This document shows, piece by piece, positions 1-64,000 of a stretch of DNA of 64,000 nucleotides. Location of the stretch: NCBI GenBank assembly GCA_040954595.2, contig CM082594.2, forward strand, positions 5,565,319 through 5,629,318, read 5' to 3'. The notes under the pieces are model-generated. The model did not search any database and had not been told where the DNA came from. It worked only from the letters and a program-made list of their open reading frames with translations. A program made the position numbers and the translations under genes. Positions within the stretch are counted from its first letter, which is position 1. Each line of letters opens with the position of its first letter. This stretch comes from Balanoglossus misakiensis. Taxonomy: Eukaryota; Animalia; Hemichordata.

Positions 1-3000
1 TCTGGAATGTGATAATGTGATAATGAAATGACTTTTACTTTTTTTCATTCATATGCTAGAGTTTTAGCAGATGAACCTTAATGTTAAGATTTTGAATTGT
101 TGGGAAATAGGCAATACTTCTACAGGTGTGGTGTCACCAAAGATAGCCCCCCCCCCCATCCCATTCTCAAGTCACTTTTGAAATGGCAGTCGTAGCCAAG
201 AGCATCACTGTTGTCCTCCGTGCATCAATCATTCCCGAAAGAACCGGCTGTGACGGAAGTCGGCGCTTCTGTCCCCTCCGCGACCGGACCGTTCATCATT
301 TGAACTTCTGTCGCCAGGTATCTCGCTATTAATCAACTCTGATAATTACCGGTTTGGAGATGCTGGTTTAATCTGCGTGAAGAGGCTTGAACAAATAAAC
401 CCCCTCCTCCCATTAGGGTTCAGGAAACACTTTTCATTAAGTGCTCTTTTTTGGTGGGGGGGGGGGGAGAGAAAGGATGAGATGCTGGATGCATGCACTG
501 ATGAAAATCATCTCTTTATGATTTGATGCAGATTTGAAAATCAAGTGACTGAATTTTCCGGGGTTATTAACGATTTCAAGTGCCAGCGAAAGAAAGCGGT
601 TGAAAAAAGTTACACCTGTTAAGGATGAGTGATTTCAAAGCTTGTCTGACTGTCTGAAGCCTTCTCCATTCCACGAGAGGGCCTGACTGTCTCATTAATT
701 TGTAATATCTCTTAGAAAGTAAATCACACTTGGCATGTTTTAACAGGCCTGTGTGCCAGAAGTTTAGGCCTTCCTGGATTTCGAACCAATTTCAACGGAC
801 TTGGCAGTTACGGATATATTAAATTTGCCTTGCTGCAATTTGACCGACAGTTTTGTTTTAAATTTGCTCAGATTTATAAAAGTGCCAAACCCAAAACAGT
901 CTGTATTATGTCATATATTTTGTTGTAAATAAAAAAAAAAACATTTTTGAAATACATGTACTCCGCAAAATGAACACTTGAGAATTGGAATGCAAGCCCT
1001 TTCTTAGTCTCACACCTGTGTGTTTAGATCAATTTACTGTTTGTTGCGTTGAGCAAAACAGGGCTTCTTTGGAAAATAACGTATGGAAATCTGGGGACAC
1101 ACGACATTGTTATCTCAATGTCAAATAAATACATCAATTACACTCAAGGGGTTTGACTGTGACCTTGCTGAACGCCAGGTGTTAGTCAGTTGTTCACCCC
1201 GTAATTACTGTCAACAAATTCCCTCCTTCCCAAACCAAAGGTGTGGTCTCTCCACAATTCGGGTTGGAACATCTTCATTGCCACTGTTGGCGTGCTTCTA
1301 GGCATATCTCCACCAGTACTGTCCCCAATACTAGTACTTTTGTGCTGTTTTTGAATCAGCATGTACCAGTACTTCTTACAAAGCTTCACCCCAGGGAAGT
1401 ACTCCCCCACCCCTCCCCTTCCCCTCCCCTGTCCCAAAGTGTTCCGAATACAAGGTTCCCCCCAACTCTGAACTGGTCACACACACTCAAAGCTAACCCC
1501 GTGCCTTAACACCGTCACATGGGAAAACGGTTTTACGTTCATCACCACTTAAGTGAAAGTATACATTTGTAAAGAAGCCCACACTCTGTCGTCAGTTTCG
1601 CTTCTCTGAGCAGCAGAATACTTCAAAAGAATTTATCCATGCATGATCACTCATGTAGCGGATCAAATTTTTTTCGTTTGGCTACATCAAGTGTAAAATT
1701 AGCGCCTTTCCGGTAACCCATAACTTGTGGCCTACTTTCTATAGAAACGAGTACCAGCCCGGTCCGCAAAAGAGCTGGGTTGGGGTGTAATTGCCAACTT
1801 CTGAAATAATCATCATATTTTCTGCAGCCGAGAATAGGATGTCCATGCACGTGGTGTGTGCCTGGCCCGGCAGTGGTCAATTTTTCTAATCATAGTTCAA
1901 TATCCCAGTTGTGGTGTGGAAGGTAAAAGTGATCCATGGTAGGGGTTTGCACAACCGTGAATCATCAAATCTGTTAGTAGTGACGTCTGTTGGCTGACTA
2001 GAATACTGAAGCTTGGTTTTTGACTTCTGGCGTGTTTGGTGTTAAGGAGTGTCTTCATGCTGTCTTGGTTACGCTTGTCTTCCTATGTGTACCCTTGATT
2101 AAGTACCAGAGGGTGGACTCACAGTGCCAACACAATATTTATTACCCGTAGCATCTTTAATTCAGGCCATGCATCTATGATTTGCGAAAACTGCTGCGAG
2201 CGTCATGGCAAAAAGAAATAGGATTCAATTCCACTGTTCATGTAACCAGGGATCCTGAATGCAGAATGATTCATTTTAGAATACTGTGTCTCTCCTTGTG
2301 TTGAGGTTTCAGCCCTAGGGTGGACTCATAATTACACTGCACCAAAAATAGATCTTTGCACAGCATGCGTGAACTTCAGAAAAGTTCTGAAATTGCGCAA
2401 ACATGCTGAAAGTGATTATGAAAAATCAGATATAAGTCATAACTGTTCACAACAGAATACTGACTCCATCCATGTTTTTGTATAACAATGCCTGTTGTAT
2501 GCTTATACATTGTATGACACACTGTTACTCCACTAAGTGACTGTGTATGGCATACTTCTGTAAAATCAGAAGAGCTTTTGTCTCTGACAAGGAAAGAAAA
2601 ATGAAAGTCTTGCACATGTACTGAGATTTGTGTGTGGTGTAACATCTATTTTGGCGCACCAAAGTTCTGCCAATTATTAGTAGGCATGCAAGTGTATGTG
2701 ATAATGAATCAATTTCGACAGTAATCTTGATTTCTTTTGGTTTACGTACATTGTACATCAGATGCACTGCCATTTATTGAAATTAATTACCAACTTTCTT
2801 GAGGAAAAGTTCTGTACATCATTTGTTCTTGATGATTGAATTAACACAGCGAGGCAAGCAGGGTCCCGTGTTGGGTGCGCTGGGGGCACCGCAAGTTTTC
2901 AAACAGAGATGTGAAATAGGTGTGCACCAAACGCAGTCAACCATGGGAGACCACTGTCTATTGAGTATACTGACCATTACCTTTCCGTCAGTTATTGGAC

Positions 3001-6000
3001 CGATCAGTTTGAGTAAGACAGCATGCAGATCGATGTGGTCGAACGAATTGCATCGCGCAACGTTGCCAATACTCTTACCATAAAGGCATAATTTTGTAGC
3101 TAAGTAAAATGTAATTCAAAGATTATCAAAGCACAAAGCAAGTCGTCAGTGCAGTAGTTTACAAGAACAGTCATCGCTTACATGACTCTGATACCAGGTT
3201 CACACACGAAAAAATACTGAGACACTATTTGCCTTAATCCTCGCGTAACAGTTGCCTCTTTTGGTATCGCAAAATATTTCCTGTCGCGAAAATAACCCGT
3301 TTTACAGTACGCCCTGGAAAAGCTCTTGGTTCAGGAGCCATGCGAACGTTCGGACGAACAATTGAGGTTTTATAGCATTCAGTCGTCAAACAATGCAAAG
3401 TGGGTGGGGGTTCTAACACTGTGAAACAGAAGAGAAAATTAACTCCTCAGTGAAGTCACTATTGTTATATAACAGTTAATACAATTGCTTCCTGTTATTT
3501 AGTTATAAGATCCGTTTTGTACAATTGTCCTTCACATGAACCTATTTGATATTAGGCTACCGAACTTTTCTTACTGTTCAATTCTAGAGAAAATGTTTCA
3601 TTTGTGTTCAGAGTCCTGACAATGATCAGAGTGAAACATAGCGTTGGTAATGAAATTCAGTCGTTTGAAAATCTTTGATCAATGATTAATCATCACGGAA
3701 AATCTGTAAATGACAATTTTGCGGGCGATTTTCTGATTGAATTTACATGTGGGAACATCTTTGTGCTAGGTAAATGCTTGGATGGTTTCTTTTGTGCGGT
3801 GAGATACACGCCAGCATCTAGTTTGAACAGGATTGCGAATAGTTGATTATACCCACAGGTAACACATAAAACATGTAGTCAAACTTAGTCAAAGGCCCGT
3901 CTAAAAAAAGAAAAAAAGACAAAAAAAGAAAAGAAAAAGACAAAAAAAAGGAAAACCAAGGATGAAACGAAGGAGAGAATTTGTCATTTTTAACAGTGCA
4001 TGGCTGATGTCATTTGCCCGGTGCAGTTAATTTGTATTCAGTACATCTGTATTCATTGGCACGGTTAGTGTTGCGTGTCTTCCTGAGAAAGAAGTGTATG
4101 TATGCGGCCCAGAAATGTCCTCGAATTTTAACTAGTTTTGGTATCTTCGTGTAGTTTTAAACAAATCGTTAAAGCCCTAGAATTTGCATATATACTTGCG
4201 CTGGAAATTAAGTTATTGAGATAGTCCAGTTTGGAAAGAAAGTTATGGAGAATTGATCGAGTTACAATTTTACAGATAAGCTTGCCGAAATGTGAAATAT
4301 TTTTGCAAAAAATGAAAGACTACACTTCCAAAATCTGATGTTTGCAAAGTCAGTCTTGTGCAAGAAATACCATGCATCTCAAAGGTTCACATAAAAGGTT
4401 TCTTGCAGGATTACCTAGTGGGGATAGTGTGTTTGTCTTGCCGAAATCTTAAGTAGGATTTGGGATTTTTAGATGACTTAATAAGTACTGCTGGAATAGC
4501 TGTCTTATGATTTCTGCATGAATAGCCAGGTGTGACGTGAGAGGGAATGGCTTGCCGAAATTCCACAAATCCTGAAGTCTTCCCACCTAGGTAAAAATCA
4601 TGGATATCCATGGCAGTTTCCATAATTTCACCAAAATGAACTACATATTCATCGGTGGTGTGACATTTAGTTTGGGGTTGAAATTTTTTTTTAAAGAGAC
4701 CCAAAGTTGTAGTCTATGAAGCGTGCCACCGTGACACAATAGAACTGGAATTGTAAAGGTGGTTTTGATAGACTTAGGTGTTTTATTCTTAATACACCCT
4801 TGTGTATACAAAGGATAGTCTGTGTGCAAAACCCATCCACACCCTCGGTGTGTGGGAACTCCAAGGGTTTTCTTCTTGGAGGTCAAGTGGAAATCGCTTG
4901 GTTGAAAAAAAGAAGTTTCTTAGAATTCTTTGCAAAACTGAAAAGGAGAGTAGCTGTGAATTAGATCTTTTCTCAGCATTTTTGTTTTGTGTTCTTCTTT
5001 TAATACAGCATTCTAAAATGTCAAATACTAGTATGCAGCTTTCAACCTAGCCTCTGTGAGTGTGATGGTAGATTTTATTGTTGAGAAATGATGAAGTATA
5101 CAGGCTGTGTTCAAAAGCTGATGTAACTGGCTTTTCATCATCCTTGAGGGAGTTCTTAACAAGAAACTGCAGTTAATTCACAGAACAAAAATAATAAACT
5201 AAAATACCTGAAATAATGTCAAAAGTGGGCAACTTTGAATAAATGTGAACGCATTTAGCAACTTTGCAATTATAAATTTTCTACATACAGCCAAGAATGG
5301 AATTTATTTTTGATTGGGCTTTCACTTATAAAAGTTATGAATCAGATTATTGCATGGTGTGCGAGTAAAGTGTGAAAAGTTGTTTCATCCATTTCAAAAA
5401 AGGAAGGAAACCTTGCGAAAAGATTTCTTGGTCGTCTGCCAGGTCCAGCCACGTGCCGAACCTGTCCCGAGGCACAGGTAACTTCACCCGCCATAAAACG
5501 CGGTGATTGAGTACTGAAACGTGCCAGCTAACCAAATTACCCATGAACACCTTCAAAGTGGTCCTTTGATCGGGGAGACATGTCCACTCAGAGTCGGTGA
5601 ACCGTGACAGAACTGTCGCCCCGTGATTTATTCGCGGCAGGTGTTGGTCGCCGTGGCCTGACTAGTTCCGAGGGATTTATGCTGATTTCAACCCCATGTC
5701 ACATGACGGCCCCGAGAAAATTGATTCTGGCCTCCCAGCGCCGATGCGCGGTGACCACTGACCACATCCTCCCACTGATAAATCATGCCGTGAAATATAG
5801 CGCGGTGCCCGGAGAATCTTGAATTTCTCACAGAAAGCCGGGGTGAAGCAAAGTGCCAACAGGTGACCTTTGCACTCTACAAATTATGGTGGTGCGTTCG
5901 TTCTCAAGGGAAGATTGGGGCCTGCACAAAACGTCGACATGTGACGGGGTTTTGTCCGTCTATTGTGAGGGAAGAGCGGGCACAAGTTTCCCATACACTG

Positions 6001-6105
6001 ATGACATAATTGTACATGCAAAGCGCATCTTTGAGGTCACGCTCTTTTTACTGTCACCCTGTTCCCGCCAAAAAATTTGATGTAGAAACCCTCTTTCTGT
6101 ACATT

Positions 6106-6247
6106 GAATACTTACCCACCAAACTTTCGGGAATTAATACCTCAGGCTCCGTTAATTGCAAGATTAGAACTTTTAGCCTAGACTATCCTGTGACCTGGGT
6201 CACAGGACCCCCTAGCTCCTCAGTTTAATACCTTGCAGAGACTGCAT
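6106..6247 (+). repeat. DIRS left inverted terminal repeat
   Basis: 6106-6227 is the exact reverse complement of 12739-12860 (122 bp). The match resumes after a short mismatch block (CAGAGACTGCAT, to 6247). Confidence 0.95.
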
Positions 6248-6624
6248 CGGACATCTCTGTTCTCCGCTCCGTGCAAGTTCCTTCGTCGCGGCTGCTTTTT
6301 CTGCTCTAGGATCGACAGCTAAGTGATTTTTCCCTTGTTGGATATCATATTTCGTTGATCTCTGTTAGCGTTTCCGCTAATTTTTGTCTTTCAACGATTT
6401 TTTGGACTTTTTTGCCGTGTCCGCGTGTGATTATTTCAGCGGTACACGCAGCTTGCTTAGACGCTATTTACGTTGTTTTTTCCACTCGGCGCGTTTTTCA
6501 CGTCGACCGAGTTTGTTTACGGTTGCTTATAGAGGTTTCTCTAGTATTCATAGACCGTTTTCAGTGTTTCTTGAATATCGTTATTGTTATTTTGTTCATC
6601 ACTCGTTCCGATTCCTTGCCGATC

Positions 6625-9102
6625 ATGGCTTCTCATTCGAATCGAACGTGTGATTGTGGTCAGCAGTTCTCACTGCTAGATAAGCATCGTCTGTGTTCCT
6701 TTTGCCGAGCATGCAAACAGGCTCAGCCTTGTGACATTTGCTCTTCGTGGACACAGAAAGATTGGTCTAATTTCGCCCCCTCGCTCGACGTTGCCACCGC
6801 GGACATCCCCGAGGCTGGCCCGTCATTGTCAATCTCTGACTTGCGAGGCGTTGGTCACGATCGTGCTCATTCGGCCGACAATACCAACACTGAAATTAGT
6901 GCCATACAGGGCAGGCAAACTCCTAAGAAAACGGACGTATTGCCTTCCCGTCATACGGTAAGTGATGCTAGACCACTATCGGAATTTTCCGAAGGGTTTA
7001 TTAACCCCGGTGAGACAACTCAGTTGTCTTCTCCCGTGGTTTCTGCCCGTGATATTTTCGCGCCAAACGGAATCACTTGCGTACAAAGTAGCAATTCCGT
7101 TCCCGCGCAATCTGCCCATGATATTTTCGCGCCAAACGGAATCACTTGCGTACAAAGTAGCAATTCCGTTCCCGCGCAATCTGCTTCCGTTGCTAGGGCA
7201 CCCGAACCGACACGTACTGTGACAAATAATCAGGTTTTCGGGGGGCCTTTTCAGCAACACACTGGAGCAGTTCAAACAGGGCCTGCCCCAGCTGAGGTAT
7301 TTCCAGGTTATCCTAACGTCAACCAATACCCTATACGGTACCAAGGTTCGATGTTTTCTCATGGTATACCTACTCAGGGCAATTTTCAGAGGGATTTCCA
7401 ACAATCCGGCACTTTTCAGCCGTATGGAAATTATCCCCAGGTGTTCCATCCGGGTATGTATTATCAGCCCCCGGTTTGGAATTACCCTAACCCTTATGTC
7501 TCAGGACAACAAATGTCGTACCGCCCTCCAAATGAGTCGAACGTTACGCAACCAGGGTTTCAGCAGCCTATCCCCATGGCAACAGGGCTTCCTATGGGAA
7601 CCCCAGACCAGATTGGGACTGTACCACTGCAAAGTCAGCCGTCTTCGACGGGAAGGCCTACCTCTCGGCAGACTCATCGTTCTGCCTCAGCGAGCATAGG
7701 ACATAGCGGCAAACGCGCACACGTCCCTTCTGCTAGTGTTAGTCGTCCTGGCGCCCCTAGCAACGGGTCAAGCCAGTCGACACATAGTGTACATACTGTT
7801 TCGGCAGGACAACCTTCAGCGGATAGATCCGATTATCAGGTTGCACGCGCCGTTGCTAAGAAACATACGTCTCAGTCTCGCGACGCACTTCAGCGTTATG
7901 CTTCTCCGGCGTCCAGTGAGGATGATGATGACGATATTGAATCGTCAGTCTCCCCCTCTCGCCGTAATGTCGTCGACCCTGACTCCCTTTCCGTACGCGC
8001 TCCCTCCGAGGACCGCGAGTTGGAGGGTAATGAGTCAGACGCGGTCGCTATCCAGTCGGTTGCCAGCGAAGCTAGGTCAACACAACAGGAAGTCGACAGT
8101 TATGACACACAGTCCAACATTGGAGATACTGGGTCAAGAAAGTCAGACAGTTATTTCCACCGTTGCTATGGGTATGTTTATGAGACGTTCGGGGAGGAAT
8201 GCCCTCCCCCTCCACTACCTCCTCGGCCTGAATCTCATGTGTTGGCGTTTGTCGATCCAACAAAGAAACAGACCGATCTCCGTTCACTGCCTAATTCTCT
8301 TGCGCTGAGTACCACCATAGAGAGAGTACAGCGAGAGATAGCAGGAACTAGCCCCAACACGCTGCCATTACCTATCGGTAGACTACCGGCAGCATCCAGT
8401 CTGTTGCGCAACAAGCGATATAAGACGCATGACTCATTGTTTTCGGCTGGCCTCCCTAAATTAGATGAGGACGCCGTCAAAGTGGACAATCAAGCTGGAG
8501 CATTTAAAACTGTCCCAATTGACCGCACGGCATTGCGGATCCTTGGACAGTCTGTTAATGCAACGGTGCGGACAATTTCGCATTTGGACTGGTTCGTGGC
8601 ACAATTAGTGCGCATCGCAGAGTCCCCTGAGCACCCCAGCCAGTTTGCGGACTTAACTCGAGCTATCGGTAATACCCTAGTGCATAGTCTCGAGTTTTCC
8701 GTTCGTAGTCATGCCATGCTTCAATTATTGGAACGAGATGCGTTTCTCAATCGCCCCTCCGTTCAATTAACCGATGAGCTTAAAGCCAAAGCACGTGTGG
8801 TGCCATTGGACCCTAAAGCTCTGTTTGCTGGCAAATTAGCCGGTTTCGCCAAGGAAGCCACTAAAGCCGTTCAGAGTAACGCTTGGCTATTTGGACGAAA
8901 CGGACAGAAAGTGCAGGACACAGGCGCGAATACGAATCGCCCCAAGCAGTCCTCCAAAAAGCCTAAAGCCGGGGGTAAGGCACAGTCTAAGTCATATAAA
9001 CCTCGTGCCCAACCCTACAACAAAGGCATTCGAAGTAAGCCGAAAAGGGCATTTCCTACTTCGACACCTACAACGTCTGGCCAGAAAGGTCAGCGCTCCT
9101 GA
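6625..9102 (+). CDS. DIRS ORF1, gag-like protein (825 aa from ATG 6625; frame open from 6355)
   Basis: N-terminal Cys/His cluster (CDC...HRLCSFC..C....PCDICSSW) as in DIRS gag proteins, a long low-complexity P/S/Q middle, and a basic C-terminus. It is the first ORF after the left ITR. Confidence 0.85.
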   Translation: MASHSNRTCDCGQQFSLLDKHRLCSFCRACKQAQPCDICSSWTQKDWSNFAPSLDVATADIPEAGPSLSISDLRGVGHDRAHSADNTNTEISAIQGRQTPKKTDVLPSRHTVSDARPLSEFSEGFINPGETTQLSSPVVSARDIFAPNGITCVQSSNSVPAQSAHDIFAPNGITCVQSSNSVPAQSASVARAPEPTRTVTNNQVFGGPFQQHTGAVQTGPAPAEVFPGYPNVNQYPIRYQGSMFSHGIPTQGNFQRDFQQSGTFQPYGNYPQVFHPGMYYQPPVWNYPNPYVSGQQMSYRPPNESNVTQPGFQQPIPMATGLPMGTPDQIGTVPLQSQPSSTGRPTSRQTHRSASASIGHSGKRAHVPSASVSRPGAPSNGSSQSTHSVHTVSAGQPSADRSDYQVARAVAKKHTSQSRDALQRYASPASSEDDDDDIESSVSPSRRNVVDPDSLSVRAPSEDRELEGNESDAVAIQSVASEARSTQQEVDSYDTQSNIGDTGSRKSDSYFHRCYGYVYETFGEECPPPPLPPRPESHVLAFVDPTKKQTDLRSLPNSLALSTTIERVQREIAGTSPNTLPLPIGRLPAASSLLRNKRYKTHDSLFSAGLPKLDEDAVKVDNQAGAFKTVPIDRTALRILGQSVNATVRTISHLDWFVAQLVRIAESPEHPSQFADLTRAIGNTLVHSLEFSVRSHAMLQLLERDAFLNRPSVQLTDELKAKARVVPLDPKALFAGKLAGFAKEATKAVQSNAWLFGRNGQKVQDTGANTNRPKQSSKKPKAGGKAQSKSYKPRAQPYNKGIRSKPKRAFPTSTPTTSGQKGQRS
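7042..7184 (+). repeat. 69-bp in-frame tandem duplication inside gag
   Basis: The unit starting TCTGCCC at 7042 recurs at 7111 with one mismatch and encodes SA(R/H)DIFAPNGITCVQSSNSVPAQ twice. Confidence 0.95.
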
Positions 9103-11182
9103 CTACCCAATATCGCTACCTCCCATTCCATCACCGGACATTCAAGTGGGAGGGCGCCTTCGTCACTTCGCCAACGAATGGCAGAAAGTGACAGACGACC
9201 AATGGGTGTTGTCAGTCGTTCGAAACGGGTTCAAACCAGAGTTTCTGACCGATCCTCCATTATCTTGGGACCCACCGCGTTTTGCCAATCGGGCAGGGCC
9301 ACGCACGTCGGCAATTGCCGAGGCAGTGCAAGGGCTGTTATCAAAAAATGCGGTACGGATTGTAAACCCGTCTATAGACGGACCGGGTTTTTACAACCAC
9401 TTGTTTCTCGTTCCCAAAAAGACAGGGGGGTGGCGGCCGATTCTAAATCTAAGACCTTTAAACCGGTTTCTCCGCATAGAATCTTTTTCAATGGAAACCA
9501 CTCGGTCCATACTGGCCGCGGTACAACCCGGCGATTGGATGGTTTCCATAGATCTCAAGGACGCGTACTTTCATATCGCGATCCACGAGGAATTCAGAAA
9601 ATACTTCCGGTTTTCAGTAAACGGAATCGTTTACGAATACACGGCTCTTCCGTTCGGACTAGCGTCAGCACCTCGCGTGTTCACCAGAGTAGTGTTAGAG
9701 CTAGTAGGGTTTCTTCATCGCCAATCTGTCAGAACGCATCCGTATCTCGACGATTGGCTGCTACCCAATCTAAGAAGAGACGTACTCGAGAAGCATGTCT
9801 TTCTAGCTTGGTCCGTTCTCCTTCGCCTCGGCCTTATTCCGAGTATGGAGAAGTCAGCCCTCACCCCATCACAAGACATGGTATTTGTTGGGATGAGACT
9901 TATGACACACGCAGGAATTGTTTGCCCTACCCCAGATCGAGTGGACAGACTTTTGGCTGTCATCAACTCAATCCTGTCTCGCACATCTATCCCGGTCAGG
10001 CTCCTGTTGGAAGCTATCGGGGTGATGGTGTCTATGTTGGCAATCATTCCCTGGGCACGCCTGCGTCTTCGACCAATTCAGCTGTACTTACTGGCCCTTT
10101 GGCGGCCATCTCGACAGCCGATAGATCACATTATTCATGTACGACCGGCTCTCCGTGTCCACCTATGGTGGTGGCTAGACACAGAGAATCTGCTGAAAGG
10201 TGTTCCCCTACGGGTACCACCGCCCACTCAGTTTCTGTTCACGGATGCTTCAACAACAGGTTGGGGAGCGCATCTGGACGAACTGACTGCATCGGGCAGT
10301 TGGTCAGTCGACCAACAAGAGCATCACATCAATTGGTTGGAACTCCAAGCTGTGTTTCTGGCTCTCAAATGTTTTCAGCGGTCGGTCACCAACCAGCATG
10401 TTCTGGTCAATTCAGACAATGCTACAGTGGTGGCTTATATAAACAAAATGGGGGGGACCAGATCCCCAACCCTGTGTTACCTGACTTGGGAATTGTTCAT
10501 GTGGTGCAAGAACCACAATATTCTCCTTCGAGCCCGTCATCTGCCCGGCAAACGGAATCACGTTGCCGACGCGCTGTCACGAGACCGCAAGGTGGTCCCG
10601 ACGGAGTGGGAAATTCCCCAAGAAGTAGCCAATCAGGTTTTTGCGAAATGGGGAACTCCCATGGTGGACTTGTTTGCGACGTTTCAGAACCGCAAACTGC
10701 CTCGGTTTGTGTCGCCAGTCCCAGACAGCAGAGCCCTAGCCGTCGACGCATTGTCGATGTCGTGGAAAAGCCTACTTCTGTACGCGTTCCCACCACTGCC
10801 TCTCTTACCACTAGTCTTAAGGAAAATAGTGGACGAGGAAACAACTGTGATTCTAATAGCACCGGTCTGGCCGAAGCGCTCATGGTATCCGATGCTACTG
10901 GACTTAATGATAGATCGACCTCTGGAGTTACCTCTCCGCGAGGATCTACTGTCCCAGGGTCCTCAACTGATTCATCCCGACCCAAGCGTGTTCAGACTTC
11001 ACGCGTTCAAGTTGTCGAGCAATCCCTCATTGCGAGCGGATTTTCTGAGACAGCTGCCGCCACCATCGCTAGACCTCAGAGAGCCAGCACCTTGGCAACT
11101 TATGAGGACAAGTGGACAAAATTCTGTGATTGGTGTGATAAACGGAGTGTTGATCCACTCACAATTTCTGTTAACCAACTAG
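8891..11182 (+). CDS. DIRS pol: reverse transcriptase, RNase H and adenine-methyltransferase-like domain
   Basis: RT motifs FLVPKKTGGWRPILNL, SIDLKDAYFHI, LPFGLASAP and YLDD. RNase H motifs FTDAS, HINWLEL, SDN and NHVADALSR. MT-like motifs DLFAT and YAFPP. The ORF-track start is TTG, and the first ATG (9491) lies inside RT. Confidence 0.95.
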   Translation: MDETDRKCRTQARIRIAPSSPPKSLKPGVRHSLSHINLVPNPTTKAFEVSRKGHFLLRHLQRLARKVSAPDYPISLPPIPSPDIQVGGRLRHFANEWQKVTDDQWVLSVVRNGFKPEFLTDPPLSWDPPRFANRAGPRTSAIAEAVQGLLSKNAVRIVNPSIDGPGFYNHLFLVPKKTGGWRPILNLRPLNRFLRIESFSMETTRSILAAVQPGDWMVSIDLKDAYFHIAIHEEFRKYFRFSVNGIVYEYTALPFGLASAPRVFTRVVLELVGFLHRQSVRTHPYLDDWLLPNLRRDVLEKHVFLAWSVLLRLGLIPSMEKSALTPSQDMVFVGMRLMTHAGIVCPTPDRVDRLLAVINSILSRTSIPVRLLLEAIGVMVSMLAIIPWARLRLRPIQLYLLALWRPSRQPIDHIIHVRPALRVHLWWWLDTENLLKGVPLRVPPPTQFLFTDASTTGWGAHLDELTASGSWSVDQQEHHINWLELQAVFLALKCFQRSVTNQHVLVNSDNATVVAYINKMGGTRSPTLCYLTWELFMWCKNHNILLRARHLPGKRNHVADALSRDRKVVPTEWEIPQEVANQVFAKWGTPMVDLFATFQNRKLPRFVSPVPDSRALAVDALSMSWKSLLLYAFPPLPLLPLVLRKIVDEETTVILIAPVWPKRSWYPMLLDLMIDRPLELPLREDLLSQGPQLIHPDPSVFRLHAFKLSSNPSLRADFLRQLPPPSLDLREPAPWQLMRTSGQNSVIGVINGVLIHSQFLLTN

Positions 11183-12075
11183 CGGAATTCTTTTTATTCT
11201 TACATAATGTTAAGAAATTCTCCCCGAGCACTTTGACTGTTTATCGTACCGCTATTGCAGCGACGATCAGAAGTGTCGGGGGTCCTGATTTTAGTCACAA
11301 TGCAGCTTTATCTGCAATGCTCAAGAATTTCAAGATTGAGAGACCCCCGTCGAGGCGGTTGGTCCCTCAATGGAGTTTGTCCTTGGTTCTAAGCGGGTTA
11401 CAACAACCTCCTTTTGAACCATTAGCTTCTATCAGTTTAAAGGCACTTACCCTTAAAACTGTCTTTCTTGTAGCGTTGGCATCTGGCAGTCGCAGAAGCG
11501 AGATTCATGCTTTTGGTGCCACTGATGGCTTGTTGACTATTAGTAAGACGGAGGCAGTCTTACGTACTAGGCCAGGTTTTTTGGCTAAGACCCAGGTGCT
11601 TGGTTCTGTAGCCACTCCCTTTTCCATTAAAGCTCTTGACTCCCTGACAGGGCCGGATCCACAAGAGCGTTTTTTATGTCCGGTACGTTGCCTTCGTTGG
11701 TACTTGAAACGAACCGAGTCCTTTCGTGCGGGTAGGACTAGACTTTTTCTACCTATTCCCCCCACTCCCAAAAAGGATATTTCCAAGTCCACCATTTCTA
11801 GTTGGCTCACTAAAACGGTTCGTTGGACTTATGATGAGAGTTCAGAAACTGACCGTCGCCTTACCAGAGTGACAGCCCATGAGGTTAGGGCTATCTCTGC
11901 TTCACTGGTGTATTCAGCTGGTGTTCCTGCTGACGATGTCCTTCGTGCAGGTACATGGCGCTCACCTAATTCCTTTGTCAGTTTTTATCTTCGGGATATG
12001 GCTTCAGAATCGGACGGTTTGTTTTCCCTTGGTCCGATTTCCGTTGGCCAGCAGGTTGTCATTCCTGGTAAATAA
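9178..12075 (+). CDS. DIRS tyrosine recombinase ORF (YR domain in the C-terminal third; N-terminal part overlaps pol in another frame)
   Basis: Catalytic set R (ASGSRRSEI), K (LAKTQ), HxxR (AHEVRA), W (AGTW) and Y (SFYL). It is preceded by a phage-integrase SAM-like region (STLATYEDKWTKFCDWC...SPSTLTVYRTAI). Confidence 0.93.
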   Translation: MAESDRRPMGVVSRSKRVQTRVSDRSSIILGPTAFCQSGRATHVGNCRGSARAVIKKCGTDCKPVYRRTGFLQPLVSRSQKDRGVAADSKSKTFKPVSPHRIFFNGNHSVHTGRGTTRRLDGFHRSQGRVLSYRDPRGIQKILPVFSKRNRLRIHGSSVRTSVSTSRVHQSSVRASRVSSSPICQNASVSRRLAATQSKKRRTREACLSSLVRSPSPRPYSEYGEVSPHPITRHGICWDETYDTRRNCLPYPRSSGQTFGCHQLNPVSHIYPGQAPVGSYRGDGVYVGNHSLGTPASSTNSAVLTGPLAAISTADRSHYSCTTGSPCPPMVVARHRESAERCSPTGTTAHSVSVHGCFNNRLGSASGRTDCIGQLVSRPTRASHQLVGTPSCVSGSQMFSAVGHQPACSGQFRQCYSGGLYKQNGGDQIPNPVLPDLGIVHVVQEPQYSPSSPSSARQTESRCRRAVTRPQGGPDGVGNSPRSSQSGFCEMGNSHGGLVCDVSEPQTASVCVASPRQQSPSRRRIVDVVEKPTSVRVPTTASLTTSLKENSGRGNNCDSNSTGLAEALMVSDATGLNDRSTSGVTSPRGSTVPGSSTDSSRPKRVQTSRVQVVEQSLIASGFSETAAATIARPQRASTLATYEDKWTKFCDWCDKRSVDPLTISVNQLAEFFLFLHNVKKFSPSTLTVYRTAIAATIRSVGGPDFSHNAALSAMLKNFKIERPPSRRLVPQWSLSLVLSGLQQPPFEPLASISLKALTLKTVFLVALASGSRRSEIHAFGATDGLLTISKTEAVLRTRPGFLAKTQVLGSVATPFSIKALDSLTGPDPQERFLCPVRCLRWYLKRTESFRAGRTRLFLPIPPTPKKDISKSTISSWLTKTVRWTYDESSETDRRLTRVTAHEVRAISASLVYSAGVPADDVLRAGTWRSPNSFVSFYLRDMASESDGLFSLGPISVGQQVVIPGK

Positions 12076-12119
12076 ATAATGGATTCCCCACCTCCGAAGG
12101 TCTGTCGGATTCTGTTATT

Positions 12120-12210
12120 TTCCCGAAAGTTTGGTGGGTAAGTATTCAATGTACAGAATTGAAGTTTATTTCTAAACTAATTTCTGTAACATTAGAATAC
12201 TTACCCACCA
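12120..12210 (+). repeat. DIRS internal complementary region (ICR)
   Basis: 12120-12158 is the reverse complement of the left end (6095-6133). 12159-12210 is the reverse complement of the right end (12845-12896). Confidence 0.95.
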
Positions 12211-12718
12211 TTCCCACCCGCCTCCCCACTAGGTGTTGTCTGAATATTTATTGTACCTGGGGACGTATTGTTACTTACGGTCAAACCTGTGTTGGTGACC
12301 ACCTGTACTCCCCACCAGGTATTGTTCGGATATTTTATTTTACCTGGGGACGTATTATTACCATAGACAGTATGTCTATGTTATTACTTAACGGTCAAGC
12401 CTGTGTTGGTGACCACCTCTATAGGAGTGATCTCCTCTATATTATGGTCACTTTGTTTTTTGTCTGCCTATGCAATTACATGTGCATTTATTGACTTGTC
12501 TATTTAGACCACCTGTCTATTACGGCCAGTTTAGGAGATCCGTTGACAGACAGGACCCTATGGGCTATTTTTGACTGTTAGTTTTTTGGTGGGTGTATTA
12601 TTGTTTCTACGAACATATGGATCACCGTTCTTGTTTGCTTTTGGCACCTGGCGGTTATCTGGGTTTTTTGTTTGTGGAATTATCATTCTCTAGCTGTCGT
12701 ACTCTAAAGAGCGCATTC

Positions 12719-12896
12719 ATGCAGTCTCTGGCGGAGTATAAACTGAGGAGCTAGGGGGTCCTGTGACCCAGGTCACAGGATAGTCTAGGCTAAAAGTTCT
12801 AATCTTGCAATTAACGGAGCCTGAGGTATTAATTCCCGAAAGTTTGGTGGGTAAGTATTCTAATGTTACAGAAATTAGTTTAGAAATAAACTTCAA
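12719..12896 (-). repeat. DIRS right inverted terminal repeat plus right extension (rE)
   Basis: 12719-12860 is inverted relative to the left ITR. 12861-12896 is unique to the right end but complementary to the ICR. Confidence 0.93.
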
Positions 12897-13686
12897 TTCT
12901 TCTTAAGCATTGTCGAGCCAGGTTCTTTTTTGCATATATATAGTTAAAATTTTCTTGAAATCCTGCAAATATTGCATCTGACATGAGTTTTTAGGTGAAG
13001 GGAAATAAATTTTAGACATTTTTGGCATGTCCAGTGCCTGTTTGGTGGAAAAAGATGTTTGGCGTTTTGTCAAGGTTTTGAAGTTGGCCTGACAGTGAAG
13101 TAAGCTACATGTACCTAGATGTATACTTCAGTATAATTCAGTACTTGTACAGTACTTATACAAAATATTGATCTATGAGTATGAATGACAGAGCTGAGAA
13201 AAGGCAGTGCAATATATTCAAGGCTAGGACTTCAATACTGTGCAACAGCTTTGCATCTTCATGCCTGCCCTCTTGTGTTAGTCTAAAGAGAACTTTTTGC
13301 GTCTTCATTCATGTGGATAGGTTTTGGAATTAACATCTTCAATCCATTTCTCAGTGCAAGCAATCAACTAATCGAATTATGTAGTGAAAGGGCGAGAGAA
13401 ACGGAGACGAAATGTGAGATGTGAAAATTGATGAAGCACCATATATACTATACACTGTATTTGAAATAAAGCCTAATAACTGAGGGGCGAGTTGTACAAC
13501 ATCCTTAAGGTTTCGAATTCATGGCTGTATGGACAAAGCACTGTAATACTGACTTGCTGCTGATCTTTGATTGATGGAAGTTTGATTTTTTCTGATGAAA
13601 GAGTTTATATTCTTGTGCTTGTTTAATTAAGGAACATGCTGCATCCACTCAATACTAACATATTTTTTCTTTTCTTTTCTTTTCAG

Positions 13687-16600
13687 CCATGATGCGAAGA
13701 AGAAGGTGGATTCAATTCTTGTAAGTAAACAACAGTGAATCTGATTGAATGTGGTTTTGTATTCCTTTGCGATGTGAATTCTGTAACCAATCAATTTGTC
13801 CGTTTCAATATCATTGGTGGCAATGTGACATCACAGAATAGCCTTGTTTTTACTGTCATTAGCAGAAGGCAAAAAGTCTTTCTCAACTGAAGTGACAACA
13901 TTTTCATGGCACAAACAAGTACTAGCAGAGAGAAATAAGTAAACAAAATTTATATCATGGACTTCAATATATAAATTCTCAACCAATCAGGACATCAGTC
14001 ATAAAACAAAAGGTTGCATTTATTATGATAATGACGTCTGCATACAAGAGGTGCCATTCTGTTGGCCAGAACATTCTGGTAGACATTTCAGAGCGCTATT
14101 ACCTGAAGGCAATGTGATCATAAAGCACTTTTGGGGGCTGATTGAGATGAGACACAGAGATTACAAGTGAAGACATCAACACTTCAAATGTTGGTACCAT
14201 CAAATTGGACATGTCTGCATCTCACCGTGTTATGTAGTGATTTGTTGGACTTCTTTATTAAGGGGCGGTCGAATGTGTGCAGAGAACTGTGAAGTCTCAT
14301 GTAAAAGCCAATTGCAGTAAAACCTGTCTAAACCGAACACTAAAGAGACTGAAGAAACTGTTCGGTTTATAGATTTTTTAAAGGAACAGAATGGGAGAAA
14401 GTGATGGAGAGGGCACTGTTCATGTCAAAACTGTGATAAAACAATGCATTGTACAATCACAGATATCCCCTTTCGCCATAATAACCACACAGTGAACTCT
14501 CCAGCAAGATGTGCATAGAACCAGAGAACTACTTGCATCTGGGAAAATGACCACTGCTCAAAATCTTATACTTTCATTTGTAACATACGTGATATCTCAT
14601 ATTTGAACAATCTTGAAATTCAGAAACTAGTAGTCAGGGCTGGAGGCATTGTAATGTCTTTGAAGACAGCCTGATTGATAGGTAAATTATTATCTTCAGT
14701 GCATTGTCTGTGTGGTGCAGCTTCCTTGAAACTCCATTCACCTTGGTGAAATCTGATAAAAGGAAATTTCTACTTAAAATCAAATGATATTGAATTGTTG
14801 AAAACAAATATTTGGGACGGATGTGGATCATTACTGTCTCATTACAATGAAAACTGATAAAAAAATGGAATATGATGAGTGGAAGTTGACATTTCCAGAG
14901 ATAACTGTGAAATTTTGAAAATGATAAATAATTGTGAAAATGTCATGATTGTGGGTTGTGTACCCTTCAGCCATTACTACAGGCCACACCAAAGAATTTT
15001 GTTGTTTTGTATTCTGTTTTATATAGGGAAGGAATTCAGGCCTCTGGTTGTTAAAGATGCTAAATTTTTCACGGAAACCCACAAAGGCTGTTGTAGTAAT
15101 TTCCTAGTTTGATATCGGGAGAGAGTCTTTTGATCATTTGTATGAAGATACTACGGAAAATAGGGTGTTCGGTTCTCGTGTGAGGCTCAAAATGGTTCCC
15201 CCCCCCCCCCCCACACAATCCAATCAACTCACAGCTCATTGTGATCTGTTGAGAAGCTCCCTCGACTTTGCACAGGTTTCCCCGGCTGAAATAAGGTGAC
15301 GTTATTATTGTTTCGCCGTCCAATCGGAGGAAATCAGTAATTGTATCTCAACTTCATTATCTTTTCAATTTAATGATGCCCCATCGGCTTATATTCGGCC
15401 CTTCACAAGTTGGTGTCTGCAGTCTGATGGGAAGTGGGGGTTGTGTGTGGGCATCGCTGATTTGTCTGCCTTCCGCTCTGCGCGAGAAATCACAACAAAG
15501 CCACAGGTTTTCTTTCATCGATCGACAGAGATCTGTCCATGCGTTCAGGTTTTTGCTTCTGTTCTGTGTATGTCAGTCAAATAGATATTGTAGACATCTC
15601 CCTCTCTCTGTCTTATTTTACTGATCCTCATGTCATTCTGAAATTGCTGTTATCTCTTCATTGTCTATTTTTATTTTTCCAGGTTGATGTTGAGAAATTC
15701 ACGGAGTTGGAGAAGTTATTTCTGTACCTGAAGCTTCCCACTGGGGAACCGGAAGACTATGTCTCACGGGACTCGAGGTAAGTACATTTGCATGAAATTA
15801 CCGATAAATCTTTTGTGATCGTCTGATTTTCGTGTGCAAGTTCCCCCCTGGGCCGACCAAGATATTCACAATATGATCACATGTCGCAAATCGCCCACAT
15901 ACTTGAGAAGCTAACTATCCTCACGCAAGTGTCAAAAAGTACATGGATACCTGTTGCGGTGTTAATTCTACATGTCAGCGATCCCCAGGGTTTGATTTGT
16001 CCACGATAGAATGCCTTCAATGGCAACTATTTTGACCTTTGACCAGGAGATGACATTATGAAGTTCAGGTATTTGTTGAGACAATAAAAATAGAGGCAAA
16101 AGCTCCTGAAGGAAAAATTCTAATTTGTGTTAGATATTTCATAATCGTACTCAGATTCGGGCATCGTGGGTAAGAACTGTGGACCGCATATTTCTGTTTC
16201 CAAAAAAACAAACTGAGATTCGAATAGGACTAAACCAGTTATTCTGTATACTTTATTGATTTGCTCGAAAAATAAGTTGCACAGTGATAAATTTTTCATT
16301 AAGGAATGCTTATAATGCCTTGAGGAAGAAAATAAATGCACACAGAAAGTTTCGTCGATTGAAACAGGCACCAAGTCTTGTGTGGTATTCGCATTGGTAG
16401 CAGACTGCGGTGTTTTTCGCGCATGGCTGTCCGGTGGAAGCATGATGAGTTGAACAACGGCAGCAATTACAAATATTATTTTTCTGTGGACGTTGTCGGA
16501 GGAGGGACATTACTCTCGCTCGACTGGGTCACAGTGTGGGGTGCATGGTGCAGGCTTGAGTTCTCTCGCTTGCGGAAATTCCACACAGCGAGTCCGCGAT

Positions 16601-19600
16601 CGCTCTTGCAGGTCCCGCTCTGTACACGATGACATGTCATCAGTGTTTGATGCCACGCTAGAGAATATTCATCGCGCTGTTTTCAGAACTTTTTGTTCAT
16701 ACTTTGGCTGTACGTGTCCCTCTGCTCAGTTTACTCCACTTGTTAGAAGTCCCATCCTGAAGTGTAGGATGTTTAGCGCACGGCCGTTTCTGGTAAGTGC
16801 TGAAACTTTTCGCATGATGGTAACAACCAAGTCCTGTTTTGTTTGTCTTGATATGCCATTTTGACGCAAAGCTCAGTTATTAATAATAATAGTGTTTATG
16901 TTTTCTTGCGAATACTGCTTTGAACACATTGTGAGAGGATTTCAATTGAAAGTTTCATACCAAGTCAAAAAGTATTTTGTCTTTGATCACATGGTATTAT
17001 CATCAATTAAAAAAAGAAACTCCATGATTTACTCAATGGTCTGTCAATATTCTTGCCTTGTTCAGAGTATCTCTTTACTAACAAAATTTAAGTAATAGTT
17101 TCAATGGACATTAGCTGAGGTTGGATGAAAACAAGCCTGAAGGATGACACAGCGGCCATTTGCTCTAAATATTTCTGCAATATCAATATCAATATCATTG
17201 TGCTTGATCAAGTGTACATACAATTTGCCCAAGGGGGACATGCTCTTGAAAGTGGGTTTTTGACATTGGTCATGAAAATTCCTTGAGTTTTGCAAGATTT
17301 GAAACATGCAAATGTCTGATCTGAGAATTTTATGTTTCGTGTGTAGTTACAGGTGAATCTCTGACATTGTGATATCACCAAACCATTAACGATGTTTTAA
17401 TCAATTGTTTTATTCTATCATTTTCATTCTTAGCATTGTCTCATTAGATTCAAGTCTTGATCTGAGATAGTTTTTTGTTTTCATAAAAACATACAAGTCC
17501 AGCATCATCACCCCTGTGCTGGAAGGCCCGTTGTTCATATTGGCGGCCATATTGGTTTCTGTAGAGCAAAAAAATTCAGTGTCGGTACATTCCCATGAAA
17601 AGACTAAAACGGTCCCTGCCAAGGTACTCGTTTTCTCAAAGTTCATTATAAAAAGCAAAAGGTAGCACTTTGAGAGCATGTAATGCCCGTTTGAAGCCCC
17701 AAAACTACAAATTGTCATCTGTGTTGAACTCATTGGGTGTCCTATCAATTTTATGAAGCCCGTTAGAGTTTGAACATCGCAAGGTTGATGAAAGAAATTC
17801 TTTACAGGGGTTTTTGTCATAACTAGATGAATTCCATTCTGGCACATATTTCAGCACAGCAGCATAACTCTTCTTAATGATGTACTTTCAAACTCAAATT
17901 ATATTCTGTTTGACTGAATCCTGTTGTTTCGATCCTGAAAGACTTGGGCCCTGAAGCAATCTGATTGAAATCAGATGTAAGGTACGGCGACGTCTTTTAC
18001 TTACGCGGTACTGATTCGAGTCACAAACATTAATACCTTTACCTTGCCAAGTCATAACCTGTTCTTTATTGTATGATAAAATAAGTTATTTGCGCGTCAC
18101 TGTGTGCGTGTGTCTCCATTAAAAATGAAACTGAGTCCATGCCAAACACTTTGGTGTATCAGCGGATGTCATGTTGGTTAGATCATTCTGGAAACATGAC
18201 TTATATTTCAGAAAATTCAAAGCATTTCATATGTGGCCATGCGTGCAGTCTTAAAGATTATTGTAAGCGTTAGGGTGACCTTATTTTATTTGTTTCTTAT
18301 TGTAGGCCTAGTGGCAAGGTGAATCATTTGGTCAGGAAAAAAAAACGAAAAAGAAAGAGAAATAAAATTGAGTTGTCAATGACTCATCATACAGTACAAG
18401 CATTTGGGAGCGTTTATTAAAAAATAAATTGCTAAAACAATCAAGCAAAACACATGCAGGGAGACTCAAATTCTTTCCACTCATGACAGTTTTTGGACGA
18501 GTTACAGTCGTTTTAATAAAGCTATAAGTTTTCATGTGGAATTCTTAATTAAATGCACAATGTCAATGCTTGGGGCTTCATTAGCATTGAAAGTGGTCGG
18601 GGCAACCTGTTGTCAGCCCAGTATCTGCAAGTCAGGAAAATAACCCTTTCTCCATACTGCACGCGTGGAGATGCCTTCAGGGAAGTTAAGATGCAGCGTG
18701 CCCATATTTCAATTCAATTTTATTTACACATACATTCTTGTGAGTTTCTAGGGTAACAGGAGATGGAAAATTCCACCATTAAAAAATAACGTCACACATC
18801 CTGCAATTATTTCAATAACCTTCTATAATGCACACATTCTAGAACGATTATTATAAAAACATGTACATGTATGTTCCAATGTGACATTTAAGACATTCCC
18901 TTTGGGGTTTTATTCACCAAAGACTGAAAAAGTGGAAATTGCTGTAATTACGGTAGTAGAGTGATTTCCAAAGCTAGATTTTTACCAAATATGGACAGTT
19001 TAAAAACAGGGTTCTTATGATCTGACGTTTAATCAGTATAATTTAAAATGTCAGCTGAATGAGCGACGTATATCGTTCATGTGTTATGTCAAAAAATAGG
19101 CAAAGGTGAACGATGAAACATTTGAAAAACATATCATTCTCCAAGTATAGCTGGATTCTTCACACATTGCCATTGACAAGAGCTTTCATGTTATGTCTTG
19201 TAACTTTTCTGATTTAATTTTTCTCTTCCGAAAGGATTGTGACAACAGTCAAACTTGTTAGCGACAGTAAATGCAAACAGTACAGTAGCCATTGTTGGTA
19301 TTAGTGAATCTAAGCTCTTGTCATCCGCAGATCTCCAAGGCACAATGTGTCATAATTCCCGTTCACGCGTTGACTAATGCAACCGGGCTTTGCTGAGGAT
19401 TTGTGTCGGAAAATTCTTGAAATAGCGCCGATGTATATCATGTCATCTATGATCTAATGTCATGACCTTTGCTCTGGACATGATATTTAGCTGTGTAGTG
19501 TTTGTGTTCAACATCGTTATTTCCGCTGATTACAGCTGGCAATTCAATACCGCCCGGGCACTTGGGTAAACTCGCGAAACATCCTTGGGTGTTGTGTCAG

Positions 19601-22600
19601 CACTTCAACTCGGATGACGTTTCAGCGTTTTCTTGTGATTCGGTGTTGGTGGATTTGAAGGTTTCTGTCACTCAGAGCTTTGAGAAGTAGAGAGATTGGG
19701 GAGATGAAATCAAAAAGAACTGGCCTGCTTTTGTGTGTGCATGTGAGGGGTGTATATATTATCGGGATGGGGAGGGGGGGGGGTGTTTTACCCCAGTTGA
19801 CATGTTGGCACCCAAGCACTTTGTCAAGGGGGTACCCAGTGCCCCCTTGAAATGATGTCCCTCACATGTTGGAGATATTAAAGAAATCACAGTCCCTGTA
19901 GAAATATGCCAATGTAATAAAATTACATCTTGTGCTTCACGTGAAAGTTTTGAAATGTGTGCAGCACAATGATTTGGTCCACATCTATTGTGAAGTTGGA
20001 CCTCTACGCAGGGAAATGGGGTGAAAGGGCTAAGATAATAAGGCATTGTGTAAAAAGAGGGTCAAAAAATCCTGGGAGAGCTGGCTGCCCTGTTAGCATG
20101 ATGGATTCATAGCTGTTCCAAATTCCAAATTATAAAACTGTCATAGTTATTGATATGATATGGAGAATGCTGACAAGTATGTGAAAATGGTTTGGATAGC
20201 GATGAGATTGTTGGATGTCTGAAAAAAAATTTGCTGAGTAGTCTTGTCTTTGTTGATTTTGTCTTAAATAGCAAAATGTCATTCCAAAGCTGCAAAGTAT
20301 TTTGGTTTTATTTGGGCATTGAGTAATTTGGAACCGTCATCTGCCAACCGTCATTCTGCCTTGTCAGTTGTCTTCTTGGGAGTTGGTGACTGGCTTCAAA
20401 GTTTTCTCTTCGCGAACAAAAAAGATATTTGGTGTATTACCATTGATGTTGTCAACCGAAGCTGCCAAGCAATGGTAGTGTGTAGACTGGCTATCGTTTA
20501 ATTCTTTTTCAGTATTTTCCACAGATCTGGCACCCCTACGATGACCGTGACGCGGGCTGAACAGACGCATGCATTTAACTGGATTCGCAGCCACCTCGAG
20601 GAAAGCCCAAGCACGTCTCTACCGAAACATGAAGTCTACGAAGATTACAGGTGAGCGTACGAGAACTCCGTGGGTTTTGGATTCTCCTGTGCTGGTCTGT
20701 GCATAGAATTGGTTTGAACATATTAGTTTGTGAGGCTCTTACGTGTGCAGAGATGTCACCTTGCAGTCAGAGAAACAAAATCAAAATCATGCCGTATCAA
20801 CTTACACTTTGCTTTTGGCTTTTGCAATATAGTTTAATAAAATACCAAGATAATGTCAAGTACCTTTCTTTGAAATTTAATATTTCCCCCAATTTTTGTC
20901 TCCTGAAAAGTTACTCATGTTGATTTTGAAATTGATATCTTTGATCATCAGGCTCAGAAATGTCATTTCATAGTTCATGATAGAAATTATGTCATTAAGT
21001 TTTAGACTGGATTCATATAGCTCACAATAAATACATGTTCTCTCTTCTCTCCGGAAATTCAATCAAATTCTATCCCCATCTGATTTTGTCCATTGAGAGG
21101 TTGTCACCTGACAACTTGGGGGCAACGTTACCATTCAATTTGTGTCCTCGGTGGTTGTGAAATGAGGTGGGTATTAATTTGGTGCAGTCCTGTCAATCCC
21201 CTGTGGTAAAAGGAAATCTGATTTGTCTCAAATCCTGTCTCCCCCTCTCCCCATTTCCCTGTAAATCAGTCCAAAGTCACTATCGGAAACAGCGGGACTG
21301 CACCAAATGATGGAGCTACATGTAAGTGGGTGAATCCCAATGACATGTACCCAAGTGCTATGAATTCAGAACATTAACAAAATAAATCTGCTTGTATTTC
21401 TTCCATCATGTAGGGCCTTCTGTGAGAGTTCCAACCACAGTGTGTTAAGCGCAGCAGACTTTGGCAAGATCATCAAGTGTGTCTTCCCGAATATCAAGGC
21501 TAGAAGACTTGGTACAAGAGGCAATTCCAAATATCCTTTTCAAAATGAAGTGTTTTTGTTTATAGATAATTTGTATGCATCTGAGACATTGTATTCTCAC
21601 GTTTTCATGTCTCGAGCATCTCACCCTGGTTATCCATGTTCTGTTGAAATCAATGAAGCCATGCAGAAATGGTGATGGAAGGGGCGATACTTGTTCAGCG
21701 CTGATGCACGCAAGTGTGGCCGGATATGAAATTATTTCATGACAAAAGAATTGACTGAGGTATGCCTCGGTTAATGTTTACCGCGCGCCGAGCAATCATG
21801 CAAGTGGCGTGTGAGGCCAAATTCTGGACATACATGTGTGGAATTATAACGCGCGAGGGTCACACTTCTTGCAGCGGCTCGGAACAGTGGGGTTGCACGC
21901 ACGCCGGCTATGCCGGGAGTCGAAATATGCGCTCCGGTTATGAAAGGAAATAGCTCAGATGTGGTGGTTGGATTTTCTGGCACAGGGGGGAAATATATGG
22001 TCATAGAGAGCTATTCGAGCCATGCCTAGCACACTCGTGTCGACGTGAGACAGATTCACTGGGGAATGTCGAGAAGCTTGTCAGTGGGGGGCTTCTGCCT
22101 TCACTTTCTAAATATGTTAATGGAGAAATTGTTTCAGCTGAGCGGGGACGATTTGTCCTTGACAAACCGATGACCATAATGATTTCAAAGTTTTGCTGGA
22201 TGCGTATTGTTGGTAGTCACGTTATGGCCTTGATCTGCTTATTAAAGTGTCAAATCAAATTAGATTCAGGTGAGATTGATATGGTGGCTTTTTCAACTTT
22301 CATGTCAGACAGAATGATCCAACGTTAGCCAGAAGATACTGTTTTGTAGTGAGATATACTTACCACATTTGATCCACTGGCCTGAAAACAAAAGGCACAA
22401 ACTTCATGTGTTATTTTATCAGTCTGATTTTGAAGAATAGTAATGAAAAAAGAACCTTTCCTTAACCATTGTTGTCGATACGTATTGCTACAGTGGTATT
22501 CGAAAGAAGGCCGAGATCAAACCGCCCTCACTGCCAAACCTGGATCTGACCGATCAAGACATGGTAAGTTTATGGAATTCTTTTATGCCGTATATTAAAT

Positions 22601-25595
22601 TAGGATTACATATTAATGGGTATAACGTACATTTGTGTAACTTAAGCTTCGTTGTATTTGTGTGTCCAGGAACTTGACTTTGCCAAAGATTACTTTGATT
22701 GATATTTTCTTTGTATTTTGATTTACTTTGTAGGCGGATTCAGGGCTCAATTGTGTGTGCAACTGCAACCACCACCCATCCGGAAACCAAGAAGAGGATC
22801 AGACGATGTCGGCCGCCTCCTTCCTCGTTTGCGAGTGGGCTCAGAAACTTTTAGGCCGTGCCTTTGACACTTTGCTTGACTTAGCCCGCTACTTGGTGGG
22901 CAGCAACTGCGTGTCCACCAAGTCGATGGCGGCGTTCACCGTGCTGGCCGACATGGAGATCAGCTCCAGGAGTAGTAGCAAGTCGATCGATCTGGGATTG
23001 ATCCGGCGACCGTCGCTGGTGCCGCCGCACCAGGAGGCGCGCCGGCAACTGCAGAGGAAAATCCAGGAGAGGAAGATCTTGAAATTCCAGAAGGAGATGA
23101 GCGAGCACAAGTCGAACGCGGAGACGAACTCGAAACTGAAAGGTCAGCCGAATAGCGCGGAGAAGGATAAAGCCGGCAAGGCAGCCTCCCACGCGAAGGA
23201 AGCTGTCGAACAAGACGCTGACAAAGCCTCACAGATAGACTCCCGAAATACGACTTTTAAGCCGATCGACAAGCAAACGCCGGCGTCGCTCGCGGCGACC
23301 AGAAGTACGACTGAAGTCGTGAACGTCAAGCCGACCAACACAACCACGCAGAGTGCGTCTCCCACAAGCGGTGCGCCGAGAAGCCAGCTGTCTGTAGCGA
23401 CTAGCGTGTCTGTGTCGGCAACATGCCACGTGACCGTGTTAACAGGCCCTGATAATTCGACGAAGGTCACTTATACGCCCACCACGTCCGCGGCAGAACG
23501 GTTCTCCGAAATACCCAGGTCTAAAGAGGGCACTGTTCCACAGGACGTAACGCGGAGCACCGTTCCTCCGCCGCCGCCAGTCCAACCACTGATGCCGACA
23601 ACACTGCCAAGCCCGGGAGTGGCGAACCAGCTCCGCAATCCCCCGGCGGTGGCCTCTTCCGCGAATTCCGGCAAATTTCCCAAGATGCCGTACCCGCTCG
23701 CGCCGATCGCTCCCAAGCAGCAGCCGTACTGCGGTTCGGACGTCACGTCCGCCAAGCAGCAGAGAACGGACTCCTACCGGATAGAATCGGCGACCACCGC
23801 AGCTGCGCCGCCAAGCGCAGCAACCCAGGCACCCAACAAGAGCAGCAAAGAGTCGACCATGTCAACCATGTCATCACACGGAATCGACTCGCCTGACGGC
23901 GTCGTGGCAGCGACGCCGTTCACCAGTCCTCCGACTTCGAGCCAAAACTCGGCAAAGCAAGGAAGTTCGGGAAGCGTACTAATGGCAGCCCTGTCTTCCC
24001 GGAATATGGACAATCTGCCGATGGGCAGTCTACCACCGATATCCACTGTGTGCCCTCGAATCAGTATGGACATAACCAACAATATGGTGGGTACATCGGG
24101 AACTAATCAGACCAGTGCAAACATGATAAACTCAAACATTGGTTTGTGGAGTGAGAGTGGCGGTCAGATGCCTCAGAACATGGGTTATGCAGTGTCCTTG
24201 TCTTCAACCCATATGACTGCCAGCAACGTGCCCCAGGGTGCGGTCCAGTCCACTGCCAGAAATTTCCTCGGACCCACGTCATCGGCGCCGTCACAGAATG
24301 CCTGTACCTCTTCCGTGTCTATGGAAACGGCCTCCAGTAATAACATCATGTCTGCATCTCCGGCTCCTGCCAGTTTGATGTCGCCTTCGCAGCCCGATGG
24401 GATTCTTGCCGGATCGCCAGTGCCCAGCGCGCGATCGAACGTCGGGCTCATGCACATGGTGTCGCCGTCGCCCAGCACGCTTCGCCGGCCGAGTGTCGGC
24501 AGCACGCCCTCCACGACTCCCCTGCCCGCCGGGAGCGTGCCGTCGAGCCCGCTGGAACACAGCAGCAACAGCGGCAACCAGTTCGGCTTCACTCCCATCC
24601 AGAGCGGCTCGGGTTTCGGCACGACGAACGTGACGGTCAACAACCTGAGCCCGATCAAACCCACGCAGCGCGTGCCGGCCACGTGCACGGTCGGCATGCC
24701 CAGCCAGACGCAGGCCACGGGAGCGACGCGACGAAACACACTCTCCCAGCAGAGGCAGCAGTCGTACCCTTACTCCACAAACAGAACCGGTGCCAGCAGC
24801 AACAGAATGCAGCAGATGGGTGCCGCACAATTTGGCGTCCGGAACACGTACTTGAACTTAAGCAAGGATTCTCACAACGGCAGCTACAGCGAAAGTTACG
24901 CAACGAATCCTAGTGTGCCTGTCCAGCCAAGGTCAGCGCACACTCCAGCCGCAGCACCTAATGTGAACCAGGCCTTGACCTTTGCTAGTCCACCAAACCA
25001 GGGTCAAATGTCAGGATACATGGGTGGGGGCGGCACCCAAGTGGCCATGAACGCGTGCAGCCAGGACGCCAGTAGTTACGCCGGTCAGAACATTCCGCCG
25101 CTAGGTCTCGGGGCCTCGAGTCGCAGTCACTCGGCACCGTTACCCCAGGCGCTTCCGGGCAACAACGCCAACGGACAAACCCCGTGGCAGGTCGACCACC
25201 AGAATCCCCAGAACTACGCGGCCAAGCGCAACCTGACGCAGATCCTGGAGACGGATAACATGGAGACTCCGCTGCGCGAGTTGGAACTGAGCGACGCCGA
25301 CTTCGAGATCGACAACGGAGCGGGCAACAACAGCAGTCTCCAGTCTGGACTGCCGCCCGGTTACGGTCTTCCACAACCTTTGACCCAGCAGTACCTGCAC
25401 GGTCATTCGACAGCCGCCTACGAAAACAACATGGACGACGTGACGGCCAATACCGTGTTCCAGGATTTTTACCAGACTCCGAACCGCAACGCGACCCCCG
25501 GGGGTAACCCTGCCAACGGCGTGAACTTTGACCTGCACCAGTGGCAAGTAAGCAGCGATAGCAATAACGGTGCTCAGCAAAGCATGTCATGTTAG
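13687..25595 (+). CDS. RFX7: RFX5/RFX7-type regulatory factor X transcription factor (5'-partial, 6 exons found)
   Basis: Exons 13687-13720, 15683-15777, 20525-20650, 21414-21530, 22482-22563 and 22734-25595 join in frame. They give [27 protein letters not shown], the RFX DNA-binding domain ([12 protein letters not shown]...[10 protein letters not shown]...[38 protein letters not shown]), then [14 protein letters not shown] and [12 protein letters not shown] as in RFX7, and a long S/T/P-rich tail. Confidence 0.92.
21531..22481 (+). other. U12-type (minor spliceosome) AT-AC intron in the RFX DNA-binding domain
   Basis: 5' site ATATCCTTT (21531), branch point TTTCCTTAAC (22457-22466) and terminal AC (22480-22481). 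Its removal restores S-K-Y-C-Y-S-G. Confidence 0.95.
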
Positions 25596-28500
25596 TGTCA
25601 AGTCAAGGAAGAGAAGACCTCTTTCACCCCTGTGCCTGTGCTTTGGTTTAACCCATTTGATTTTGTTACAGTTTAAACAGGCTCTGATACAAAGAGGACG
25701 GTAGACAAGGAATTTCTAAGTTTGACAAAGATCCCAACTTCTCCAAACTTTGTCTCATAAATGTTGCAAAGAGAAAAGATACTGCCAGTGTTTTGCAACA
25801 AAAAATAATAATGAAAATATTCTGCAAATATATGCTTTTGGAGACTGCCAAATTAAGTATTCATATATATAGGATGAGTGTTTTGAATTTGGGGGTAAAT
25901 TATAATAACGGAACGGGATCATCGAAATTTAGTCTTCAGTTTCCTTTGTATTTATTTTGAGACAAAAGAAATTTATGATGTATATATATGTCTGTCGATC
26001 ATTATTCTGACATTTGAGTACTTAAAAGGTCAAATTTCTGCTAAATTGTACTTGACCCCAAGCTGTGATGTAATGTGCTCATCATCTTAGTTTCCTTGTT
26101 TTACTGCCACTTTCTTTAACTTGGCTGAGGATATTGATAGAAGTTTAAACCAATGCTGAACAGTGACAATTCTCAATGTGAATTTAGTTAGTACTATAAA
26201 GTGCTTAATATATAAATACATATTAAATTAGAGTTAAGGAATTATACTAACCTATACCAAAACTTTGTGAAATGATGTTTATTTTGATACTTTTTGATTT
26301 TTTATTGTTCCTGAAATGCTTATAAGTACCAACAGTTTTAAACCAGGAATAATTGGGGAAACTTTTAATCTGCTTACTGCCATTTTGAATTCAGTTTTAT
26401 CGAGTTTTGTGTCAAGTCAAACTTGCCATATCAGAGATGCTGACAATCTTTTGATGATGTAAATTATTTTCAGTGTTGTTGTAGCACTGTGTCTGTTTTA
26501 ACTGAAATATGGGCATGATTTCAGTTTAGTGTTCCTTGGGAAAAGATGTCCTATGATATTTTTGTTGTGAATGTGCACGGCCATCTTGTTTTGTGGAATA
26601 CTAAACTAATATGGTGCCAAAATATGTACTTATATTCTGTTACCAAGTGATGGTGATTTTGGGCCGAGTTTGGGAATTTCAGAATAATTTTTGTGTGCAT
26701 AGGACTGAGGATTGTGGGAGATCATTCAAAATATTCCTTGTTGCTGACCAAGAGGGCACTCTCCATGATATTTTCTCCGATATTCTTCCAATTGTCGGAT
26801 CAAAAGTTGAATCACTGCTCCAACATGTGTTTCTAAACCTGAAGTCAAACTTCATTGAAAATATGTTGCAGTGCATTTGTGAAGTATTTAGTTGACGCCA
26901 TTTTTTGGTCTGATGCAACTTTTCATGTCATGCTAGACAGTATCAATAGTTATGTTGATTTTTAAACAAAAACATCTCTGCTGTGTTTACCCTGTCCATG
27001 AAAATGCCTAGTTTAATACCCAGGATTAAGATCGCATTGCATTGTACACACATTCCAAGTTTGGTTGCTTGTCGCACAGGTCAAACAATCTCCCTATCAG
27101 TCTCAGTACTCTGTCAAATGTCTTTAAAACTTGTAAGGGTTTGTTAAATCCCAACAAGAGAAAATTTTGTTGGGTATCACATATTTTGTTAGGCAGGATC
27201 TGAAAGATGGGCTGAAAGTTGAAATAGTGTTGAAATGCTATTCAAATTTTATAAAATTTATAAAATTAGTTTTGAATATTCAGAGCTCAGTGTCAATACT
27301 GTGGTAAAATACATATAAATAAATGCAATATTTGTGTACTTTGGACAATTAAAAATTTTGACATATTTTTCTAACCAATCCAATACTTAAAATTTGTAGG
27401 CTCAAAGATATTTTACTTGATTTTTGCACTAATTTTGATACCTGGATTTGACTTGAAAAATATTATTATTAAGTAAATACATGTACTTAGACTTGATTGT
27501 AGAGATATTGTATATACTATCATAGTTTTTATATGCTATGTGTCTTGATAATCACAGTATTTTATTATTTAATAATTATTATCTTAATTAATATGTTAAT
27601 TAATATTTTGGAAGGGGGGTGAGTCTTTAGTGTGCAAGTCCAGTGTGAAACAATTCTATTTGAATGACCTTTGACTTATGACCCAGTGTCATGAAAATTT
27701 TTGGAAGCCATTTTGCCACTGTCATAAATCACCTACAATGTGCTGGTGACATTTTACTGTTCTTTACTACTTATTCATTATTAATTAGTTTTAGCGAAGG
27801 AAAACAAATCCATGTTTTATTAGCATGGATGTAAACTTACTTTATTTTCAGACGAAAATATGGTTTTATACCAGAAATGCAGTTCGTCGAACCCGACCTG
27901 CATTTTACTTCTGAAATTTTCAAGTTTTCAGTTTTAGGTTTCCAGTTTCCTCCCACAGATGAATTTTGGTTTGTTTTACGACACGTCATTAGAATTTATG
28001 ACCAGAATGGCATTATTAAATGCAACTAAAATGGGGGACGTATGCAACATTCCAAAAAATACAGTTAATACAGGAAAAAAATCCTAGGGAGAACAAGGTG
28101 CTTTACTGTGCTCAGAAAGTGTGAATTGAAATAATGGTGTTACTTTTCCTTTTGAAACAAAAACTTCCCCAAAGCTTTGAATAGTGGAAACTAAACAAGT
28201 AGATAAACAGAGAGTAGGGTAGATTTTTTCACGTTTTTTTCCCTTGAGTTTGACACTGCCGTGAAAGAAAAGATTTTTTCAGTTAACCACAAATAGTACT
28301 TTTCATCAAATAGGCATTATTGTTGTGAAATGTGTCAGTTATTTTGATGGTTTTGTTGGGAGATAAGGGTATGTAAATGTCCAAGGTTTGTCTCAAGAAC
28401 ATTGTAAGTGAAATAAGTGTCTTGTCTTGATGATATATACCCAGACTTCTATCAGCTTATATCTTTTTAGAATATTTATGAGAGGGTCAAATAGATTGCT

Positions 28501-29454
28501 TTTACTTTCATGTAGAAGTACGGTGCTCTTGAGGTGCATGATGGGTAGGAGTGTATCACTTCTCCAGTGATCTGTTGGGTCAAAGTTCACATTCCATGTA
28601 AGATACGATGAGAGTTTGTGTTCATTCACAGCAAAAGTTTACTTGCAGGGTTGTGTTGTCATCCACAGAGTGAATTTTCGGGTTTAATGTGGATACTAAA
28701 TTCTTGTCCGCAAACACTTCATAGGCAGTCATTTCCTTTGACAGTCCACACTGGGTATGATCAAGCACTGGTTCTCATAAACACACCAGAAAGTTGGTGA
28801 AACTCTTTGTAGGTTGAACTGTACGAGAGCTGCTGTATAAATATATTCAAATTTTTTTTATTTTTCCTGCGTACTAACATTTTTCGCATGTTACTTTATG
28901 ATAGCTATATTTTAGGGTGCCAAATTGGTTGTATTTTCATATTATTGACATAGAATTGCAGTATTTACATCTGTATTTCCAATAACCAGAGAAATGAAAT
29001 TTACATAATATTGAGTGACGTTTTCTTTAGAGAATGCCTAGTTTGCACACCTCTTTTTGAAAACCAGCACTCCCAGTGTATACTAGTTGGGGGTGTCTTT
29101 TATTGTAAAAGGGGACATACATTGTCATTTTAGGGGTAGAAGCATACCTGTGTAGGGGAGAATTTCCAGACCTCATTTACTCTTTTGAAGAATTTACAAG
29201 TGGTGGTTTTTTTAACGTGGTATTATAATTATTATTTCTTATGTAGTTCTATATTTCATATATGGATGGAAATATTTGAATATTCAATTAAGATGGATAT
29301 TTTTCCAAGTGATCAAGGTTTTCCTGAAAGGACAAAGATGCTAAAAATAATTTCATAATGATGATGGGGGAATTGTCTTCAGGATGGATTTTATACAAGA
29401 TTGTTACTGTTGAAATAAAACATTGTATGATTATCAAACTTTTCATGCTTGAAG

Positions 29455-29533
29455 TTAACCCTATTTTCACCCCTACATGTATAGTATAAAGATCCAGCAC
29501 AGCTTCTGAAAATAGTGGAGGTAGAAGGGTTAA
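29455..29533. mobile_element. Short TTAA-CCC...GGG-TTAA MITE (piggyBac-like ends)
   Basis: TTAACCCT...AGGGTTAA ends, with similar ends to the copies at 40961 and 44547. Confidence 0.5.
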
Positions 29534-30163
29534 TTAAGGATCACCCACATCTGATGGCATTTGTGGAGATTGCCATAAACACAGAACTAATTCAGGTGCG
29601 ACACAATCATTAAATGTTTAAAATCCAATTTTGTTTAATTTGTGTAAATTACACAAAATAAGTATTTTTGTCAATGACAGGTACTTAAAAAATATCGTGC
29701 AGCAAAGTACATGTAGGATAATTTAAATATAATGTATTTTAAAATTATGTTGAATCCCATGATCTGTTCATTTCTCTATTGTCCAACCTTAGTCACGTGT
29801 GAGAGAATCCTAAAACACAGTCATGTGTATGTAGTATAATGACAGAGTTAAAATTTTGTTAAAAAACTTCTACTCCAAGTGACAAACCATCGCAATGACA
29901 TCATTTGAACTCAGCTGCTTTAAGAATTAGCATATTCACAAGTATATCCCATCGGAAAATAATATTTTGATTGAAGGAAGGAAATAGTCATGTATTTCAG
30001 TAGAGCTTCATTGGTGCTGGAAAAAAAACGTGACGGGAGAAATAGAATTTTGTCATTCCTGAGTTGAGGGCGCTCTCTGTGATCATGATGAAGGCGCTCC
30101 CTGTGATCATGTCGTCCCGTCAAGTGATGAAAACCCAGTCGAATTTAGAGGTTTTACAAGAGA

Positions 30164-30737
30164 CTACTGCTGTTCTACTTTCTTCACCATGGCACACAAA
30201 TCCTCTCCTGAAGCTCTTTCAACGTGTGCGACATACTTGCACTCTTCCTCCCCGTAACTGGACATCATATTCTGGTTCAAGAGTTCCTCTTTGAAATTGT
30301 GCAAAATGTAGCACCAAGCTATCTGGTCTTGTTCCGTATCGTCGAACGGCTGCACGATGATTTTCCTTCTCTCGTACCAGTGCGGGTGGTTTTCGAGTTT
30401 GTCCAAGGTTGCCAGCATTTCGTCATCAACGTCGTACATTTCTCCTTGAATTCTCTGAAATGTGAACAATATGGAAAGACAATTTGAAACAATTCAAAAC
30501 ATAGAAAGTAACAGTTTCTGCATTAAAGTTAAAGTTTCGACTTACATTTCCGAAACCTGGCTTGTCCAACACGAATGGAATATTATACGGAGTGCCTACA
30601 ACTAGTGGCCACTTGCCCAATGTTTCTGCCTCTCCGACAAAATTGGCAGACCCGTTCTTTTGGTTAGTCACCAGGTAATGATTAGGAAATCCCATCTTCA
30701 AAGTGCCGTACACGAACATCCGATGAAGTTTGGACAT
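30164..30737 (-). CDS. GGACT: Gamma-glutamylaminecyclotransferase (GGCT/AIG2-like fold), 160 aa, 2 exons
   Basis: Exons 30737-30546 and 30454-30164 with a 91-bp GT-AG intron. Motifs FVYGTLKMGFPNH, NIPFVLDKPG, IQGEMYDVDDEMLATLDKLENHPHWYER and AWCY. Confidence 0.92.
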
Positions 30738-30946
30738 GATTACTACTCTCACACGCCTGGTACTTATTCGTTGAACTATAAAATATCAGCGATCTTGTCG
30801 GTATGGACCTTATTTTCTTATAATTCATCAGGATCGCCAAGCTAGACGACGAAACAAGTTCGCATTTGCCCAGTTTCTGGTTTTACCCTTTGACCTCAGT
30901 CACATGACAAAATCAGGTGACGTAACTGTCAATTTCCAAGATGGCG
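30738..30946. promoter_or_regulatory. Putative compact bidirectional promoter GGACT/GPATCH4
   Basis: The divergent start codons are about 200 bp apart. E-box GTCACATGAC (30899-30908), CRE-like TGACGTAA (30918-30925) and YY1-type CAAGATGGCG overlapping the GPATCH4 ATG (30937-30946). Confidence 0.7.
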
Positions 30947-31864
30947 TCCAGTGAATTCGCCCAACGACAACTCGCTAAACATGGTTGGAAAAAAGGTAAA
31001 CATGCTGTATTTTTGTTATGAAATGATAAAACTTTTACGCTACAGTCATTTATAGTTTTAAATAGGTTAACCACTTACTTAAACGTTTGTTATTTACTGA
31101 CGGGAAATCGAAAATAGTACACTATATGGTTACTCCGTATTTAATACTCATGGCCATGCCATGTGGTCTGTCTGTAGCTCTGCGTGTCTGTTGACTGACG
31201 AGTACCGTAGTAGCTCTATTTGGTCCTACCTGGGACCGTTCAGGGCGAATCTAGAGACATTATTACGATCTCGAACAATCTTGTCAATCGTTAAAGCTAC
31301 CCCTAACTTGCGCTTGAAGGCAAATTTACGTTGGCCTTGGACCCACGTGGAAAGTGCACGCCCTCTATAAGGCTAAACAAAATGTACATGTATACATTTG
31401 TTCATGTAGTATATGTACTATATGATGATGATTATGACGACTCAAGGAACTACCTGTTGAATATGACTCCACTATACAAAATGACAATACTCACACTTTG
31501 TGGTAACCTTCATTACTTGCAGGGGCTGGTCTTGGCAAAAATGAAACTGGGATTACGGAAGCCATCAAAGTGAAGATCAAGGCAGACAAAGCTGGGGTAA
31601 GCCGATGTCAATTTTATTTTTCTGGTTATTGGATTTGATCGCAGTTTTTGCATGAAACCTCAAGGGGTGACTTATGGGCAATCCAATATGTATTGTCTTC
31701 CGTGAAAATTGGAAAAATATTTTTATTAGAAATCAAGTGAATTAGAGATAGTAGACAAGTGAGCCAAACATTGTAACTATGAATGTTGTGTAGTTTGAAA
31801 TCTTAGGTTGGATTCAGTTGCATGTACATGTACCGGGGTTGGGGTGGTGGCGAAATCCGAGAGG

Positions 31865-31897
<33 letters not shown>

Positions 31898-34800
31898 GGG
31901 GGCCGTAGGGAAAGGTGGAAACCAACTAAAATTCTGACGGTGGAGGATGGGGTTACTTAAAGGGACAAAGTCTCTCTCTCTCACTCTTCTTTTCCCATTT
32001 ATTATGTTTGATTCACTACACTGTCTATGCTAATGCACATGTGGATATATAGTGAATCAACATTCAACCATCACGTTTGTAGGATATGAGAGTAAAAATC
32101 TCGCCAAAATGAATAAATGGTAAACACCGAATATTCATTTTGCTCTCGCGTCTACAAGTGGGATGGAAGGTGTGTGTGGTTGAACTTTGAGTAAAATTTC
32201 TACATAATGTTTACCATAGAGATTTTCAAAGTCACTAAATTTGGCGGCCATTTTGAATGCCATAGACTAAGCACAGATATAGGCGGCCATTTTGAATCTC
32301 AAATTTGGCGGCCATTTTGAAAGTCTTAAGACAATTTTGAAAAGACCCCCCCCCCCCCCCCCCCCCCCCCACTCCCCCCGAATTTAATGAGTAAATGAAA
32401 AATTATTTTCGGCAAGAAATGAATAATCTAAAGTAGCCAAAAATGAATAATCAGTGTTTACCATTTATTCATTTTGGCGAGATTTTTACTCTCACATCTA
32501 TATGCAGGATGGAAGTTGTTTGTGGTTGAACGTTGATTCACTATATACATGTATTCACATGTACTGAACATCAATGGTGTCTTGTATCAAACATACTTGA
32601 TGGGAAAAGGGCAGCAAGAGAGAGACTTTGTCCTTTTAATTTCAACTACCATTGAGACTGCATCTTAGATAACCCTATTGCTTTGATCTGTAGGTGGGGA
32701 CAGATCCAGGTGAACAGTTTACATTTCATTGGTGGGACCACGCATTCAACAAAGCTGCAAATGGTATCACAGTTGAAAATACACAGGTAAGAGCATCAGA
32801 GGAGAGGTGTGATGTATGTGAATATAGCTGAATTATCAATGTTTGGGGCATCACTGAAGCAATTAAAAACAGTGACAAAGGGGGTAACTTACCTTTTTAA
32901 GAAGTACATGATTTAGTCACGGTTTTCTTGTTTTTAATAACATTTTTATAAAGTTTTAATGCCGAGTAGGTCATTTTATCATTGTATCTTCACAGTTTTA
33001 ACCCTATTGCTACCGGGTGTCATAACCCGTTAGAGTCTCAAGTCCCATATAGATAGGTATCATCACTGGAATACGTATTTAGACAGTGTTGGTTTCTTTG
33101 ATTAGCTGCCATGTGTGTATTTAGACAGGGTCGTTTGCCTCAATCTAGCTGTATCCACTGTTTATGATCACCTTGGCCTGATCAAATTACCCAGCAGAGG
33201 CGTTTAGTATGTACTCAGCTGTTCAAATATTTGACATTACACAGTCTGATACCAATTCATTTCTCCACAGTCAAGTATGCCCGGGATTCTAGGGGGGTAG
33301 GAAAATAACTACGTTTCCTACTGACTTGGCACTGTTAGGGTTAATATTGTATTTTATGAGCTTAGTTTTTTTATTGTAAAGTGGTTTGATGTTTTTATTG
33401 ATGGAAATCGCTGTATAAAAATAAATTATTATTATTATTATTATTATGACAAGGCAAGAATGTGATTCTGTAAATAATAATTTTTTCTTTGGGATCTCTT
33501 CTTCTCCCCAGGATGGTGTCAAAGTGAAGAGCAGCTCAGATAAAAGGACCCCAATCCAGACCAAGAAGACAGCCATGACACTGGACAATAAATCAATGTT
33601 GTATGGAAGATTTATTAAGGTAAGTCGAACATGTACAGTGAAAATCTCTCATTTCCTCAGGACACACAAGGCAAGGAATGTGTATAGTGGTGAAATTTTG
33701 TCATATCTTCATTTGTAGTGAACACTTAAAAAAAAAAACAATTATATAAACTTTAGTGCAATTATAATAATGATCTGTGTCTCTGAAAAGCAAAAATTAT
33801 AATTCTATATGATTCACTAAAACTACCAGAGGTTCGATTTTACTGTAGGCCATAGTCCCAGATTGAGCTGGTAGTTCTCTGAAGATACACCGATGCCATG
33901 TCTATCAGTGCAGTTGATTCTTGTTCTTTTTCTTTCAGTCGGCCACACTTACACCAGAGGGTCTGCAGGGAATTGGAGATGATGGTACAAGTAGTGATAG
34001 TTCATCAGCAGAGAGTGACAGCGACAACCCAGAGGATAAATTTAAAGTGCTGACAGATGAACAGCTCTTCAAAGCTTGTGGTGGACTCACAGCTCACAAG
34101 TAAGTTCATGTCATTTCTTTTCTTAGAGAGAGTTAAAAAAAGCAGCATGGAGTAGATATGTTAAGCATATTAAGCAATCACTACTATCTTTGTATTTGTT
34201 TCAAATGTATATCAAATGTAGATGGTACATGTACCAGGTAAATCAACTTAAAACATTTCTGGTTACGTTCAACTTTGGCCAATCATAGGCAATATTTATT
34301 TTATAAATTATTAGGCCATAGGGAACAGCCTTTACATTGGCTAATTGTAAGTCTATTCTTAGTTCTGCTGCACTATTGTAATGTCAGTCACAGTATTGTA
34401 TAGTAGTGGAACACATACAATTCTTACTGCCTGAAATAGGTTTATGCTGCCTTGGTGAACAATAAGAATTTCATGCAGTAGACTTTTGTCATGTTTAATA
34501 AATTGGAGTTTGAAAGCTAAGAAATTGTGTCTTTTAAGATTCCATGTGATGGTGAGTTGACATTTTCACCCACAATGCATTTTATTAACCCACAATGCAA
34601 TGTCATTTGTTGATGTTTCAGGGCTGCACGGCACGGACATAAACTGAACGGAAAATTGCGACGGATCGAGGAACAAGAGAAGCAGCTTTTGAGGAATATT
34701 GGTGGAGACGGAGATTCAAAACCCAGCGATGAAATGAAGAGTACCGGCAAGAGTAATTCTTGCAAGAAGAAGAAGAAGAAGAAAAAAGCCAAGAAGAGAA

Positions 34801-34988
34801 AGCGGGAAGACAAGGCAGATGTCGGAGAATCCAGTGGAAAGAGTGAGGAAAGCCGACGGAAAAAGAGGAAAAATGCGGACTCGGACTCTTCTGTGGAAAT
34901 CAACGCACATTCAAGGACTCGGAGAAATAGCAAGAAGTTGAAAAAGAGATCTGAAAAGGATGCCGTGAGACTTCAAATCCCCAGTTGA
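30941..34988 (+). CDS. GPATCH4: G-patch domain-containing protein 4, 285 aa, 6 exons
   Basis: Exons 30941-30995, 31523-31596, 32694-32786, 33512-33619, 33939-34099 and 34622-34988 join in frame. G-patch [30 protein letters not shown], then QFTFHWWDHAFNKAA, LYGRFIKSATL, LTDEQLFKACGGLTAHKAARHG and a Lys-rich tail. Confidence 0.92.
31957..32639. mobile_element. Non-autonomous foldback DNA transposon flanked by TTAA (Kolobok-like ends) in GPATCH4 intron 2
   Basis: TTAA|AGGGACAAAGTCTCTCTC...GAGAGAGACTTTGTCCTT|TTAA. Imperfect inverted arms of about 180-200 bp, including GAGAGTAAAAATCTCGCCAAAATGAATAAATGGTAAACAC. Three internal GGCGGCCATTTTGAA repeats. Confidence 0.7.
33635..33846. mobile_element. 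Degenerate TA-flanked CAGT...ACTG MITE (Tc1/mariner-pogo-like ends)
   Basis: TACAGTGAAAATCTCTC at the left and AGAGGTTCGATTTTACTGTA at the right. Confidence 0.4.
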
Positions 34989-35259
34989 CACAGCGATGGT
35001 TTATAGACTCCAAGGGTGCTGTTCAGGTAGGACTGAATCAATCTCAATCTGACACACACTGTCTCCCACATCCCTTCCTTTTTTCTCACTGTCATTAACG
35101 CAACTGGAACTACTTTGTGATAACAAATTAGTTTACTTAACGGTTTCTGTTTAACAATTGTTGTGAAAAAAAACCCCTACAATTATCAAATTTTTCCTGG
35201 CAATTTTTTTGCAAAAATGTCAATTGATGCATTTTCATAGAATTGTTTATATATGTTTG

Positions 35260-36405
35260 GAGTAGAGAGTAAATCGTGAAAAAAAAAATTTTATTCTCAA
35301 GAAAGTAGAGTAAATCCTGAAAAATATTCTAAGTATTATTTCTCATTGAAAGTAGAGAGTAAATCCTGAAAATATTCTAAGTTTTTTTTTCCTCATTGAA
35401 AGTAGAGTAAATCCTGAAAAATATTCTAAGTTTTTTTCTCATTAAAAGTAGAGTAAGTATAGAGTGAAGCCTGAAAAATTTCTAAGTTTTTTTAAATGTC
35501 AAAGTATAGAGTAAAGCCTGAAAAATTTCTAAGTATAGAGTGAAGCCTGAAAAATTTCTAAGTTTTTTTAATGTCAAAGTATAGAGTACAGCCTGAAAAA
35601 GTTCTAAGTTTTTTTAATGTCTAAGTATAGAGTAAAGCCTGAAAAATTTCTAAGTATAGAGTGAAGCCTGAAAAATTTCTAAGTTTTTTTAATGTCAAAG
35701 TATAGAGTGAAGCCTGAAAAATTTCTAAGTTTTTTTAATGTCTAAGTATAGAGTGAAGCCTGAAAAATTTCTAAGTTTTTTTAATGTCTAAGTATAGAGT
35801 AAAGCCTGAAAAATTTCTAAGTTTTTTTAATGTCAAAGTATAGAGTACAGCCTGAAAAATTTCTAAGTATAGAGTAAAGCCTGAAAAATTTCTAAGTTTA
35901 TTTTAAATGTCAAAGTATAGAGTAAAGCCTGAAAAATTTCTAAGTATAGAGTAAAGCCTGAAAAATTTCTAAGTATAGAGTAAAGCCTGAAAAATTTCTA
36001 AGTATAGAGTGAAGCCTGAAAAATTTCTAAGTTTTTTTAAATGTCAAAGTATAGAGTAAAGCCTGAAAAATGTCTAAGTATAGAGTGAAGCCTGAAAAAT
36101 TTCTAAGTATAGAGTAAAGCCTGAAAAAGTTCTAAGTTTTTTTAATGTCAAAGTATAGAGTAAAGCCTGAAAAATTTCTAAGTATAGAGTGAAGCCTGAA
36201 AAATTTCTAAGTTTTTTTAAATGTCAAAGTATAGAGTAAAGCCTGAAAAATGTCTAAGTATAGAGTGAAGCCTGAAAAATTTCTAAGTATAGAGTAAAGC
36301 CTGAAAAAGTTCTAAGTGTTTTTAATAAGTATAGAGTGAAGCCTAAAAAATTTCTAAGTGTTTTTAATAAGTATAGAGTAAAGCCTGAAAAATTTCTAAG
36401 TGTTT
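35260..36405. repeat. AT-rich minisatellite of mixed 29-bp and 46/47-bp units
   Basis: Core AAGTATAGAGT(A/G)AAGCCTGAAAAATTTCT (period 29: 35942, 35971, 36000), optionally extended by AAGTTTTTTTAATGTC(A/T) (period 46: 35698, 35744). Copies at the left edge are degenerate. Confidence 0.95.
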
Positions 36406-36616
36406 TTTTTTTTTTTACAAAAAAGCAGACACCAAGGATTGAAATTTATTGTATTTTATTTCATTTTCATATTTCATATTTCATATTGAAATTTAACTCG
36501 TATTCACTTGTCGTTTCAGGTCTATCTGTTGAATGGTTGATGACCAATCGAAAGAAGTGGAGTCCAGCCGGGATCTGAAAAGACAAGGCAAGTGTTAGAA
36601 AATGCAAGTTATGTAG

Positions 36617-36690
36617 GGGGCATACACAAGTTTCAAAAATTTTCTAAGTCAAACAAAACTTAGAAAATTTTAGAAACTTGTACATGCCCC
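36617..36690. repeat. Imperfect palindrome with about 33-bp arms
   Basis: GGGGCATACACAAGTTTCAAAAATTTTCTAAGT...ACTTAGAAAATTTTAGAAACTTGTACATGCCCC. Confidence 0.8.
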
Positions 36691-36830
36691 AACGTGGTGG
36701 TATAGACAAATTTCAAATTTTTAGCGTTTCTGACTTAGTTTTTTTTTTTAGTTTTTTATATGCCATCCCTAGCCCCCACCCTAACCTCCCCATGAGTGTA
36801 CAGCAAAGACTAATAAATCTCTAGCACAAC

Positions 36831-36989
36831 TCTTACTTCGGTTGAGCTAAGTTAAATTTTTTTTTACAAGTGCATTATGGGCATCATAATCTATGCAAGA
36901 TCTTTTCAGATGCAAAAGATCTTGCATAGATTAGGATGCCCATAATGCACTTGTAAAAAAAAATTTAACTTAGCTCAACCGAAGTAAGA
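36831..36989. repeat. Near-perfect palindrome, 76-bp arms, 7-nt loop
   Basis: 36831-36906 is the reverse complement of 36914-36989 with one mismatch. Confidence 0.95.
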
Positions 36990-38826
36990 CACACACACAC
37001 AATTACATTGCTAAGTTATCCCTCATATTAATTTTAATGTTAAGTTATTCTCCTAATCACATTTTATTTTCGTTCTTAGGTGCAGGGAGGTTGCCATGGA
37101 CTCGGTTGTACACATCAATTAAGATTTAATGCAGTTTTGGAATCTATAAAGCCTACAATATTTCTAAGTTTTCAATCTCATGACCGACAAATTCACACAT
37201 TCTAGACTACCTATATTTCTATTATTGTCAATTCATTACATTCTGAATGTAGTTAAGTAAGCTATGACTTATGAATTAAAATTACATTCGCAACAGAGAG
37301 TTTATTTTTCTGAAGTTATCTCATGAGAGTTTAGACTCTTTACAGGCTCTCTGTTGGCAAGTCCAAAATTACGGAACTCTGTTCTGTTCTTATCTGCTAC
37401 TTCAACTGGATCTTTTAAAACTTGACTTAAAACTATCCATTTTATCGATTTTTACCTGTCATTTTACCCCAGCTTTTTTAAATATTTTTGTTAAGCTCAT
37501 TATTACTGAATTTCATGAGATTAGACATCAATACTGCAACGCAACTTATGACCCTGACACAGAAACTAGCTGACTTTAAAAAAATTGTTCAAAGTATGCT
37601 CAATCAAAGTCTAGAAGACTACTGTTAAACATGTCTTTTTAGCGAGCATGTTATTTAAGCCGATCTAACTGGGTGTACATTCCCTAATTTATGATGCCCC
37701 TAATTAAAACTTTTCTTTATAATTACCACGGTTAATATACCGGGTAGCTAAATTAATTAAAAACTCAATTGTACTCAAAATCTGCTAAACAAGCATGCTA
37801 CTAAATCAAAGTGTTTTAGACTTTGTGTACTGAAGTTTTCTCAGGTAGTCTCTTACTGAGGAATACCTACGATTAAAGTTTCTAAGTTATTACAATATTC
37901 TGCATTAATTTTGACCTATGACCTGTGCCCCCTATTTACATATTAGCTTCATTTCAGTGAAATGGATTTGCATATTTATGACAAGTGAATAAAGAAAACT
38001 TGCAATATTCAAGAGAAGTTGTCTGCTGTCTCTTTGTGATTATCCTGACCAATCTTTCAGAACTCTAGTTTGTTAATATTTTTTCTTCTGTGTATTCACT
38101 ACAATTACACATAATGGAGGTTTATAATAATTATGCCTATCACCTACGACATTCAGAGATTAAAGAAGCTTAGTTTATTGAAGATCTGAAAAGTTTAAAT
38201 GCACTAGTTCTACACGCTACCTGCAAAGTGGGCCATGCAGCCAGAAAAAGGTTATGGAATTAATGCAATTTCACCCTACTATTATGATTGCAGAAGTTAA
38301 ATATTGAGCTATTTTACGAACTAGATCAAAGTCTTAAGATTTTCATCATTTCCTGCTCAAGGGCAAACTTATTAGAGATTAATATCCGTTTAAGGAAGTA
38401 CAAAAAATGTACATGCTTCGTTAAAGTTTCAAACATTTTCTCATTTGCTTAGCAACTTCAGATAAATCTCTCCTCAGATTTTATTAAAAATTTAGGAATA
38501 CTAAAAAAAATTTAAAGTAGACAGCTAAATTGTCTCAAATTTGAAATTCAGTACCTCAGACTTAACTCATAACTATTCTGGTTTAATGTGCACATGTGAA
38601 CAAAACTTAGACAATTAACACTAAATCCAGGGTCACTGTCTAATTTTACGGGACTTGCTTGAGTTATTCTCTAAGTATGGTCAATCACTACAAATTTGTA
38701 TATTAAATTAGATTAAGTGATATGGTAATTTGTCATACATCAAATTTCTAATATATTCAGAGAAACTGCAGGCATATTGCTATAAATTTTTTTACCACTA
38801 TTAGTTTAGATTAAAATTACATACAT

Positions 38827-39013
38827 CTCCAGGGGATGGTCATATATAAGATGACCACTCACTGTTACTTCATGTGGCTATCCAGACAACCTCGCAACAG
38901 CCACAGAGATCAGTACAACCTCTGGGGATGGTCCAATATAAGAGGACCATGCACCAAGACTGTTACTTCATGTGGTCATCCAGACAACCTCGCAACAGCC
39001 GCAGAGATCAGTA
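38827..39013. repeat. Imperfect tandem duplication, unit about 95 bp
   Basis: ACTGTTACTTCATGTGG..ATCCAGACAACCTCGCAACAGCC.CAGAGATCAGTA occurs twice, each preceded by GGGGATGGTC...ATATAAGA.GACC. Confidence 0.85.
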
Positions 39014-40960
39014 ATTCACTAGAAAATTTGACAGGTGGGTCAAAGGTCAAACAGTTGTAATTTTTCACCTTTGTGAAAAGGGTATCATCTAACCTATTTC
39101 TAACAAGACTGAACTTGGCAATGCCCACACACATCCAACACATACTTGTAATGAGTGACGTACCTTCACTGCTCCATTGAAGACCACACGTTCAGTTGGG
39201 CTTGGTGAAGTGTTGCATCCACAATTTTCTGAAGTACAGAAAACAAAATAAAAGTAAGTTTCAGGCAAACAAATACATGAACACCACTATATAAAATAAC
39301 AGAAATAAATTCTCACAAGTGGCATTTGTAAATTTAAAGAGACATAAACAAGCTAAATTTGAACATGTAGACTGAAAGTTGGACAAAGGTTTTAGCCATT
39401 GGCACAAAATGGCATCATATCTCCATGCTTGAGTGAAAGCCCCCTACACACACAATGACTACATGCATGGAGGCACCTCCATGCTACATGTGACAAAATT
39501 TTTCAAGATAATTCTGCCTGACTTGCAGACAAAATTCTGTTCAAAAGAACAGCAAAAAAACATGACTTACCTCAAATACAATGTGGTAACATCTTCAGCG
39601 AACAAGGGTGGAAAATGGGAAGGTAAATTTGGATTTTTCACTGGAAAATCAGAGCAAACGTGGACATGGAAAAATGTGCTCGCAACCTCAAAAGATCTGA
39701 CCTAAGATTATGCATAATCTGCTGTGCTTCTATTGATAAACAAATTTTGCCTGGACAGACTGACCATTCACAGTCTTCTGATAGGAAATTCTGGCCTATA
39801 GTGATTTGCATAAATTAACATGTATGCTAATTGCAAGCCAGCAGACCATGCAGCTGTGTTCATGTAGGAGACAGCCAATCAGGGCTTTGTATTCATAATA
39901 AGAGCTACTACAATCATTCCAGTAATCTAAATAAGAAAACAACTGCTACAAGAAAACAAACGGATTTTCCTGTAGCCAGGAAAACATGTTTCATTTGTGG
40001 TAAATTTGTACTAACTATTGCCACGGTAAACACAAGGTCAACAGGGTGGTGTTTTTTGTCAAAAGTCGCATTAAGTCAAAGCCACTCCCAAGCAAACAGA
40101 TATCTTTTATATAATAATTTTAATACACTTTGTTTGCTATTTCAGTGCCCCAATCTGGACAGGTTTTAGAAAAAAAAAATCTACAATGAGACTCTTCAAA
40201 TTCATAACAGGATATAGTGTAAATAAAAGTCACTAATTTTTATCTTTCTGCAAAGAAAATGGCACAAAGTGTACAATACATCATTTTGAACACTATTTAC
40301 ACAAATATTCACATACAAATCAACAAAATAAAACCGTTTTCTCTTGCTTAGAATTTTTGTACATGATGGAGTGAGAATTTTCAGAATTCAGACCCCCCAA
40401 AAAATGTATGACCTTCCCTTTTGGTGTCATTCTCACAGACACTGTCCCAAAGAAAGGCGGTCGGGTCCTGGCAAGAAAAAAGTTGAAATCTGGAAGAAAG
40501 ATATGAGTATACATAACGGAAATGATTATAGCTTTCTACTGTACATCGCTTGAGGTATAACTATAAGATGTGTAGGTAAGATCACAAAAAGTAGCAATTT
40601 TTAAATAAAATGCACGAGAATAAACTAGCCTAAACCCCCTCCTTGTTGACAGAGATATCTGACCAGTTTTGCTAAAATGTTCACTGTAGTGAGGTAATTT
40701 TACTTGTCATCAAGTGTGCGAAGAAGCGATCAGACTGTGAATTTTAGAGATAAACAATCAGGAAATGTTCAGTTTTAGACAGGTTTCATTGCGCCACAAG
40801 GGGTGCACGGGGTCTAAGGCAAGTCTGCAAAATGCACTCATATGCAAATTGTAATTCATATAGAATTAATAAGTAAATGCTACACTTATCGGCTCATAGA
40901 TATTTCAAGGTAATACCGGTAATTTACACTACCGAGTTTCGAAGCTAAACTACACGTAGT

Positions 40961-41052
40961 TTAACCCTTTCACCTCCATTTCCCAGTATAAAGGTCCAAA
41001 ACGTCCACTGAGAACAATGTGTTGGACCAAACCATGGTTGTGAAAGGGTTAT
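40961..41052. mobile_element. About 90-bp piggyBac-like MITE
   Basis: TTAACCCTTTCAC...GTGAAAGGGTTA inverted ends, and internal similarity to 44547-44638. Confidence 0.65.
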
Positions 41053-44000
41053 AGAGGTTATGGCAACCATGCACAAAAATAAATGTGATAGACTTTGATC
41101 TCCAAAATAAAGTCTCGCAATGTAGTAAAGCATGCTTTGAATTGTGGAGGAAATTCACAATTTTGGCGGGAACTGAAATAGTTGCAAAAGGGAGCAAAGC
41201 TTGTCTTTCTGAACAAAAGAAAATGTAACTCTGTGAAAACAGAGATTAGTGAAGAAGAATACATCAGGAGTATTTGCACATTTTCCAAAAAAAAAAAATG
41301 GATTTCTGAATGAAGTCAACCCTGTTATAAAAGTTTGTGGACCTTAGCAACGAATCAAACCCCTTGGATAACCACATCTGCAAAATCAAATCACGGCTCA
41401 CCCAAATCTGTCACTTTATCTACAAAATTTGGTTGTTTTGCAATCATGTGATACAATAAAAGTCTCATGTCATCAGTCATCCTGTTTTTCAATAATCATC
41501 TACTGCCTTCTGATTGGTTGTCAATGTAGCATTGAATATATTTCAGATGCCATTTCTTCACAGCGTCAGTACAAATCAACTGTTTTTTAAAGTCACATGC
41601 GAAATTACAAACGATCACTCTTGCTTGGTGCCACCAAAGAAAATGAGAGAATTAACAGAGAAAATCAACATGTAGATTGTAATCTTCAAAGTTCATTTAC
41701 AAAACATTCATATTGTTTGGGTGCTTGATTGTCCAGCAATGAAAAAGTAACTCCAAATTATGGCAGTGTCGAGTGAATCACAACATCCAAATCATGTGTG
41801 ACAGCAAAATCGAATTATCCCCAAGATATTCTCTTTGTGAAAATTAAATTGCCAACCTGACAAATTTCATGGAACGAAAACGAAAGAGTCCATAATTTTG
41901 AAACTATGAAAACTTGTGAAAGTTTTCTGCTCCTCCATCTTTAAATAATTGTGAATGTCACACATAAACTTGGCTGCTCAACATAAATAAATATGAAAAC
42001 AAAAAAGTTATTAAGATCTTGGTCTGAATATAAAAATCAAAGTGGCCTCTAATTCATTTGCTGGGCTCATGAATATTTTACTTAATCTGACATTTGACTC
42101 ATGATTGACATCTGACCATCATAATTTCATTTTGCTAAAATCTGTCACTTCACACTTTGGTATTTTCAAGAAAAAAAAACACAATTCCTCAAAACCAAAA
42201 AATCATTGACTTTGAACTTAATATTAAAAATATCAATCTGGTTGAACTTTTAAATATTTACAGTGGACAAAAAAACCAACAACATATATTATTCATCTGA
42301 GCTTATTTTTTTGAAATTTGATTATTATCTTTTATTCTGAAGGCTTTGATCTTCAGTGTTCTGAAAGGCAAACGTGAATATACTACCGATTTACTTGATT
42401 GGTCAATTACCCATGTAAGTGAGCCGATCCACCAATCAGCAGCTTTTTAACAGTCATGCTGGGTCACTGACCAATGACAACCTGCCTTCTATGGAATGGG
42501 TACCAACACGGATAAAAGCTTGGCTGTGGTTTGTCAAATGACACAGCACTCTCACCTCAAGCTGTGACCGAAGAAATGCAAAATACCGTCAACTGGTAAG
42601 AACAACGAAGTGAACCTTAACTCCTACAAGAATCTCTACAACTTTTTCACACAAAAAACTACATGAGAATTCTGCTCTCTGACAGATTCAAGCAATATTC
42701 TGAAAGGACCAGATGAAAAGGAATGTGTTATAATCCAAGTCATGCTTTCCACAACTGGCTCAGAACAACAGACGACTTCACCACAATCTTGCTTGCAATT
42801 CACAAAAGAATGTGGAAGAATTTAGTTCATGCTATGTACATCAACAAGCACTAGTTTGCTGGGATACATCTGAAGTGACTATAAAGTATTACAATATATT
42901 TACATCGGGAAAAACCTGGCACTCTCATTGGAGGACAATATCACCATATAAGGAAGTTGTGTGAGGTCAGAACTAACACATAAGGTCACACACAGCATAC
43001 TGATGATCACTGAATCGGTGCAGAACGCTGAATGTTTGGGATTTCCAAATAAGGTCACGCAAACTTGTCTCTTTGTGCTCAATAAGAGAATTTAAAGAAC
43101 AGCGAACACTCAGAAATTCATCAAACCTTCAATATGTTGATAACAGAATTATAGGTTCAACATTCAAAACGACATGGGCAAGAATTTTGCGAAAATTTTG
43201 TAACAATTTCAAAGTTTATACAGTCATGTTTCTCGAACAGCGTAATTTTTTTCTTCTTTCATATCAACAATGAGCAAACATTTTAATTATTGTACCAACA
43301 CTGGTGAAAACCACAGATTTTTCAGGGTAAGCTGAAGACCAAAAGATATTCAAGACATCATTAATTTTGCTGAAAATCCCCTCCACAAAATAGTATGGTT
43401 AAGTAGAGTTAGTTGAAGTGTGGAAAAAGCTGCAAAGAATTATTTTAAAATCTATACACAATTTGAGATAGCTACATTGAGAAACGTAATTTGTCACTTC
43501 TGGTTCATCCACTGTGCTTAATTCAGACAATTTAACCACAGATTTAGACATTATTTTAACCATTCAATAGTAACTACATAGTAATTTAATCTGTCGAGTC
43601 CACAGTGTGTACGAGCCATAGGGAGCACCATAAGAGAAGAGGGTAGGACTCGAGGGCAAAATGAAATTTCCCATGAAGAGAAAACGCTTGGCACGTAGAA
43701 ATCTGCACATACACACACACACAAAGTTTGCTAGCTGCGATATAAGAACTTCTTCAAGTGACACTGTTCAATGATTCTAGTCGACTGGAGATATCTAGAA
43801 GCTGCCTGACAAGCGATGGAAAACGATACCATTCTTGGATTGGCAGAAGATCCGCGATAGCTTCATGCACGCTGAAAGTAAGGGATCCATTTCCACGACA
43901 ACGGCGTTCTACAGAAAGGTTCACACACTGAAACAGTCACTGTAGACTCAACCAACTGTCCACAAAAGGGTGGGGGTGGTTGGTTGTTTTTTGATATTTA

Positions 44001-44301
44001 CACTTGAATGGCAGTCCATATCCGGGCTGGTGGTCCGTTTTTTGCACATCTAGTGGTCCATAATGGTCTCTCTCTGCAAAGCTTGCTACTATCAGCATTC
44101 ACTCCCTTATCAATCTTATTTCTTTCATGTATGGTAACGCACCGGTGATATTTATGATCAGCATTCATCACATGGTAGTCCAGCCGGTAGTCCTGCAGGT
44201 CAACAGCTAGTAGTCCACACACTCATCGGTCAGTCGACTTTCCCAAATCTCAGCAGCTTACAAATCTTTTCCCGCACAGAACCACTTTGCACAAACACAG
44301 G

Positions 44302-58855
<14,554 letters not shown>

Positions 58856-61800
58856 CTGTAAGCAAATAAGAAGAAAAAGAAAACTCGTTAAAAAAAACGT
58901 GTAACTTTTACAAAAGTACATTCGAAAGTTCACTGCACTGTCTGAAATTCCAGTTTGCTGCGCGTTGCACTTTAATGCTCGAACACATTTTAATAGCATT
59001 CCAGTCTCCCTATTCTCTCAAATCCCACTGCAGCTTGTTAAACTCCGGGATTAGCACCACGCAACTCAATTCACAGGAATTACAGATTGATGGCGTCAGA
59101 CACAAAACCCACTTTAAACCCACAGCTCAGACTGATTCTTAAATAGCTCTATCATACATCATTTTATCAAAAGGCACTAAAACAGCACAACTATCTCATT
59201 ACATGGACGTGGATTAACCAACGACCTTTGATCCTTCACCTTCCAGGCTTAATAGTCATACACAGCTAAGGTCATCGTAATACAGCTTAGTCTGAACACC
59301 ACTACCCTGCCCCCTCCCCAATTTGTTCCTCAGTACATGCAGTACGTATTGTAAGGACCTCCATAATAAATGTAACAAGACAACTCATGAATATAATGAC
59401 TTAAGCATGGCCCTCAAGCATACCAAACTACAGGCATACCGTCACTTAATAAGGCTATATTGATTTGATATATACATCAGATGTATGTGCATGTGCATAT
59501 GCGGACATCTGTGGGTATGTGTACTTGCGTATATGTACATAAATTTACAAATTTTCTTGTGTAAAGTAAATGTACTTAGTACAATATTATGTATTAGCAC
59601 AGCAAAGCAGTATATCCCAGATCCAACTACATCTGGGGCAAGTACACTGATCTACTTTCCGTGGTAATGAATACAAACTGCACCAACATGCAATACAGAC
59701 TTCACACATCAATAACACAGCTATTAATTAAATTTAGACTAAACATTATATCGTTTTGTCCACAATGCGATTACTCTTAATTGCTTCAAATGGCAATGGA
59801 AAGCATTCAAAGATTCATTCGACTGGCTCTGAATTTCACAAATATTGCGTTTTAAGGTTTTTTTTCCAGGTGCCTCTGGCTTTTTGCAAGTAGAACATTT
59901 TCTACTGTTCACATGACCATACATCATTGTTTTGAAATCCCTCCTTGATGTTGGAAGCAAGGAGGCATTTCTCCCCCAAGAAAAATTTTGATGAGGAGAA
60001 TACCTCTTTTTGTAAGAACTGCAACATACATACATGTACATGTACACAGTCTCAGCTGGCATCAAATGGAAATAACACCATTCCATATAGGAGCATGGAC
60101 AATTAAAACACTCCCTCCAGGGTGGAAAGAACAGCAAGAAGAGCCTGGTGGGGATTTCTGTCTCAAAATATTGCGACAGAGTGGAGACTGAAAATCACAA
60201 AGGGCGAACTGGGACACCAGCATGATGTTAATTACCTTGCCTTTGTATTAAGGCCCCCGCTGCCTGTGTTTTTTGAAGTGCACACTGTGTTTCTGTTCTT
60301 TGATAATGACCTGCTAATTTGGAGACATTGTCTTTTTTCTTCTTCTGGGAGTGCAGATATTTTTTCTGTAATTAGCAGTTGTGTGCTAACGACTGTTGAC
60401 ATGCTGAGAAATGAAGTGGGCGGACATACAAACAGAAGGGTCCCCTATGGTTTCACATCTTAAGAACTACTTCAGGTAGTGATTATTTTATATGGTAACA
60501 AATTTTCTCACTGGAGATACCGGTCATCCTTCACATTTTGAAATGGCACCAACATCTTTCTGTCCAAAACTTGTGGATCTCAATTTCAAAGAAACTACTA
60601 TTTCATGAGTGCAGAATCCATATTTTCAATAATGCATATAAATGGAGGAATCAGGAATTATAATATCAGACATGAATATTGATAATACAATTGTGAATAT
60701 TGTGCATTTATGAATCATGCAAGTTTTGATAAAACTGTAACCTAATTATTTTAATTTTGCCTCTTGACATAGTCAATTTTCTATCACTAATTTGATATTC
60801 TATAAATATCTCCTATTTGGAAGTAAAATGATGCGATGACATTTGTTCAGAGTATTAATCCCATGTTAGATAATATTGCCAATTCGAGATCAATATTCTG
60901 CAAAACTGTCAGAATGATGTTTACATTTGGGATATAATTTCATTTCCTGGCCAGCACATTAGTAGCGGAACCGGTAATCTGGTTTGCTTGGATGGAAGCT
61001 TGGTAACAGTATGCAACTAGTTCTTGATTCCACACACATCAGGGCCGACTGCAATGTTTGTTTGCTGAAGTACACTTGAAAGAATTCTACATAGCTATAC
61101 AGGCACAGATCTCGAACAACCTATGCAAAGTGTTCATCAAAACAATAAAGTGAAAAGACAAAATTGTCTTTTTTGAGGCCCCCATACCAACTTGTTTCCC
61201 CAGATGTTGACTCAAAAGTACACTCTACATTTGAGGTACATGTTCATTATTTATACACTAATAGCTTGGATGTATACAGGGCACGATAACCACACACTAA
61301 CATATCTAGGGTCCTAACCAATGGGTGGTCCCACACTTCAAAATTATGATCACTTGCCAATAACCCTTCAACATTTCCACGTCAATTTGAAAAGTAATCT
61401 CGAAATCCATATGACATTCCTGGACATTTGACATACAAGATACTGCAAGAAAACAGCTTGCAAGATGCAAACATGTTTTAAGGCCTTTTAAGTGTACGCT
61501 ATGTTCTTTGCTTTGTCTAGTACGAAACATACAAAGAGTTCAACCTACTTTTGTGTAAATCAAACTGTATCTACCCTGTCTTAAGTATAGAACCAGGTCT
61601 GTACATGTACAAAGCAATTGTAGGACTTTGCATCCCAGCAGATTATCAATTGTTAAAGTTCACGATTTAGAAATCACTTTTTTGTTAACATTCAGGAGTT
61701 AGAAATCAACTTTTTGGAACAGAAAAGGGAAATCTAACAACAGTACATGCTCATTGCATGAACTATCTGTTGGTTGTTGGATACGCCTACATGTATTTTT

Positions 61801-64000
61801 CTCAAGTACATTGTAAACCCCAGAAGACGCGAAACTGGTTTATTGACAATTTGCAAGCCAGCAACGAAATATGCACACTTATAAGCTGTAAACTTGTCAC
61901 TCCCACCTGAACCTACTACACACCCATTGAAAAATTTGAGAAATTTGTGTATATCGCACATGGCCTTATCCCAGTGTAAAATTTACCGTAAAATCTATCA
62001 CATCACCATGGCAACATACCAAAAGAAACATACATGTACATATCAAGGTCTGCATGAAAACTCCTGTTTGTTGATTTCAATCAAGTGACCTACTTTTCTC
62101 CATGGCCTAGATTGTCCATCTCAGCATTTCAGCACTTCAAAAACTCTTCCAGTGGAAGAAAACCTTGGATCGCTTTTCCTAAGCCCAGGCATTGAACCAA
62201 GCAACCTCAAATTATACTTCCTTGACTTCTATCCCATGCAGGAATATCCAATCCACGGAAAAGTTTGTCCACAACTGATTTAAATGCTGTCACTCACGGG
62301 GCAGACCATCTATCAACTGATAAATCTGGTGGCTTCGTTTTAATTGGAGGAATCAGGCATATTCAGCAACAAACAAACAATTCCCACTTAAAGGCCAGCG
62401 TTACTGGAAAGATGCAGTCCCATGACATTCACACAATTTTGTCAGTTTCTGTTGGAACTAAAACCATGAGGAAAACCTTCTAAACATAAAAACCCACTCA
62501 TATATTACACATTCTCATAGAAACTATTCAGGGCAACACTGCAAAGACTGCAACATGATCGTTTAATACAGGAATGGAACTAGGATAATTTCATTTCATT
62601 TATTGCAAACCTTTATTCCAAGGCAAGAAAACACCAGTGCTAAACTGAATGTTTCACATCACCTCATAAAAACAGAAGCACTTTTGGAAAACGGTCATAA
62701 AAGCAAAACAATGAAGACAGCTCAACGAAATAAACCGTGTCCCACTTACATACAGCAGGGTCAGTCAGTTATCAGTTTGTCATATCTGAAAGACCTGAAG
62801 TCCGGAGATGACGGTTTTACAAGTCCCCAGGGACTGTTTATGATTACCTCTTCAGAAAATTGATCAGGGAGCTCTAGTACACGTCAATAAAACATTGGCA
62901 ATGACACCTCTTGACATCATCTGTTACCAGGTAATAATATACAGAGAGTGACCCATATAAGGCCACAGATCGATCACAATCAATTACTGAACAACTCATT
63001 AAAATTTTCATTCAACGCAATCCTCCATGAATCATACATCAGAGAAACCATCCATCTCCTGTAATGTCATCTGAATATAATTCTCATTTATCTTCACTTG
63101 TCTGCTGTGAAGCAATTTTCTCTTCAACTGTGATTTTCTTTGTCTCACTCCATTTTTTTCAAAAACATATTTTTATATTTGGAAACAATCACTGATTTTT
63201 GTTACGACTGTTTTTGCATGCTTGGTCATACTTCTAAAAATCTGAATGGTCAAATGTGTGTATGTACAATTGTATGTATATGACCAAATACAGCTGAATA
63301 CCAATTTTCTTATCTGTTGCACTAGACTTGGAAGTTGATAGAGTTGCTGGGCTGCCACAGAGAAATGGCTCTGACCACAACTCCACATTGTTTACAATGT
63401 CATCTATAATTTGTGGGCTTCCTTCCTGTAAAGTTTTTTTATCACACCTGATGTCTAATAGCCGATCTCTGAGATGCCCTTTGACCTTTCCACAATGTGT
63501 AGTCACAGATTTACTGATCATGGTGAGTCTATGACCTTGCAAGATCCGCTCGCACATAACGATGGAAAATCCAAAAGTAATGCAGAAGTGTTAAACCGCT
63601 TTCAATCTTGATCAATCTACTCCTTATAATCATGATTGGTTGCAGCAGTGCCCTGACCATGGGCTGGGGATAATTTCCACAATTAATTACCGGCGGGTTG
63701 CCGTGGCTACCGTCATTAACTGTCAAGTCGCCAGTAACCGTGGGGATTTCTAATGCAATTACGGCCACTTTTGCATTTCTTCATCAGTAAATTACACAGG
63801 AAATTCACCATGATGAATTCTTTTATTTCATCAAATTAAGTTTTTTTTGGGAAAAATAACTGGTGAATTAGAATGGAAATGTGTGCATTCAAACTGATAA
63901 ACTGGGACACAATGTTATCGTACATTTTTCCCAGCAATGTGCTGACATTACAAGTAATAACTGTTACATGTGTTATGACGTGGCTTTTCGTCTTTGAAAA

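Follow-up and report, generated by a model that had tools for sequence, protein, structure and literature searches.

How can a retrotransposon express two enzymes whose reading frames both lie behind a single stop codon? This question arises in a window of 64,000 nucleotides (the whole stretch of DNA analyzed) from Balanoglossus misakiensis, where the gag ORF of a mobile element closes with the sequence TCC TGA CTA (9097-9105, forward strand), combining a codon with identical second and third bases (XYY), a stop and a type II readthrough context. A sequence-only reading of this locus had proposed that ribosomes at this TGA either terminate, shift into the +1 frame or read through. Using the sequence together with statistics over related families, we consider these three codons as a candidate three-way recoding site.

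Architecture of the element and the frames at the gag stop

The element in the window is a complete DIRS1-like retrotransposon, with the domain order RT-RNase H-Dam-like methyltransferase (MT), a recombinase (YR) ORF, inverted terminal repeats, together with an ICR (internal complementary region). The left inverted terminal repeat (6095-6247) and the right one with its extension (12719-12900) are 95% complementary between 6106-6247 and 12719-12860 (repeat I1). The ICR (12120-12210) is 100% complementary to the two element ends (I8, I3); its left part (12120-12158), complementary to 6095-6133, and its right part (12155-12210) share the bases 12155-12158. Rfam returned three sub-threshold miRNA-family matches only, all on the ICR hairpin, and a scan of viral contigs gave 15 pattern matches and zero relatives.

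The gag ORF (6625-9102, forward strand) runs from the ATG at 6625 to the TGA and encodes 825 residues with an N-terminal Cys cluster, a low-complexity middle part, and a basic tail. It found no match in a Pfam search, and its residues 6-797 align at 21% with the N-terminal part of the homologue P0163. The pol frame (9101-11182, forward strand) comprises 693 codons from the junction and matches RVT_1 (E 8.5e-20) and RNase H-like families (E 1.7e-4 to 0.03), followed by the Dam-like methyltransferase (Dam, E 6.5e-4, short of the curated threshold). The YR frame (9103-12075, forward strand) is in frame with gag and comprises 990 codons, of which about 645 overprint the linker and pol, and the last 345 or so contain the recombinase domains. 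Pfam matches of the YR ORF to Phage_integrase and SAM-like families in its last third are weak (E about 0.03), but their position fits, and homologues were found. No protease domain was found in the element.

The frame relations described in the sequence-only reading were confirmed. The gag ORF ends with CGC TCC TGA CTA CCC AAT (9094-9111, TGA at 9100-9102). The +1 frame is the pol frame, which is open from 8840 to 11182, reads DYPISLPP...VGGRLRHF from 9101, and contains no ATG until 9491, 115 codons past the VGGRL motif. The gag frame is stop-free from 9103 to the TAA at 12073-12075, with its first ATG at 9178, 25 codons past the stop. The lengths predicted for Gag-Pol (1518 residues) and Gag-YR (1816 residues) were also right. 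In the dominant DNA contig from the same organism (run X1, 7119-10611), none of the listed differences falls at 9094-9180.

Conservation of the frame layout and of the open YR frame

We gathered 101 sequences, from which eight without a junction were dropped, leaving 93 junctions including the window. The layout with YR in frame with gag and pol in the +1 frame, whose conservation in relatives the sequence-only reading had put forward as a check, is found at 79 of the 93 junctions, the window among them, and this recurrence exceeds chance. At five junctions, pol instead of YR is in frame with gag, and at one (L078), gag lies in the third frame. The 79 junctions of the main layout class (L034 was placed there by hand) represent 61 families at 70% pol identity, with a median pol identity of 39% and stop-to-VGGRL distances of 7-166 nt. 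The tree, built by a quick method, covers fetched loci excluding the short L018 and L077; the broken L049 was left out of tree counts.

Across 53 pol ORFs, the YR frame contains 45 stops, whereas 1841 are expected under synonymous recoding; the third frame across the same ORFs contains 2331 stops (1839 expected). In 40 of the 61 families the YR frame stays open beyond 900 codons, in 16 it reaches the end of the contig without closing, and in five it is broken. The linker between the stop and the VGGRL motif is YR-open in 61 families against 30.2 expected, an excess that is partly built into the main class, as the definition of this class partly implies that both frames are open there. Among the 14 junctions outside the main class, a YR-frame stop occurs in the linker merely in two (L070 and L074).

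These open linkers argue against the view that Pol arises by a +1 shift while YR is translated from its own AUG (9178 or 9202 in the window), by re-initiation once gag has terminated or from a shorter RNA, with no readthrough at all. About half of the families do have an ATG no more than 30 codons beyond the stop, frequently created by a pol Trp codon that is conserved (median 46 codons). However, counted from the stop, more than 80 codons of the YR frame pass before its first ATG in 25/61 families and more than 200 in 14/61, in which the frame is nevertheless open, and in the close relative P0121 valine replaces both Met codons. We regard independent initiation of YR as quite improbable.

Stop context, pre-stop codon and entry into the pol frame

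The exact TCC-TGA-CTA motif is not conserved among the relatives, as TCC precedes the stop in 4/61 and TGA-CTA occurs in 6/61 families. A more general putative recoding signature recurs, although the exact motif does not. The gag stops of the 61 families are TGA in 40, TAG in 20, and TAA in one, and TAA makes up 147 of 382 out-of-frame stop triplets nearby. The YR stops of the same elements (n = 40) differ from the gag stops (Fisher p 1.5e-5), with 15 TAG, 13 TAA, and 12 TGA. The +4 base is C or G at 53/61 gag stops compared with 15/40 YR stops; C follows 26 of the 40 TGA and G follows 16 of the 20 TAG. By family, the contexts are exact type II in 7/61, TAG-G in 16/61, and other TGA-C in 19/61, the window carrying UGA-CUA. 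The pairing of TAG with G and of TGA with C comprises just 4-7 independent pairs on the tree, such that its independence from ancestry is not demonstrable. The UGA-C and UAG-G contexts resemble readthrough types II and III as described in the available portions of PMC3159437. The UGA-CUA context noted in the sequence-only reading is present in the window but rare in its exact form, whereas TGA-C or TAG-G is common. Judged from these sequence features, readthrough at the gag stop producing Gag-YR is likely.

Splicing might instead supply pol and/or YR, joining for example a donor in gag with acceptors ahead of VGGRL or of the recombinase domain, which would make the stop an ordinary one. The linker is pyrimidine-rich, the CTGAC at the gag stop resembles a branch point, and the acceptor scores in the gag tail show a small excess under one null (2.82 vs. 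2.29 bits, 0/60 simulations reaching 2.82). However, a better-matched null, the within-tail codon shuffle, removes this excess (2.82 vs. 2.63 bits, 22/100), and the best gag-tail sites are scattered in position and phase, the best one in the window scoring -1.4 bits. Scans with rough weight matrices detected no conserved donor when the final 60, 150 or 300 nt of the gag ORF were taken, donor scores in the gag tail being equal to the null, and no conserved acceptor in the gag tail, linker or pol, no column scoring in more than 8/53 pol sequences; an AG is present at the VGGRL motif in 17/61 families. Among the 120 long YR homologues listed, none joins gag directly to the recombinase domain, which is a weak test as these are mostly DNA gene calls. 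Splicing also leaves the stop-free YR frame and the exclusion of TAA unexplained, and we consider it improbable.

The codon preceding the gag stop is XYY in 40/61 families, most commonly AAA, CCC, CAA, AGG or TCC, compared with the 16.6 predicted from the amino acids (z 7.0) and a rate of 25% in the gag tail. The enrichment is confined to the codon at the stop (40/61 at position -1 vs. 9-21/61 at positions -2 to -12), and XYY precedes 6/40 YR stops and 11/53 pol stops. The signals persist in clusters at 50% identity (XYY in 17.1/28 vs. 7.1-7.7 expected), and the base that is doubled in XYY has switched at least 13 times along the tree. A functionless junction context, merely inherited or compositional, is very improbable in the light of these observations, even though related families share labels on the tree and the gag tail is of low complexity.

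The XYY excess fits +1 tRNA slippage, and AAA-stop, CCC-UGA, and UCC-UGA are +1 sites reported in the available portions of PMC10235951 and PMC5009743. The largest component of XYY is AA (16 vs. 3.5 expected). According to the portions of PMC3159437 available, AA at -2/-1 is a known 5' stimulator of readthrough, so the signal for slippage might in this part be explained by readthrough only. Without AA, the excess is weaker (24.2 vs. 11.9 of 61) and modest in coarse clusters (p 0.02-0.03). Among 59 homologue N-termini, which may overlap with the loci, Asn-Asp, which xAA-TGA-C/T gives when read in the pol frame, is found 15 times compared with 3.2 expected; the full [NFPG]-D prediction is not significant (30 vs. 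23.0, 103/2000 shuffles reaching 30), and [NFPG]-[RS] shows no excess in homologue N-termini. A +1 shift at the gag stop leading to Gag-Pol is probable on this evidence, albeit less certain than readthrough.

Readthrough might also produce Gag-YR while Pol is made by another route. Candidates are frameshifting at some other place in the gag tail, initiation following termination (re-initiation or at a non-AUG codon), and a shorter RNA. The readthrough evidence is independent of the slip evidence, XYY is absent in 21/61 families, and its AA component has the second role mentioned above. Moreover, the pol frame of the linker contains an ATG or CTG in 27/61 families, and an upstream pol-frame ATG is found in 16/21 families without XYY vs. 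20/40 with it, a difference noticed post hoc. On the other hand, the excess of non-AA XYY stays, and 25/61 families have no pol-frame ATG ahead of VGGRL; in the other 36, the positions are scattered, and only 12/61 have one between the stop and VGGRL. The pol-frame overlap upstream of the stop (80.5 codons) is no longer than composition predicts (76.5 codons, 12/100 simulations reaching 80.5), which places the pol entry point near the gag stop, and in five families the opening of the pol frame is just 10-22 codons upstream of the stop. Selection for a long pol-frame extension within gag was rejected, as composition accounts for its length. We find a separate route to Pol rather unlikely.

As for RNA structure, a stem-loop predicted at 9115-9157 (forward strand), 12 nt 3' of the stop, is a candidate stimulator in the window (-18.6 kcal/mol, z -3.0), with 1/200 shuffles equally stable. 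Programmed readthrough of types II and III is associated with RNA structure some 8-12 nt downstream of the stop. Family-wide, a 3' stem is not supported (mean z -0.9 vs. -0.4 to -1.3 in control windows, no covariation at 43 loci), and one clade of four related loci has a predicted 14-bp stem with one compensatory pair. A stem pairing the linker with the VGGR codons (39/53 pair) failed the shuffle and partner-swap controls at 43 loci. Rfam searches at E up to 1 identified neither the antizyme pseudoknot or 5' stimulator nor any other frameshift element.

A candidate three-way switch and its relation to known systems

We propose that the gag stop terminates translation weakly: the majority of ribosomes would release Gag, and a minority would read through or slip by +1. 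Slow decoding of UGA-C or UAG-G by the release factor would let a near-cognate tRNA compete, giving Gag-YR of 1816 residues. The same slow decoding would give the P-site tRNA on XYY time to re-pair on the overlapping YYU, giving Gag-Pol of 1518 residues. Lacking a detected protease domain, the element would keep both enzymes joined to Gag, and this fusion would package both and hold them at a set ratio. The long run of YR frame without stops along pol would then be the cost of accessing the recombinase by readthrough.

That both events take place at the gag stop of the window is the interpretation we lean toward, with some reserve. Whether across DIRS1-like retrotransposons one stop serves as a three-way switch among Gag, Gag-Pol by XYY slippage, and Gag-recombinase through an overprinted frame of about 650 codons seems to us evenly balanced. 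The three-outcome switch of the sequence-only reading draws real support from the comparison of families (the conserved layout, the leaky stop context, the slip-compatible codon, and the failure to find splice signals or conserved AUGs), but its specific analogies are not general.

If correct, this model would explain both the translation of the AUG-less, overlapping pol and YR ORFs and the dual-coding overlap of about 2 kb. The whole element would be expressed from one RNA, which would also set the Gag:RT:YR ratios. At the gag stop, a natural site, the release factor would contend with a near-cognate tRNA and with slippage in the P site, both non-standard outcomes being used, and a single codon would be under natural selection for readthrough as well as for frameshifting. 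For comparison, nature offers dozens of variants (AAA, CCC, CAA, AGG or TCC before TGA-C or TAG-G). Under this model, DIRS ORF2 and ORF3 annotated from an ATG would also carry incorrect N-termini.

The element shares the gag, RT-RNase H-MT, and YR ORFs, the long pol/YR overlap, the inverted terminal repeats, and the internal complementary region with the DIRS1-like elements, including DIRS-1 of Dictyostelium, described in the available portions of PMC3266345, PMC5633606, PMC7192593, and PMC9210276. The first of these reports a pol/YR overlap in half of 28 DIRS elements. The portions available of all four mention neither the mode of pol/YR translation nor gag-stop readthrough nor programmed frameshifting. 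Our literature search, with key DIRS papers lying outside it, found no description of three-way recoding at the gag stop of DIRS elements.

Type II readthrough (UGA-CUA/CGG) is known from alphaviruses and tobraviruses, and type III (UAG-G) from MuLV gag-pol and luteoviruses, according to the available portions of PMC3159437. The likeness comprises a leaky stop ahead of an in-frame ORF, the UGA-C and UAG-G contexts, and a 3' stem, predicted here in the window and one clade. Unlike in those systems, the product here would be Gag-recombinase instead of Gag-Pol, reached via the overprinted codons, and exact type II contexts are a minority. Shifty-stop +1 frameshifting, as portrayed in the available portions of PMC5009743 and PMC10235951, occurs at UCC-UGA in antizyme, AAA-UAR in Euplotes, and CCC-UGA in a Listeria phage. 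Common to both is an A-site stop preceded by a codon that can re-pair at +1, with AAA, CCC, and TCC among the commonest such codons here; whereas +1 is the sole extension described as used there, the zero frame past the stop is also coding here. The antizyme analogy of the sequence-only reading holds for the UCC-UGA of the window, yet TCC is one case of the wider XYY-stop pattern, a match to the antizyme stimulator is absent from Rfam results, and antizyme-style polyamine control is unsupported.

A further comparison concerns the release factor gene of a giant virus of amoeba, which we take to be of the Mimivirus type. This one gene uses readthrough and, separately, frameshifting (available portions of PMC5009743). 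Both kinds of recoding thus coexist in one gene, but at separate sites in the giant virus, whereas here both would compete at one codon and yield different enzymes.

The gag stop and its element

The gag ORF of the DIRS1-like retrotransposon runs from the ATG at 6625 to the TGA ending at 9102 (825 aa), and positions 9094-9111 read CGC TCC TGA CTA CCC AAT. The pol ORF, in the +1 frame, is open from 8840 to the TAG at 11180-11182. It encodes RT, RNase H-like and Dam-like domains, and no ATG occurs in it before 9491, within RT. Beyond the stop, the gag frame continues as the YR (tyrosine recombinase) ORF for 990 codons to the TAA at 12073-12075, with weak recombinase matches in the last third. 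The gag stop, the +1 pol frame and the open YR frame described in the sequence-only reading are thus all present. Of the 13 differences between the window and a 3.5-kb contig spanning the junction, none among those listed falls at 9094-9180.

Inverted repeats lie at 6095-6247 and at 12719-12900, and an internal stretch (12120-12210) is complementary to both element ends; by the definition in PMC3266345, this makes the element structurally complete for a DIRS1-like retrotransposon. Elements of this class, and their overlap of pol and YR, are already known. The closest named matches are from hemichordates, Ptychodera flava for pol (85% over its C-terminal part) and Glandiceps talaboti for YR (59%). 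In DNA contigs from the same organism (sequencing run X1), the summed depth over the element is about 300. In another contig, at depth 38, the flanks at 6092/12904 are linked by 47 other letters in place of the element (two DNA runs, one sample), which suggests an insertion polymorphism. Together, the high depth, which is not a copy number, and the element-free contig hint at a recent multi-copy family. In run X1, the 3' non-coding stretch at 12166-12647, which contains a 31-nt direct repeat at 12277 and 12391, shows about tenfold the contig depth seen over coding sequence and many loose ends; it may also belong to a more abundant repeat or to non-autonomous copies.

Within gag, an in-frame 69-nt (23 aa) tandem duplication occupies 7032-7169. 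The N-terminus (6650-6750) carries a Cys/His cluster, CDC...H..C..C..C.....C..C..W, also found in the homologous protein P0163; it has no Pfam match and is possibly a zinc finger. Elsewhere, the window contains a MITE-like pair with 59-nt inverted arms (32083-32498), a 29/46-nt satellite array (35300-36410), a 76-nt near-perfect inverted repeat (36831-36989) and a duplication with a spacing of about 733 nt (56376-57418).

The junction among relatives

With an alignment of 64 pol proteins as the query, we retrieved the best 80 of at least 471 metagenome loci and a further 20 from genome contigs; 93 of the 101 sequences, window included, contain the junction. The relatives were picked by similarity to the window element and are not representative of all DIRS1-like elements; in PMC3266345, only half of 28 elements are described as having long pol/YR overlaps. 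The main layout, found in 79/93, is a long ORF with a single stop, the conserved VGGRL motif 7-166 nt further downstream, pol in +1 and the zero frame leading into the YR ORF. These 79 junctions form 61 families at 70% pol identity, window included, with a median pairwise pol identity of 39%. The junction is therefore real and widely conserved in a known element class, with gag and YR in one frame and pol in +1, the arrangement that the sequence-only reading had proposed to compare. Its exact candidate shift codon is not conserved: TCC precedes the stop in only 4/61 families.

Among the other junctions, pol is in frame with gag in five, scattered over the tree (L002, L017, L039, L046, L063), and gag is in the third frame in L078; these are either true frame-swapped variants or single-base errors. 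The stop contexts of the five are similar (TAA-CTC, TGA-CTT twice, TAG-CGG, TAG-GTT), and their YR frame opens upstream of the stop. The usual junction lies behind a damaged gag in L015 and L071, the L062 linker carries a pol-frame stop, L070 and L074 have YR-frame stops close to VGGRL, L060 is continuous without a junction stop, and L030 and L050 make up the remainder. L081-L100 are DIRS1-like elements from contigs assigned to bacterial metagenome-assembled genomes (11 of them to one Sedimenticola assembly) and are most likely eukaryotic DNA binned with bacteria.

The YR frame past the gag stop

Over 53 complete pol ORFs, synonymous recoding predicts 1841 stops in the YR frame and 45 are present; the third frame has 2331 against 1839 predicted. 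The YR frame stays open for more than 900 codons in 40 of the 61 families and to the contig end in 16; it is broken in 5. The first ATG in this frame lies more than 80 codons past the stop in 25/61 families and more than 200 in 14/61, and both nearby YR-frame ATGs of the window are replaced by V in the homologue P0121 (83% identical).

The gag stop looks like a weak terminator by context, a signature that is statistically strong. It is TGA in 40 families, TAG in 20 and TAA in 1, a distribution unlike that at these elements' YR stops (TAG 15, TAA 13, TGA 12; p 1.5e-5), even though TAA makes up 147/382 local out-of-frame stop triplets. The following base is C or G in 53/61 families versus 15/40 at YR stops (p 3e-7), most commonly as TGA-C (26/40 TGA stops) and TAG-G (16/20 TAG stops), a pairing that may reflect shared ancestry. 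The second base after the stop is C in only 1/61, in an otherwise C-rich linker. Uninterrupted Gag-YR ORFs occur in L060 (1626 codons) and in the homologous proteins P0163 (1773 aa) and P0155 (1480 aa), which may be stop-loss mutants and carry little weight here.

Splicing could instead supply pol and/or YR, and one null model gives a small excess of acceptors in the gag tail; this excess is lost under a within-tail shuffle, with scattered positions and phases. Scored with rough weight matrices, gag-tail donors match the null, and at most 8/53 pol sequences share any one acceptor column. The window's best gag-tail acceptor scores -1.4 bits, and none of the 120 listed of 173 long YR homologues has gag fused straight onto the recombinase domain. 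We consider splicing improbable. Readthrough at the gag stop, which would yield Gag-YR, is well favored by the sequence comparison.

A probable +1 shift and known recoding sites

The pol frame is open without an ATG before VGGRL in 25/61 families, and an ATG lies between the stop and VGGRL in only 12/61. Since composition accounts for the length of the pol-frame overlap within gag, which in five families is just 10-22 codons, the entry point into pol should lie near the stop. There, a codon with identical second and third bases (XYY) precedes the stop in 40/61 families (AAA 9, CCC 7, CAA 7, AGG 5, TCC 4, ACC 3, TTT 3, GTT 1, CGG 1), against 16.6 expected from the amino acids, 9-21/61 at codon positions -2 to -12, 6/40 before YR stops and 11/53 before pol stops. 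The excess holds at 60, 55 and 50% clusters (at 50%, 17.1/28 vs 7.1-7.7), and the tree implies at least 13 switches of the repeated base. A tRNA on XYY would move one base forward onto YYU with the middle pair kept, and the first pair as well where X = Y, as in 19/61 pre-stop codons against a background of 11.5%.

Several observations count against slippage. AA makes the largest part of the excess (16 vs 3.5 expected), and according to PMC3159437 it stimulates readthrough from the 5' side as well; the non-AA excess is 24.2 vs 11.9 at 70% clusters, with p only 0.02-0.03 at coarser levels. Moreover, 21/61 families have no XYY codon. In the N-termini of 59 homologues, Asn-Asp is enriched (15 vs 3.2 expected), and the wider N-terminal prediction is not (30 vs 23.0). 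The slip signature is moderately strong, and a +1 shift at the gag stop, which would yield Gag-Pol, is probable.

A stem is predicted at 9115-9157, 12 nt past the stop (z -3.0), and a separate TCC-TGA clade (L011, L019, L020, L042; four sequences, two identical) has a 14-bp stem 6 nt past the stop, in which one change is compensatory and five are one-sided, and its loop varies. Across relatives, folding 3' of the stop is not stronger than in control windows and no covariation was found there, so a 3' stimulator is plausible in some lineages only. A hairpin is also predicted just 5' of the stop (9074-9095, z -3.1); the 70 nt before the stop in relatives have a mean z of -1.4, the lowest of 13 windows, with -1.3 in the +400 control window.

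Our literature search found no paper that describes recoding where a DIRS gag ORF ends, or readthrough together with frameshifting at a single stop. Translation of pol or YR is not addressed in the accessible parts of PMC3266345, PMC7192593, PMC5633606, PMC8547959, PMC6681497, PMC9210276, PMC3783388 and PMC2685390, and those of the recoding review PMC5009743 do not mention DIRS. Novelty is provisional, because the frame layout and a recoding suggestion may well be in Goodwin and Poulter (2001, 2004) and Poulter and Butler (2015).

The junction is best read as a candidate three-way recoding site, and the conserved patterns make it somewhat likelier than even that readthrough and the +1 shift both occur at the gag stop. 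The three-outcome model of the sequence-only reading thus survives in its general form, without its antizyme analogy: an Rfam search gave no antizyme element, and nothing points to polyamine control. The TGA-C and TAG-G stops are similar to types II and III among the readthrough contexts of PMC3159437, although exact type II triplets occur in only 7/61 families. Known +1 sites include the AAA-stop of Euplotes, the CCC-UGA of Listeria phages and the UCC-UGA of antizyme (PMC10235951 and PMC5009743), UCC-UGA being one case of XYY-stop.
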